A DNA stretch of 63,446 nucleotides, counting the filler. It is 7 parts of 7 records of this genome, joined end to end, with 100 filler letters (N's around TTAATTAATTAA, not from the genome) between each part and the next. Parts side by side here need not be neighbours in the genome. Positions count along the whole stretch, not along the records: positions 54,484 to 63,446 come from SRR31156797_43003; 6 more parts are not named here. One strand, 5' to 3'. The position numbers were made by a program, and so were the translations under genes. Of the stretch, positions 1 to 63,446 are shown one piece after another; position 1 is the first letter of the stretch, and each line of letters begins with the position of its first letter. Below the pieces are notes generated by a model, which did not search any database, had not been told where the DNA came from, and worked only from the letters and a program-made list of their open reading frames with translations.

Positions 1-624
1 AAAGAGACCGTTGTGCTCATCCAAGAAGCGGGCGGTCATGCACAGTTTTTTGAAGGGGATGTCACAAGTGAAGATGATTGCCGTTTGCTGGCGGAAAAAA
101 CCGCCGATGTTTATGGGAAGATCGATATCCTCATCAACAATGCGGCCATCTATGACGGCCTTGTCAGAAAACCCTTTGATGAAATTTCCCTGGACGAATG
201 GGATCGGGTCATGGGGGTGAATGTCAAGGGAAGTTTCATTGCAACGCGTGCGGTGTACCCCTTCATGAAAGAGGCGGCATACGGTAAAATTATCAATCTT
301 TGTTCCGAAACAGCCTTTACCGGATCCCACGGTTTCGTTCATTATGTCTCTTCCAAAGGGGGGATTCTGGCTCTGACCCGGGCCTTGGCCGTTGAACTGG
401 GTCCCCATAACATCTGCATCAACGCCATTGCACCCGGATTTACGGATACGGAAGCGAGCCGTTCCCTGGCGGATGTGAGCAAATACGATACCAGCAAAAC
501 CCCGCTCAAACGCTTGGGAACCCCTGAAGATGTGACCGGCGCCGCCCTTTACCTGGCGTCGGAGGAAAGCGATTTCATTACCGGCCAGACGCTTGTGGTG
601 GATGGCGGGCGGTATATGCATTAA
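1..624 (+). CDS. SDR family oxidoreductase (5'-truncated at window edge)
   Basis: IDILINNA, catalytic YVSSK (YxxxK), NAIAPG, FITGQTLVVDGG motifs; frame is open from base 1. Confidence 0.92.
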   Translation, partial: KETVVLIQEAGGHAQFFEGDVTSEDDCRLLAEKTADVYGKIDILINNAAIYDGLVRKPFDEISLDEWDRVMGVNVKGSFIATRAVYPFMKEAAYGKIINLCSETAFTGSHGFVHYVSSKGGILALTRALAVELGPHNICINAIAPGFTDTEASRSLADVSKYDTSKTPLKRLGTPEDVTGAALYLASEESDFITGQTLVVDGGRYMH

Positions 625-686
625 AAGTTGTCAGTTGCATGGCTGTAAGAATGAGAAAAGAGTTTTTGAATTAACGGGAGTCAGGT

Positions 687-1835
687 TTGGAAACCGTCGA
701 ACCTTTTGAAGAAGCCATCGATTTGATCAAGGATGCAGGAGGAGACGCCTTTAAGCTCTGCTTTCAGTGCGGTCTGTGCACCGCCAGCTGCCCCTGGAAT
801 GCGGTCAGAACCTTCATGCCGCACCGGATGATATGCGAATCCCGCTATGGGCTGGTGGATCTGGAAGATGAATCCTGGTGGCAATGTACCACCTGCAACC
901 AGTGTGTGGACCGATGTCCCAGGGGCGTTGTCATTACGGATGTCCTTGGATCGGTTCGTAAAATCCTCCTGGATTTCGAGTACCGAATGGCGCCGGCCAG
1001 TCTGCGCAGCGCCATGGGCGGTTTGAGCGGCGAAGGTAATCCCTGGGGCGGAGAACGGAAGAACCGTTCCCACTGGATCAAGGATACGGGCATTAAGACG
1101 TTAAAGGAGGCGGATGAGGCTCTCTATTTCTCCTGCTGCACGCCTGCCTATGACACACGTCTGGGGAATGTGGCCCGTGCCACGGGTCGAATTCTTCAAA
1201 AAGCAGGGGTCGGTTTCGGAACGCTGGGAAGCAGTGAAAGTTGCTGCGGCGAAAGTGTTCGCAAAGCGGGCAACCTGGATGTGTTCGAGTCTCTCGCCAA
1301 AAATAATATCAAAGCGTTTCAAGAAAACGGCGTCAAGGAGATTATCGCCACTTCACCCCACTGCTATACCGCCTTTAAAGATGACTACCCGGACCTGGGG
1401 GGCGTTTTTGAAGTTTCCCATGTTACCCAGGTGCTTGACCGTCTCATTTCGCTGGGCAAAATCACATTTACCAAAGAAGTCAAAAAGAAAGTGATCTACC
1501 ATGATCCCTGCTATCTGGGGCGGCACAACGGTATTTATGATGAACCGCGAAATGTGCTCCGGAGTATACCCGGCCTTCAATTGGCAGATGAATTGAACGC
1601 AAGGGAAAACTCCCTTTGCTGCGGTGGCGGCGGTGGACGTATCTGGATGGAAACCGTGAAAGGGGAACGATTTTCCGACATCCTGGTGGCGCAGGCCGTC
1701 CAGCAGGGGGCCCATGTCCTGGCCACCGCGTGCCCCTATTGCATTCTCAATTTCAAGGACAGTGTGGCCACCGCCGAGATGGACGGGGATTTGGAAATCA
1801 TGGATGTTTCGGAGCTTGTGGAAATGGCATTGTAG
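687..1835 (+). CDS. HdrD/BamD-like Fe-S oxidoreductase (2x[4Fe-4S] plus two CCG domains)
   Basis: CFQCGLCTASCP, CTTCNQCVDRCP, ESCCG, YHDPCYLGRHN, CCGGGGG; N-terminus METVEPFEEAIDLIKDAGGDAFK resembles recalled BamD; TTG start with GGGAG RBS. Confidence 0.9.
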   Translation: METVEPFEEAIDLIKDAGGDAFKLCFQCGLCTASCPWNAVRTFMPHRMICESRYGLVDLEDESWWQCTTCNQCVDRCPRGVVITDVLGSVRKILLDFEYRMAPASLRSAMGGLSGEGNPWGGERKNRSHWIKDTGIKTLKEADEALYFSCCTPAYDTRLGNVARATGRILQKAGVGFGTLGSSESCCGESVRKAGNLDVFESLAKNNIKAFQENGVKEIIATSPHCYTAFKDDYPDLGGVFEVSHVTQVLDRLISLGKITFTKEVKKKVIYHDPCYLGRHNGIYDEPRNVLRSIPGLQLADELNARENSLCCGGGGGRIWMETVKGERFSDILVAQAVQQGAHVLATACPYCILNFKDSVATAEMDGDLEIMDVSELVEMAL

Positions 1836-1865
1836 CAGTTTTCGGTTACCGGTACGGAGATTTAA

Positions 1866-4800
1866 ATGTCTGAAAAAAAACAGGAAATCACAATTTCCGA
1901 TACTGTGGGAAAACCCGTTGGTGCCGTCATGGTCGTGGGCGCCGGGGTCAGCGGCATACAGGCGGCACTGGATGCGGCCAATTCCGGGTTCAAGGTCTAC
2001 CTGGTGGAAAAGAAGGCTTCCATCGGTGGAAAGATGAGCCAACTGGACAAAACCTTTCCCACCAACGATTGTTCCATGTGCATCCTATCACCCAAATTCC
2101 TGGAATGCGCTACCAATCCCAATATTTCAATCCTGACGGACTCGGAAGTGGATGCTGTTTGGGGGGAAGAGGGCAATTTCACGGTTGATCTGGTGCAAGA
2201 GCCCCGTTACGTGGATTCGGACAAGTGTACCGGTTGCGGCCTTTGCGCCGAATACTGCCCCGTGGGGATCACCGACCATTACAACGCAGGGCTTGCAACC
2301 GTCAAATGTATCCATCTCCCCTTTCCACAGGCTGTTCCCGCAGTGAGTGTGGTGGATCCTTCCCGGTGCCTGTTCTTAGAGCGCACCGAATGCCAGATCT
2401 GCGTGCCGACCTGTAATACGCGTGCCATCGATTTCCATCAACAGGCAAAAAAACATGAAATAGCGGTGGGAAGTATCATTCTGGCCCCCGGCTATGATGT
2501 ATTTGATCCGTCGGAGCAGAGCCAGTACGGCTATGACCGTTTTAGAAACGTGGTCACCAGTCTGGAATACGAGCGTCTCCTGAGCGCTTCGGGACCTAAC
2601 GGCGGTGTTCTGCGCCGCCCGTCCGACGGCGCAACCCCTCTTAAAATCGCCTGGATTCAGTGCGTCGGTTCCAGGGACGTGGGTGCGGGAAATCGTTATT
2701 GTTCATCCGTGTGCTGCATGTACGCCATGAAACAGGTGATTCTCTCCAAGGAACACATTCCGCCCTTGGAAGCGGTTCTCCTTCATAATGACGTGCGTGC
2801 CTTCGGCAAAGGCTTTGAGCGGTATTATGAAAGGGCCAAAGCCCTTGATGGCGTGCGATTTGAGTGGGCAAAACCCTCCGTTGTGGGCGAAGATCCGGAA
2901 ACCCATGCCGTTACACTGAGATACCGTCTGGACGGCGAACGGGTTCACGAAGAAGCCTTTGACCTGGTGGTGTTGTCGTTAGGTCTTTCATCACCCTCGA
3001 GCAACCGGGCCCTGGCGGACCGGTTGGGCATAACACTCAATGAAGAAGGATTCTGCGGCGCGTCCCCCCTTTACCCGATGGAAACGGAACGGTCCGGCAT
3101 ATATGCCTGCGGTGTTTTCTGTGGGCCCATGGATATCCCCGATTCCGTCACCATGGCCGGCGGTGCGGCAGCCATGGCCACGGAGCGTCTGTCCCGGTCC
3201 CGGGGGTCTTTGGTGAGTGAAAAATGTTACCCCGAGGAGCGGGATATTCGGGGGGAACCGCCACGGGTCGGTGTCTTTGTGTGTCATTGCGGTACCAACA
3301 TTATTAAAAGCGTTGCGGTATCCCGTGTGGTGGCATATGCCGAGACCCTGGGAGGGGTGGTCCATGCCCAGGAAGACACTTTCAGCTGTTCCATTGATTC
3401 CATCAAACGGATGGTCCGGACCATCAAGGAAAAAGATCTCAACCGGGTGGTGGTGGCGGCCTGTACCCCCAGAACCCATGAACCGGTTTTCCAGGATGCC
3501 CTCAGGCAGGCAGGTTTGAACCCCTTTCTCTTTGAGATGACCAACATACGGGAACACTGTGCCTGGGTCCACATGGGAGATAAAAAGAGAGCCACCCGAA
3601 AAGCCGGCGACCTGGTTCGCATGGCCGTCACCAAAGCGGGGATGCTGATGCCCTTGGCCCAAAAACCGTATGCCATTCAGCGCGCCGCACTGGTGATCGG
3701 CGGCGGCATAGCCGGAATGGTAAGCGCCCTCTCCCTGGCAAACCAGGGGATCAAGGTTCATCTGGTTGAAAAAAAACATTCCCTGGGGGGTATGGCAGGA
3801 AGGCTGAGGTATACGGTGGAAGGCGATGATGTTCAAGCCTATCTGAAAGGGCTCATTGAGCAAGTTTACCACCATCTGCTGGTTCAGGTCCACATGGGGG
3901 CGGAAATCAGGGATTTTTCAGGGTATGTGGGGAATTTCCGTACGACCCTTGAAACGGGTGCGCAAAGGCTTTCCGTTGAAATACCCCACGGCGTGACGGT
4001 GGTGGCCACCGGTGCCCGGGAATTTAAGCCCAACGAATATCTTTATGGGAATCATGAACGGGTGTTGACCCACCTGGAACTGGAAGAAGAAATCCATACA
4101 CAAAAAGACCGGATCAAAAAATGCCGCTCCCTGGTGATGATTCAATGTGTGGGATCAAGGGATGATGAGAGACCCTATTGCAGCCGTGTCTGTTGCGGGC
4201 AGGCGGTGAAGAATGCCCTCAAGCTCAAAGAGATGAACCCTGAAATGAAGATTTATGTGCTGTATCGGGATATGCGAACCTACGGCCTTCTGGAAAATGC
4301 CTATGGGGATGCGGCGGACCAAGGCGTGATGTTCATCCGTTACCATGAAACGGACAAGCCGGAGGTTACAGCAAAGGATGGCGGGAACGGGTTACAAGTG
4401 CTGGTGACCGAACCGACACTGGGGCGGAAATTGATGCTTGAGGCGGACCTTCTCTCCCTGGCGGCCGCCACGGTTCCGGCTGAGAATAACCATTCTCTAT
4501 CCCAGGCCCTCAAGGTTCCCCTGAATCCGGACGGGTTTTTCATGGAGGCCCATATGAAACTTCGGCCGGTTGATTTTCCCACCGACGGCATTTTCATGTG
4601 CGGCCTGGCCCACAACCCCAAACTCATCACCGAGAGCATTTCCCAAGGGTATGCGGCGGCCTCCCGGGCCATGACGGTTCTGTCACGGGAAGAAATGCGG
4701 GGCGAAGGTGCCATAGCCCGGGTGGATGAAAAGTGTTGTACCGGTTGTTCGGTCTGTGAGGAAGTCTGCCCCTTCCATGCGGTGGAGGTGTCCATGGAAA

Positions 4801-4937
4801 GCGGTGTGGCGGCTGTAAACAGCGCACTTTGCAAAGGATGCGGCCTTTGTGCGGCATCGTGCCGAAGTGGCGCGCTGGATGTCATGGGCAACAATGAGGA
4901 ACAGGTTTTCTCATTGCTTTTAGCCCTTAGCGGTTAG
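1866..4937 (+). CDS. Large HdrA-like / BamE-like flavoprotein (two FAD modules plus ferredoxin clusters)
   Basis: VVGAGVSG...LDKTFPTNDCSMC, IQCVGSR (twice), YCSSVCC and YCSRVCC, second VIGGGIAG, C-terminal 2x[4Fe-4S]; 1023 aa. Confidence 0.93.
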   Translation: MSEKKQEITISDTVGKPVGAVMVVGAGVSGIQAALDAANSGFKVYLVEKKASIGGKMSQLDKTFPTNDCSMCILSPKFLECATNPNISILTDSEVDAVWGEEGNFTVDLVQEPRYVDSDKCTGCGLCAEYCPVGITDHYNAGLATVKCIHLPFPQAVPAVSVVDPSRCLFLERTECQICVPTCNTRAIDFHQQAKKHEIAVGSIILAPGYDVFDPSEQSQYGYDRFRNVVTSLEYERLLSASGPNGGVLRRPSDGATPLKIAWIQCVGSRDVGAGNRYCSSVCCMYAMKQVILSKEHIPPLEAVLLHNDVRAFGKGFERYYERAKALDGVRFEWAKPSVVGEDPETHAVTLRYRLDGERVHEEAFDLVVLSLGLSSPSSNRALADRLGITLNEEGFCGASPLYPMETERSGIYACGVFCGPMDIPDSVTMAGGAAAMATERLSRSRGSLVSEKCYPEERDIRGEPPRVGVFVCHCGTNIIKSVAVSRVVAYAETLGGVVHAQEDTFSCSIDSIKRMVRTIKEKDLNRVVVAACTPRTHEPVFQDALRQAGLNPFLFEMTNIREHCAWVHMGDKKRATRKAGDLVRMAVTKAGMLMPLAQKPYAIQRAALVIGGGIAGMVSALSLANQGIKVHLVEKKHSLGGMAGRLRYTVEGDDVQAYLKGLIEQVYHHLLVQVHMGAEIRDFSGYVGNFRTTLETGAQRLSVEIPHGVTVVATGAREFKPNEYLYGNHERVLTHLELEEEIHTQKDRIKKCRSLVMIQCVGSRDDERPYCSRVCCGQAVKNALKLKEMNPEMKIYVLYRDMRTYGLLENAYGDAADQGVMFIRYHETDKPEVTAKDGGNGLQVLVTEPTLGRKLMLEADLLSLAAATVPAENNHSLSQALKVPLNPDGFFMEAHMKLRPVDFPTDGIFMCGLAHNPKLITESISQGYAAASRAMTVLSREEMRGEGAIARVDEKCCTGCSVCEEVCPFHAVEVSMESGVAAVNSALCKGCGLCAASCRSGALDVMGNNEEQVFSLLLALSG

Positions 4938-5001
4938 CCCTTAGCCAAAAGTCAATCATTAACAGCTAATAGCTAATAGCTTATAGTTTGAAAGGAGCCT
5001 T

Positions 5002-6801
5002 ATGTTTGGATGGAAAGGCAAAATTCTGAGGATTGATCTTACCACGGGGAACCGTTCCGTTGAAGATTCGTCCCCGGACCTGTGCCGGAACTTTATCGGC
5101 GGGAGGGGCGCGGGGCTTAAACTGCTGGTGGATGAAGTGGATCCCCGCATCGATCCCCTGGGGCCTCAAAACAAGCTCATCTTTGCCACGGGCCCTCTGA
5201 CCGGTACGGGCGTTCCCGCCGGGGGGCGCTTCGTTGTGGTGAGTAAATCCCCCTTGAGCAACTGTATCGCCAACCCCTGTTGCGGCGGTTATTTCGGCCC
5301 GAATTTGAAATTTGCGGGGTATGATATCTTGATTCTCGAAGGCCGGGCCCCATCCCCCGTGTATCTCTATATCAGGGACGATCAGGTGGAACTTCGAAAC
5401 GCGGACCATCTGTGGGGGAAGTGGTCCACCGACACGGAACATGCCCTTAGAAAAGAGCTGGGCGAGACCGATAACCTGGACGACTGGGAATTGAGTGACC
5501 TCAGTGTTGTCAGCATCGGCCCCGCCGGCGAAAACCTCGTGCGGTTTGCCTGCATCATGGCGGATGGCGGCCGGGCCGCGGGACGGTCGGGCCTCGGTGC
5601 GGTCATGGGAAGCAAGAACCTGAAAGGGATTGCCGTGAGCGGCACGGGGCAGGTGGATGTGGCGGATGTCACGGGATTCAGCCGGGCGGTGATGGATTTT
5701 CTGGAAGAGGGGAGGGTCAATCGTACCCTGTACAATCGCAGGACCTACGGCACATGGGCGCTACCGGGGAGAGCCAACAAGAGCGGCACCCAGGCCACCC
5801 GTAATTTCCAGGAAGGGTATTCCAAAGCCTTTGAATGGTATGAAGATCCCAATAATGTGAGGGATCACATCCGTGTTCGCGATGAAGCCTGTTTCGGCTG
5901 TCCCTTTGCCTGCAGCAAACGGAGCCGCATCAAAGACCCCGAATATCCGTACACCACCAAGGGCCCCGAGCATGAGAGCATGGCGCTCTTGGGTTCCAAT
6001 TGCGGTTTCGGGGACCTGGACGATATCTGTCGGGCCAATTACCTCTGTAATGAACTGGGAATGGATACCATCACGGCCGGTGCCACCATATCGTGCGCCA
6101 TGGAGCTGTTTGAATCGGGCTACCTGCCGGAAGAAGATCTGGGATATGCAATGGGTTTCGGTAACACCCAAGCCATGATGGCGTTACTCAAAAAGACGGC
6201 CATCCGTGAGGACTTCGGTGAAGTGCTGGCCGAAGGGGGAAAATTTGTTGCCGAAAAATACGGACATCCCGAATTGTTCATGGGAATCAAGGGCATGGGC
6301 ATGCCCGCCTGGCATCCCCAGGGTGTCCCCATCATCGGGCTTCAGTATGCCACCAACAATGTGGGCGGCAGCCATACAAAGGCAACCCTTCCCTTTTATG
6401 ACGGCAGGCGGGACCCGGAGGAACACATCAAATGGACCAAACACGACCAGGACTATGTGGCCCTGGTGGACTCCGCCATATTGTGCTGGATTATCTACCA
6501 TGGACCCCTGTGGGGAGAAAAGCTTCAGATCTGGCTCAATGTCACCACCGGATTGGACTACAGTGATGGGGAACTCCGGAAGATCGGGGAAAAAATCTGG
6601 AACATGGAGAGATTGTTCAACCTGAAAACGGGGCTTACCGCAAAAGATGATGCCCTGCCCAGAAGAATGACCCATGAGCCCCGGGTGAAGGGCCAGGTGG
6701 TGCCCATGGACCGGATGTTGCCCGAATATTATGACCTTCGGGGATGGGATGAACAAGGGATTCCCAAGCCGGAAAAACTGGCGGAACTGGGACTTTCCTG
6801 A
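5002..6801 (+). CDS. Tungsten aldehyde:ferredoxin oxidoreductase (AOR/WOR) family protein
   Basis: GKILRIDLT, GGRG, SKSPL, KFAGYD, IGPAGENLVRFACI, GRSGLGAVMGSKNLK, CFGCPFAC, LGMDTI, EYYDLRGWD; AGGAG RBS. Confidence 0.95.
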   Translation: MFGWKGKILRIDLTTGNRSVEDSSPDLCRNFIGGRGAGLKLLVDEVDPRIDPLGPQNKLIFATGPLTGTGVPAGGRFVVVSKSPLSNCIANPCCGGYFGPNLKFAGYDILILEGRAPSPVYLYIRDDQVELRNADHLWGKWSTDTEHALRKELGETDNLDDWELSDLSVVSIGPAGENLVRFACIMADGGRAAGRSGLGAVMGSKNLKGIAVSGTGQVDVADVTGFSRAVMDFLEEGRVNRTLYNRRTYGTWALPGRANKSGTQATRNFQEGYSKAFEWYEDPNNVRDHIRVRDEACFGCPFACSKRSRIKDPEYPYTTKGPEHESMALLGSNCGFGDLDDICRANYLCNELGMDTITAGATISCAMELFESGYLPEEDLGYAMGFGNTQAMMALLKKTAIREDFGEVLAEGGKFVAEKYGHPELFMGIKGMGMPAWHPQGVPIIGLQYATNNVGGSHTKATLPFYDGRRDPEEHIKWTKHDQDYVALVDSAILCWIIYHGPLWGEKLQIWLNVTTGLDYSDGELRKIGEKIWNMERLFNLKTGLTAKDDALPRRMTHEPRVKGQVVPMDRMLPEYYDLRGWDEQGIPKPEKLAELGLS

Positions 6802-6819
6802 AGGGAGGCTGAACAATCC

Positions 6820-7188
6820 ATGAGAATCAAGATCGATTATGCCAAATGCACCGGTTGTAAACTTTGCCAGGTGGCCTGTTCATTGCAGCACACCGGATCC
6901 GTCAATCCCCAGCGGTCGCGTATTCGCGTGTTCGTGGGTGAGGAGGTGTGTCTGCCGGTCATCGCAGGCCCCTATACGGAAGCGGCCTGCAATTCCAAGG
7001 AAAATATGGTGATTAACGGTCAGGAGGTGGACGGCTGTGTGGTCTGCCGCGCATCCTGTCCGGTGAAATCGGCTTTTAAAGAGCCGGATACGGGGATCCC
7101 CCTCAAATGCGATTTCTGCGGGGACCCACCGGATCCACAGTGTGTAAAATGGTGTGATCCGGACGCATTGATGTTGGTTGACGGTTGA
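6820..7188 (+). CDS. BamC-like 4Fe-4S protein
   Basis: CTGCKLCQVAC, NPQRSRIRV, AGPYTEAAC, CVVCRASCP..FKEPDTGIPLKCDFC..PQCVKWC closely follows the recalled BamC pattern (CRASCP..F.EPDSGLPLKCD.C...P.CV.WC). Confidence 0.85.
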   Translation: MRIKIDYAKCTGCKLCQVACSLQHTGSVNPQRSRIRVFVGEEVCLPVIAGPYTEAACNSKENMVINGQEVDGCVVCRASCPVKSAFKEPDTGIPLKCDFCGDPPDPQCVKWCDPDALMLVDG

Positions 7189-7368
7189 CGGTTGCTGGAA
7201 TCCGGTAACCGGTAACCGGTGGCCGGCAATGGATGACCGTTGAATCAAAGAAAGGAGGTTTTGTTCGGAATTTCAGGCAATCGCGATTGTTGCAAAACCG
7301 CGTATTCCCGGGATGTCGTCAATGAGCCGGTTTTGCATTCCACAAACATATTTTCAAGGAGGCGTAAA

Positions 7369-9044
7369 ATGAAAGTGTATGATGTGGTGCCAGGGTTGGA
7401 ATTTGATGCGGAAAGAGACTTTGAACAATCACCGGCGTGGTTCCTGGACGGGACCCATTCGGTGCCGCCATGGACCCCCATGTTCGGATGGTTCTGGGTC
7501 AGCTTCTGCCGTCATGGAATGCAGTACGGGGCCGAAAAACTAAGCCTGCCGACTGTCAAGGGGTGGGACTGGCGTTTTCATAACGGCGGCGGTTACCTGA
7601 CGCTTCTACTGGTCAAGAGCGAGGAGGAAAAACAACGGCGGGAGAAGAAATTCCGAACGGCCATTTTACCTTTCATTCAGGATTATGATGGATTGTGGGG
7701 CGGGTATGTGAAGGAAATCCTGGGACGCTACGAAGATCTGAAAAAACTGGATCTGGATACCGCCGAAAACCTGGAACTTCTGGATAATTTTGAAGAGACC
7801 ATCAACACCTGCCGCCGCATGTGGGAAATCCATATGTATATGATGTACGGCACCTATACGGCCTATATCCTCTTTGAAAACATGTGCCGGGAGCTGGCGG
7901 GGATCGACGATACCTCTCCCCAGTTTCATCACTTGGTTTCCGGTTTTGACAACAAGGTTTTTCAAGTGGATAAGCGTTTGTGGGAGTGTTCAAAGCGTGC
8001 CCGGGAAGAGGGCCTTGAAAGTGCCTTTCTGGAAGGAGAGGTGGAAGACATCAAGAGCCGTCTGGAAGCGACCGACAAGGGTCGTGCTTTCATGAAGGAC
8101 TTTACCGCGTTTATGGATGAGGACGGGTGGCGCATGCAGCGCATGAGTGAAATCAATCTGCCCACATGGGTGGAGGATCCCACTCCGGCCCTGGTGAATG
8201 TGAAACAGTTTCTCATGAAAGGCGGCGATTTTAACCTGGAGGCGGAAAGGGCTAAAGTGACCGAGGCCCGCCTTGTGGCCGAAAAAGAGGTGTTGGAAAA
8301 GGTCCCCCAGGAGCAGCAGGGATGGTTTACACAGTTGATGCGGCTGGCCCAGAAGAGCGGCGTCTTCAGTGAGGAACATGACCATTACCTGGATCTCTAC
8401 ACCCACGCCATGATGAGACGAAGCGCCCTGGGCCTGGGTAGACGCTGGGTACAGGAAGGGGCCATTGATGATCCCGAAGACATGTTCTTCCTCCAGCCGG
8501 ACGAAGTGCGCCGGGCGGGCATCGCTCCGGATCAGTTCAATATGCGCTATATCGTTGAGCGGAGGAAAGCGGAATGGGAAGAGTGGTGTGAAAATCCCAA
8601 CCCGCCCGCCATGCTCAAGGAAGGGTTCGACCTGGATCAGGCCATGGCGGTTCTGGTCCAGAGCAACGATCCCATCGCCCTCAAGGTGGTGGTGGGCTCC
8701 ATGCCACAGGTGAGGCCCGAGCTGAAAGCGGATCTCTACGGCACCTGCGGATCTCCGGGAGTGGCCGAGGGTCCGGCTCGCGTCATCATGAGCGAGGACG
8801 AACTGAGCCTGGTCCAGGAAGGTGACATCCTGGTGGCGGCCAGCACCTCGCCCAGTTGGACACCCATTTTCAGCATGATCAAAGGCGTTATCGTGGATCG
8901 CGGGGCCAGCCTGTCCCATGCGGCCATTGTGGGCCGGGAGTATGGCATTCCGGTGGTCATGAACGTTTTTGAAGGGACCGCCAAGATCCGGTCGGGACAG
9001 ACGGTCAAGGTGGATGCCAATATGGGGACCGTTTACATCCTGGA
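7369..9044 (+). CDS. PEP-utilising enzyme, phenylphosphate synthase alpha (PpsA)-like; 3' end cut by contig edge
   Basis: AGGAGG RBS before ATG 7369; C-terminal phospho-His swivel domain (GSPGVAEGPARV, TSPSWTP, SHAAIVGREYGIP); no ATP-grasp domain; N-terminal WFLDGTH..P resembles recalled PpsA WFYDGLH.PEP. Confidence 0.8.
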
Positions 9045-9144
9045 NNNNNNNNNNNNNNNNNNNNNNNNNNNNNNNNNNNNNNNNNNNNTTAATTAATTAA
9101 NNNNNNNNNNNNNNNNNNNNNNNNNNNNNNNNNNNNNNNNNNNN
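9045..9144. other. Artificial contig spacer (N-run with TTAATTAATTAA)
   Basis: Same 100-nt pattern occurs six times; composition changes across it. Confidence 0.98.
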
Positions 9145-9512
9145 ATGCCGCATTGGATGCGACAATTATTTTTTGATTTATCAAGACGAGAAATTTTAGC
9201 ATAGCCTTAGCTACGTTATTATTTTTCAACGAAGAAGAATCGAAAAAAATAAGCTTATATGCGACATTTTGTGGTCAATTTAGTATTAATATCAGCAAAT
9301 CTGAGAACAATTTAGGTTGAAAAGAGTTACATATATCAACATTTCCAAATGATTAAATTCTATTAGTATGAAATGAGCATAAATTTTCAGCATCCTATAA
9401 AATACCAACCACGGAAGATTAATCCTGATAATTATTGGGATTGTTAAAGTGAAGCGGTTACATAGGTGCGAAAATGTTTGTTTTCATTTTAAAAAACAAA
9501 AATTTAAAACAG

Positions 9513-9962
9513 ATGAAAATTAATTTGATGAAGATATTTCTTTTCTCAGGCCTGCTACTCATTGCCCAACTGCTTCAGGCCCAGGAATGGCAAACCGATT
9601 TTGATACAGCCAAACAAATGGCAAGTTCGGAGAACAAAGTGCTTCTGCTTGTTTTTTCGGGTTCCGATTGGTGTGCTCCATGCATGAAACTTGAAAACGA
9701 AATTTGGGCTTCTGATGTTTTTAAAAACTATGCAAAAGATCACTATGTATTATACAAAGCTGATTTTCCACGGAAAAAGAAAAATCAGTTAAACGATGAT
9801 CAGGTCAAGAAAAACAAGCAGTTAGCAGAACATTACAACAACAAGGGCTATTTCCCATTGGTGGTAATTTTAGATAAAAATGGCACAACATTAGGCGAAA
9901 CAGGATATAAGAAACTTACGCCTGAAGAATATATCAAGCACCTTAACGAGTTTACAGAGTGA
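9513..9962 (+). CDS. Secreted thioredoxin-family protein
   Basis: Signal peptide; FSGSDWCAPC CxxC motif; start codon uncertain (9474/9513/9528). Confidence 0.88.
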   Translation: MKINLMKIFLFSGLLLIAQLLQAQEWQTDFDTAKQMASSENKVLLLVFSGSDWCAPCMKLENEIWASDVFKNYAKDHYVLYKADFPRKKKNQLNDDQVKKNKQLAEHYNNKGYFPLVVILDKNGTTLGETGYKKLTPEEYIKHLNEFTE

Positions 9963-10948
9963 TAAAAATTAAAGCATTGTGTATATTATTTTTGGCTGTT
10001 TTCAGCATAAAAGCTGTAGCGCAACAGCCCTATAAGCGTACCCTTAAATTAATGGGCAGCAGGTTTGAAATAACCGTTGTTGCAAATTCGCAATCGGAAG
10101 CCAATGTTTATATCAACCTGGCGGTTTCTGAAATAAAGAGAATTGAAAAGCTTATTTCATCCTGGGATGAAAATTCCGAAACTTCCGCCATAAATAAAAA
10201 TGCCGGTGTTAGACCGGTAAAAGTTTCTGCTGAACTTTTTAATTTGATTGAGCGTGCAATCCGCATTTCAAAACTTACAGATGGAGCCTTTGATATCAGC
10301 TACGCATCGATGGATCGCATCTGGAAATTTGATGGCAGCATGATTCAAATGCCCTCCAATGAAAAAATAGCATCCTCGGTTGCAAAGGTTGGTTATGAGC
10401 ACATTGAACTTGACAAGAATGCTTCAACTGTTTTTTTTAAAAAGAAAGGGATGAAAATTGGCTTTGGGGCCATTGGCAAAGGTTATGCTGCCGATAAAGC
10501 AAAAATTTTACTGATAAACAAAGGTGTTCAGGCAGGAATAATTAATGCTTCAGGAGACATGAACACCTGGGGCAAACAACCCAATGGTGAATTATGGAAA
10601 GTTGCCATTACCAATCCAATAAATAAAAATAATGCATTTGCTCTGCTTCCAATAAAAGAAGGAGCTGTGGTTACCTCGGGTGATTACGAAAAGTATGTGA
10701 ACTTTAACGGCAAACGTTATGCTCACATTATCGATCCGCGAACCGGTTATCCTGCCAGTGGAATTATAAGTGCAACAATTTTTGCTCCAAAAGCCGAATT
10801 GGCTGATGCTTTAGCGACTTCAGTTTTTGTAATGGGAATTGATGTGGGACTCGACCGGATTAACCAGCTACCCAAAGTGGAATGTATTATCATCGACGAT
10901 AAAGGGAATGTTCACAAATCAGAAAACATAAAAATTGAAACAGAATGA
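9959..10948 (+). CDS. apbE: FAD:protein FMN transferase
   Basis: LMGSRF, GAFDIS, GAIGKGYAAD, VTSGDYE, HIIDPRTG, ADALAT motifs. Confidence 0.95.
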   Translation: MIKIKALCILFLAVFSIKAVAQQPYKRTLKLMGSRFEITVVANSQSEANVYINLAVSEIKRIEKLISSWDENSETSAINKNAGVRPVKVSAELFNLIERAIRISKLTDGAFDISYASMDRIWKFDGSMIQMPSNEKIASSVAKVGYEHIELDKNASTVFFKKKGMKIGFGAIGKGYAADKAKILLINKGVQAGIINASGDMNTWGKQPNGELWKVAITNPINKNNAFALLPIKEGAVVTSGDYEKYVNFNGKRYAHIIDPRTGYPASGIISATIFAPKAELADALATSVFVMGIDVGLDRINQLPKVECIIIDDKGNVHKSENIKIETE

Positions 10949-11166
10949 GAAGAAAATGGAAACTACTGTTACTGGTTATAGCGGGCTTTGTATTGTTTAG
11001 CTCATGTACGGTTTTAAAAGAGTACGAAAAAGTAAACATTAATGATCCGGATATGGCACTGGCCGACCGGAGTATTGACAAATTCCAAACCAGTTTTCAA
11101 TCGTACAGAGAAGCAGCATCGGGAGCCAACGGTGGGAAAACCGGGGGAGGTTGTGGTTGTAATTAA
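10945..11166 (+). CDS. DUF4266 small lipoprotein
   Basis: Lipobox FSSC; C-terminal REAASGANGGKTGGGCGCN typical of the family. Confidence 0.88.
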   Translation: MRRKWKLLLLVIAGFVLFSSCTVLKEYEKVNINDPDMALADRSIDKFQTSFQSYREAASGANGGKTGGGCGCN

Positions 11167-11177
11167 ACTAAACAAAC

Positions 11178-12482
11178 ATGAAACATTTAAGCATATATAC
11201 ATTACTCCTGCTTTCGTTTTTACTCATAAACCAAACCTATGCACAGGAAAGTACAGAATACAAAAAACGGGTACTGGAGAATACAGAAGTTGACTTGCTG
11301 TTTAGTTATTACGAACAGGATGGCGAAAATGCAGCGGTAACAGGTGGAAGGGGTACAGAGGAATTAACGGATATAGCTCCTTCAATTATCGTGGCAATTC
11401 CGCTAAATGATGATGATGTATTAACCATAAATGCAAACATTTCTGCTTATACTTCGGCCTCATCAAGCAACGTTAATCCTTTTGACGGTGATGGTCCTGC
11501 CGATCCTTTTGTGGCAAGTAGCGGTGCATCGTATAAAGATACCTGGATAAACCTGGTTGGAAGTTATTCGCACAGTTCAGATGATCGGAATAAAATATGG
11601 ACAGCTAACCTTTCAGTTTCTAAAGAATACGATTATACATCGTTTGGTTTTGGCACGGGCAGAACTTGGTTGTTCAACGAAAAAAATACTGAATTCAGCA
11701 TAAACGGAAATGTTTACCTGGATGCGTGGCGACTTATTTACCCAACCGAACTTAGTCCTGGTGGCGATGATGATGAAGCATCAACTGCTTTTGGATTTGG
11801 ACAACTGGTTCCCGGTTACGATCCTTCTTTTACACCTCATTCAGTTAAAGGCAGAAACTCCTATTCTTTTGGTTTGGGCTTTTCTCAAATCCTTTCAAGC
11901 AAAATGATTGCCTATATTTCAAGCGATCTAATTTTACAAGATGGTTTATTGTCGACACCTTTTCACCGGGTGTATTTTGCCGACAAGGAAGATTTTTTCT
12001 ACGAAAATTTTCATCTGGCCGACGACATAGAACGACTACCGGATTCGCGATTTAAAATAGCCTTGGGCGGCCGGTTGAATTATTTTGTAAACCACCGGAT
12101 TACCTTGCGCACCTACTATCGGTATTATTCTGACAATTGGGGCATTTCGTCGCATACGGCAAGTATGGAAATTCCGGTAAAAATCACCGATAAATTTACG
12201 GTTTATCCTTCATACCGGTTTTATAACCAAACTGCCGCCGATTATTTTGCTCCCTACAACGAACATTTATCTACTGAGGAATACTATACTTCCGACTATG
12301 ATTTATCTAAATTCCAATCGAATAATTTGGGATTTGGAATAAGCTATACCGATGTATTTACTCAAACTCATATCTGGAAACTTGGATTAAAAAGCATCGA
12401 CTTAAAATACAACAAGTACGACCGTGATTCCGGGCTTAGTGCATCGATGTTTTCTTATTCAATAAAGTTTGTGGTGGATTAA
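11178..12482 (+). CDS. DUF3570 outer-membrane beta-barrel-like protein
   Basis: SYYEQDG..AAVTGGRGTE, SAYTSASS, ERLPDSR, YRYYSDNWGI, YTSDYDLS; follows DUF4266. Confidence 0.85.
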   Translation: MKHLSIYTLLLLSFLLINQTYAQESTEYKKRVLENTEVDLLFSYYEQDGENAAVTGGRGTEELTDIAPSIIVAIPLNDDDVLTINANISAYTSASSSNVNPFDGDGPADPFVASSGASYKDTWINLVGSYSHSSDDRNKIWTANLSVSKEYDYTSFGFGTGRTWLFNEKNTEFSINGNVYLDAWRLIYPTELSPGGDDDEASTAFGFGQLVPGYDPSFTPHSVKGRNSYSFGLGFSQILSSKMIAYISSDLILQDGLLSTPFHRVYFADKEDFFYENFHLADDIERLPDSRFKIALGGRLNYFVNHRITLRTYYRYYSDNWGISSHTASMEIPVKITDKFTVYPSYRFYNQTAADYFAPYNEHLSTEEYYTSDYDLSKFQSNNLGFGISYTDVFTQTHIWKLGLKSIDLKYNKYDRDSGLSASMFSYSIKFVVD

Positions 12483-12596
12483 ACTATTGAAATTACAGAA
12501 ATATATATTTTGCATTATACAATTCGTAGAACAATAGAAGTTAACAAACGTTTTATTCCCGACCAGAATTAATGTATTGACATAAGAACCTAAAAA

Positions 12597-12643
12597 AATT
12601 GCGACCACCGGAAGCCTCGTTATAGCTTCCGGTGATCGCAATT
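12597..12643. terminator. Hairpin between convergent genes, probable bidirectional terminator
   Basis: AATTGCGACCACCGGAAGC / GCTTCCGGTGATCGCAATT, 19-bp stem with one mismatch. Confidence 0.7.
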
Positions 12644-12681
12644 CTATATAAATAATTTCTTTCTACTGTTTCTTCCCGAGC

Positions 12682-13725
12682 CTATTTGCGTTTCGATTTT
12701 ACATTAGCTTTTTTAGTTGATTTTGCAGCAGGCTTGGTTGCCGGTTTGGTTATGGGCTTGGTAGTTGCCGGTTTTGTGGCAGGTTTCTGCACATCTGGTT
12801 TAGAAACATTGGGCGTAGTAGTTGAAGGTTTTGTGGTTGGTTTCTCAGTAGGAACCTGTACTTTATTGTCCTTCACATTGCTTTTATTACCTGCCTTCTC
12901 CGATTGTGTTTCCCAATCTTTTTGAACGGGTCGTCCGGTACTTGCCGGTGCCTCCGACTTTTTTACATTATTAGCCGGACTGGCCTTTCGACTATTCAGT
13001 TCTGCCCTGTTTCTTACACCTTCATTCCTTTTTTGGAATGACCGGTCGGGGTGTTGACGGCCGTAATCATTTCTTCTGTTTTTATTCTGAATTTCAACCG
13101 ATGTTTTGCTTCTTCTTACCGTTGTGTGTCGATACGTGTTATTCACGTTAATATGAATGTTAACATTGGTTCTGTACCGATGTGGCGGATAAGGGTGCCA
13201 TGGATGGTAATAAGGCGGATAGTATCCCCAATAATACGGCGAACGCCACGGATTATATAAAGGTCCCCAAAACCACACCCAAATTACCGGCGGATGTACA
13301 TATACCGGCTCAATTATATAATCAGGTCCGTACATATAAACATCTCCAACTACCTGAACCTGGGTTTCGCCATTTTCGTCTTTTTCAACGTCTATAGTTG
13401 CAACATCCTGGTACTGGTCCTTCCCAATTACAGCCTGAATGGTAACCACATGTGTATTACCTTTTGAATTTTCAACTACCCGAAGGTAATCTACTTCTCC
13501 ATCTTCGTTTAAATCGAGGTTTGAAATTTGCAATTCCGGATCATTTAATTTTTTCTCAAAATCTTCCAAATCCTCTGCCTCTCCAAAAACCGATGCAACG
13601 GCTTCCAAATCGAGGTTCTCACTAATATCGGGGCTTTTAGCTTCAACGGTTGTAACATCTTGTGCATTTGTTATAAACACGGTTAACAACACTCCTATAA
13701 AAAGAAGTTCTTTTTTGAAAGTCAT
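12682..13725 (-). CDS. Secreted hypothetical protein with EF-hand-like motif, Y/W/P-rich segment and KP(A/T)T-repeat tail
   Basis: Signal peptide; DLNEDGEVD; WRSPYYWGYYPPYYHPWHP; basic low-complexity C-terminus. Confidence 0.85.
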   Translation of the reverse strand: MTFKKELLFIGVLLTVFITNAQDVTTVEAKSPDISENLDLEAVASVFGEAEDLEDFEKKLNDPELQISNLDLNEDGEVDYLRVVENSKGNTHVVTIQAVIGKDQYQDVATIDVEKDENGETQVQVVGDVYMYGPDYIIEPVYVHPPVIWVWFWGPLYNPWRSPYYWGYYPPYYHPWHPYPPHRYRTNVNIHINVNNTYRHTTVRRSKTSVEIQNKNRRNDYGRQHPDRSFQKRNEGVRNRAELNSRKASPANNVKKSEAPASTGRPVQKDWETQSEKAGNKSNVKDNKVQVPTEKPTTKPSTTTPNVSKPDVQKPATKPATTKPITKPATKPAAKSTKKANVKSKRK

Positions 13726-13977
13726 GATTATAATATTTGAGTTTTAATATATTAGTTAGCAAGTTAACAAAACAAAATTCAATCTACTAATAAGTTGCCA
13801 TAAACCGATGGAATTTCATTTGTTAACCCATCAATGATATTACACTTTAAATAAAAAGTCCTGAAAACACCGCTAAGGATGAGCTGGGACTAGTGTGAGA
13901 GGCAAATACCTCTTTATTTTTTACTTTTTAGCCTGATAGTTGAATCCCATTGATTGCCAGCATAGTCATTAAGGCAT

Positions 13978-14003
13978 AAAAAAAGCCGGCATACACCGGC
14001 TTT
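13978..14003 (-). terminator. Rho-independent terminator
   Basis: AAAGCCGG-CATACA-CCGGCTTT with A-run (U-tract on minus strand), just after the 14024 stop. Confidence 0.8.
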
Positions 14004-14023
14004 CTTCTTTACTTTTTCTTTAC

Positions 14024-15451
14024 TTATTTTACAAGTGCCACATCAGGCATTACAAACGATTTGTTCCAAAATGCTTCATCGGGACCATACAAACGCAACC
14101 ACACATAAGGCTTTTTCCCTGATGTTGGTATCCAGTTTGATTCCAGTCCATCAGGTGCTTCCGGCCCAAAATAGACATCCACACTTCCGTCGTCATTCAT
14201 TTGCATATCGGGTGTGTTAAACAAGCCCAATCCCGAACGTCCCAGGTCGTTGTCTATAAATGCCCAGTTGGCATTGTCGTATATGGTTACCGACCAGAAT
14301 TGTTTTGCAGGTATATCTTTTGGTATTGTTATTTTATACAAGTTGCCAGCTTCCAAAGGTCTGTCTTCGGTATCAGCCATTGGCGCCAAATAAACGGTTG
14401 CAGGTCGTTCGCCCAATTTTTGTGGGTAGAGCGTAAAAAAGCTCCAGGCTGCTGCACGTTTATCTAATTCTATTTGCGTTTCAGTAACAAAGTCAAATCC
14501 ATCTTTTTCATCGGTTTGCATTACAAAACTCCAGTTTCTGTTGTCCCAATAGCGGCCACGCTCATGGTGCTCATCAACCAAATCATACATATAGTGGTAG
14601 GCATCTTTTGCGGCCTTATCAAATATTGCTTTTTCACGAGCAGTCGGATTAAATGGTTTCCCGGATTCTATACCTATGGATGACAACATCCCCATCATTA
14701 CTTTATCGCGCTCCAATACCGGTTCAACACTAAATATCTCATGTATGTCTTCCAGCATTCTGTAATCGTAATGCGGCAAGGTTTGCAAAGGAAATTGTAA
14801 ACCATCCACAAATTTGGTCTTTTGATCTTCAGCATTTAAATAATACATACCCAAAGTTTGGGTGTATTCATAAGCATCCTGGTCGGTGGCATTATCGCCA
14901 CGTATGGAACGAAAAACCAAGGCTATACGATAGGTAGTTGACTGGACTACAAAATACCCTTCAGGAACTTCTCCTTCGTAATCCGGAGGAAGAAACAGGT
15001 ATTTCCCTCCTTTACCTTTATCGGCACCCGAAGGCCCAACACCTGCTATGGTTGATTGCCAGGCATCAACTATTTGACCGTACAAACTTGCTTTTTCGTT
15101 TACGGCAGGTACATCTAATACTACTGGCCCATTGCGTAAATCGGTGTAAGCGGTTATGTATGGTGTTGCCGTGTTCGCCGTTATTGCTTTGTGTTTTGAT
15201 AAAGCCGGTTTAGAATAAGCAATTACCACGTTATCGTCAACTCCGGGTAATTCCAAAAAGCCTTCGCGTAAACGGTGTACTGTTGTGGCAGGTACTGCCC
15301 ACACCACGGCTTCGAAAGCACGTTGATACATTACTTGTTCTTTGAGAGAAAGATTCATTTCTGATTTCTCTTTTTGCTCTGAAGGCCCCATACAGCTTGT
15401 TAAAAGTGTAAACCAGGCCAGAACTGCTACTGTTAAATTTTTTGTTTTCAT
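14024..15451 (-). CDS. DUF1254/DUF1214 domain lipoprotein
   Basis: Lipobox LLTSC; TANTATPY, DAWQ, GADKGKGGKYL, FWSVTIYD, NWIPT, LRLYGP. Confidence 0.88.
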   Translation of the reverse strand: MKTKNLTVAVLAWFTLLTSCMGPSEQKEKSEMNLSLKEQVMYQRAFEAVVWAVPATTVHRLREGFLELPGVDDNVVIAYSKPALSKHKAITANTATPYITAYTDLRNGPVVLDVPAVNEKASLYGQIVDAWQSTIAGVGPSGADKGKGGKYLFLPPDYEGEVPEGYFVVQSTTYRIALVFRSIRGDNATDQDAYEYTQTLGMYYLNAEDQKTKFVDGLQFPLQTLPHYDYRMLEDIHEIFSVEPVLERDKVMMGMLSSIGIESGKPFNPTAREKAIFDKAAKDAYHYMYDLVDEHHERGRYWDNRNWSFVMQTDEKDGFDFVTETQIELDKRAAAWSFFTLYPQKLGERPATVYLAPMADTEDRPLEAGNLYKITIPKDIPAKQFWSVTIYDNANWAFIDNDLGRSGLGLFNTPDMQMNDDGSVDVYFGPEAPDGLESNWIPTSGKKPYVWLRLYGPDEAFWNKSFVMPDVALVK

Positions 15452-15559
15452 AATAATTGTTGTTATCGTTGTTAATACTTGTTGTTTTACAATGCAAAAA
15501 TGCTGTAAGGGAAGCAATCCTTCTTATCCAAAAGCTTCATCCATTTATCCATTCAACCC

Positions 15560-15587
15560 AAAAAAAAAGCCGGCATAAACCGGCTTT
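15560..15587 (-). terminator. Rho-independent terminator
   Basis: A-run plus AAAGCCGG-CATAAA-CCGGCTTT, just after the 15607 stop. Confidence 0.8.
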
Positions 15588-15606
15588 AACTATTTTTATC
15601 TTTTTC

Positions 15607-16773
15607 TTACATTTTATGCAATTGCGGAAGTTTATATTCCAAGGAAATTACTTCATCTGAAGGTTCGTACAACCTTAGTATAAGGTAAAAAGTTCCTTCG
15701 GGTGCTGGTAACCAGTTATCGGTGTTTTCAGGCTTCTCATTCTGAATCAGGATTTCGAAAGAACCATCCTCATTTATTTTTAAGCCTTTCGACTCACGAC
15801 TAAACTTGTATCGATCCAGTACGTTTTCGTAAAGCAATTTATTGTTTGCATCGTACAGGGTAAGCGACCAAAAGGCTCCCACCGGAGGTTCTTCATCGAA
15901 CCTTATTTTGTAACTATTTTTACCTTCCAACAGTTGGTTATCGCTATCGGTATAACGGGCCGGGTACATGGCTTCTTTTTCGCCCTGGCCCCCAAGGTAG
16001 GGGCCGGCAATTAATGAGCGAAATGAAAAATCGTAACCATAATTATCAAGTTTTAATGCCATTATCCAACCATTGTTGATATGTGTGGAAGAGTACATGG
16101 AAGCCAATATGGCCATTGGTGCTTCCAAAGCTGCTTCCTTTAAGCCCTTAAGCTGGTGTTCGTTTAATGAAGCCTCATCAAACTTCCCATCTTTTATGCC
16201 AATACGCTCAAACTGCCCAACCAAAGATTTATCCTGTTCCAACATATTGTTTTGTTCCATAGCAAAAGCCAGGTAACGGTAAAACCTTAAACTATCGGAT
16301 ACCGGGTGTGTTGGCATTTCAGGCAGTGCCGCAGCTTTTATTTTTTCTCCTCCATTAAATTCGCTTAGCGATTTCAAGCTAAACTGATCTTGCAAGGCAT
16401 GTATTTTCGAAACATCTTCGCCCTCCAACACATGCATTCTACCCCACAACCATACTTTTTGTGTATTTACTTCAACGGTTTTATCAACCGAGGCTGGTAG
16501 TTTTCCTTCCCAGCCAGGAGGAACAAGCGCTACAGTAAGCACTTCAGTTCCCGTATTGCGTTTACCAATGTATTCGGTTAAAGTGTGGTACATATCGAAA
16601 ACATTTACTACAAAATAACGTCCATCAGTATCGGGTGTATTTAGGATAAAAGGTTCGGTTAAATCCACCACGGCACTCATGTAATAGGTATCGTTGTTGG
16701 CGGTTGGCATGTCTTTATCGGCAGCCGTTGGTAAAGTTGTTGCCCATCCTATTTCGTTTATAGGAGCCCGGTA
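15607..16773 (-). CDS. DUF1254/DUF1214 domain protein (5'-truncated)
   Basis: NNDTYY, EAMYP, PPVGAFWSLTLYD, NWLPAP, LRLYEP; frame runs to contig edge. Confidence 0.88.
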   Translation of the reverse strand, partial: YRAPINEIGWATTLPTAADKDMPTANNDTYYMSAVVDLTEPFILNTPDTDGRYFVVNVFDMYHTLTEYIGKRNTGTEVLTVALVPPGWEGKLPASVDKTVEVNTQKVWLWGRMHVLEGEDVSKIHALQDQFSLKSLSEFNGGEKIKAAALPEMPTHPVSDSLRFYRYLAFAMEQNNMLEQDKSLVGQFERIGIKDGKFDEASLNEHQLKGLKEAALEAPMAILASMYSSTHINNGWIMALKLDNYGYDFSFRSLIAGPYLGGQGEKEAMYPARYTDSDNQLLEGKNSYKIRFDEEPPVGAFWSLTLYDANNKLLYENVLDRYKFSRESKGLKINEDGSFEILIQNEKPENTDNWLPAPEGTFYLILRLYEPSDEVISLEYKLPQLHKM

Positions 16774-16873
16774 NNNNNNNNNNNNNNNNNNNNNNNNNNN
16801 NNNNNNNNNNNNNNNNNTTAATTAATTAANNNNNNNNNNNNNNNNNNNNNNNNNNNNNNNNNNNNNNNNNNNN
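16774..16873. other. Artificial contig spacer
   Basis: N-run with TTAATTAATTAA. Confidence 0.98.
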
Positions 16874-17073
16874 GAGAAAATAATCAACCTGCACTCTTTA
16901 TTTCTATTACAGCGATCCAGGTTTCTCTGTTTTTTCAACATTGCAGCCACCTGTTTCTTCAAGGGAGCTGCGACCATTCAGGCGCAGATGGGCCCATGCA
17001 ACCCGGTGACCAACCCTAAGTGTGCAGCCGGTTCTTAAGATTCATTTTCGTTTTTTTTACCGTGGGGGACGGT

Positions 17074-18951
17074 ATGGATAACCAGGCATTCGTTGCGGAG
17101 AATTACGACGGTTGCATTGCCCATGAACCGGCGTTCGGCCAGGTTAAGAACAGCACCGGAAGAAAGGGCGGGCGGCTGTCAAAGCAGTTCTCCCTCTTTC
17201 TGTTTATCGTTCTCCTGATCAATACCTGTGTCGCCGTTGTCCTGGCCGGCCTGCATTTCAAAAAAGAGTATATTGCGCTGATGCAGTCGAAGTCTGAAGT
17301 GGTGGGCGAAAACCTGCAAGGTTTTCTCCTTGATATTCTGAGCTACGGTCTGCCCATGGGTGCCCTGGAAGGCGTTGAAATAGAACTGGAGAAAGTTGTC
17401 CAGGGGGAACTCAAGGCGGCCTACGCCAACGTCATAAACGACAAATGTGAAATTTATTACAGTGTTCCGGAACCGAAAAACAAAACGCCGTTTTACCCCC
17501 AGGTCCTCCTTCCCCTGATCCAGGCCAACACGTCCCGGACCGTTCTTTTTGACGGCGTCTACAACACCTTTATTCCCCTGAAAGACCGGGTGGGGAACGA
17601 GATGGTCGGCGGTATAAACATCGGCGTGCCCCAGCGGGATGTGCTTGAAAAAACCATCCAGACCCTGATCAAGCTGATCCTTATTTTTACGTTTTTCATC
17701 CTGTTCACCCTCATGGTGCTTTATCTGTTCATCAAACAGGCGATCCTCCCTTTGGAGCACCTTAATAAAAGCGCGCTGTTGCTGGCAAAGGGCGATTATT
17801 CCATCAGGGTCAATGTCACTGCGAAAAATGAGATCGGATCCCTGGCGGATTCATTCAACTTCATGGCCCACCGGATGGAGCAGAACCATAAAAAGATGAA
17901 AAATCACACACAGAAAATCGAAGAGCAGAACCAGAAACTGCTGCAACGGGAGCAAACGCTGAAGGACACCCAGGCCCAGCTGGTATTGAACGAAAAAATG
18001 GCCTCCCTGGGGATCCTGATTTCAGGTATTGCCCACGAGATCAATACCCCGGCGGGCGCCATCGCAAATGTCGCCTCGGATTTGCGCAAGAAAATCATTC
18101 CGATTCTCAACGGCATTGAGAGCAGCCATGGACTGCCCCCTGTGGAACTGCGCCATTTAAGGTCGCTGGCGGAAGAGTTCATCCGGGGAAACAACGTCGC
18201 CAAGCTTGGCGGACAATGGAAAAAAAACAAGGAAGCTCGGAAATGGCTGACAGAAGCAGGGGTGGACAACGTCAAAAACGTGGTTGCCGTTCTGGCGAAA
18301 CATGACCTCCTGGACCGGGAGTTTCTGACCCGCTACCTGGGGCTGATCAAACGGCCATGGGTCATGGAATTCCTGGATTCCATGGGAACGATCAACATGG
18401 GCATGCAGATTTGCGATTCAAGCATCGGGAAAATTAGCGAAATCATCAATGCCTTGAAATTTTACGCTTATACGGATATGGATAAGACCGCCCTGGTGGA
18501 TATCAACGACAGCATCGACACTGTCCTGGTCCTGCTGCACAACAAACTGAAGTACGCCATTAAACTTGAGAAAAACTTCCCCCCCCTCCCCAAGGTGCAA
18601 TGCACCTGCGAAATCAGCCAGGTGTGGACGAATCTCATCAGCAACGCCTATGACGCGGCCGTTGAAAGCAACCCTGAAGGCAAGGGCCGCATATGGATCA
18701 CGACCCAAAACCTGCAGGATTACATCGAGGTTCGCATCAGGGACAACGGCATGGGGATCCGCCAGGAAAACATCAACAAAATATTCGACCCTTTTTTCAC
18801 AAGCAAGGAAATCGGCAAGGGCACAGGGCTTGGGCTATCCATAGTCTCCGGCATCATCAAAAAACACAATGGGAAAATCAACGTTGACAGTGAACCGGGC
18901 AAAACAACCTTCACTGTTCATTTACCCAAGGTAGATACGGGAAAGGAATGA
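17074..18951 (+). CDS. Membrane sensor histidine kinase (2 TM, HAMP, HisKA, HATPase)
   Basis: NEIGSLADSFNFM HAMP; GIAHEINTP H-box; NLISNA, DNGMGI, FDPFFTSK, GTGLGL. Confidence 0.93.
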   Translation: MDNQAFVAENYDGCIAHEPAFGQVKNSTGRKGGRLSKQFSLFLFIVLLINTCVAVVLAGLHFKKEYIALMQSKSEVVGENLQGFLLDILSYGLPMGALEGVEIELEKVVQGELKAAYANVINDKCEIYYSVPEPKNKTPFYPQVLLPLIQANTSRTVLFDGVYNTFIPLKDRVGNEMVGGINIGVPQRDVLEKTIQTLIKLILIFTFFILFTLMVLYLFIKQAILPLEHLNKSALLLAKGDYSIRVNVTAKNEIGSLADSFNFMAHRMEQNHKKMKNHTQKIEEQNQKLLQREQTLKDTQAQLVLNEKMASLGILISGIAHEINTPAGAIANVASDLRKKIIPILNGIESSHGLPPVELRHLRSLAEEFIRGNNVAKLGGQWKKNKEARKWLTEAGVDNVKNVVAVLAKHDLLDREFLTRYLGLIKRPWVMEFLDSMGTINMGMQICDSSIGKISEIINALKFYAYTDMDKTALVDINDSIDTVLVLLHNKLKYAIKLEKNFPPLPKVQCTCEISQVWTNLISNAYDAAVESNPEGKGRIWITTQNLQDYIEVRIRDNGMGIRQENINKIFDPFFTSKEIGKGTGLGLSIVSGIIKKHNGKINVDSEPGKTTFTVHLPKVDTGKE

Positions 18952-18955
18952 AACA

Positions 18956-20476
18956 ATGGAGAAAGAGTCTTACCATGTAATGTTCGTGGATGATGACAGG
19001 GACTTTCTGGATTCCATGAAAATAACGGTTTTCTCCAAGCTGACCCCGGAAGGGGAATCCGAGCTGGAACTGCACTTTGTGGACACCCCCCATGAAGGGC
19101 TTGAATTTTTGTCCGAACTTTCGGACGAGAAAGAACAGGTGGCCCTGATTGTCAGCGACCAGCAAATGCCCAAACAAACGGGCATCGAATTTCTTGAAAA
19201 GAGCAAGGAATTTGCGCCCAAGGCGGTCAAAATGCTCCTGACGGGGTACGCCTCCCTGGACTCCGCCAGGTACGCCATAAACAACAACATCCTTGACCAG
19301 TACATCTCCAAACCCATCACGGATACGGATAATTTTATCGCCCTGATAAGAAATGCCATCAGCTCCTTTTATTTCAGGCATAAAAAAGAAAAAGCAGACC
19401 AGGAGGTCAAGCGATACGTTAAGGAGCTGGAGGCCGCCAATAAAAAGATAAAACGCATGCACAAGGCGGCGGAGAAAATCGCTTACCTTGCCCAGGGCTT
19501 CAAAATGCTTCATCTGGATGATGTATACGACCTGATCATGACCAAGCTGCCGGCGATCTTCGGGTCCCAGTACGCCTCCCTGTTCTTCCATGACCGTACG
19601 GAAAAGACCCTGAACATGGCCAGGAGCAACTACCTTGAAAAGGACTACACCTTACCGGTGGGTCCCGACTCACCCTCCCCAATGATGGTGGCCATTCGCG
19701 AAAACAGGGCCATCATTCTGCCCGCAACCAATGAGCCCCCCTATGAATTTCTCAAGAAAAAAAACCAGACGACCTCCTGCGTCATCATTCCCTTCCTGAT
19801 TGACGGCGAACACCTGACGGAAGAGATCCTCGGCAAATTTGACAAAATCGAAGGGGCATTGAACCTGGGCAACATTCAGGGGGAATATGGCGACGAGATA
19901 CTGGAATACTCGGCCACCCTGATCCAGCATATTATCGGTATCAACCTGTTCAATGCCCACCGGTATCAGGAGACCCACAAACTGGCCCTGATCGACGGCC
20001 TGACCGGCCTGTACAACAAGGTCACCCTGTCCGCCTTTCTTTCCAAAGAGTGTGAAATCCATGAACGAAACAACACCCGGTTCTGCTTTGCCATTTTTGA
20101 CCTGGACAATTTCAAGGCCGTCAATGACAACCATGGGCACCTGACCGGAGACAAGGTCCTGAAAAAGGTGGGCGAGATTTTCAGGAAAGAGAGCCGCAAA
20201 TCGGACATCGTGGCACGCTTTGGCGGAGAAGAATTCGCGGTTATTCTGGTCGGCATCACCAATGAGAATGCCTTGATCTACCTGAACAGGGTACGCCAGG
20301 CAGTGAGCACCAGCAAGTTCCCCGGCGCCATCAGAATAACGGTAAGCATCGGCTTTTCCCAGTATAAGCCTGCCAGCGGAGATTCCATGGAGCAACTGAT
20401 CAACCGGGCGGACGCCGCGTTGTATCAGGCAAAGGCAAACGGGAAAAACAGAGTGGAGGAATATTGGAAAACATGA
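18956..20476 (+). CDS. REC-GAF-GGDEF diguanylate cyclase
   Basis: VDDD, VSDQQMP receiver; DGLTGLYN, DLDNFK, RKSD I-site, RFGGEEF. Confidence 0.93.
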   Translation: MEKESYHVMFVDDDRDFLDSMKITVFSKLTPEGESELELHFVDTPHEGLEFLSELSDEKEQVALIVSDQQMPKQTGIEFLEKSKEFAPKAVKMLLTGYASLDSARYAINNNILDQYISKPITDTDNFIALIRNAISSFYFRHKKEKADQEVKRYVKELEAANKKIKRMHKAAEKIAYLAQGFKMLHLDDVYDLIMTKLPAIFGSQYASLFFHDRTEKTLNMARSNYLEKDYTLPVGPDSPSPMMVAIRENRAIILPATNEPPYEFLKKKNQTTSCVIIPFLIDGEHLTEEILGKFDKIEGALNLGNIQGEYGDEILEYSATLIQHIIGINLFNAHRYQETHKLALIDGLTGLYNKVTLSAFLSKECEIHERNNTRFCFAIFDLDNFKAVNDNHGHLTGDKVLKKVGEIFRKESRKSDIVARFGGEEFAVILVGITNENALIYLNRVRQAVSTSKFPGAIRITVSIGFSQYKPASGDSMEQLINRADAALYQAKANGKNRVEEYWKT

Positions 20477-21468
20477 CCCATGACACCGCCTTTTGTCCGG
20501 AACACACAATGAGACGCAAAATTGGGCTGGTTTTCATTCTTATGGTCGCTGCATCTGTTTTGTTGATGGGAGAGGCCTCGGCCCATAGAACGAAACATGT
20601 CAAAATCGCCATGGTCTTATGGCGGGGCGAAACCCAGGCGGAAAAAGGCTTTAAAAGCAGGATGCTTGCATCCAGAAAGTACAGGGTCGAATTTACCATC
20701 TTCGATGCGGCCCAGGATAAAAACAAACTGGAACAGATCATTGGGGAGCTCGATACCAACTGGTATCACCTGATCTATTCATTCGGCACAACGGTGACCA
20801 AGCAGCTCAAGCACCGGATAACCGACCTGCCCATCGTGTTCAACATCGTGTCAAGGCCGGTAAAGGCAAACATTATTGACAGCTGGGACAACTCCGGCTG
20901 CAATGTTGTGGGCGCCTCCAATGCGGTGCCCATGGCAAGCGCCTTCCAGACATTGAACAAGGTCCTGTACATCGGGCGGCTGGGATTTGTTTACAACCCG
21001 CTGGAGGCCAATTCAAGAATCCAGCGGGATGAAGTCAAAAAGCTGGAAAAGCAATTCGGATACAAAATGGTCGATCTTCCCATCCCAAACTGCCAATCGA
21101 TACCCATGGTGATTCAAAAGGCGGTAAACAGCAACGTGGATGCCGTTTTGCTGCCTTCGGACTCCCTGGTCAAAGCCCGCGCCGATCAGATCATTCCCCC
21201 CCTGAATGAATCCAAGATCCCCACCATTGTCTCCATCCCCGGGATGGTCACGGAGAACGCGGCCTTTGTCGGCCTGGGTCCCGATTACTTCCAGCTCGGC
21301 ACTCTGGCGGCCGACAAGGCCCTGGCCATCCTTGACGGCAAGAAACCGTGGGAACTGTCCTCAACCCCCCTTGACCGGCTTCATATGACCGTCAACCTCA
21401 GTACGGCAAAACAGATCGGGGTGACCCTCCCCATTCAGCTGCTGCGCATCTCGACCATCGTGCGATAA
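20473..21468 (+). CDS. ABC-type substrate-binding protein (orphan)
   Basis: Signal peptide; LPIVFNIV, YNPLEANS, GPDYFQLG, VNLSTAKQIG; ATGA overlap with the DGC stop. Confidence 0.85.
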   Translation: MTHDTAFCPEHTMRRKIGLVFILMVAASVLLMGEASAHRTKHVKIAMVLWRGETQAEKGFKSRMLASRKYRVEFTIFDAAQDKNKLEQIIGELDTNWYHLIYSFGTTVTKQLKHRITDLPIVFNIVSRPVKANIIDSWDNSGCNVVGASNAVPMASAFQTLNKVLYIGRLGFVYNPLEANSRIQRDEVKKLEKQFGYKMVDLPIPNCQSIPMVIQKAVNSNVDAVLLPSDSLVKARADQIIPPLNESKIPTIVSIPGMVTENAAFVGLGPDYFQLGTLAADKALAILDGKKPWELSSTPLDRLHMTVNLSTAKQIGVTLPIQLLRISTIVR

Positions 21469-21511
21469 CCGTTTAGGCCGCAATATCAACCGAACGTCAG
21501 AAAAAAGAGGC

Positions 21512-22480
21512 ATGCATATGGAATTTACAATCATTCAGGCAGTGCTTCCGTCCTTTGCCGTTGCCGCCCTGGGATATTTGTATTCGGTAAAGGACGCAAC
21601 CCTGGATACCCGGAGCATCGCAGATCTTATTTACTATATCTTCTCCCCCTGCCTTGTTTTTTCCTCCCTGTCCAAAAGAAGCTTTCACTTCAAGGAATTC
21701 ATGCTGATCGGCATCTCCGTCACCATCCTGATTCTGGGAATGATGCTCATTGTCTTTATTTACATGAAAGTACATAAGATAGAAAAAAAAGGGTTCTATC
21801 TTCCCATCATCTTCATGAACACCGGCAACATCGCATTGCCCATGGCCCTGCTCCTTTACGGCAACGAGGGGTTGTCAAAGGCCATCATTTTTCACCTTGT
21901 CAATGTGATGTTTCTGTATTCCGTGGGCGTATTCCTGGTGAGCAAAAAAATCAACCTCAAGGATTTTTTTAAAATTCCCTTCCTTTACGCGGCCATTCTG
22001 GGCGTACTGGTTTCCATGTCTCCGGTGACGGTGCCGGAGAACCTGGGAAAATACCTGTCCCTTATGGCCAGGGGAATCGACATCCTCGCCAAGGGCGCCA
22101 TTCCCCTGCTGATCCTGAGCCTGGGCTATTCCATCAACCGAACCAGCCTGCCGGACCTGAAACACGGACTGGCAGGGGCCTGGCTCCGTGTTATCCTGGG
22201 CCCGGCCATGGCCGTGGGCCTGATCCTGCTTTTCCGGTACATCGGGTGGACCGCTCCCCTGCACAGCTATTACAACATTGCCCAGGACATCCGGACAACC
22301 GAGGCGGTGATCATTCTCATGGCTTCCATGCCGGCCCCCATAACGAGCTTTCTTTTGAATGAAAAATTTGACAACTGCCCTGAACAGGCCGCGTCCATGG
22401 TACTTGCGGGAAGCCTTACCGGTGTGTTTTCGATTCCGTTTGTACTGGCACTGTCTCAAAAATTCCTTTTCCCCCATTAA
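21512..22480 (+). CDS. AEC (auxin efflux carrier) family transporter
   Basis: YIFSPCLVF, NTGNIALP, AIPLLILSLG, ASMPAP; multiple hydrophobic segments. Confidence 0.88.
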   Translation: MHMEFTIIQAVLPSFAVAALGYLYSVKDATLDTRSIADLIYYIFSPCLVFSSLSKRSFHFKEFMLIGISVTILILGMMLIVFIYMKVHKIEKKGFYLPIIFMNTGNIALPMALLLYGNEGLSKAIIFHLVNVMFLYSVGVFLVSKKINLKDFFKIPFLYAAILGVLVSMSPVTVPENLGKYLSLMARGIDILAKGAIPLLILSLGYSINRTSLPDLKHGLAGAWLRVILGPAMAVGLILLFRYIGWTAPLHSYYNIAQDIRTTEAVIILMASMPAPITSFLLNEKFDNCPEQAASMVLAGSLTGVFSIPFVLALSQKFLFPH

Positions 22481-22494
22481 TAAGGACAAGCCCC

Positions 22495-23583
22495 ATGGAG
22501 ATGACTCCCACAACCGATGTCGAAGCCCTGCAAACCCAGCTGGCCGATTACCTGAAGGTGCATGACGCCTACGCCGGAATCGTCAAAGCAAAAACCCATG
22601 AGAAAAGGGAAAAGCTGGTCTGCGACCTGTTTGTCGCCCATGCCCATGCCCGCATAACCGGCCTGTTTCTCCTGAACCGGAAGAACGGGTACTTCCATTT
22701 CAGGGCCGCTGCCGGGAAAAGCAACGCCATGTTCACCGAAAGTTACCTGGGGTTCGATCCCGGCGAGATCGTTCAGCAGATTGCTCCGTTGAACGGCACG
22801 GCCCCGGAAATGCTGGGCCTTGAGACCAACCTGGACCTTTGTAAATTCAAGGGCAGGCATGTTTACCTCGCTCCCATAAAAGGGAGGGCCGGGGTATACG
22901 GGATTCTGCTGCTTGAACTGAAAAACGCCTATGAAACCCTGGAACCGCGGCAAAAAGATCTGATCCGACTGCTTCTCCACCTGGCCTGCCCGTTTGTGGA
23001 AGGATTTGTGGAGAACCGGCATCTCGAAGAAAAGGCGCGCGCCCTGAAACTCCTGTACGACGTGGCCAGCCGATTGAACGGAATCCGTGACGAAGACCTG
23101 TTGCTGGACAATATCCTCGAGCTGATAGATCTTCATCTCCGGATCGACCGATGCTCACTGATGATTCTGGATCCCCGGAAGAATGCCCTCTGCATCAAAA
23201 AAGCGGTCGGCATGGATAACGTGGATATCTCCCGGATCAGGGTCCCGGTGGGGGAAGGCATCGCGGGCTATGTGGCTGCGGGCACCCGGCCGTTGCTGAT
23301 AAGGGATATTTCCACCGAACCCCATCTGGTTCGCCGGGGAAGGCGGAAAAACCAATACACGACCAATTCCCTTCTCAGCGTACCCCTTGTGGCAGAGGGA
23401 AAAGTGATCGGCGTGATCAATGTGAACAACCGCAAAGACGGCCTTCCCTTTACGGAAGAGGACCAGGCGCTGCTGACCGCCATTGCCTCGGAAATCGCCC
23501 TCGTGCTGCAGCGGTCCTATATGAAACTGCTGCTCAAAAAGAATAAAACCCTGGATAAGGACATCAACCGGTTCATGGTCTGA
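22495..23583 (+). CDS. GAF-domain protein without output domain
   Basis: GEGIAGYVA, SLLSVPL..EGKVIGVINVNN, PFTEED; ends shortly after the GAF. Confidence 0.85.
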   Translation: MEMTPTTDVEALQTQLADYLKVHDAYAGIVKAKTHEKREKLVCDLFVAHAHARITGLFLLNRKNGYFHFRAAAGKSNAMFTESYLGFDPGEIVQQIAPLNGTAPEMLGLETNLDLCKFKGRHVYLAPIKGRAGVYGILLLELKNAYETLEPRQKDLIRLLLHLACPFVEGFVENRHLEEKARALKLLYDVASRLNGIRDEDLLLDNILELIDLHLRIDRCSLMILDPRKNALCIKKAVGMDNVDISRIRVPVGEGIAGYVAAGTRPLLIRDISTEPHLVRRGRRKNQYTTNSLLSVPLVAEGKVIGVINVNNRKDGLPFTEEDQALLTAIASEIALVLQRSYMKLLLKKNKTLDKDINRFMV

Positions 23584-23591
23584 TCCGTAAG

Positions 23592-24332
23592 TTATATTTT
23601 TCCATAGAGGAATTTTGGGATGTAGTACTTTCGTTTGTTCAAAACCGTGCCGATCACCTGAACGCCCGCGGCCGACATCTTTTCCACAACCGATTGCACC
23701 ACCCCCCATTTGGTGCTTTCCGCTTCAACCACAATGACGATGCCGTCAAAATTGCTTGCGATCATGACGGAATCGGAGGATCCGATCAGGGAATTGCCGT
23801 CAAAGATGAGGTAGTCAACCCCCTCCAGCAAACGGGAATTGATCTTTTTCAACCGGTTCCCCCCCACCAGGTTGGGCCTGCCGGCCTCCGGGGCCCCGAA
23901 CGGCGCAAGGAATAGATTCTTATAGCGGGTCTCCCGGATCACGGCCCCGGCAGCCTCCGGGGCCTGGAACAGGTTAATCAGGCCGGGATTTTCTTCAACA
24001 TTGAAAAGCCGGTGGAGAACAGGGGCCCGGGGATTGCCGTCCACGAGCAATACCCTTGCATTGGCGTTGATGGTCAGGGCAAACGCCATATTGATGGCGG
24101 CCAGGGTCTTTCCTTCGCCATTGAAGCAACTGGAGATATAGATGGTTTTCACGTCCATGCCTTCAGGCCTGTTGCAGAACAGGTTGCTTTCAACCATGGA
24201 CAGCTCTTGAAAATTTGAAAAAAGCCGGTCCTCAAATTCCCTGGACAGGCCCGGCAGATCCCGGTTCTCTTCCATGTAATGTTTGGAAAGGATACGGCCT
24301 TTGGGCCCCCTGTGATGTTTGAACCATCCCAT
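23592..24332 (-). CDS. CpsD/CapB-family polysaccharide tyrosine-kinase domain protein
   Basis: SSCFNGEGKT Walker A, LLVDGNPR, VIGTVLNKRKYYIP. Confidence 0.88.
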   Translation of the reverse strand: MGWFKHHRGPKGRILSKHYMEENRDLPGLSREFEDRLFSNFQELSMVESNLFCNRPEGMDVKTIYISSCFNGEGKTLAAINMAFALTINANARVLLVDGNPRAPVLHRLFNVEENPGLINLFQAPEAAGAVIRETRYKNLFLAPFGAPEAGRPNLVGGNRLKKINSRLLEGVDYLIFDGNSLIGSSDSVMIASNFDGIVIVVEAESTKWGVVQSVVEKMSAAGVQVIGTVLNKRKYYIPKFLYGKI

Positions 24333-24348
24333 GCCTCGACTCCTTTGG

Positions 24349-25425
24349 TCAATGGGCCCCCCGGGCCTGGATCACCGCTGCAAATGTCTGCCACAGGATT
24401 TTGAGGTCCAGCATCCAGCTCTGGCGTTCAATATATTCGATATCCAGCTCGACACGTTCCTCAAAGTCCAGGTCGCTGCGGCCACTGACCTGCCACAACC
24501 CGGTGAGTCCGGGCCGGATCTCCAGCCGCTCCGTTTGCCACAGCTGATAGGTATCGGCCGTGAACGAGGTGGGCCGGGGCCCAACCAGGCTCATGTCCCC
24601 CAAAATGATGTTGAGCAATTGCGGCAATTCATCCAGGCTGGACCGTCTCAAGAAACGGCCGACCCTTGTTATGCGGGGATCGTCGGTGATTTTAAAGTCC
24701 GGCCAGGTCAGTTCGTTCAAATGGGCATATTTCTGTTTCAATTCTTCCGCGTTTGCCACCATGGTTCTGAACTTGAACATTCGAAACCGTTGACCGTTCC
24801 TGCCGGTGCGCTCCTGGGGGAAGAAAACAGGACCGGGGGAATCCAGCCGTACCGCCACTGCGATGACCAGAAACAGGGGCAGCGCCACGGGCATGACCAG
24901 CAGGCAGATGAGAAGATCGAACAACCGTTTGGAAAAGATGAAGCCCTTTCTGAACAATCCGCTTTGGAAGCTCCGGATCACAATGGGCACGTCAACATGT
25001 CTTTCAGGGATATACCGCTCCGCATCGGAAGAGTGCCGGCACCGGCGAAGATGAACCCCGACGCGAAGAAGCAATTCCTGGGGGTTATAGGGTTTTATGA
25101 TAAAATCATCGGCCCCGGCCCCAAACCCCTTCAGCTTGTCTTCCAGGGTGGGGGACGACGTCAACAGCAGGACCGGCAGATACAGGTTCCGTCCCTTTTG
25201 ACGAATCTGCGCCAGTGTTTCATACCCGTCCATATCCGGCAGATTTACATCCATGAGAACGATACCGGGATGCCACAGGCTGATGGCTTCCAGGGCGCTC
25301 TTTCCGTCCCGGACCGCTTTAACCGCATATCCCGCGTCTGTCGCCACCCCGGTCATATAGTTCCGTTGGAAGAGGTCATCGTCCACCACCAGGATTCTTC
25401 CTTTGCTTTCAAGGGTTGCTTCCAT
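24349..25425 (-). CDS. Receiver domain fused to bacterial sugar transferase (priming glycosyltransferase)
   Basis: ILVVDDD..LMDVNLPDMDG..KPY followed by KRLFD, FKFRTM, DDPRIT, LDELPQ, GDMSLVGPRP, PGLTGLWQV. Confidence 0.92.
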   Translation of the reverse strand: MEATLESKGRILVVDDDLFQRNYMTGVATDAGYAVKAVRDGKSALEAISLWHPGIVLMDVNLPDMDGYETLAQIRQKGRNLYLPVLLLTSSPTLEDKLKGFGAGADDFIIKPYNPQELLLRVGVHLRRCRHSSDAERYIPERHVDVPIVIRSFQSGLFRKGFIFSKRLFDLLICLLVMPVALPLFLVIAVAVRLDSPGPVFFPQERTGRNGQRFRMFKFRTMVANAEELKQKYAHLNELTWPDFKITDDPRITRVGRFLRRSSLDELPQLLNIILGDMSLVGPRPTSFTADTYQLWQTERLEIRPGLTGLWQVSGRSDLDFEERVELDIEYIERQSWMLDLKILWQTFAAVIQARGAH

Positions 25426-26194
25426 GGCCGCCCCCACCCGGCGCCTGCTGCTCGAGCTCACTTTGCGCGTGATCCATCAACCCGTTCAGGGTCACGGCAT
25501 TCTCAGGAAATAATGACAGGCCGCAATGGAGGTCAATTTCCAGGTCCTCCAGGGCCTGTTCCTTCACCTTATCGAGAAGCGCCCGGGCATCTTCCCCGGA
25601 GGTCTCCGGCAGCAGCACCACCAGCTCGTCCCGTTTAATGACAACAAGATCCGTATCCCTCAGGTTTTCAGAATAGATTTTGGCCAGCCGTGCCTGGACG
25701 TACCGTGTTGAAAACCCCTTCAGCATCTCCAGCAGCATTTTGTTGGATGCCTGTTTGGCCGGGTCGATCCCAGCCCGGATGATCATCAGGGACAAGGGAT
25801 GGTGAAATCTTCGGCAGCGCTTGACTTCCCGGTACAGATCCTCCGTGTCCGTGGTATCGTACAGCCGGGGCGGCAGACCGATCTGCTGAAAGGTCAAGTT
25901 TGAGATGGTCTTTTCAAAATCGGAGACAATGATACTGATTTTTTTCGCAAACCCGTAGGTGATGCCGATACAGCCGATTTCCGTAATCGTGATCGACAGG
26001 TTCAGCCCCAGGACCGGGTACCCGAAGAGCATTTTCAACAGCAAAAAGACCGCCAGCAGTATCACCATGATCAGGGCTTCCGACAGTTTCAAAAAAAGCT
26101 TTGCCCCGAACAGCAGCGCCATGGCCATCAGGGGAGCGAAGACATAGACTACGCTTGCCAGGTTAACGGTTTCCGTCAATCGTTCAATATTGAA
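25409..26194 (-). CDS. Membrane protein with degenerate GGDEF domain (PelD-like c-di-GMP receptor candidate), 5'-truncated
   Basis: Hydrophobic N-terminus; EVKRCRRFHHPLSL, RDTD (RxxD) and VLLPET present, GG(D/E)EF absent. Confidence 0.75.
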   Translation of the reverse strand, partial: FNIERLTETVNLASVVYVFAPLMAMALLFGAKLFLKLSEALIMVILLAVFLLLKMLFGYPVLGLNLSITITEIGCIGITYGFAKKISIIVSDFEKTISNLTFQQIGLPPRLYDTTDTEDLYREVKRCRRFHHPLSLMIIRAGIDPAKQASNKMLLEMLKGFSTRYVQARLAKIYSENLRDTDLVVIKRDELVVLLPETSGEDARALLDKVKEQALEDLEIDLHCGLSLFPENAVTLNGLMDHAQSELEQQAPGGGGHGSNP

Positions 26195-26294
26195 NNNNNN
26201 NNNNNNNNNNNNNNNNNNNNNNNNNNNNNNNNNNNNNNTTAATTAATTAANNNNNNNNNNNNNNNNNNNNNNNNNNNNNNNNNNNNNNNNNNNN
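26195..26294. other. Artificial contig spacer
   Basis: N-run with TTAATTAATTAA. Confidence 0.98.
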
Positions 26295-26481
26295 ACCCAA
26301 CAATGACTCTCGCCAAAGGCGCATTTTTTTACAAAATGGAAGGTGCAAACTAACCCGTTAAAACAAGAGTTTATGGCTGTCAGAATACGAAATCTCTTTA
26401 AAAAACATAACTCATTGATATTCATGAATCGAAGCTCATTTTGACCAACGTAATTACCGAGTTTTTGGCGGTTCTATGTCG

Positions 26482-26709
26482 TTATTTGTTTCGTCCTCTT
26501 CGACCCTTTCCCCTTCCTTGACCTCCTTGCCTCATGTTTATGCCTGTAAACGGTGAACGAACAGACTGCCCAGTCACCATTTTAAATAAGTACATGAGAA
26601 AAATAACAGGCCAAAAAATTGCCAGTCCGACACTACTACCTACCGAGATGTTACGGCTGTTTATATAGTATATAAAAACAGCTACTGCGATGACTAAATA
26701 CAATATCAT
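26482..26709 (-). CDS. Small membrane hypothetical protein
   Basis: Two hydrophobic helices and a basic tail; AAGGA-like RBS. Confidence 0.6.
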   Translation of the reverse strand: MILYLVIAVAVFIYYINSRNISVGSSVGLAIFWPVIFLMYLFKMVTGQSVRSPFTGINMRQGGQGRGKGRRGRNK

Positions 26710-26960
26710 TATTCGTTCCTTTAATTTTCAGAAGGTCTTTTTTGAATATAATCATACCGCAAACAAGCGGACTTATCTTCGAAGAGACTTCCTTTTTTAA
26801 GGCTTTTTTCCATATGTGCTTCGATATTTAATTTGATTGTGCTCGTTCGAAGGAACTAAAAGCAAGATAAATTTCTGAAATGATAGAACACGAATTATGC
26901 GGGGAGGGGGGGCTGAATTTTGAGCGTTATAAACCATAGTTTTTTGGCGGATAGGTTCTC

Positions 26961-26996
26961 AAAAAAAAGCCTCCCGCAGAGGCAGGAGGCTTTTTT
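26961..26996. terminator. Rho-independent terminator after the ABC permeases
   Basis: A8-GCCTCC..GGAGGC-T6. Confidence 0.85.
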
Positions 26997-27015
26997 AATT
27001 TCTCAGGTACAAATA

Positions 27016-27684
27016 CTACAACTTCATTTCTCCGGTAGAGAATTTCTTTTCCAATATGTTGGAAAGCTGAATCAACGGATAACACACTACAAAGTATAAT
27101 ATCCCAACAAGCCCAAAGACCATAATCCCTTCTGGCACGCGTTGGACAGTGAGCCATCCGGCACGGGTGATATCTGTCAATCCGATAACCGAGACGATGG
27201 ATGAATCCTTGATGAGCAATACATACTGCCCGACAAGAGCTGGTAATGCCATGCGTAATGCCTGTGGCAACACCACGAGAATCATCGCCTGGTTTCGCGT
27301 GTGCCCCAGAGAGCGGCAGGCCTCTTCCTGACCTGACGGAACAGCTTGAATGGACGCAGACACGATCTCACAGATGTAGGACCCTGCATAGATGGTCAGA
27401 CTGACCACCGCCGCAGTGAGGGCTTCCATCTGCAATCCGAATTCCGGCAGGATGAAGAAGATGATGAATAGTTGGACAAGGAATGGTGTGCCGCGCATAA
27501 AATCAACATAGATTGAAAGAATGCGCGACATGAATGTGCCTTCGTTGGAACGCAGAATGCCGGTGATGACACCAATAATGGTGCCGCCGACAAGACTGAG
27601 GGCAGACACTGCCACAGTAACACCCATGCCTTTGTAAAACATGGGCATACTGTTCATGAGTTGGTCAAAATAAAATCCCCACAT
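27016..27684 (-). CDS. Polar amino-acid ABC permease
   Basis: RGTPFLVQ, GQEEACRSLG, LPQA, IKDSS. Confidence 0.93.
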   Translation of the reverse strand: MWGFYFDQLMNSMPMFYKGMGVTVAVSALSLVGGTIIGVITGILRSNEGTFMSRILSIYVDFMRGTPFLVQLFIIFFILPEFGLQMEALTAAVVSLTIYAGSYICEIVSASIQAVPSGQEEACRSLGHTRNQAMILVVLPQALRMALPALVGQYVLLIKDSSIVSVIGLTDITRAGWLTVQRVPEGIMVFGLVGILYFVVCYPLIQLSNILEKKFSTGEMKL

Positions 27685-27687
27685 GGC

Positions 27688-28356
27688 TTATGCGCTCCTG
27701 AAGCGCGTCATGCGCATTTGGTAGTATTTGGTCAGTCCCTTGAGTACATAGTAGACGAGCAGGTAGAGGACGGCCACAGTCAGGAAGGCTTCGGACGGCA
27801 TGAATCGCTCGGAGTTGAGCATCTGTCCGGCGCGTGTCAGTTCCATCACCGAGATGAGGGATAACACAGCGGAGTCCTTGACCAACACGATGGCCTGCCC
27901 GAGCATCGGAGGCAATGTGTTGGCAAGAGCCTGAGGCAGAATGACGTAGAAAAACCGTTGATAGACGTTGAATCCTTGTCCCATGGCGGCTTCAACCTGT
28001 CCGGCTGGAATACCTTTGATTCCGGCACGCAGGATTTCAGCCACGTATGCCCCGGAGTTGAAGGAGAGAGCCACGATGCCGGTTGTCAGTTCATTGACCT
28101 GAATACCGAGGGAAGGAAGTCCGAAGTAAAGAAAATAAAGTTGAGCCAGCAGGGGAGTGGACCGGATGACTTCGATGAAGGCAATGGCCGGGGCTGCAAG
28201 CAATTTGATTCCTGAAATTCTGCAGGCACAGGCAATCATGCCCACGATGAGTGAGCCAATGATGCCGACCAACGAAATCCAGGCAGTATGGTACAGCCCC
28301 TCCATGAACAGGGGCATGTACTCCCAGATGATGCGGAAGTTGAAATATTCGAGCAT
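27688..28356 (-). CDS. Polar amino-acid ABC permease
   Basis: RSTPLLAQ, AYVAEILRAGI, GQVEAA, VKDSA; likely start MLEYFNF. Confidence 0.93.
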   Translation of the reverse strand: MLEYFNFRIIWEYMPLFMEGLYHTAWISLVGIIGSLIVGMIACACRISGIKLLAAPAIAFIEVIRSTPLLAQLYFLYFGLPSLGIQVNELTTGIVALSFNSGAYVAEILRAGIKGIPAGQVEAAMGQGFNVYQRFFYVILPQALANTLPPMLGQAIVLVKDSAVLSLISVMELTRAGQMLNSERFMPSEAFLTVAVLYLLVYYVLKGLTKYYQMRMTRFRSA

Positions 28357-28420
28357 GTGCGACGAATCCGTATGAAGATGCGCCATGCCTCGTGAAGAGA
28401 CATGGCGCAGCAATTACGGT

Positions 28421-29215
28421 CTAGTGATCTTTTTCCCAGGCCTTGGAATCGACCCAGTACTTGATGTTTTCGTCGTAGCGGCCATCGGACTTGACCCAAC
28501 CGAAGAAGAGGTTGACCCACTGGCGCAGTGTTTCGTCTTCATGACGGACGGCGAAGGCCAGAGGCTGCTTGGACATGATGTCACCCACGAAGTGCGTGGA
28601 GTTCGGGGGGAAGGAAGCCAGGCTGCCGGAGATGGAAGTCTTGTCGTTGACAGCCACGTCAGCCTTGCCAGCCATGATGGCATTCAGGAGCATTGGGCCG
28701 CCACCTTTGTAAGACTTGATCTCAGCCTTGGGGAAGAGGCGTTTGGCATCAGCTTCGCCAGTACCGCCGAGCAGGACGGCGACTTTCATGCCTTCCTTGT
28801 TGATCTGGTCCCAGCTTGTGATCTTTGAATCGGCTTTGGTCACGGCCACGGAACCTGTGTAGTAGAATGCATCGGTGAAGGACACCTTGAGTGCACGCTG
28901 AAGGTTGGCGGTCATGTCTGCGGCCAACATGTCTGCTTTACCAGACAGCAGAGCAGGAATCAGGCCGTCCCAGTCGTAATCCAGAAATTTGATTTTGACG
29001 CCCATTTCTTTGGCCATCAGGCGGCAGAATTCGACAGAAGAACCGGTACGGTCACCATTTTTGTCCAGAAAACTGAACGGGGGACATTGGGTTTGGACGG
29101 CAACGCGAAGTTCGCCGCGCTTGACGATTTCAGCCAGTGCATCTGCAGATGCGGTAGAAGCTACGGCCAGCATCATGGACAGCATGAGTGCCAGGCAAAT
29201 TGAAAGACGTTTCAT
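28421..29215 (-). CDS. Polar amino-acid ABC substrate-binding protein
   Basis: Signal peptide; PPFSF, WDGLIPALLSGKAD; AGGAG RBS. Confidence 0.93.
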   Translation of the reverse strand: MKRLSICLALMLSMMLAVASTASADALAEIVKRGELRVAVQTQCPPFSFLDKNGDRTGSSVEFCRLMAKEMGVKIKFLDYDWDGLIPALLSGKADMLAADMTANLQRALKVSFTDAFYYTGSVAVTKADSKITSWDQINKEGMKVAVLLGGTGEADAKRLFPKAEIKSYKGGGPMLLNAIMAGKADVAVNDKTSISGSLASFPPNSTHFVGDIMSKQPLAFAVRHEDETLRQWVNLFFGWVKSDGRYDENIKYWVDSKAWEKDH

Positions 29216-29423
29216 TATTCCTCCTATAATGTTCAATAAAAAGTCTGATCTAATCCGAATATGAGCGAATTGCGGTCAGTGCCATAGTTAGGTCGGGTTT
29301 AGCCGTTTCTGCGGTCGCAGATTCGGCCATCGGGAACGCTACTGGATGTACTTGGCTTTTGCAAGAGCGTGTCGTTATTTTCTCGGCGTGAGAGTGAGGA
29401 TTATCAGGAGGTTGGAGAAACGG

Positions 29424-29457
29424 AAAAAGCCTCCGACAACATATGTTGTCAGAGGCT
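29424..29457 (-). terminator. Terminator downstream of tRNA-Arg
   Basis: AGCCTCCGACAACA-TA-TGTTGTCAGAGGCT hairpin with A-run. Confidence 0.7.
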
Positions 29458-29465
29458 ATATTCTC

Positions 29466-29542
29466 TGGTGCGCCCGGCACGATTCGAACGTGCGACCTTT
29501 CGGTTCGTAGCCGAATGCTCTATCCAGCTGAGCCACGGGCGC
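29466..29542 (-). tRNA. tRNA-Arg(ACG)
   Basis: Reverse complement GCGCCCGTGGCTCAGCTGGATAGAGCATTCGGCTACGAACCGAAAGGTCGCACGTTCGAATCGTGCCGGGCGCACCA; 77 nt, CCA encoded. Confidence 0.97.
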
Positions 29543-29593
29543 GTCGTGGAAAGACTGTTTATGCTTAGGGGGCGTTATACGTCAAGCACTTTT

Positions 29594-30025
29594 TTAGAAA
29601 TTTATTAATTTAGTGGAAAAAACATCAGAAAAACCCTCGACAAGTTCAGCCGATTTTCCTTCTATGCGTATCAATTCAGTGTCGGGATGCTCCGCAAAGT
29701 CCTTCATGTGCGGGCTTTTCAGGAGAAATAGCTTGATAATGGCGTTCACTGTTTGTTGTTTTTTGATGGGCGAGTACACTCCGGTGATGGACAGGGCTCT
29801 ATTTTCATCCCGTCGGTCGATGAGTATGCTGACATGTGGATTCTTTTTAAGGTTTTTGCTTTTTTTTGATGTCTTGGATGACAGAAAGTAAAATTTCATG
29901 ACTGCATGGTCTGCAAAGTAGTTCATCAGGGACGTGTGAGGCGTGTTGCCATCGGAAGTGGCCAGCACACAGATATCCTTACCCTTGACCATGTCTTCAA
30001 TGAGTTTCATTTTTTGCTTGCTCAT
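29594..30025 (-). CDS. Pyridoxamine 5'-phosphate oxidase-like FMN-binding protein
   Basis: CVLAT..PHTSLM, KSKNLKKNPHVSILID. Confidence 0.85.
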   Translation of the reverse strand: MSKQKMKLIEDMVKGKDICVLATSDGNTPHTSLMNYFADHAVMKFYFLSSKTSKKSKNLKKNPHVSILIDRRDENRALSITGVYSPIKKQQTVNAIIKLFLLKSPHMKDFAEHPDTELIRIEGKSAELVEGFSDVFSTKLINF

Positions 30026-30087
30026 ATGAGGGATACTACAGCACTCTTCCTCGCAGGGCCATTATATAATGAATAGGAAAATGCCGT

Positions 30088-30765
30088 ATGCTTACTCTCG
30101 ATGAAAAAATTGCCGGGACTGAGTCCCTTCTGCAGACATTGGTTGAAAATGTTGACCTTGAACGAGTGCGCGTAGCCTGGACTGGCGGTAAGGACTCTAC
30201 AGTTGTCCTTTTTATCTGGAAGGCTGTGCTCGACAATATAGGGGGAGGGCCTATCCATGCTATTAATTTGGATACCGGTTGCAAATTCCCTGAAGTCATG
30301 GCCTTTCGTGATGCTTTGACCGCAGAATGGGGTGTTGATTTGTATATTGCCCGTCCAAAAATCACATTGGACGGCTACCCGCTGGCAAAAGATCCACTTT
30401 CCTGTTGTCGTGAATTGAAAGTTGAACCGCTCAAACAGGCTGTTATCGAGACCGGAGCCTCACATGTTTTGAGTGGTATTCGTTTCGATGAACATCCAGA
30501 TCGCGCTGGGCGAAGTGCTGAAGAACAACGGGACAATCCTCCACATTATATGATTAATCCTATCCTTGATTGGACTGAAACAGATATCTGGGCTTTTCAT
30601 GACCGTTTCAATCTTCCGCATTGTGAACTCTATGACAAAGGGTATCGATCATTAGGATGTATGCCGTGTACGCAACGGCCAACGGACGGGGATGGCGAAC
30701 GGTCTGGGCGTGCAGCTTCCAAGGAAGCTGTCTTACCGACTTTGACCAGTCTTGGTTACTTCTAA
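30088..30765 (+). CDS. Phosphoadenosine phosphosulfate reductase family protein
   Basis: TGGKDS, DTG, CCRELKVEPL, PILDWTE, GYRSLGCMPCT. Confidence 0.9.
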   Translation: MLTLDEKIAGTESLLQTLVENVDLERVRVAWTGGKDSTVVLFIWKAVLDNIGGGPIHAINLDTGCKFPEVMAFRDALTAEWGVDLYIARPKITLDGYPLAKDPLSCCRELKVEPLKQAVIETGASHVLSGIRFDEHPDRAGRSAEEQRDNPPHYMINPILDWTETDIWAFHDRFNLPHCELYDKGYRSLGCMPCTQRPTDGDGERSGRAASKEAVLPTLTSLGYF

Positions 30766-31097
30766 TTTTCACATGAAAAAGTCCTGATTTGTTCGTTTGG
30801 ATGGTATTTACTGTTTTTGTTTGAGATTTTTTTCACAAAATTCCACCCTTTTTTGTATCTATTTATATGGGCCTATGTACCGGAAGCCTTTTATTCCAAT
30901 ATATCAGACGATTATTGGTTTGTTTTTGTATGGCTTTTTTTAGGGTTTGGGTCTTGACCAAACAGTATTCTTCCCATAAGACCTCATGGTTACTAGGCTA
31001 AGGGTAAAGTGCATTCGCACTGAAATTCGGTTGGAGGTGAACCGAATTTTCACGTGTCTGTTGTACTCGTTCTCCATTCTTTTGAAACGAGGTCTTC

Positions 31098-32996
31098 ATG
31101 TCGAATTTGCTACTGCTTCTCATTCTCCTGCCAGTGGTTTCAGCATTGGTCTGCTATTTCGTTCGGTCTTCCGCCGTTCGAAAGCTGACAGTGCTCGGTA
31201 CTGCTGTGGTCCTGACGCTTGCGTCTGTGGGACTGCTTATGCAGGGGACTTTTGAGCCGATTGCAGTCGGTTCATTCCTCGGCATCAGCAGCGATTTCCT
31301 GATTACGGTTCTGGATTTCGCATTGTTGGGTGTCATTTTTTATCTCGGTCTCAAACACAAGAGCTTACTGATTCAGGGTTTCACTCTGGCTCAGGCTGCA
31401 CTGCTCGTTTGGTTTGAAGTTGTTGTGCTTGAGCACGACGCCGTTCCCGCTCTTGTGGGTGATCAGCTCGCTCTGATTATGGTTCTGGTGATTTCTATCA
31501 TTGGTTCCCTGATCTGCGTGTTTGCCATTCCTTATATGAAGGAACACGAGGAGCATCTGCACCTGAAGAAGTCTCGCCAGCCGCGATTCTTTTTCTATCT
31601 GGTGTTGTTCCTTGGCGCCATGAACGGTTTGGTTCTGTCCAATAATATTCTGTGGATGTATTTCTTCTTTGAAGTCACCACGTTGTGTTCCTTTATGCTG
31701 ATCGGTCATGATGCCACCGAGATTGCTACCAAGAACGCTGTCCGCGCATTGTGGATGAACGCTCTTGGCGGTCTGGCTTTCGTTGTCGGCATGATGCTGG
31801 TCTACATGAAGGCTGGAACTCTGGACATCTCTGCAATTCTTGCTGCCGGCCCTCAGGGCGCGCTCATGATTACTGGTGTTGGCTTTCTGTGTCTCGCCGG
31901 TTTCACCAAAGCCGCTCAGGTACCGTTCCAGAGTTGGTTGCTTGGTGCCATGGTCGCTCCGACCCCGGTTTCCGCTCTCCTGCACTCTTCCACCATGGTC
32001 AAGGCCGGTGTTTTCGTGGTTCTGCGTTTCGCTCCCGCGTATGTTGGCACCTTCCTTTCCACTGGTGTTGCCATCTGTGGCGCGTTCACTTTCGTGACTT
32101 GCGCAGCGTTGGCCATCGGTCAGTCCAATGGTAAGAAAATCCTGGCGTATTCCACTATCTCCAACCTTGGTTTGATCATTTGCTGTGCGGGTATCAATAC
32201 TCCGCTGGCATTGACCGCCGCTGCCATGTTGATCGTGTTCCACGCCGTTTCCAAGTCTTTGCTGTTCCTCTGTGTCGGCACGATCGAGCAGGCCATCGGC
32301 TCTCGTGACATCGAAGATATGCGCGGCTTGTATGCCAAACTTCCCCGTACCGCTTTGATCACCGTGATCGGTATCCTGACAATGCTCCTGCCGCCGTTTG
32401 GTGTGCTCATGTGCAAGTGGATGGCTATCGAAGCCGGTGCTGATACCAACATCTTCATTGTGACCATGCTCGCATTGGGTTCCGCATTGACGGTTGTTTA
32501 CTGGGCTCGTTGGGGCGGTTCCATGATGAGTTCCCGCGAACAGGATACCCGGACTGAATCCCAGCCCATGCTCACCAGCCTGCCGCTGATGTTGTTGTGC
32601 GGGGGTGCCATTGTCCTGTCTCTGGCTTCTCCCTGGATCTATAATTCTATGCTGGCTCCCTGGCTCGGCACAGCTCCGTTCACTGTGAGCTTCGGCTCCT
32701 TGAACTCCGCCACCGGCTCCTTTGCCGTGGTTCCGCTGTTCCTTGCTTTGGGTCTGGGCGTGCTTTTCGCTGCCAAGGCCGCTGCCGGTTTCCGCAAGGT
32801 CAAGATTATGCCGCCTTATTTGGGTGGCGCGAATTCATCTACAGATGGTACTTACATCGGCCCCATGAATGGCGACGTACCGTTTGCAGCTGGCAACATG
32901 TATCTGGGCGAGCTGTTCGCTGAAGGGAAGCTGACGCCTATCTTCAACGCACTCGCGATCGCTTTGATTGTGCTTATGCTGGGAGGGGCGATCTAA
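31098..32996 (+). CDS. echA: Ech hydrogenase subunit A (NuoL-like)
   Basis: TKAAQVPFQSWLLGAMVAPTPVSALLHSSTMVKAG; followed by NuoH-like and small-subunit genes. Confidence 0.9.
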   Translation: MSNLLLLLILLPVVSALVCYFVRSSAVRKLTVLGTAVVLTLASVGLLMQGTFEPIAVGSFLGISSDFLITVLDFALLGVIFYLGLKHKSLLIQGFTLAQAALLVWFEVVVLEHDAVPALVGDQLALIMVLVISIIGSLICVFAIPYMKEHEEHLHLKKSRQPRFFFYLVLFLGAMNGLVLSNNILWMYFFFEVTTLCSFMLIGHDATEIATKNAVRALWMNALGGLAFVVGMMLVYMKAGTLDISAILAAGPQGALMITGVGFLCLAGFTKAAQVPFQSWLLGAMVAPTPVSALLHSSTMVKAGVFVVLRFAPAYVGTFLSTGVAICGAFTFVTCAALAIGQSNGKKILAYSTISNLGLIICCAGINTPLALTAAAMLIVFHAVSKSLLFLCVGTIEQAIGSRDIEDMRGLYAKLPRTALITVIGILTMLLPPFGVLMCKWMAIEAGADTNIFIVTMLALGSALTVVYWARWGGSMMSSREQDTRTESQPMLTSLPLMLLCGGAIVLSLASPWIYNSMLAPWLGTAPFTVSFGSLNSATGSFAVVPLFLALGLGVLFAAKAAAGFRKVKIMPPYLGGANSSTDGTYIGPMNGDVPFAAGNMYLGELFAEGKLTPIFNALAIALIVLMLGGAI

Positions 32997-33844
32997 TGGA
33001 TACTCTTATTCTCGTTATCATCGGACTCATTGCCGGACCACTTTTGGGTGGTCTCATCGCAGGTCTGGACAGGCGCGTCACTGCGTGGTTCCAGTCTCGT
33101 CAGGGTCCTCCGATCACACAGGCCTTCTATGATGTGGCCAAACTGTTCGGTAAGGAAAAAGTAGTGGTCAACCAGTGGCAGATTCTCTGCGCCTGGGTAT
33201 ACATGATCGCTGCTGCTATCTCTTTGGCACTGTTCTTTGCTCAGAGTGATCTCCTGCTCATCTTCTTTGTGCAGGCTGTCGGTGCGGTCTTCTTGGTCAT
33301 GGGTGCCATGGCTACCAAGTCCCCGTATTCTCAAGTGGGCGCACAGCGCGAATTGATGCAGATTCTTGCTTACGAGCCGGTTTTGATTATGGTCTTTGTC
33401 GGCTTTTACATGGTCACTGGTTCCTTCTCTCTGGACGCTGTCTGGTCTCAGGAAATGCCGCTCATCTCCAAGATGCCGCTGCTTTATCTGGCTCTGGGCT
33501 ATGCCTTGACCATCAAATTGAGAAAGTCTCCGTTTGACTTCTCCACGTCCCATCACGGCCATCAGGAATTGGTTAAAGGTGTGCTCACCGAATATTCCGG
33601 TCCCTATTTGGCTCTGGTAGAAATCGCCCACTGGTACGAGACCATTTTGGTTCTCGGTCTGTGCGCCGTCTTCTGGCATACCAATGTCATCTGGATGGCT
33701 GTTCTGCTGGTGGTCACATACATGCTTGAAATCTTGGTGGACAACACCATGGCTCGCATGACCTGGCGCTGGATGCTCAAGCGTGTCTGGCTGCTCGGTA
33801 TGGGCCTGTCCATCGTCAATCTCATCTGGCTGTACGCGAGGTAA
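32996..33844 (+). CDS. echB: Ech hydrogenase subunit B (NuoH-like)
   Basis: QSRQGPP, KSPFDFSTSHHGHQELVKG, ARMTW. Confidence 0.9.
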   Translation: MDTLILVIIGLIAGPLLGGLIAGLDRRVTAWFQSRQGPPITQAFYDVAKLFGKEKVVVNQWQILCAWVYMIAAAISLALFFAQSDLLLIFFVQAVGAVFLVMGAMATKSPYSQVGAQRELMQILAYEPVLIMVFVGFYMVTGSFSLDAVWSQEMPLISKMPLLYLALGYALTIKLRKSPFDFSTSHHGHQELVKGVLTEYSGPYLALVEIAHWYETILVLGLCAVFWHTNVIWMAVLLVVTYMLEILVDNTMARMTWRWMLKRVWLLGMGLSIVNLIWLYAR

Positions 33845-33847
33845 ATC

Positions 33848-33904
33848 ATGTTTGGATCATTCATCAAGAAATCTCGCGCCAAGTCTCCGTGGATCATGCA
33901 TTTT
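33848..33904 (+). CDS. echC: Ech hydrogenase subunit C, N-terminal fragment
   Basis: MFGSFIKKSRAKSPWIMHF; cut by contig edge; position after echB. Confidence 0.75.
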
Positions 33905-34004
33905 NNNNNNNNNNNNNNNNNNNNNNNNNNNNNNNNNNNNNNNNNNNNTTAATTAATTAANNNNNNNNNNNNNNNNNNNNNNNNNNNNNNNNNNNNNNNN
34001 NNNN
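33905..34004. other. Artificial contig spacer
   Basis: N-run with TTAATTAATTAA. Confidence 0.98.
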
Positions 34005-34430
34005 CTGGAAAAAGCCCGCCTGAAAGAGTTGAGCGACGCTCTCTATGAGCGTTTCCTATCCGGAGAAATCCAGAAGGTATGGGTACTGGGTAAAATCTAT
34101 AAAAACTCTCTGGAGCAGGACACCGTACTGAAGCAGGTCCTGCCTCTTGCACTTGAAGAGACTGAGCTCTCTCCGCTTAGCACTGAGCCGGGAGGAGATC
34201 AGATGGCCAAGGAGTACGGCCAGATTTATCTGGTAGACACTTTGCGCTGTTATTCCGGTCATTCCTTTCTCAGTGAGCATTCTGCCCGGTTAACCGCAAT
34301 GGAGAACGCCACAAATAACTCGGAAGACATGATTGATAAGTATAAAAACATGCAGAACCATGCCCGGCAGGCTACGATCACCAACGAATTGATCGAGATT
34401 GTATCCGGCAAAGAAGCATTGAAGGGGTAA
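34005..34430 (+). CDS. atpG: F1 ATP synthase gamma subunit (5'-truncated)
   Basis: SEHSARLTAMENATNN, RQATITNELIEIVSG. Confidence 0.95.
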   Translation: MEKARLKELSDALYERFLSGEIQKVWVLGKIYKNSLEQDTVLKQVLPLALEETELSPLSTEPGGDQMAKEYGQIYLVDTLRCYSGHSFLSEHSARLTAMENATNNSEDMIDKYKNMQNHARQATITNELIEIVSGKEALKG

Positions 34431-35845
<1,415 letters not shown>

Positions 35846-35846
<1 letters not shown>

Positions 35847-36100
35847 TGAACGAGACCTTTCAACTCCAGATCCTTGAGGACGATCTCCTCCACTATTCGG
35901 GAGAGGCTCAGTTTTGTTCCATTCACACAACAGTCGGATCCATCGGCTTTGAGCCCCGGCATGAAGACTTCGCCGGGGTCCTTCTGCCAGGCAGCAGCCT
36001 GTGTTTCCGGGATGCCCGGGGCGTAGAGAAGGAATTGAAGGTAGGCTGGGGGATGTTGTTCTTCGGAGACAACCGTTGTATTGTTACCATGGCCGGTTGA
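35846..36100 (+). CDS. atpC: F1 epsilon subunit, short (N-terminal domain only)
   Basis: Directly after atpD; GSIGFEPRH matches G.(L/I)G..P.H; 84 aa. Confidence 0.75.
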
Positions 36101-36147
36101 ACTTCCGGAATACAACCAATATGAGGCCGAACGTATAATGGAGAAAT

Positions 36148-36837
36148 ATGGATAAGGAAGTCCTGACTCTTGCCGAAACGGCGTTATATTTGAAGGTCTC
36201 AGAAAAAACAATACGCAGACTTATAGATGAAGACTCCATCCCCTGTGCCAAGGTCGGCGGTCAGTGGCGCTTTATGAGGACGATGCTTCAGCACTGGCTC
36301 CAGTCTCAGATGAAGGTGGTTCCCCAGCAGCACTACATGGACACTCTTATGTCCCATAAGGAGGCCATCTCTATCAGCAGTCTGATAGATCCGGCTTGTG
36401 TCTATTGGGATCTCGAGAGTTCATCGACTGATATGATTCTGGATTTTCTGTCACGGGCTCTTCATAAAAGCGGCGCCATCGAGAGCAAGGATAAGTTTCT
36501 TATTCAGCTTCTGGAGCGGGAAAGGATGATGTCCACAGGAATCGGTAACGGGCTTGCCCTGCCTCATCCGCGAATATCGGGACAGCCGCCTGTACTCAGG
36601 AGTGCATTGGCTATCGGGTTTTCCCGGGAAGGAATCGACTTCGACTCCATCGACGGGAAGAAAACACATCTTTTTGTTGTGATCGCCTCCCATATCGATC
36701 CGATTCATCTCAGGATTCTTTCCTTCTTTTCCAAGCTTGCCGGGAGTGATGACTTTCTCCCCGCTCTGGAAAAATTGAAGAATAAGAGTGAGTTTTTAAG
36801 TTTTCTGGTTGAAAAAGAGACTGAGCTGATGAGCTGA
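36148..36837 (+). CDS. Excisionase-type HTH fused to PTS EIIA (Fru/Ntr-type)
   Basis: LTLAETALYLKVSEKTI..KVGGQWRF; RERMMSTGIGNGLALPH; FDSIDG. Confidence 0.9.
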   Translation: MDKEVLTLAETALYLKVSEKTIRRLIDEDSIPCAKVGGQWRFMRTMLQHWLQSQMKVVPQQHYMDTLMSHKEAISISSLIDPACVYWDLESSSTDMILDFLSRALHKSGAIESKDKFLIQLLERERMMSTGIGNGLALPHPRISGQPPVLRSALAIGFSREGIDFDSIDGKKTHLFVVIASHIDPIHLRILSFFSKLAGSDDFLPALEKLKNKSEFLSFLVEKETELMS

Positions 36838-37337
36838 TTTCCGCCCTGCTCCGGACGGGTAGTTATTCGTTATGAGCATTGAAGTGTTCTTTCCTAAATG
36901 CGGAATAACAGATTTTAGAAACTCACATTCAAGATCTTGAATTGTATAAGACCCAATTGAAAAATGTTGAGCATCAACTGAGAATAATAAGCAATATGGA
37001 AGCCCCCCCCACTCGATTCTTCATCAAACCGTTTTTATTATATAAACAGACCGGATCATAGGAGGGTGAAGGTGGTAGGAGAACATGTCGAGTTCAAACC
37101 CGAGCATCATGGGAGCCTCGGGATTCTGGAAGGGGTGATAAGGCGGAAGCTCTGGAAAATGAGGAAATGATGGATTGATTCCCTGAAGGAGGAGGTTGAG
37201 GTTTTAAGCAATCCACTAAGTGAAACCGTCTCGACAGCATCGGGACGGTTCGGATCAAATCCTTAAAAGAATCAATAATCAGTTCCTACTCATCTGATAC
37301 AATGAAAGGCGATACTGGATTCATTAGAACCTGAGTT

Positions 37338-38102
37338 TTAAGTGAATAGATAGCTCGTCATAGATAAAGAACCCAAAATCCTAGCCTCGTTCAAAACGGT
37401 TATATTATCCTTTCCGTCTGATGCTCCCAGGATATAGAACAGAGGATCAAGGTGATCTGTTGTCGGGACTGCGAGGGCAGATAGTTCTTTCTGGCTGGTG
37501 TAATTCATTACAGAACTGTAATTTCTTTTCAGAATGGAGTCTTTTACAAAGTGATCAAAAGTATTGCTCCATTCTGTTCCTGAATGGGAAAGGTTTACAT
37601 CCATAAGTCTCAGGTTGTGAACTACATTTCCTGAACCGATGATGAAAACACCTTCATCCCTGAATTTCTTCAGTTCGTATCCCAGTTTGTAGTGATCCTC
37701 CGGCGAAGCCTGGGCATTCACACTGATCTGTACAACTGGAATCTCTTTCTGCGGATACATATGGACAAGGACGGACCAGGCCCCATGATCAAGTCCCCAG
37801 TCGTTCCTGATATTTACTGGCGTCGAAAGGGATCTGATAATATTATCAGAAAGCTCTTTAGAACCCTTTACCCTGTAGTCAAGTTCATACAGCTCCCGTG
37901 GAAAACCGTACATATCGTTAATGACGTCGGGCTCTTCCTTGTCCTGAATCTGGGTCCCTTTGGTAAACCAATGGGCTGAAATCATCAAAATGGCCTTTGG
38001 TTTTACAGAAAGGCCTATTCTTCTCCATTCTCTTGTGAAGGGATTATCTTCTATAGCATTCATGGGTGAACCATGGCCGACGAAAAGGGCAGGCATTCTC
38101 AT
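37338..38102 (-). CDS. 4,5-DOPA extradiol dioxygenase (DODA/YgiD family)
   Basis: FVGHGSPMN, ISAHW, GLDHGAW, GSGNVVHNL, SLSMTS. Confidence 0.92.
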   Translation of the reverse strand: MRMPALFVGHGSPMNAIEDNPFTREWRRIGLSVKPKAILMISAHWFTKGTQIQDKEEPDVINDMYGFPRELYELDYRVKGSKELSDNIIRSLSTPVNIRNDWGLDHGAWSVLVHMYPQKEIPVVQISVNAQASPEDHYKLGYELKKFRDEGVFIIGSGNVVHNLRLMDVNLSHSGTEWSNTFDHFVKDSILKRNYSSVMNYTSQKELSALAVPTTDHLDPLFYILGASDGKDNITVLNEARILGSLSMTSYLFT

Positions 38103-38179
38103 GGCAATCTCCTTATACCCGTAACAGCAGGGCCGGGGAATGTAACAACATTGTGCAGCGTCCCGTCCCTCCTCGTATC

Positions 38180-38722
38180 TTAACTCTGGATCTCTTCCTG
38201 AATCTGCTTAAAAAGGTTTTTAATATTACCATCAACCTTGTCTTCCTGCAGATTTCCAGCTTCATTAAAGGCTTCCCAGATGGGACTTATGCCTACCTGT
38301 TCTGTTACTGGTTTCATACCCAGAAACTCGACGATGGAAGTGAGTTGTTTAATGGCGTTAACTGCTCCGCTGCCTCCATAGCCTACGAATCCTACAGGCT
38401 TATCTTTCCATTCCCTGTAGAGATGGTCCAGAGCATTTTTCAGCGCAGGTGAATACCCGTGGTTGTACTCGGGGGTTACAAAGATTAAGCCGTCGGCTTC
38501 TTCTATGGCCTGACTCCATTTTTTTGTAGATTCATGGTCATAGGACTCTGCCGTCATAGGTGGTACCGGCTCATTAAAGAAGGGAAGGTCCCATTCTTTT
38601 AAATCCAGCAATTCCAGATTTACTGCATTCTCTTCTCCTTTGCTCATTACCCAATCAGCTACAGCCTTACCGGCTCTTTGTGATCTTACGCTTCCTAATA
38701 ATACCTTGATTGTCTTTGACAT
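38180..38722 (-). CDS. NADPH-dependent FMN reductase
   Basis: GSVR, TPEYNHGYSPALKNALD, WKDKP. Confidence 0.92.
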   Translation of the reverse strand: MSKTIKVLLGSVRSQRAGKAVADWVMSKGEENAVNLELLDLKEWDLPFFNEPVPPMTAESYDHESTKKWSQAIEEADGLIFVTPEYNHGYSPALKNALDHLYREWKDKPVGFVGYGGSGAVNAIKQLTSIVEFLGMKPVTEQVGISPIWEAFNEAGNLQEDKVDGNIKNLFKQIQEEIQS

Positions 38723-38747
38723 CCTAAACTCCTGTGTGTTGTCGGAT

Positions 38748-39206
38748 CTACTCTGAATCCCTCAGCTTATCCAAAAGGGCTGACAAGATATCCAGTTCCT
38801 CATCGCTCAAACGATGTTCTGTCTGTCTTTGACTGTTCCAAACCTGTTCTATGGCAAGACGGAACAGGTCTTTTCCTTCCTTTGTAATGCTTATATTCAC
38901 CTTTCTTCGATTTTCCGGGCATATCTGTCGATCCACCAGATTTTTCCGGAGCAGTCTATCGATAATACGGGTCACATTACTGGATTTTTGAACCATTCTC
39001 TTTTGTAGCTGCGACACGGATAGAGGACTGTCTCCTGCTCCGTAGAGGCTGTTGAGTACATTGTACTGAGGCTCTGTCAGATCAACTCCCTTCAGGGTCC
39101 GGTTCATGGTGTCTACTAGCCAGTGTCCTGTATAGATGATGTTGACAATCCCCTTATTGTAGGGATTCTTAAACCTTTGAACCTTGATATCAGTATGTAT
39201 ACTCAC
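38748..39206 (-). CDS. MarR family transcriptional regulator
   Basis: LTEPQYNVL, SNVTRIIDRL, ENRRKVNISITKEG; GTG start after GAGG. Confidence 0.9.
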   Translation of the reverse strand: MSIHTDIKVQRFKNPYNKGIVNIIYTGHWLVDTMNRTLKGVDLTEPQYNVLNSLYGAGDSPLSVSQLQKRMVQKSSNVTRIIDRLLRKNLVDRQICPENRRKVNISITKEGKDLFRLAIEQVWNSQRQTEHRLSDEELDILSALLDKLRDSE

Positions 39207-39214
39207 CTTAACCT

Positions 39215-39241
39215 CTGTATGTACAATAGTTGTATATACAA
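39215..39241. promoter_or_regulatory. Probable MarR operator (tandem palindromes)
   Basis: Perfect TTGTATATACAA (39230-39241) plus imperfect CTGTATGTACAA (39215-39226) just upstream of marR. Confidence 0.6.
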
Positions 39242-39305
39242 TAAAGTAGTCAGTTAGTGACTGAAAGTCAAGTATCTGAGTCATGTTTGAAGAAATAAGA
39301 CATCC

Positions 39306-39418
39306 AATGCTGTCATTTTGGAAGGCAATCTGGCAAGAGATTCTGAGGTGAACCTGATCCCCAAGGGCTCCCCGGTTTGCAAGTTTTTTGTGGCCAGCAA
39401 CCGCTACTACAAGTCAGA
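39306..39418 (+). pseudogene. ssb-like fragment lacking a start codon
   Basis: NAVILEGNLARD..PKGSPVCKFFVASNRYYK; in-frame TGA at 39288 with no ATG/GTG/TTG before the homologous part. Confidence 0.55.
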
Positions 39419-39518
39419 NNNNNNNNNNNNNNNNNNNNNNNNNNNNNNNNNNNNNNNNNNNNTTAATTAATTAANNNNNNNNNNNNNNNNNNNNNNNNNN
39501 NNNNNNNNNNNNNNNNNN
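39419..39518. other. Artificial contig spacer
   Basis: N-run with TTAATTAATTAA. Confidence 0.98.
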
Positions 39519-39520
39519 CC

Positions 39521-40279
39521 GACGCTTTTGACGGTTTAAAAAGCGCCTTGGCGCGGGCGGGGATCATCCCCGGGCCCAAGGTTTCGGGTTCGGGTGCGGC
39601 GGGCCCCGTGGACTTGCCCCAGGAGGAGGGCGCGACCGAGTCTGAAGCGCATGGGCAAGCCCTTGAGGAGTTGGTTTCGTCTTTGATTGAAATGAAACGG
39701 GACCGTGTGCTGGAACTCACCAAAGGCCTTTTAGAAGGGAAAACCGACCCCATGGAAATCCTCGGTGCCTCACGACGGGCCATGGGGGAGGTGGGCCGCC
39801 TCTTTGAAGAAGAGGAGTATTTCATTCCCGAATTGATCCTGGCGGGCAAAATGCTGAAAAGCATTGCAGAACAGGTAAAGCCCCATTTGACAGGGGGCAT
39901 GGAGGGCGAAAAAAAGGGCCGCGTGCTCTTAGGCACGGTGGCAGGCGACATTCACGATATCGGCAAGGATATTGTGGGTACAATGCTGGATGTGAATGGA
40001 TACGAGGTTATGGATCTGGGGGTGGATGTGCCGGTGGAGCGCTTTGTGGAGGCGGCCCGTACTTTTAAACCTTCCGTTGTGGGTTTAAGCGGGTTTTTAA
40101 CGCTGGTTTACGAACCCATGAAAGAGACCATAAAAGCCATCAGGGACCAGGGCCTTGGAGAAATCCATTTCATGATCGGCGGTGGTCAAATTGATGAACA
40201 GGTGAAGGCTTACACCGGCGCGGACGGCTACGGGAGTGATGCCATTGAGGCGGTCAAGTTCTGCAAAAAATGGATTTAA
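39521..40279 (+). CDS. Corrinoid (B12-binding) protein with N-terminal extension, 5'-truncated
   Basis: YFIPEL, GTVAGDIHDIGK, DLGVDV, VGLSG, MIGGG. Confidence 0.9.
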   Translation, partial: DAFDGLKSALARAGIIPGPKVSGSGAAGPVDLPQEEGATESEAHGQALEELVSSLIEMKRDRVLELTKGLLEGKTDPMEILGASRRAMGEVGRLFEEEEYFIPELILAGKMLKSIAEQVKPHLTGGMEGEKKGRVLLGTVAGDIHDIGKDIVGTMLDVNGYEVMDLGVDVPVERFVEAARTFKPSVVGLSGFLTLVYEPMKETIKAIRDQGLGEIHFMIGGGQIDEQVKAYTGADGYGSDAIEAVKFCKKWI

Positions 40280-40312
40280 CCAGGGATGGAAGCCGGGGGA
40301 GAGGCATAAATT

Positions 40313-41566
40313 ATGGAAGAAACGAAATCACAAGAATATGAGAAACGGGAAAAACGCATACTGGACGCCATTTCGCTGAAGGAGCCGGACCGGGTGCCCA
40401 TCGTTCCCCTGTTTGCGTTCTACAACTGCTATTACAGCGGCATTTCCCCTAGAGAAGCCTATACCGATCCGGAAATGGCGGTGGAAGCCTGGCGGAAAAC
40501 CATTTATGATTTTGCGCCGGATGCCACCTACAGCGTCAATTTCACCATCTATTCCATGGACGAGGTGCTGTCGGATCTGGATTTCAAAGCCATGAAATGG
40601 CCCGGTCACGGGGTTCCGGACGACCAGTCGTTCCAGTTCGTGGAAGCGGAGTACATGCTGGAGGATGAATACGAAGAGCTCTTTTCCAACCCCGGAGATT
40701 TTTTTCTGCGCAAGATGCTTCCCCGTCTGGCCGGGAATCTGGAGGGGCTTTCAAAGCTCCCCCCCCTGGAAACGGCGGCCCTGGGTTATGTGTGGCCCTC
40801 GGTGCTGCCGGCTTTATCCGATCCCTCTATTGTGAAAGCCCTGGAAACCTTGCTTGAGACCTCCCGAAAACAGGCGGCCTGGGCCAGGACCTTCGGCGCT
40901 TTCGCACAAGAATTAAAGGATGCGGGTTTCCCTTCCATCAAAGAACAGACGGTGCTGGCCCCTTACGACCTGGTGGCCGACAACCTTCGGGGCACCGCCG
41001 GGGCGGCCATGGACCTGCTCCTGCAGCCGGAAAATTTAAAGCGGGCCGTGAATCAACTGGCCCCCTTCATGAGCCGCATCGGCGTTAACGGGGCCAAAGC
41101 CAAGGGGAACCCCCGGGTTTTCATCCCCTTACACAAGGGCACGGACAGCTTCATGAGCCTCAAACACTTCAAGGAATTCTACTGGCCGAGCCTCCAGCAG
41201 CTCATCCTGGACCTGGTGGAAGGGGGCTGCACACCCTATCTCCTCATCGAAGGGCTGTACAACACCCGCCTGGAGGTCATCCGGGACGTTCCCAAAGGGA
41301 AATGCATCTACCATTTTGAGGGGACGGATCTCATGCGGGCCAAGAAAATCCTGGGCGATACGGTCTGCCTCATGGGAAACATGCCCAACTCGCTTTTGGC
41401 GACCGGCACCGTTGATCAGGTAAAAGATCACACCAAGATGCTCATGGACAACTGCGCTACGGACGGCGGGTACATCATGAGCGCCGGCGCCCTCATCGAT
41501 CATGCAAGACAGGAAAACGTGGATGCCTGGATGACCACCACCAAGGAATACGGGCGGTATCGGTAG
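40313..41566 (+). CDS. Uroporphyrinogen decarboxylase-family corrinoid methyltransferase (long type)
   Basis: PDRVP, LRGT, FYWP, GNMP, GGYIM; corrinoid gene context. Confidence 0.85.
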   Translation: MEETKSQEYEKREKRILDAISLKEPDRVPIVPLFAFYNCYYSGISPREAYTDPEMAVEAWRKTIYDFAPDATYSVNFTIYSMDEVLSDLDFKAMKWPGHGVPDDQSFQFVEAEYMLEDEYEELFSNPGDFFLRKMLPRLAGNLEGLSKLPPLETAALGYVWPSVLPALSDPSIVKALETLLETSRKQAAWARTFGAFAQELKDAGFPSIKEQTVLAPYDLVADNLRGTAGAAMDLLLQPENLKRAVNQLAPFMSRIGVNGAKAKGNPRVFIPLHKGTDSFMSLKHFKEFYWPSLQQLILDLVEGGCTPYLLIEGLYNTRLEVIRDVPKGKCIYHFEGTDLMRAKKILGDTVCLMGNMPNSLLATGTVDQVKDHTKMLMDNCATDGGYIMSAGALIDHARQENVDAWMTTTKEYGRYR

Positions 41567-41604
41567 GGATTTCGGGGAATCGGAATGTCAATCGGAATTC
41601 TTTA

Positions 41605-42456
41605 TTAATCGGATTGGGCTTGCCGGCGCCTGTGTTCTTTGATGAATCCCTGGGAGAAGCGATCTCGACCCAGGATAAGGTCGATGGCCGCAATGGTTGA
41701 CCTCACTTTTGCCGCATCCACGGTGGGGCATGTCACGCCTGCTCCAATGGCCAATGCCAAAAAGGCCTTATTCACCAAGGGCCTATCGGGCAAGCCGAAG
41801 GAGATATTGCTGGCGCCGAGGGTCTGATTTACACCCAGTTCCTTTTTGACGGTCTGAATGGCTTCCAGCGTCACCAGGCCTGCCTGATCGTCTGATCCCA
41901 GGGATAGTGCAAGGCAATCGATAATGATGTCTTTACGAGGGATTCCAATGGCCTCCGCACGTTCAACGATTTTGTGCGCAATCTCCAATCTTTTTTGGAC
42001 GGTTTTCGGTATCCCCTTGTCGTCGATGGTGAGCCCGATGACTGCCGTCCCATGTTCCTTGACCAGGGGCAATACCCCGTTCAGGGATTTTTCCTCACCG
42101 GAAACGGAGTTCACAATGGCCTTGCCTTCATAAATCCTCAGGGCCTCTTTCAACGCGGCGGGGTTGTTGATATCGATGCAGAGCGGTACGTCCACAACGC
42201 CCATGACGGCTTCAACGGCTCTGGGGAGAACCTCAATTTCATTTACGCCTGAAGCCACGACATTTACGTCAAGGATATGAGCTCCGGATTCCACTTGCGC
42301 GACGGCCTCTTGGCGGACTGCCTCAAAATCCCCGACCCTTAAAGCCTCCGACAATTTCTTTTTGCCCGTTGGGTTGATGCGTTCGCCGATCATGGTGGTA
42401 GGCCGTTTGTCACTGATGACGACTTCCATCTTCGAACTGGATATCTTGGTTTCCAT
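41605..42456 (-). CDS. Methylcorrinoid:tetrahydrofolate methyltransferase (pterin-binding, MeTr-like)
   Basis: IGERINPTGKK, LDVN, IVNSVSGE, GASNISFGLP. Confidence 0.9.
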   Translation of the reverse strand: METKISSSKMEVVISDKRPTTMIGERINPTGKKKLSEALRVGDFEAVRQEAVAQVESGAHILDVNVVASGVNEIEVLPRAVEAVMGVVDVPLCIDINNPAALKEALRIYEGKAIVNSVSGEEKSLNGVLPLVKEHGTAVIGLTIDDKGIPKTVQKRLEIAHKIVERAEAIGIPRKDIIIDCLALSLGSDDQAGLVTLEAIQTVKKELGVNQTLGASNISFGLPDRPLVNKAFLALAIGAGVTCPTVDAAKVRSTIAAIDLILGRDRFSQGFIKEHRRRQAQSD

Positions 42457-42468
42457 TCCCGGAATCCC

Positions 42469-43098
42469 CTAAGCGCCTATCCATTTTTTTGTGAGGTTGA
42501 CCCCATCAATGGCATCTTTAGCGGACGCATCCGCTCCCGTAAAATCCTTTACCTCTTCGGAAATTTGCCCGCCGCCCAGCATGATTTTCACCTTGTCCCT
42601 GAGCCCTGCTTTTTCAATGGCCTCAACCGTGTTCTTCATGGAATCATAGGCGAGGGTCAGAAGGCCGCTCATCCCCACCACTTGGGGTGCAAAGGCCTTA
42701 ATCTCTTTTACAAATTTGTCCGGAGAAACGTCTATTCCGATGTCCAGGACTTCATAGCCGTTCACATCAAGCAGGAAAACGACCATGTCTTTCCCAATGT
42801 CATGAATGTCTCCCTCCACGGTTCCTATAATCACCCGGCCATTTTTCTCTCTATTTGCTTCGCCTTTCATGTGTGGTTTAACCAATTCAGAGATCTGTTT
42901 CAACATTTCTCCGGCCAGCATCAGCTCGGGAAGAAAATACTTTTCTTCCTCAAAGCGCTTTCCCACTGTTTCCATGGCCTTGGTGCAGGTATCCAGGATG
43001 CCGAGAGGGTCTGCACCTTCTTCCAACAAAATCCTTGTGGTTTCGAGCGCCTCATTCTCCCGCATGTTAACCATGGCGTTAAAAAGCTCATCAGACAT
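42469..43098 (-). CDS. Corrinoid protein
   Basis: YFLPEL, GTVEGDIHDIGK, VGMSGLL, IMLGG. Confidence 0.93.
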   Translation of the reverse strand: MSDELFNAMVNMRENEALETTRILLEEGADPLGILDTCTKAMETVGKRFEEEKYFLPELMLAGEMLKQISELVKPHMKGEANREKNGRVIIGTVEGDIHDIGKDMVVFLLDVNGYEVLDIGIDVSPDKFVKEIKAFAPQVVGMSGLLTLAYDSMKNTVEAIEKAGLRDKVKIMLGGGQISEEVKDFTGADASAKDAIDGVNLTKKWIGA

Positions 43099-43156
43099 GT
43101 GTTATGCCTCCTGTTTCATAATCCTCATTTATGGGGGGGCACTTGCCCCTCATCTG

Positions 43157-44467
43157 CTATTTGTAAACGCCGTATTCCTTGGTGAAATCCACCATGGCCT
43201 TCACGTTTTCATGTTTTGCTTCATCGAACCAGATGCCGGAATCAACCATAAGGCCGCCACCCTTGCCGACCACGTCGATCAGTTCTTTGATGTAGCCCTT
43301 GACCTGTTGCGGGGTGCCCGCATAGAGCAATGAACCCGGAATATTTCCCCTGAAGCAGACCGTGCCCCCGAGGACTTCCTTGGCCTTGTAAATATCCACC
43401 TCTTCAAACCAGTAAATGGCTTTTCCCTTGGGGATATCTTGGATAATCTCCAGACGCGATGTATAACTCCCTTCGAACAGGGGCATGGGCACAAGTCCCT
43501 CTTCAATGAGACCCATCATGACCTTTCTGAGGGTCGGCCAGTAGAAGGTTTTGTACTGTTCATTGCTCATAAAACTGTCTAGCCCCTTATGAAGCATCAA
43601 CATCACCACCGGCTTCCCCATGCGTTTGGACAGGTTTGCGCCCATACTGACTTGTATGGGCACCAGTCTTTCCATGGTTTCCAGGAGTTTATCCGGGTGC
43701 CGGTACATATCCATCATAATGCCGCGGGTTCCCCTGAACCAGTCGCCGATCACATCAAAAGGGGCGGCTGCGTGTCCGCCCAGGATATCCGGAAATCCCA
43801 ATGAGGTAATGGTCTCCATCTCCTCACGGATATGGGTCAGCCACTTCATGACTTCCGCCCCGGCTTTCTGAAGGGCTTCCAGGGCGCCCGCAATTTCAGG
43901 CATGGCCAGTGAGGCCACATTGCCGATAATTCCCAGATAATATCCAAACCACGAATGGAATGGCGGGAGCCCCTTCAACGGCTCAAGCGCCCCGCATACT
44001 TGCGGCAGATAGCTCCTGAGCATAAAATCAGACGGGTCTTGGAGAAAGGCGTCGTAGAAATCCCCGGCTTTCACGTATTCCTTTTCAACAAACTGAAACA
44101 CATGGTTGCTGGGGATTCCCCGCCCGGGCAACTTGAGCAGTTTATAATCCAATGCTTCCAGGGCCCGGCCGGGAAAAGCATAAGCCGAGGGGCGATACAG
44201 GTCCGGCGCGAAATCCTTCAGGGTTTTCATCCATGCCCGGGTGGCTTTTTCATAGTCAAACATCACCTCTTCACAGGTGAAGCCGTTGTCAAGGGCCGGA
44301 AACATGCCGAAGCTGGGCATAACGGGCACCCTGTCAGGCACTTTGAGTTGAATGACATCGGCGACTCTTTGAGCTCGCCTTTTGTAGGCTTTTTCCGCTT
44401 CTTCGTTTATGAAACCAGCCCCCGGTGCAGAACACCACGAATCCAGGGTTTCCGCTGTCCTATCCAT
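43157..44467 (-). CDS. Uroporphyrinogen decarboxylase-family corrinoid methyltransferase (long type)
   Basis: PDRVP, PFD..RG, LHKG, FYWPT, GNIP; paralogue of 40313. Confidence 0.85.
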   Translation of the reverse strand: MDRTAETLDSWCSAPGAGFINEEAEKAYKRRAQRVADVIQLKVPDRVPVMPSFGMFPALDNGFTCEEVMFDYEKATRAWMKTLKDFAPDLYRPSAYAFPGRALEALDYKLLKLPGRGIPSNHVFQFVEKEYVKAGDFYDAFLQDPSDFMLRSYLPQVCGALEPLKGLPPFHSWFGYYLGIIGNVASLAMPEIAGALEALQKAGAEVMKWLTHIREEMETITSLGFPDILGGHAAAPFDVIGDWFRGTRGIMMDMYRHPDKLLETMERLVPIQVSMGANLSKRMGKPVVMLMLHKGLDSFMSNEQYKTFYWPTLRKVMMGLIEEGLVPMPLFEGSYTSRLEIIQDIPKGKAIYWFEEVDIYKAKEVLGGTVCFRGNIPGSLLYAGTPQQVKGYIKELIDVVGKGGGLMVDSGIWFDEAKHENVKAMVDFTKEYGVYK

Positions 44468-44521
44468 GGATATTGACCCTCCTCGTTTTCAAAAACCGGT
44501 GTTTTTTCCTGAAATGGGCAA

Positions 44522-45709
44522 CTAATTTTTATAAAGCCGCCACTTGCCGTCTTTAACGACCACTTTGGTGTAACAGCCTTCGACCAGACCGATATGGTCG
44601 GTGGGTGAAAAGTTGAACACGCCGTTTTGACCCACAAATCCCCGGACTCCTTCAAGACCGTCCCTCAGTTGCACCCTTATTTTAACCAGGTCGTCTTCCT
44701 GGGTGGGATCCAGCTTGGGGTCCACTTTTTTGAGCGCCTGTGCCACCAACATCACCTGATCCCAGGTGTGACCGGGGTAGAGGTTGAAGTTTTTGTATTT
44801 TTTGGTGTATTCATCATACAATTCCATGGCGACCTTCTTTTGGACATCGTTATCCGGCAGGTCGGGGGCAACCAATGCCTTGAGGGAAGTGCTGACAATA
44901 CCTTCCGCAAGATCCCCTCCCAGCTTGATGATCTCCGGACCCACAATGCCATAGTCGCAAACGATGGGATATGTAAGCCCCAACTCACGGGCCGTTTTGA
45001 TAACCTTCACCGTGTCCGCCACATTTCCGGTAATCAGGAGTCCGTCCGCGCCGCTGGCCTTGATATGGGCCATCTGGGTACCCACATCCACGGCCTGGGG
45101 AGAGTATTCCTCAATGATGGCCGGGGTGATGCCCAGTTTCTTGCAGGCCGCTTTAAAAGCGCCCGCGCCCAATTTTCCATAGGCGGTATCCACAAAAATA
45201 TAAGCGACTTTCTTGCATCCGCGATCCAAAAGGTTTTGGATCAGAATGGGGACCGATGCGATTCTCTGATCGGGCACAACCGTAAACAACCATTTTTTAG
45301 TGGCGCCGCCCGTTACGATGGCGGGACCGGCACTGAACAAAAGGGTCTCCCCGTCGCCGGCCGTCTGGGCGGATGCCAGGGTGCCGCCCACCGAAGTATA
45401 CCCCATGCACGCAATGGCCTTGTCCACGTTGATCATCCGTTTCGTGTTCTTGACGCAGGTTACGGGTTGAGACTGACCATCATAAAAGACCGCCTTCAGC
45501 TGCCGGCCGTTAATCCCTCCGGCCCCGTTGATTTTTTCAATGGCCAAGATGGCGCCCCTTTTGTTGCCGATGCCCATTTCCGCTCGTCGACCGGTGATTT
45601 CGGGTGTAAAACCGAGCACATATGGCGCAGGGGACCCGGCCATGCCGGTGCTTGTAAAAAGTAGAAGAAATGCCAGGCAGCTTAATGCAAACAGTAATGA
45701 TTTTTTCAT
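44522..45709 (-). CDS. Liv-type ABC substrate-binding protein
   Basis: Signal peptide; INGAGGINGR, D.AYG. Confidence 0.9.
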   Translation of the reverse strand: MKKSLLFALSCLAFLLLFTSTGMAGSPAPYVLGFTPEITGRRAEMGIGNKRGAILAIEKINGAGGINGRQLKAVFYDGQSQPVTCVKNTKRMINVDKAIACMGYTSVGGTLASAQTAGDGETLLFSAGPAIVTGGATKKWLFTVVPDQRIASVPILIQNLLDRGCKKVAYIFVDTAYGKLGAGAFKAACKKLGITPAIIEEYSPQAVDVGTQMAHIKASGADGLLITGNVADTVKVIKTARELGLTYPIVCDYGIVGPEIIKLGGDLAEGIVSTSLKALVAPDLPDNDVQKKVAMELYDEYTKKYKNFNLYPGHTWDQVMLVAQALKKVDPKLDPTQEDDLVKIRVQLRDGLEGVRGFVGQNGVFNFSPTDHIGLVEGCYTKVVVKDGKWRLYKN

Positions 45710-45844
45710 TTTTGTCCTCCTTCTCATGGAAAGTTGGGTTGCCGGTTGGATTCCGTTGTTTAATGTTTACAGGGCTTAGGCCGAATGGCGCACCTCCTTT
45801 CCTTTGCTCAAAATCAAAATTTGAATATCTTGCATGCCGAGACC

Positions 45845-46618
45845 CTAACCTCCCAGGTATGCGGCATATATGGATGGGTTTGAGGCGACTTCCCTTCCGC
45901 TGCCGTGAAGGGATATTTCCCCCCGTTCAAGCACATAGGCGTAATCGGCGATTTTCAGCGCTGCTTTCGCATTCTGTTCAACCAGAAGTATGGAGATTCC
46001 CATGCGGCGGCAGATATTTTTCAGCAGCCCCATCATTTCCATCACCAGCAAGGGGGAAAGACCCAGAGACGGCTCATCCAGGGCCACCAGTCTGGGGCTG
46101 CTCATGAGGGCGCGCGCCACGGCCAGCATCTGCCGTTCTCCCCCTGAAAGGGTTTCGGCCCTCTGACCGAGTCTATTTTTGAGTATGGGAAATGTCTCAA
46201 AAGTCCTTTCCAGCCGTGCCGTCAACTTTTCTTTCCTTTCGCCGCGGCTAAGGGAATAGGTCCCCAGGAGCAGGTTGTCGGATACGCTCATTGCGCCGAA
46301 TAGTTCGCCCCCTTCGGGAACGCTGGTAATACCCTTCCGAATAATGTCGCTGGGGGGCATGCCCTCAATGTTTCCGCCGCCGAAAACGATGTTGCCCTCC
46401 CGTGGTTTGAGCATGCCGGTGAGGGTCCTCAACAGGGTTGTTTTTCCGGCGCCATTGCTTCCGAGAACCGCCACGGCCTGCCCCGTTTTTACGGAGAGTG
46501 ATACCTGATTCAAAGCCTGGGCCTCTCCGTAAAAAACGCAAAGGTCCCGAACGGCCAACTGCACGTCTTCGGCCCGCTTTATGGATGCATCCTTTTTAGA
46601 AGTGTCCGGTTTCGCCAT
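45845..46618 (-). CDS. Liv-type ABC ATPase (LivF-like)
   Basis: GSNGAGKT, LSGGERQM, LDEPSLGL, VEQN. Confidence 0.93.
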   Translation of the reverse strand: MAKPDTSKKDASIKRAEDVQLAVRDLCVFYGEAQALNQVSLSVKTGQAVAVLGSNGAGKTTLLRTLTGMLKPREGNIVFGGGNIEGMPPSDIIRKGITSVPEGGELFGAMSVSDNLLLGTYSLSRGERKEKLTARLERTFETFPILKNRLGQRAETLSGGERQMLAVARALMSSPRLVALDEPSLGLSPLLVMEMMGLLKNICRRMGISILLVEQNAKAALKIADYAYVLERGEISLHGSGREVASNPSIYAAYLGG

Positions 46619-46620
46619 TT

Positions 46621-47409
46621 TTACGCTTCTTCGCCCAGATAGGCTTTGATAACCTGTTTATCGTTTCTGACCTCTTCCGGAGATCCTTCTATCAGTTTTT
46701 GCCCGCCGTCCAGGACAATGAGGCGCTGGGAAACCGACATCACAAAGGGCATATTATGTTCCACCAGCAGAATGGTTAGCCCCTTTTCAACCAGGGTATG
46801 GATCGTTTTTTCCAGCCTTTTTGTCTCATGGGCCGCAAGCCCCCCCACCGGTTCATCCAACATGAGCAGCTTCGGCTGCATGCCCAGCACACGGGCGATT
46901 CCCACCAGCTTCCGTTCACCCAGCGGGATTTTTGTAATAGGATCAGCGGCCCTATGCGCCAATCCGATCATTTCAAGGTTTTCCAATGCCTCATCCCGGA
47001 TGCGTTGTTCTTCAGCCTTTGCACCGGGAAGCCTGAACCCCACGGAGAACATGCCGCACCGGCTCTTGGTGTGACACCCCACCATGGCATTTTCCAGAAC
47101 GCTCAGGTTCGAAAAGAGCTCTTCCAGTTGAAAAGTCCTGCCGATACCCAGGTAGGCAACTCTATGTGAAGGGAGCGCCGTGATGTTCTTCCCGTTAAAA
47201 GAAATTCGGCCGGAATCGGGAAGATAGATGCCCGTGGCCACATTGATGAACGTTGACTTTCCGGCGCCGTTGGGTCCGATCATGCTGGTAATGGTTCCTT
47301 GGCCAAGGGAAAAGGAGACATCGAAAAGTGCCTGTACACCGCCGAATTTCTTGCTGATTCCATCGACGGAAAGGAGCAGGGACCCAATGTTATTGTTCAT
47401 AGGGATCAT
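46621..47409 (-). CDS. Liv-type ABC ATPase (LivG-like)
   Basis: GPNGAGKST, RTFQ, LDEP, VEHNM, AYLG. Confidence 0.93.
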   Translation of the reverse strand: MIPMNNNIGSLLLSVDGISKKFGGVQALFDVSFSLGQGTITSMIGPNGAGKSTFINVATGIYLPDSGRISFNGKNITALPSHRVAYLGIGRTFQLEELFSNLSVLENAMVGCHTKSRCGMFSVGFRLPGAKAEEQRIRDEALENLEMIGLAHRAADPITKIPLGERKLVGIARVLGMQPKLLMLDEPVGGLAAHETKRLEKTIHTLVEKGLTILLVEHNMPFVMSVSQRLIVLDGGQKLIEGSPEEVRNDKQVIKAYLGEEA

Positions 47410-47414
47410 CCATT

Positions 47415-48416
47415 TTATCGGGACTCGCGGGATTTGGATTGTTTATAAGATCTACTGCCGAAACGGCATAGCTGTTCGAGCCAGCCCGCCAGACCGCGCG
47501 GCATGAAAATGAGAACGAGGATAATGACCACGCCGAAAAAAACAGCGGTAACCTCTCCGGTCATGACCGGAAAAATTTGTCCCAAAACCGTTTTTAACAA
47601 TTCATGGAGCCATGTGATGATAAAACTCCCCAGAAGCGGGGCCCAAACCGTTCCCAAACCCCCGATAACGGCCATCAAAACAATTTCCACCAGCAGGTCG
47701 AAGCCGAAGATGCCGGGAGCGGCAAAACGGAGGTAGAAGCAGAAGACGCTGCCGGAAAGGCTGGCCATGACGGCGGTCAGGATGAAGACCTGCAACCGGT
47801 ATTTGGGGATGTTGACCCCCAGGCTCGCACTTGCCGGTTCGCTGTCATGGGAGGATATGATGGCGCGGCCCATGCGGGATTTGATCATGTTGGAACAGAA
47901 AAGAAGGGAAGCCATGCAAAGGCCCCAGGAAAGGTAGTAATAGTGGATGTCTTTTTTGAATTTAAAACCGCCCACTTTGAGGGCCGGGATACCCAGAAGT
48001 CCGGAATGGCCTCCGGTGAGGTCGCCTAGCTGAACAAAGGCGATCTGTGCAATCATAAGAATGCCGAAGGTGGCGCAGGCAAGGTAAAGCCCCCTCAGCT
48101 TCAACACGGGTGCTCCCATAATATACGCAATAACGGCCACAAAGAGGGCTGCCGTCACAATCCCCATAAGCGGGGACATGAGCCCTCTGGAGGTGAGAAT
48201 GCCCGCCATATAGGCGCCCAAGCCGAACCAGGTGGGACTGACCAAGGAAAACAGGCCCGCATACCCCATCAATAAACCCATGCCGATGGCCAGCACCCCG
48301 TACAGCGCCACAAAAACCATGATGCCGACCACGTAGGGACTGGCAATGACGGTGGGCAGGAAAATGATGACGGCTGCGAGAATTAGCCAGGGGATCGTTC
48401 CTTTGAAGGCCTTCAT
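47415..48416 (-). CDS. Liv-type ABC permease (LivM-like)
   Basis: GYAGLFSL, LRGLYLACAT, TGG..G, GGLGT; ATGA overlap with the upstream permease. Confidence 0.9.
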   Translation of the reverse strand: MKAFKGTIPWLILAAVIIFLPTVIASPYVVGIMVFVALYGVLAIGMGLLMGYAGLFSLVSPTWFGLGAYMAGILTSRGLMSPLMGIVTAALFVAVIAYIMGAPVLKLRGLYLACATFGILMIAQIAFVQLGDLTGGHSGLLGIPALKVGGFKFKKDIHYYYLSWGLCMASLLFCSNMIKSRMGRAIISSHDSEPASASLGVNIPKYRLQVFILTAVMASLSGSVFCFYLRFAAPGIFGFDLLVEIVLMAVIGGLGTVWAPLLGSFIITWLHELLKTVLGQIFPVMTGEVTAVFFGVVIILVLIFMPRGLAGWLEQLCRFGSRSYKQSKSRESR

Positions 48417-49285
48417 ACCTTTTTCACCCCCTGGGACGAAAAAATGGCGCGATACAGCAGGAAAAGAATCATAACCAGAAGGGCAATGGCATCTTTCCAG
48501 CCGGCTGAGACGAATCCGCCGAAGAGCCCTTCCACCAGCCCCAGCCCCAATCCGGCCACAACCGTGCCGGTCATGGTCCAACCACCGACAATGGCGGCCA
48601 CCAGGCCTTTCATGCCGGTCATCAACCCGATATTGTAGCCCGTAAAGGTAATGGGGGCGATAACAACGCCTGCCACGGCGCCAAGGCCTCCGGCAAGTCC
48701 AAAACAAAAAACAATGAGAGTCCTGATTCTGATGCCCACCAGAGATGCACCATTGGGGTTGATGGCCGTGGCCCTCAACGCCTTGCCCAGCAGCGTGCGG
48801 TTGAGAAAGAGAGATAGCCCCACGGAAATAACCGCCAGAACCGCCAGGACCACCAGGGTCTCACTGGTTATAACCGCTCCCAGAACGGAAAATTGTTTTG
48901 CGGGAACAAGGGGTTCTATGGCGTGGGTCTCGGAGCCGCATGCGATGAGGGTCAGCCCTTTCAAAATCGAAGCCGAAGCGATGGTAATGACCATGAAAGT
49001 GGTTTCGGATGGATATCTCACGGGCCGAATCACCAGCCATTCGAGAAGCATTCCCACAAGAATGGTGGCAAATACCGCCATAAAGACTGCCGGGGCCAGC
49101 CCCATTCCCGCTTCAAGCAACAGCCACGTAAACATTCCGCCGAGCATAACGAATTCGCCGGTGGAGAAGTTCAGGATGCCGGTCACCAGAAATACGATGC
49201 TCCAACCCAGACCCACCATGGCGTAAATGCTGCCTGACGTCATGCCTGAGATAATGTATTGGATGGCTTGCGCCAGCGGGGTCAT
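48413..49285 (-). CDS. Liv-type ABC permease (LivH-like)
   Basis: GSIYAMVGLG, LNFSTGE, GKALRA, AAIVGG. Confidence 0.92.
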   Translation of the reverse strand: MTPLAQAIQYIISGMTSGSIYAMVGLGWSIVFLVTGILNFSTGEFVMLGGMFTWLLLEAGMGLAPAVFMAVFATILVGMLLEWLVIRPVRYPSETTFMVITIASASILKGLTLIACGSETHAIEPLVPAKQFSVLGAVITSETLVVLAVLAVISVGLSLFLNRTLLGKALRATAINPNGASLVGIRIRTLIVFCFGLAGGLGAVAGVVIAPITFTGYNIGLMTGMKGLVAAIVGGWTMTGTVVAGLGLGLVEGLFGGFVSAGWKDAIALLVMILFLLYRAIFSSQGVKKV

Positions 49286-49372
49286 ATGTCAAAATCTCCC
49301 AAGGCCTAACTTCCAGGATTTATGATATTCCCATCAGTGGTTATTTTTTTCTGCTCCTCAATTTCAGGACAG

Positions 49373-49402
49373 ACTCTAAAGCTATATAGGTAACTTTGTC
49401 AA
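49373..49402 (-). promoter_or_regulatory. Sigma70-like promoter of the transporter/methyltransferase operon
   Basis: Minus strand TTGACA-N18-TAGAGT; CTATATAG palindrome inside the spacer. Confidence 0.5.
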
Positions 49403-49609
49403 GGGGAAATTCGTATGGTCTTTATTTTTTTTCCAGCAAGTGATCCAAATCCAAGAATTGCAAAGTGGGTATATGTCTTGTGAATGCTGCATAAACAAAT
49501 GCTTAAGGTTTTATGTGTCCTGATGTATTTGTTTCTAAACCGAATAACGTTTGGATTAACCCCTATAGGGAGATGTTCGAAAAGCGTAGGCTGCCAGAGA
49601 AAGAGCGCC

Positions 49610-49639
49610 TTGACATCCCGGAATCTGAAATGCTATATA
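49610..49639 (+). promoter_or_regulatory. Sigma70-like promoter of gntR
   Basis: TTGACA-N18-TATATA with extended TG. Confidence 0.55.
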
Positions 49640-49650
49640 TATAAATTTTA

Positions 49651-50430
49651 ATGAACACGGTGAAAAGTGTTAAAACCATCATGAACATGCCAGTAGAGAT
49701 AGACCGTCGGGCATCAGTTCCCGCTTACTTGCAGCTCGTCAATATTTTAAAGGGCGATATCGGGCAGGGTGTCTACCGCCCGGGCGATCGCTTGCCTTCC
49801 GAGTCGAAGTTGTGCCGGCGATACAAAGTGAGCCCCATGACGGTTAGGCGGTCCATCAATGCGTTGCTGGACCAGGGTATCGTGAGCACCGTCCAGGGGA
49901 GCGGTACCTACGTAAAGGCGCCGGATCTGGGCGGGGTTACATTCAATCTGGATCAGTTCCATGATCTGTTCAGAGACAAGGAGCGGACCCGGGTAAAGAT
50001 TCTTGAAGTTTTGATCAGACGGGCGGATGATACGACGGCAAAACTTTTGAAAATCAGCGGCGGGGAAAGGACGATCCTTATCCGGCGCGTATTGGTCCGG
50101 GACGGAGACCCCATTTTATATCACAAGGAACACCTGATATACGATCCCCACCTTCCCAGTGTGGAGGCCGAGTTGGAGGTCACCTCTCTTCATGGCCTGT
50201 TCGTGGGAACCGGAGAGTCAAAATTCAAAAGGGGCGACCTGGCAATCAAGGCCGCGGTTCTCTCAAAGAAGGAGGCGGATATCCTCAACACTTTGCCGAT
50301 GCAGCCCGCTTTTCGTCTGGAGCACATCTTCTATGATTTCGACGACAACCCCGTCAGTTGGGGCCGGTTCACATGCCGCGGGGATCGTCTTACATTTACA
50401 GCATCGGTGGGACTTGGTGGACTGAAATAG
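49651..50430 (+). CDS. GntR/HutC-family regulator (wHTH plus UTRA)
   Basis: PAYLQL, LPSE, VSPMTVRR, GSGTYV; start may be 49681 or 49687. Confidence 0.92.
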   Translation: MNTVKSVKTIMNMPVEIDRRASVPAYLQLVNILKGDIGQGVYRPGDRLPSESKLCRRYKVSPMTVRRSINALLDQGIVSTVQGSGTYVKAPDLGGVTFNLDQFHDLFRDKERTRVKILEVLIRRADDTTAKLLKISGGERTILIRRVLVRDGDPILYHKEHLIYDPHLPSVEAELEVTSLHGLFVGTGESKFKRGDLAIKAAVLSKKEADILNTLPMQPAFRLEHIFYDFDDNPVSWGRFTCRGDRLTFTASVGLGGLK

Positions 50431-50457
50431 ATATGGAGATCGGAGGGATGAAAGAGC

Positions 50458-51114
50458 ATGCTCGACGTTGATACTTATGGGGAACTCAGCACCCTGTTGG
50501 CGGAGTTGAAGGAGCAGGCGGTGCTGGATCTGGTTCGGGAAAGCCTGGCCAACGGCGTTGAACCGTTAACAATTATTGAGCTCTGTCATAAGGGAATGAT
50601 TCAGGTGGGCGAGCGTTACGAAAAAGGGGAATACTTCATATCCGGATTGATCATGGCCGGCGAAATTATGGTTCAGGTGGGACAGTTGGTTTTTCCCTTT
50701 CTGGAAAAAAATATGGACACCGGCGATGCGGGAAGCATCGTTCTGGGAACGGTTGAAGGAGACATCCATTTCGTCGGCAAGGATATCTTTAAGGTATTGG
50801 TCCAAGGGTACGGGTTCACGGTTCACGATTTGGGCATTGATGTTCCGGCCAGCAAGTTCCTGGCTTCAATCCATGAGTTTAAACCCCATATATTGGGGAT
50901 TTCCTGCTTGATCAGCTCATCCTATGAAGATTTGGCCCAAACCATAGGCCTTTTGAAGAAATATGTCCCGGAAGACCTTTCTCCGCGCGCCTACATCATC
51001 GGAGGACGGGTCGATGAACTTTTGCGCCGGGAAGTGGGCGCGGACTACTGGACAAAGGACGGGATGGCGGGTGTCCGTCTGTGCCAGAAAATCATGGGAA
51101 GCGCTTCCTCATAA
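50458..51114 (+). CDS. Corrinoid-binding protein (variant DIHFVG motif)
   Basis: GEYFISGLI, GTVEGDIHFVGK, DLGIDV, IIGG. Confidence 0.88.
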   Translation: MLDVDTYGELSTLLAELKEQAVLDLVRESLANGVEPLTIIELCHKGMIQVGERYEKGEYFISGLIMAGEIMVQVGQLVFPFLEKNMDTGDAGSIVLGTVEGDIHFVGKDIFKVLVQGYGFTVHDLGIDVPASKFLASIHEFKPHILGISCLISSSYEDLAQTIGLLKKYVPEDLSPRAYIIGGRVDELLRREVGADYWTKDGMAGVRLCQKIMGSASS

Positions 51115-51133
51115 GGCCCTTGGAACGGATGGT

Positions 51134-52045
51134 CTAAACCAGATCATAGATTGCCCCGATCCTTTCAAGGAATCGTCCTGCATAGAGGCCGCAGGATGAC
51201 GAAAGAATAAAACCGCCCTTTTCGGCAAGGGAATGCCATCTCTCCCCCAGGTTTTCAAAGTCGGATGGGGACAGCTCCTTTTCCTCCAGTATTTCCCCCT
51301 CGACCCCTGCCATCAAAACCAGTTCGGACCCATGCCGGGCCTTGAGCTCCATAAGATCGTTTGTTCCATCCTGAACCGCCGCCAGACCGTCAAATCCGTT
51401 GGAGAGAAGTTGCGGCAAGATTTTAGAGAGATTGCCGCAGGAATGAAATAGGGCAAATGCATGTGCCTCATGAATCATTAACACGGCCTGATGGTAAAAA
51501 GGGGCAAAAAAGCGCTTAATGTGAAGGGGATTTAAAAAGGTGGATTGGTCTCCCGCCAGATCATCGGCGATCACGACCCCATGAACCGGATGCTCAAGGC
51601 AACACTCCAGAAGATTCAGGACATTTTTCCGTTCATTTTCATAGGCCTTTAAAACGGTTTCTCTTTCACTGACCCACCCGTTTAAGACTTCCATCAAGCC
51701 CCGTTTTTCAACAAGCCGTTGAAAAGGCCCATCAATGACGGCCATCACAAAAAGACCGGTCCTCTCAAGGACTTCCTGAATGGCGGATACGGCAAAATAC
51801 CGGTACCCCAGTGTCTTGCTCCCGTAGGGCTCCCAGGCCGTGGGAAGGCAGATCATATCCTGTTTCAGCCGCTTTATAAGCTTGAGACGGCCTTCAAGAT
51901 TGTCCTCGAAACCGGCCTTTTGAAGGATCTCCCCACTCAGCCACAATTCCCCTTTGGGAACATATTCCGTTTGAAGATGATGGAACGCGGCCGTAACCCT
52001 TTCGACCCCTCCATTTGCCGTTGAATGGCGCCTCTTTTTTTTCAT
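51134..52045 (-). CDS. UroD/MtaA-family methyltransferase (short type)
   Basis: GPF, ADDLA, FHSCGN, GGFILSSSCG. Confidence 0.8.
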   Translation of the reverse strand: MKKKRRHSTANGGVERVTAAFHHLQTEYVPKGELWLSGEILQKAGFEDNLEGRLKLIKRLKQDMICLPTAWEPYGSKTLGYRYFAVSAIQEVLERTGLFVMAVIDGPFQRLVEKRGLMEVLNGWVSERETVLKAYENERKNVLNLLECCLEHPVHGVVIADDLAGDQSTFLNPLHIKRFFAPFYHQAVLMIHEAHAFALFHSCGNLSKILPQLLSNGFDGLAAVQDGTNDLMELKARHGSELVLMAGVEGEILEEKELSPSDFENLGERWHSLAEKGGFILSSSCGLYAGRFLERIGAIYDLV

Positions 52046-53862
52046 CCCAGGGCCATGGCCTCCATGAAAATTCTTTGAAAACCGCTATTCCCCGCCAGTT
52101 CCACATACCGGATCTCCCGGGCCAGATTTTGTGCCTTTTCCCGTTTTGCCTTGGACACCAGCACGGCCTTGGCTCCGGATCCGGCAGCGTTTCCAACCTG
52201 ACGAAAACGGTCCAATGGAATTTCAGGGAGCATGCCGATGCAAACGGCGCTCGATATATCCAGATAACTTCCAAAGGCCCCTGCCACAATGACCTCGCAA
52301 ATGGCCTCCGGCAAAAGATCATTTTCTTTTAACAGCATGTCAATTCCCGCGCGGATGGCCCCCTTTGCCAGTTGAAGTTCCCGTACATCCTTTTGGGTGA
52401 GGACGATGGCCGGACTGCCGTCGCTTGTTTTATCCACCAGGACGATTTCAAGACCCTTATCGCCTTCGCGAACCAGCGGATGCACCTCTTTTATTCGACC
52501 GCTTTTGTCGATAACCCCCTTGGAAAACAACTGGGCCAGCGCGTCGAATATGCCTGAGCCGCATATCCCAACCGGGCGCGCGTCCTGAATGACGTGGTAT
52601 CGAAGCCGGTTGTGGGACATGCGCACATGTTCAATGGCGCCTTTGGCGGCGCGCATGCCGCAGGAGATATGCGCTCCCTCAAATGCCGGTCCCGAAGCGC
52701 AGGAAACGCTGCGGATCACCCCATCGGCGGCCAGGGAAATCTCCGTATTGGTGCCGATGTCTATGGCCAGCAAGGGGCCACGGTTTTTCTCGGCCCCGGC
52801 AGCCAGCAACATGGCGAGATGATCACCCCCCACAAAACCGGCGACGTTGGGTAAAAGATGTACATGAGCACCTTTGGCGATGGAGAGCCCCAACCGCCGC
52901 CCCTTAACATTCATGGCCCGGCTAACCGCCGGAACATAGGGCGCCCGGGCCAATTGAGCCACCGGAAGCCGAAGCAACAGGTGGTGCATGGCCGTGTTGC
53001 CGGCGATGACCACCTCGTTTATCTCTTCCGTCCGTTTGATGCCGGCGTCCCCACAGAGTGTCTCAAAAAGCGTGCTCAAAATGTCAACAACCGTTTTTTG
53101 AATGATAACGGTATTTTCGTCCGATTTCTGAGCGTAAACCATCCTGGCGATCACGTCCTCGCCATAGGAAATCTGAGGATTCATGGCCGCTTTTGCCGAC
53201 AGGGTGGCCCCGTTTTCAAGATCAACCAGATAAGCGGCAATCTTGGTGGTGCCAAGATCAACGGCCACCCCCAGATTTCGACTCTCCAACGGTCCCGCGG
53301 AAATGATTTCATCGTGGCGAACAGCGACCGACGTTTTCCAATCCGCTGATCTCAGGAAAGGGGGTAAGGTCTGTGAAACCAACCCGTCCAATCTCTTACA
53401 AGAAATGCCGTGCTGTTGCCAAAGGGCGTCAATGAGGCGTTGGTCGTCTCCGCGAAGATCCATTAGCGAGGGGGGGGGGAGCGAAACGCGGTAAGTGCGA
53501 ATCAAGGGATCATTGAAAATCGGAATATCCAAGCCTTCCACCTGAAGCCGCTGGGGAGCGCTCAGTGATTCAGAGGGTATGTTTAGAACAAGATCGCTTT
53601 TAATATATGTCTTGCACGCGAGGCGATACCCGTTGGAAAGATCTTTCGAAGAGAGGAGCTTCCTTTCTTCCTGAAGGGGTTCCGGTGCGCTGCCCTGGAT
53701 GATCTGTATTTTGCATTTGCCACAGGCGCCGCTTCCGCCGCATAAACTGACCAAGTCAATCCCCTTTTGCCGTGCGCAGTCCAGTAAAGATTGACCTGGA
53801 GGGAATCTGTCCCTCAGTCCTAAAGGCTGAAATTCGATCTGAAAAGATCTTTGTTGATGCAT
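52042..53862 (-). CDS. Reductive activator of corrinoid proteins (RACo; 2Fe-2S plus ASKHA)
   Basis: CGGSGACGKC, RLAC, DLGTT, NPQ..GEDV, DIGTN, GPAFEG, GICGSG, AGAFG, GNAAG. Confidence 0.93.
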   Translation of the reverse strand: MHQQRSFQIEFQPLGLRDRFPPGQSLLDCARQKGIDLVSLCGGSGACGKCKIQIIQGSAPEPLQEERKLLSSKDLSNGYRLACKTYIKSDLVLNIPSESLSAPQRLQVEGLDIPIFNDPLIRTYRVSLPPPSLMDLRGDDQRLIDALWQQHGISCKRLDGLVSQTLPPFLRSADWKTSVAVRHDEIISAGPLESRNLGVAVDLGTTKIAAYLVDLENGATLSAKAAMNPQISYGEDVIARMVYAQKSDENTVIIQKTVVDILSTLFETLCGDAGIKRTEEINEVVIAGNTAMHHLLLRLPVAQLARAPYVPAVSRAMNVKGRRLGLSIAKGAHVHLLPNVAGFVGGDHLAMLLAAGAEKNRGPLLAIDIGTNTEISLAADGVIRSVSCASGPAFEGAHISCGMRAAKGAIEHVRMSHNRLRYHVIQDARPVGICGSGIFDALAQLFSKGVIDKSGRIKEVHPLVREGDKGLEIVLVDKTSDGSPAIVLTQKDVRELQLAKGAIRAGIDMLLKENDLLPEAICEVIVAGAFGSYLDISSAVCIGMLPEIPLDRFRQVGNAAGSGAKAVLVSKAKREKAQNLAREIRYVELAGNSGFQRIFMEAMALG

Positions 53863-53956
53863 GGACCGGTCGCCTTTTCGAAATTACATATGGAGATTAC
53901 CCACTACGGATATTCAGGGGAAAGGAAGGGATGGGAAATCCCTTTTTCGAGGAAAA

Positions 53957-53986
53957 ACTATATCGAAGGGGGAGGTTGAGAGTCAA
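53957..53986 (-). promoter_or_regulatory. Sigma70-like promoter upstream of RACo
   Basis: Minus strand TTGACT-N18-TATAGT. Confidence 0.45.
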
Positions 53987-54248
53987 GTCTATAATTCAGG
54001 CTACCGTTTTAAACTCCGTGTGAATGAACACAAAGCCACCCCACGGATCGTAAACAATGTCAATGGGTCGAATTCGCGAATCTGCCCCCAGAGACTGGAT
54101 TCAACCATGGCGACTCGTAATTTGGCCCGTAGTGCTTGGACGAATCAAGAGGGTCCCGCCCCTGGTGGTCGAAGCCAGGCCTTCGGATTGACTGACAGTT
54201 AAACTTACAGCATCTGTTTGGGGTAATGTTTCCATGGGAGAAAGGAAC

Positions 54249-54383
54249 ATGCCCCGGATATCTTCCGTTTACAAGCCCCGTAAGCCTCAGGAATCCCAAT
54301 ACTACCAGTGTATCGAGGACAATTTCGAGAGTCTGGAACAGGTTTATGACGATCAGTTCTCAAAAGAATACGGCTTTTTTCGG
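54249..54383 (+). mobile_element. IS91-type (Y2) transposase N-terminus, truncated
   Basis: VYKPRKPQESQYYQCIEDNFESLEQVYDDQFSKEYGFFR matches the recalled N-terminus of deltaproteobacterial IS91-like transposases; at contig end. Confidence 0.65.
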
Positions 54384-54483
54384 NNNNNNNNNNNNNNNNN
54401 NNNNNNNNNNNNNNNNNNNNNNNNNNNTTAATTAATTAANNNNNNNNNNNNNNNNNNNNNNNNNNNNNNNNNNNNNNNNNNNN
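54384..54483. other. Artificial contig spacer
   Basis: N-run with TTAATTAATTAA. Confidence 0.98.
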
Positions 54484-54538
54484 CCCCACAACTGTAACCC
54501 GTAAAGGGTTAAACTATAACAAAAAAACGAGGTTAAGG

Positions 54539-55375
54539 ATGGATTTGGAGAACCTTCTGCCGAAGCTCAAACATTGGTTAGAAAAATATGTTGAACAGTT
54601 CGTTTCCCGGGACCCGGCTCAAGCCCCGAACATTCAGGCGGCCCTGGATTTAAAACAGGCCCATACCATCCGGGTTTGCGAGGCCATTGTGGATATCGGT
54701 CAACACGAGGGGCTCTCGGGCGAAGACCTCCTTTTGGCTGAAGCCACGGCTCTGCTGCATGATGTCGGCCGTTTTGAACAATTTAAGCGATATAAAACCT
54801 TTTCCGACGCACGAAGTGAAAATCATGCCCTTTTAGGCGTCAAAGTCATTCATGAAAACGGTATTTTAGCAGGCATTGACCCGGAAAAAGCAAGTATTAT
54901 CATACACGCGGTGGAATGCCATAACAAAGCGACCCTTCCCGCCAATGAGAACGGTCACGGCCTGTTTTTCATGAAACTTCTACGAGATGCGGACAAGGTG
55001 GACATCTGGCGGGTGGTCACCGACTATTACGGTGATGCCCATCATGAGCGAAATCCGACCATTGAATTAAACCTTCCGGACACACCCCATATTTCCGACG
55101 CGGTCTGCAGATCCCTTATGAAAGGAAACATGGTCAAAATGACGGACCTTGAAACATTAAACGATTTCAAATTGCTTCAAATCGGATGGATTTACGACGT
55201 AAACTTCCGCCGAACCTTTCGGATTGTACGGGAGAAAGGATATCTTGAACGGATTCGAGGGACCCTCCCCCCTGATTCCATCCCCGTCAAGGCGGTTTAT
55301 GAAAGAGCATCGGCGTATCTGAACCTGAAAGCGGACGAACCCCGCAAAAATGCGAAAAAAGGGATGTTGTTATGA
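54539..55375 (+). CDS. HD-domain phosphohydrolase
   Basis: K..HT, LLHDVGRFEQ, NHA, HN, RDADK. Confidence 0.9.
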   Translation: MDLENLLPKLKHWLEKYVEQFVSRDPAQAPNIQAALDLKQAHTIRVCEAIVDIGQHEGLSGEDLLLAEATALLHDVGRFEQFKRYKTFSDARSENHALLGVKVIHENGILAGIDPEKASIIIHAVECHNKATLPANENGHGLFFMKLLRDADKVDIWRVVTDYYGDAHHERNPTIELNLPDTPHISDAVCRSLMKGNMVKMTDLETLNDFKLLQIGWIYDVNFRRTFRIVREKGYLERIRGTLPPDSIPVKAVYERASAYLNLKADEPRKNAKKGMLL

Positions 55376-56244
55376 AAACCTATCTGGATTGTTTCCCCTG
55401 TTTCCTGAACCAAGCCCTGCGAGCGGCTCGAATGGCCACCCAAGATGAGAAAAAGATTAAAAGGGTCCTTGATGAAGTGGGCATGATGCTGCCCACCATT
55501 TCCCTTGGAAGCACGCCGCCTGAAAGCGGCCGGCGAATTTATCAAAAGGTGCATGACATTACGGGAAACCCCGATCCATACAAAGCGATCAAAAACAGCA
55601 GCACAAAAGAGGCCCTTTCCTTGTACCCCCGTATGAAGCGCCTCGTGGAAAAATCCCATGACCCTCTGCTGACGGCCATTCGAATGGCCATTGCCGGAAA
55701 CGTCATTGACTTTGGGCCGAACCGGGCCTTTGATATGGCGGAAGAAATTGAGAAGACCTTGTCCAAGGATTTTGCCATATGTCATTATGATCAATTCAAA
55801 TATTTTTTGGAACGATCCGAAAAAATCCTTTATCTCGGCGACAATGCCGGAGAGTGTGTTTTTGACAGAATCCTGGTGGAAACACTGGATAAGCCTGTAA
55901 CCTATGTGGTGCGGGAAAAGCCCGTCATTAACGACGCTACCATGGTGGATGCACGCCAAGCCGGCATTGATGGGGTGGCCGAGCTGATGTCTTCGGGAAC
56001 CGACGCTCCGGGAACCCTTCTGAACACCTGCAAGGAGGCATTTATCCGCCGCTATGATGGCGCGGAATTGATTATCAGCAAAGGCCAGGGCAACTATGAA
56101 GCCCTCTCCACCCAAAAAAAGAACCTTTTTTTCCTACTGAAGGCCAAATGCCCCATCATTGCGGACCATCTGGGTCTGAAGGTCGGCAGCATCGTGCTGA
56201 AAGGGGCCGAGACGGCTACGGAAAGATTGGGCGGCCCACGGTAA
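55372..56244 (+). CDS. DUF89/ARMT1-like damage-control phosphatase
   Basis: DCFPC, DPY, GNVIDFG, DNAGE, INDAT, KGQGNYE, KC. Confidence 0.93.
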   Translation: MKTYLDCFPCFLNQALRAARMATQDEKKIKRVLDEVGMMLPTISLGSTPPESGRRIYQKVHDITGNPDPYKAIKNSSTKEALSLYPRMKRLVEKSHDPLLTAIRMAIAGNVIDFGPNRAFDMAEEIEKTLSKDFAICHYDQFKYFLERSEKILYLGDNAGECVFDRILVETLDKPVTYVVREKPVINDATMVDARQAGIDGVAELMSSGTDAPGTLLNTCKEAFIRRYDGAELIISKGQGNYEALSTQKKNLFFLLKAKCPIIADHLGLKVGSIVLKGAETATERLGGPR

Positions 56245-56261
56245 AAACAGGAAACGCAAGC

Positions 56262-56706
56262 ATGATGCGAAAAGAGAAAATAGGCTTTTATTCCATCGGG
56301 GTCAATGTGTTGCTGGTGGCCATCAAGGGGGTGCTGATGGTGGCTACGGTCATTACATTTGCTTTTTCCCGCTACGGATTGCGCCAGGGAAAAATTATTG
56401 GTTCCCTGAGTGATGCAAAGCATATTTGAACGGACATGATGTCCTCGTGTGTCATTCTGGCCGGCTTTGTAAGGAGAAGGGATCAAGGTCGGCGAATGGC
56501 TCCTTGAAAAAGGCGCGGACTCGGTTTATAGTCCAAAAGGTTTTGAAGGAAAGGGCCCCGGTTATGTCTTTTCCGATGCCGGCGTGGATGTGATGTTGAC
56601 CGGCGACAAAAACCTTGCGGCCCTTCAGCGTGCTATTCAAAAGAAAGCCGGTGCTGAAAAAATATCTCAAAGGTTAGAATTGAAAGGAGAAACAGAAGAT
56701 GATTGA
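56262..56706 (+). pseudogene. Internally deleted CDF transporter-NifB/NifX fusion remnant
   Basis: CDF TM1 (SIGVNVLLVAIKG), DAKHI*TDMMSS with stop at 56427, then in another frame GIKVGEWLLEKG..GKGPGYVFSDAGV. Confidence 0.7.
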
Positions 56707-56965
56707 TGTGGTGGTATTTCACAGCGGCAACCCCGGGTGAAGGAGTTGTCAGGCGGCCATAGGTGTGGCCGAAAAAATCAAGGAGAAAATGGGGGATGAC
56801 ATTAGACTGGGGATCTTTACCAATGATTCCATGGAGGCCATGAAGTATAAACTTCGAAGTTCCACAAGCGTTTTCGTAAACGACGAGCAACTTCCTCTGG
56901 AAACGGCGCTTTCAGTGGAAAAGATGGAGACATACCTCAAAGGGGCGGAGACCACCGACTGTTGA
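56699..56965 (+). CDS. Putative selenoprotein, small thioredoxin-like UxxC protein (88 aa, Sec14)
   Basis: AGGAG RBS, ATG 56699, MIDVVVFHSGNPG-TGA(56738)-RSC in frame with ORF 56765-56965; SECIS-like hairpin downstream. Confidence 0.85.
56754..56771 (+). promoter_or_regulatory. Bacterial SECIS-like hairpin
   Basis: CGGCCAT-AGGT-GTGGCCG stem-loop; 20 nt separate the UGA from the loop. Confidence 0.7.
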
Positions 56966-57671
56966 AGCCATCATAGCTCCAGCAGTCTTGAAGCGCTTTC
57001 CTGGATGTATACTGGGGATTTTCGGCCCACAACAGCATCTGTTCATGGGCATTGTTCAGCTTTTTGAATTGGTCTTCGTCGCCCCCTGCATCCGGGTGGT
57101 GTACCTTTGCCATTTTTTTGTAGGCGGCTTTGATTTTGGCTTTAGATCCGTCATTGGACAAATCATTTCTTTCCAGCTTCAGGACCTTCAAGCTTCCTGT
57201 TTCCTGTCTGGAAAGCCTGGGGCTGCATTTCCGGTCCGGTTTGATCTGTTCCAGGGCAATGGATTTCTGGTGGTTCCGGTTCACCAGGTGAAGGGATGCG
57301 TAACTCATTGAGCGGTTGTTATCCACCATTTCATGCCATTGTTTACCAAACTCCAGCACCATCCGTTTCAAATCCTCGGCGGGTTTGTCACCCCGGGTTC
57401 TAGACCGCGAAAACCTGGAAATATGTTTGCTCCAAATGGGAAAGACATCCAGAATCACCCGGTCACTGGTGAAAGAAAAGGCGGCATATCGTGTGTTGAG
57501 GGCCCTGAGCAAACCCTTTGACAAGGAAAGGACCCACTGGATATAACTGCGGCACTCTTTTGAGCAATAACGCCTGCGGGCTCCGATATTATCCTTTCCG
57601 CAAGCCAGGCAGGTATTTCTTTTTGTGGGGATGGGAACTTTCTGGATTTGGTTTTTGGCGGTCTTTTGCAT
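56937..57671 (-). CDS. J-domain protein with N-terminal Cys motif
   Basis: CLAC..YCSKEC; IKAAYKKMAKVHHPDAGG. Confidence 0.85.
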   Translation of the reverse strand: MQKTAKNQIQKVPIPTKRNTCLACGKDNIGARRRYCSKECRSYIQWVLSLSKGLLRALNTRYAAFSFTSDRVILDVFPIWSKHISRFSRSRTRGDKPAEDLKRMVLEFGKQWHEMVDNNRSMSYASLHLVNRNHQKSIALEQIKPDRKCSPRLSRQETGSLKVLKLERNDLSNDGSKAKIKAAYKKMAKVHHPDAGGDEDQFKKLNNAHEQMLLWAENPQYTSRKALQDCWSYDGFNSRWSPPL

Positions 57672-57962
57672 CGCAGTTATGACGAAATGATGTTTTTACG
57701 GACAGCGTTTGGTGGTCAAGGCCGTTGTGCATAAAGGGTTCTTTTTTGACCTATGGCCTCCCCATGACTGTTCCCAGTATCTTTTTTGTAACCCAAACGC
57801 CGGGTATAATCAAGCGAATCTTCTTTATTCGCATCTGATACGGCTTTTGTCAGGGAGAAATGGATTTTATCAGAAAAATGTGCATTGCGGATTTGGTTAT
57901 GCTAGAATCTCCCGATTCATTGCTCCCATTCCGGGATCAGAGGGAAAACCTTTTTTTAGATA

Positions 57963-58601
57963 TTGACCATGCCGGAATCCACTCATGCCCTTGTCAGCGT
58001 GCTGCACCAGAGTGTGGTCCATATTGAACCGTTCATTCGGCATTATGGGTATCTTGCACTTTTTGTCATCATATTTGCGGAAGGGTGCGGCATTCCCTCT
58101 CCGGGCCAGACCATTCTCATTGCTTCGGCAATTATGGCGTATCATGGGGATCTGCGCATTGAATGGGTGGTGTTTGTTTCTTTTTCCGCCACATTCCTGG
58201 GCAATTGCACCGGGTATTACATTGGCCGCAGTGTGGGTAAACATTGGCTGGGCCGTCTTCTGCCCGGTGAAGAAAAAATGGGTAAAATCGAAAGACGACT
58301 CAATCGGTGGGGTTTTTTATTATTGGTTGCGGGTCGCTATATTGAGGGCCTCAAGCAAACCCTGGGTCTCATTTCGGGTGCGCTTCGTATGACGCCGGCC
58401 CGTTTTGTTCTGGCAAACGCCACGGCCAGCTTTTGCTGGGCCGTACCCCTGGCCCTGATTCCCTATTGGGTAAACCGGCACATCCATCAGTTTCTGCTGT
58501 TGAGCAAGGAATATCGGTTGGTGGCATATTTGCTGACGGCAGGAATCATCTGTGCGGTGACCGGTGTCATGGTTTTTCGTTTCCGAAAGTTGAAACCATA
58601 A
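57963..58601 (+). CDS. DedA family membrane protein
   Basis: YGY, EG.GIP.PG, GYYIGR, GRYIEGLK. Confidence 0.9.
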   Translation: MTMPESTHALVSVLHQSVVHIEPFIRHYGYLALFVIIFAEGCGIPSPGQTILIASAIMAYHGDLRIEWVVFVSFSATFLGNCTGYYIGRSVGKHWLGRLLPGEEKMGKIERRLNRWGFLLLVAGRYIEGLKQTLGLISGALRMTPARFVLANATASFCWAVPLALIPYWVNRHIHQFLLLSKEYRLVAYLLTAGIICAVTGVMVFRFRKLKP

Positions 58602-58609
58602 AAGAAATG

Positions 58610-58648
58610 CGCAACCGTTCACGGTTATAAGAACCGTTAACGGTTGCG
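58610..58648. terminator. Hairpin between convergent genes
   Basis: CGCAACCGTTCACGGTT-ATAAG-AACCGTTAACGGTTGCG, 17-bp stem with one mismatch. Confidence 0.65.
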
Positions 58649-58665
58649 AAATAAGCGGAAGGGAT

Positions 58666-60747
58666 CTACTTTTCAGGGGGCATGGGGGTCTTGGAAATGG
58701 TTAGTCTCAGCTGACAGCGCAAACACCGTTTGGCTTCTTCCAGGGCCATTGTTTCATCGAAAACGTGTTCCACTTCCTCAAAACCTTTGAGGCATTCCTC
58801 CACCGGCATCATCTCTTCGTGTATCCGCTTATAATGGGCAAAGCCTTCATCTCTACCCAAGCGTTTTGTTTCCGGTTCTTCGGGAATGAACCGCTGCATA
58901 ATGTCGCCCGTGCCGCCTAGGTATTTGTCAATTTCGGAGGCTGCCTCGCGTCCGGCATGAATCGCTTCAATGACCGTTGCCGGCCCACTCATCACGTCAC
59001 CGCCGGTAAACACCCTTTTCCGTTTGTACGCTCTGGATTTATCGGCTTTGATGTACCCTCGCCTGTTCAGCATAATTTCAAAGCCCCTGGGAATGACGGC
59101 TTTTTGTCCGATGGCCATGACAAATCGATCGACTTCTAAAATAAACTCGCTCCCTTCAACGGGAACCGGACGACGACGGCCGCTGGCATCCGGTTTTCCC
59201 AGTTCCATACGGATACACTGGACTTCCAGGCAGTCTTCCCGGGCTGTAACGCCGATGGGTGCCACCAGAAAATCAATGTTAACCCCTTCATTCAAGGCCG
59301 CTTCGATTTCCTCCGGTGAAGCGGGCATCTCTTCCCGGGTCCGTCGATACAGCATGGTCACCCGGTCCGCACCCGTACGCAGACCGCAGCGGGCCACATC
59401 AATGGCCACGTTTCCGCCGCCCACCACGGCGACCCGGCCTTTCAGGTCGGATGTCCCTTCGAGATTAATTTTCCGCAATACCGACAGACCATCCAATACG
59501 CGCGGGTCATCCTCGCCGGGAATCCCCATGGTGGTCCCCTTTGTGGCTCCCATTCCCAGAAAGATGGCGTCAAAACCCTGTTCAAAGAGATCATCAATGG
59601 ATACAATCCGGGTATTGTAAAAAAAATCCACGCCGATATCTTCAATGTCCTTAATTTCCTGATCCAGTACATGGCGTGGCAGGCGGTATTCAGGGATGCC
59701 GATCCGCATGGTTCCGCCACCCTTGTCCAAGGCTTCGAACACCATGACCGCATGGCCCTTTTTCCTGGTGAACCAGGCTGCGGTCAGTCCGGCGGGTCCC
59801 GCGCCCACAACGGCCACTTTTTTACCGGTGTCAGGAAGGATCTCCAGTTTTTCACGCCAACGCCCGGTATCCCGTTCCGCCACGAATTTTTTCAGCGCAC
59901 GGATACTGATGGCTTCATTGACCTCACCCCGCCGACATTCATCTTCGCACGGATGGGGACAGACGCACCCTAAGGTGTGCGGCAACGGGACGGTTTCACG
60001 GATCACCTCAATGGCATCTTGATAACGGCCTTCGGCAATCAAACGGACATAGCGGGCCACGTCGATCCCTGCCGGACAGGTATTGGTGCAGGGAAGAATG
60101 AAGGCCTCACGGGTTTCTTCAGTGAAAGCGTCTTTATCCCGCAGGGCGCCGGAAGGGCAGACTTCGACGCAGGCTTCACAGAATTTACAGCCGGAATCCA
60201 TGATGGGGACATTGGCCTGGGTTCCCACATAGGTTTTGATGCCCCGGTCGATTAATCCGATTGCGCCGATGCCCCGGACTTCCTGACACATGCGGACGCA
60301 ACGTTCGCACAAAATACAGCGCGAAAGATCCCGGATATAAACCGGTTCATCCTGTGGGATCTCCGGTAGCTTTCTGGGCTCTGAAACATGGCCGGGTAAG
60401 GCATCCTTGATCCCCACCCATTCAACCACCTTTTGAAATTGGGAAGATTCAGCCAGTTCTTTGGGATGGTCGCTTAACATGAACCAGATAATATTTTTCC
60501 GAAATTCCTGAAGCTGCGGAGTATTGGTCCGAATCATCATCCCTTCGGATACATAAGTGGTGCAGGCCGGGGGCAATCCCCGCATTCCGTCAATTTCCAC
60601 CAGGCATAAACGACACGCCCCTAAAGGGGGTAAGTCGGGATGATAACATAGATTGGGAATATAGATTCCGGCATCAAAAGCCGCCTCAAGGACGGTTTTT
60701 CCCTCTTCCACCTGTAACTGTCGGTCATCAATCGTTATCTGTATCAT
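58666..60747 (-). CDS. NuoG/HydA-type Fe-S N-terminus fused to a GltD/NfnA-like FAD/NADPH module
   Basis: IPNLC..GACRLC..AC, CILCERCVRMC, CKFCEACVEVCP, PCTNTCP, VCPHPCEDEC, GAGPAG, GGGNVA, YRRT, EAKRCLRC. Confidence 0.9.
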   Translation of the reverse strand: MIQITIDDRQLQVEEGKTVLEAAFDAGIYIPNLCYHPDLPPLGACRLCLVEIDGMRGLPPACTTYVSEGMMIRTNTPQLQEFRKNIIWFMLSDHPKELAESSQFQKVVEWVGIKDALPGHVSEPRKLPEIPQDEPVYIRDLSRCILCERCVRMCQEVRGIGAIGLIDRGIKTYVGTQANVPIMDSGCKFCEACVEVCPSGALRDKDAFTEETREAFILPCTNTCPAGIDVARYVRLIAEGRYQDAIEVIRETVPLPHTLGCVCPHPCEDECRRGEVNEAISIRALKKFVAERDTGRWREKLEILPDTGKKVAVVGAGPAGLTAAWFTRKKGHAVMVFEALDKGGGTMRIGIPEYRLPRHVLDQEIKDIEDIGVDFFYNTRIVSIDDLFEQGFDAIFLGMGATKGTTMGIPGEDDPRVLDGLSVLRKINLEGTSDLKGRVAVVGGGNVAIDVARCGLRTGADRVTMLYRRTREEMPASPEEIEAALNEGVNIDFLVAPIGVTAREDCLEVQCIRMELGKPDASGRRRPVPVEGSEFILEVDRFVMAIGQKAVIPRGFEIMLNRRGYIKADKSRAYKRKRVFTGGDVMSGPATVIEAIHAGREAASEIDKYLGGTGDIMQRFIPEEPETKRLGRDEGFAHYKRIHEEMMPVEECLKGFEEVEHVFDETMALEEAKRCLRCQLRLTISKTPMPPEK

Positions 60748-62531
60748 TGTATTGCCTCAAAGTTACATGCATCAATGCAGCTTTTACATTTTATGCATTG
60801 GGTCTTCTCAAGGATTGGATATTGCTTCTTTTCCCATGCAATCGCTTCCACCGGACAGGCTTTAAAACAGAGCCCGCATTTGGTGCAGTTTTCTTCGACG
60901 AACTCAAATTTCACCAGTGCCGTACACACATGTGACGGACATATGCGATCATGAATATGCGCCTCATATTCTTCCGGAAAATAACGCAACGTGGTTAAGA
61001 CGGGATTGGGTGCGGTGTTGCCGAGCCCGCACAACGCCGTATTTTTGATGGTGTTTCCCATCTCTTTGAGAAATGTCAAATGCTCCTCTTTGCCGCGTCC
61101 GGCGGTGATTTCATCTAAGACTTCCAGGGTACGTTTCAAACCGATGCGGCAGGGGACGCATTTTCCGCACGATTCCGCCACCGTGAAGTCCAGGAAGAAT
61201 CGGGCCACGTCCACCATGCAGGTGCGTGTGTCCATGACGACCATCCCACCGGACCCCATAATGGCGCCGGTCTCATTGATGGATTCATAATCAATGGGCG
61301 TATCCAACAACCTTTCCGGCAAACAGCCGCCGGAAGGGCCGCCAAGCTGGATCCCTTTGAACTTGGCTTTTTTCTTGAGCATGCCGCCGCCCGGCCCGAA
61401 GACCAGATCCCGAATGGTCATGCCCATGGGGACTTCCACCAGGCCCGTATTTTTGATTTTCCCGGCAAGGGCAAATACTTTTGTTCCTTTACTTTTCTCG
61501 GTGCCGATGGAAGCAAACCATTGTGCGCCTTTTTCAAAAATATGCCGGATATTGGCCAGGGTTTCCACGTTGTTGATGGTGGTGGGTTTTCCCCACAACC
61601 CCTTCTGAGCCGGAAAGGGCGGCCGCGACTTGGGCATCCCCCGTTTCCCTTCGATTGAAGCGAGCAAAGCGGTTTCTTCTCCGCAGACAAAGGCACCCGC
61701 CCCCTGTTTGATGGTCAGATGAAACGAATGACCGCTTCCCAAAATATTTTTTCCCAGATAGCCGCGCTCTTCCGCCTGGGCAATGGCTCTGGTCAAGCGT
61801 TTGATGGCAACGGGATATTCAGCCCGGCAATAGACATACCCTTCCGTTGCGCCGATGGCATATCCGGCGATAATCATCCCTTCGACCACGGCATGGGGGT
61901 CCCCCTCCAAGACGCTGCGATCCATGAATGCACCGGGATCCCCTTCATCGGCATTGCAGACAATATACTTTTGGTCGCCTTGTGCCTGCCTGCAGAAATC
62001 CCACTTCATCCCGGTGGGGAATCCGGCCCCGCCGCGTCCCCGCAGTCCGGAAATTTTCATCTGTTCAATGACCTCTTCAGAGGTCGTTTTGAGCACTTTT
62101 TCCAGTGCCTTGTAGCCCTTGTGCGCCAGATAATCGTCAATACTCATGGGATCGATTTCGCCGCAATTGGCCAGGACGATACGGGTTTGATCGGCAAAAA
62201 ATTGCCGGTAATCTTCCCCCGCCAGGAGTTTTTTGACCGGTTCCCCTTTCACCAGGTGCTCTTCCACAATTACGGGCACATCTTCAGGCTTGACATATTC
62301 GTAGGTGATTCTTTCGGCATCCGGACTGACAATGTCCACAAGCACATCCCTGAACAGGCCCCGGTCTCCGGTCATAACCACATCATAGCGATCCCCTAAA
62401 TTGTGCTGTTTCAGCCCTTCTTTAAAGAGCTCTCCCACTTTTCTCGCTCCGGCGGAAATTCCACTGGTTCCATTGCATATGAGTATTCTATTTTTCATGA
62501 TCCCGCATTCTCCGATCGATACTTTTCCCAT
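60744..62531 (-). CDS. NuoF/HydB-like NADH-binding flavoprotein
   Basis: SGLRGRGGAGFPTG, NADEGDPGAFMDR, GAFVCGEET, ESCGKCVPCR, LCGLG, C-terminal 2x[4Fe-4S]; start may be 62498. Confidence 0.95.
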   Translation of the reverse strand: MGKVSIGECGIMKNRILICNGTSGISAGARKVGELFKEGLKQHNLGDRYDVVMTGDRGLFRDVLVDIVSPDAERITYEYVKPEDVPVIVEEHLVKGEPVKKLLAGEDYRQFFADQTRIVLANCGEIDPMSIDDYLAHKGYKALEKVLKTTSEEVIEQMKISGLRGRGGAGFPTGMKWDFCRQAQGDQKYIVCNADEGDPGAFMDRSVLEGDPHAVVEGMIIAGYAIGATEGYVYCRAEYPVAIKRLTRAIAQAEERGYLGKNILGSGHSFHLTIKQGAGAFVCGEETALLASIEGKRGMPKSRPPFPAQKGLWGKPTTINNVETLANIRHIFEKGAQWFASIGTEKSKGTKVFALAGKIKNTGLVEVPMGMTIRDLVFGPGGGMLKKKAKFKGIQLGGPSGGCLPERLLDTPIDYESINETGAIMGSGGMVVMDTRTCMVDVARFFLDFTVAESCGKCVPCRIGLKRTLEVLDEITAGRGKEEHLTFLKEMGNTIKNTALCGLGNTAPNPVLTTLRYFPEEYEAHIHDRICPSHVCTALVKFEFVEENCTKCGLCFKACPVEAIAWEKKQYPILEKTQCIKCKSCIDACNFEAIQ

Positions 62532-62977
62532 GTTTCTTCGACATTCTGAATGGTACAGCGCCCATAAAAGTCTTCATCGATCATGATCGCCGGCGCCATC
62601 CCGCAGCACCCGAGACATGCCACACGTTCCACTGTGAACAGGCCGTCTTCCGTTGTTGCGCCTTCTTCAACTTCCAGCTTATCCAGGAGATAGTCAAACA
62701 AGCCTTTGGCGCCCATTACATGGCAGGCGGTTCCCTGACACACCCTGATGGTGTGTTTCCCGCGCGGGGTCAAATAGAATTGGGTATAAAAGGTCAAGAC
62801 GCCGTAAATTTCCACGGGAAAAATGGAAAGCTCCCGGGCTACCAACTGCACGGCGTCGTCGGGAACATAGCCGTAAGCGGCTTGAATATCCTGCAAGAGC
62901 GGAATTAGCGCGCCTTTTTTCTGGCTGTATTTTTCAATGAGCGTTTTGGTGGGTGACAGATCTACATTCATGAGCAA
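62495..62977 (-). CDS. NuoE/HydC-like 2Fe-2S subunit
   Basis: CQGTAC, ACLGCCGMAP. Confidence 0.95.
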   Translation of the reverse strand: MLMNVDLSPTKTLIEKYSQKKGALIPLLQDIQAAYGYVPDDAVQLVARELSIFPVEIYGVLTFYTQFYLTPRGKHTIRVCQGTACHVMGAKGLFDYLLDKLEVEEGATTEDGLFTVERVACLGCCGMAPAIMIDEDFYGRCTIQNVEETWEKYRSENAGS

Positions 62978-63123
62978 ATCCTCTTTGGTTGGGGCATTAA
63001 GGCCATGTAGTCATTAATAATGTGTTCTTCAGAGAAATGGAAATTCTTGAAAATTTATGATAACATGTTCAATAATTAATTTTTTGTCAAGAAATATTTC
63101 TTTTACATCAAGGGGATGTTCGG

Positions 63124-63446
63124 GTGGATAAATTTGAGAGCATAACGAATCACAATTACCGGTCTTTTCTTCAAAATGTGACGGAGTATGTTGTCGCCAT
63201 CAATAGGAATTTTGAGATTATCATGGCCAATGATCTGTTCAAGGAACGGTTTGGCGGAAATCCGAAGGGGTTTTGTTTTCAAGCCTGGAAGAAAAGGGAT
63301 TTCAAATGCGAGGATTGTATCGTTGAACGATCATTTCAGGACGGAAAAAGCCATCAACGCGAAGAAACGGTTGTGATGAAGGATGGACGAAAAACGCAGA
63401 TGCTGCTCCGGACCACGCCGGTGAAGGACGCTCGTGACAGAATTAC
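63124..63446 (+). CDS. PAS-domain sensor protein N-terminus (3'-truncated, absent from the ORF track)
   Basis: GTG 63124 open to window end: ..EYVVAINRNFEIIMAN..GFCFQAWKKRDFKCEDCIV..TPVKDARDRI. Confidence 0.75.
   Translation, partial: MDKFESITNHNYRSFLQNVTEYVVAINRNFEIIMANDLFKERFGGNPKGFCFQAWKKRDFKCEDCIVERSFQDGKSHQREETVVMKDGRKTQMLLRTTPVKDARDRI

Follow-up and report, generated by a model that had tools for sequence, protein, structure and literature searches.

A TsoX-type selenoprotein gene with an in-frame TGA adjoining HD, DUF89 and decayed CDF-NifX genes

Introduction

The closest described system is TsoX, which the accessible part of a 2026 review (PMC13188914) tabulates as a UxxC protein with one selenocysteine (Sec), citing Haft & Tolstoy 2025; the same part expands Tso as 'three selenoprotein operon'. 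A literature search found TsoX only in that review, and the term 'Tso' is absent from the main text of BSepDB (PMC13326102). The family has a curated profile, NCBIfam NF045809.1 'HSGNPxU motif (seleno)protein TsoX'. The nearest solved relatives by sequence are PDB 1nho and 1fo5.

The gene described here, at 56699..56965 of the analysed DNA, had been proposed in a first-pass annotation as a hidden selenoprotein gene missed by the gene caller, possibly of an undescribed family. Comparison of the read-through product with the NCBIfam (seleno)protein profiles, suggested there as a check, gave a clear match to NF045809 (123.5 bits against a cut-off of 52, E 3e-36), with an alignment covering profile positions 2-80 of 82. 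The family is not new, since this match coincides with the TsoX entry in the accessible part of PMC13188914. The product is almost certainly a TsoX selenoprotein, and the locus is very probably best explained as an ordinary member of that named family. It provides a clean example of a caller-truncated gene in a family that has already been named, given a curated HMM and catalogued in 2026.

Materials and methods

The window (the whole stretch of DNA analysed, 63,446 nucleotides with filler) consists of seven contigs separated by N-linkers at 9045-9144, 16774-16873, 26195-26294, 33905-34004, 39419-39518 and 54384-54483. The GC content of the contigs ranges from 0.39 to 0.55; the window probably mixes organisms, because the piece 9145-16773 has 0.39 and the others 0.48-0.55. 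As the contigs were merely joined, only 54484-63446 counts as tsoX context, and genes left of 54484 were excluded from it. A short frame at 54226-54383, just left of the linker on the neighbouring contig, seems to begin like a transposase-associated protein. A public contig (depth ~36) is identical to 54500-57700 with 0 differences; it may come from the source sample, so this identity is not independent.

Two scans of the collection for homologues returned 12 and 49 loci. Excluded from all counts were L007-L012 and L030-L061 (38 weak partial matches, 35-46% identity over residues 14-37 or 14-60); L072-L078 and L096-L104 are weak and below the cut-off. L029 was omitted from the TGA count because its contig begins at residue 33. 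The bSECIS model, taken from the accessible part of PMC13188914, has a loop of 3-9 nt, a stem of 4-16 bp, a G in the first two loop positions, a spacing of 16-37 nt from the UGA and a minimum free energy of -7.5 or lower.

Host and Sec machinery

The closest loci are assigned to Deltaproteobacteria, Desulfobacteraceae and Desulfatiglandales, which suggests that the host is probably a Desulfatiglandales-like member of the Desulfobacterota. In the close-relative genomes G001-G005, selB and tRNA-Sec were found over cut-off in 5/5 each, selA in 4/5 and selD in 3/5. No tRNA-Sec was found within the window itself.

Gene features

The gene and its reading frame comprise the following features.

56685..56689, + strand: Shine-Dalgarno sequence AGGAG, 9-nt spacer to the ATG at 56699, within the 3' end of the CDF-NifX remnant
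56699..56965, + strand: tsoX coding sequence, 88 aa with Sec14, predicted thioredoxin fold, match to NF045809
56738..56740, + strand: in-frame TGA, the Sec14 codon (U of H-S-G-N-P-G-U-R-S-C), conserved as TGA in homologues
56747..56749, + strand: Cys17, second residue of the UxxC motif, Cys in 38/39 rows of alignment A2

The frame runs for 13 codons from the ATG to the TGA and continues through R-S-C to the stop at 56963-65, so that both the HSGNPxU motif and the UxxC motif are present in the product. The 66-aa ORF starting at GTG 56765 is the C-terminal portion of the 88-aa read-through. The ribosome binding site, start codon, TGA and read-through length of the first-pass annotation were all confirmed on the sequence, and AAAGGAG is retained upstream of tsoX in 20/20 close homologues. 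Truncation by gene callers, also claimed earlier, is supported: 33 of the 35 database homologues are forms of 53-73 aa, and the nine sequences inspected all begin after the UGA.

The protein is five residues longer and Cys-terminated in the window, L013 and L014/L015, and the same loci share a converging J-domain gene. The terminal TGA, which follows Cys88, was also considered as a Sec codon and rejected; there is no SECIS-like hairpin, and most homologues end five codons earlier.

Conservation and recoding of the TGA codon

TGA occupies codon 14 in 23/23 sequences (22 loci with a full N-terminus and the window). In 33/33 distinct stretches, representing 47 loci, only TGA was found at the Sec position, with a search pattern that also permitted Cys or Trp. 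In HMM searches, 10 of 401 genomes of the phylum and 14 of 209 genomes of the order of G004 had matches over the cut-off, every one of them with one TGA. The database homologue P0038 has Cys at the Sec position, and the homologue check at position 14 that had been proposed thus turned out in favour of Sec. In 36 distinct genes the 13 codons 5' of the TGA show conservation together with synonymous variation, and the codon that follows them is always TGA, never TAA or TAG. Sec recoding of the TGA at 56738-40 is strongly supported.

Two other readings of the codon were weighed. Full-length homologues in A2 have Trp at position 14 in three cases (P0003, P0006, P0037), Gly in one and Ser in one, and the Trp rows would fit decoding of the TGA as Trp by a reassignment of the genetic code 4 or 25 type, giving a WxxC protein. 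However, TGA is the ordinary stop of 4/7 other genes of the contig, including the ATGA stop/start overlap at HD/DUF89, and a general reassignment is therefore ruled out. TGG occurs in 0/33 distinct DNA stretches, a Cys homologue is known, and the W forms come from ENA only, with truncated cluster mates elsewhere: in the P0003 cluster all four 84-aa Trp forms are from ENA, and the four JGI/NCBI/Logan members are 62 aa long and begin after the codon. This pattern suggests that one pipeline translated TGA as Trp, and the probability of a genuine Trp codon is close to nil. The TGA might alternatively be a true stop, the locus being a pseudogene or the 66-aa ORF from GTG 56765 the real gene, as the decay of the neighbouring CDF-NifX gene and the dominance of the short form among database entries could indicate. 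Against this stand the 13 conserved upstream codons with the invariable TGA after them, and according to the structural model the short form would be without strand 1 and the active site; a true stop is very improbable.

The ENA-derived entries P0003, P0006, P0037, P0078, P0080 and P0081, all with Trp at the Sec position, could mislead homologue checks; they are probably gene-caller artefacts.

SECIS element

The hairpin proposed 3' of the UGA was confirmed, with its 7-bp stem and AGGU loop.

56754..56771, + strand: SECIS hairpin, 7 bp, loop AGGU at 56761-56764 beginning 20 nt past the UGA, -10.6 kcal/mol

These values (loop 4 nt, stem 7 bp, AGGU, 20 nt, -10.6) lie within every range of the bSECIS model as given in the accessible part of the review. 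A simple version of the model is matched by 9/346 TGA triplets of the contig (both strands, all frames, tsoX included). The folding energy of 73 nt is not significant (z = -1.29, 21/200 shuffles equally good). The case for the SECIS element rests on conservation and covariation, because the folding energy is unremarkable by itself.

The third positions of the Ala20 and Val23 codons are paired in the stem, and each of 36 distinct genes combines either GCC with GTG (19 genes) or GCT with GTA (17 genes). The resulting C-G/U-A swap is synonymous. It mostly tracks two clades, so the covariation represents few independent events. The Ile21 codon is ATA in 33/33, compared with 11/169 Ile codons in the other genes of the contig. 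Over 23 aligned sequences the stem positions pair in 91% of cells, whereas slid controls reach no more than 52%. Pairing is weak at the outermost position (11/23). The tsoX hairpin is under selection, and with this locus the TsoX SECIS element gains further support from covariation. From what is established about Sec incorporation, SelB would bind the hairpin and bring Sec-tRNA to the UGA. The earlier claim of a hidden UxxC selenoprotein with a SECIS element is borne out by the TGA conservation, the Cys homologue and the hairpin covariation taken together.

Gene neighbourhood

Upstream and downstream of tsoX the contig contains the following.

54539..55375, + strand: HD-domain protein gene (PF01966), ordinary TGA stop overlapping the DUF89 start
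55372..56244, + strand: DUF89/ARMT1-like damage-control phosphatase family gene (PF01937, 234 bits)
56262..56706, + strand: CDF-NifX fusion remnant, lacking ~256 and ~518 nt through two deletions and disrupted by a frame change and a premature stop
56504..56532, + strand: sigma-70-like site TTGAAA-17-TATAGT, 10/12, inside the remnant and 195 nt before tsoX, candidate promoter
56937..57671, - strand: convergent J-domain protein gene (PF00226), overlapping the last 29 nt of tsoX

The J-domain protein has an N-terminal CxxC...CxxxC motif. Intact CDF-NifX proteins have 413-419 aa with the Pfam domains Cation_efflux, ZT_dimer and Nitro_FeMo-Co; the last stop of the remnant overlaps the tsoX start. 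Within the available flanks of the 20 close loci, HD was found in 15, DUF89 in 6 and CDF-NifX, whole or in part, in 18. The placement of tsoX at the end of an HD/DUF89/CDF-NifX operon, as claimed earlier, thus holds for the gene order, which is intact in relatives; it does not hold for CDF-NifX itself, which is a pseudogene remnant here. CDF-NifX is deleted in 7/20 close loci (L001, L013-L017, L022) and absent from two, with tsoX intact. As tsoX persists while its neighbours decay, adjacency to those neighbours is not required.

Upstream of tsoX, seven distinct junction types were found, five of them ending 207-274 nt 5' of the ATG: those of the window, of L001/L016/L017, of L013-L015 and of L022, and a DUF89-to-56482 joint (56236-56482) in run X2, which a loose end in run X3 matches. 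The other two end at about -19 and -42 (L005, L020). The -195 site scores at least 9/12 in 6/7 deleted loci examined and reads TATAAT in L001/L016/L017; it is missing in L022 and in four intact loci. Such sites occur in 5/67 windows of the contig and the deleted lineages are related, and for these reasons an internal promoter for tsoX within the CDF-NifX remnant is put forward as a tentative hypothesis only, judged from the sequence to be rather doubtful.

Adjoining tsoX, no tsoA, tsoB or tsoC was seen on the contig, which starts only 2.2 kb upstream. In G001-G005, which are possibly incomplete, TsoA and TsoC were found in 0/5 each and TsoB over cut-off in 0/5; as positive controls, TsoA was detected in three and TsoC in one of the other TsoX genomes. 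Among 21 distant TsoX loci with short flanks, TsoA-like genes were found in 5/21 (within ~1.5 kb), TsoR-like genes in 5/21 and DsrE-like genes in 7/21. TsoX therefore has at least two genomic contexts, the close loci being of the HD/DUF89/CDF-NifX type and some distant ones of the Tso type.

Further genes were observed at particular loci. A DsrE-like gene directly follows tsoX at L071:1767-2069 (+), and similarly in L068, L082, L083, L086, L087 and L088; in L068 and L071 it has an in-frame TGA within a UxxC motif. The L071 gene gave no NCBIfam match at E 0.001 and only the Pfam DsrE match, and possibly belongs to a DsrE-type selenoprotein subfamily without a model of its own. L003 and L004 have a longer cluster of chemoreceptor, DGC-domain protein, HD, DUF89, DsrE, CDF-NifX and tsoX, with an extra diadenylate cyclase-like gene between DsrE and CDF-NifX in L003; after tsoX follow a family-5 solute-binding protein and a cytochrome of the octaheme tetrathionate-reductase family (two ORFs in L004). 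At L067:1811-2755 (-) an MbdU-like metal-binding selenoprotein gene lies between a TsoA-like gene and tsoX; its product does not reach the full length of the model (364 bits; cut-off 600).

Structure and proposed function

AlphaFold2, run on a 39-row alignment, yields a model (pLDDT 89) whose topology is that of a minimal thioredoxin, with U14 and C17 located where helix 1 starts. Foldseek and VIA-align both place thioredoxins at the top (best Z 11.5, rmsd 1.8, 81 residues), and the thioredoxin-like fold predicted in the first-pass annotation agrees with the model and with both structure searches. The truncated TsoX homologues have a precomputed Pfam assignment, PF26315. A cis-proline is typical of disulfide oxidoreductases. 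At that position TsoX has a threonine.

56864..56866, + strand: Thr56 at the thioredoxin cis-Pro position, aligned to the Pro of 1nho and 1fo5 (profile alignment)

Thr56 is Thr in 37/39 rows and appears near-invariant in the alignment. His8 is present in 28/29 rows covering the position.

From fold and motif, TsoX may well be a small cytoplasmic selenol/thiol redox catalyst, an assignment held with modest confidence. In such a catalyst the Sec14 selenolate would attack a disulfide, a persulfide or a metalloid-thiol adduct on a specific partner; Cys17 would then resolve the intermediate to a Se-S bond, which would be re-reduced. Since the usual cis-Pro is a Thr here, metal or metalloid binding competes with plain disulfide reduction. 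In that case a soft metal or metalloid would be ligated by Sec14 and Cys17, possibly joined by His8, and handed to a transporter or enzyme. The conservation of His8 points the same way, as do the CDF-NifX and DGC neighbours and, at distant loci, the ArsR/SmtB regulator TsoR and the MbdU-like metal-binding selenoprotein. However, according to a published account, peroxiredoxins also replace the cis-Pro and are themselves redox enzymes, so its loss is compatible with redox work. tsoX stays intact both in the window, where CDF-NifX is deleted, and at the close loci listed above, where CDF-NifX is deleted or absent, and the TsoB rhodanese/DsbD and DsrE-like neighbours point to a sulfur or redox relay. 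A metal or metalloid binder or chaperone is accordingly regarded as possible but rather doubtful.

A more specific proposal is that the TsoX subclade left the Tso operon and acts as a lone selenolate carrier of metal or metalloid, without cis-Pro and with its promoter inside CDF-NifX. If true, it would explain why 5/7 junctions end just short of the -195 sigma-70-like site and why that site reads TATAAT in one deleted lineage; it is considered unlikely. For the favoured selenol/thiol catalyst as for the metal binder, the second context without tsoA and tsoC and the Thr in place of cis-Pro make the function of TsoX, a family defined by computation, testable, redox work against metal binding. 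The second context and the Thr are additions to the description of the family, perhaps already covered by Haft & Tolstoy 2025.

Comparison with known systems

Like the TsoX family of NF045809, the gene product has the HSGNPxU motif, a UxxC motif, one Sec and a length of about 83-88 aa. It differs in its subclade, which is tight (16 rows, 97/98 support in the tree) and whose genes adjoin HD/DUF89/CDF-NifX genes. The described Tso neighbourhood consists of TsoR, TsoA, TsoB, TsoC and TsoY; some distant TsoX homologues do sit there, whereas in the window and at the 20 close loci the neighbours are HD, DUF89 and CDF-NifX. With the small thioredoxins of the MJ0307/MTH807 type and the MTH895/ArsE family (TIGR00411, TIGR00412; 1nho, 1fo5) TsoX shares the minimal thioredoxin fold and the position of the CxxC-type motif at the start of helix 1. 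However, it scores far under the cut-offs of both models (23.8 against 92.75 for TIGR00411 and 19.8 against 62 for TIGR00412), has Sec for the first Cys and two extra residues before the motif, and has Thr for the cis-Pro. The classical thioredoxin/glutaredoxin oxidoreductases likewise share the thioredoxin fold and a CxxC-type motif at helix 1, but they have a cis-proline before strand 3, where TsoX has Thr56 in the sequence alignment.
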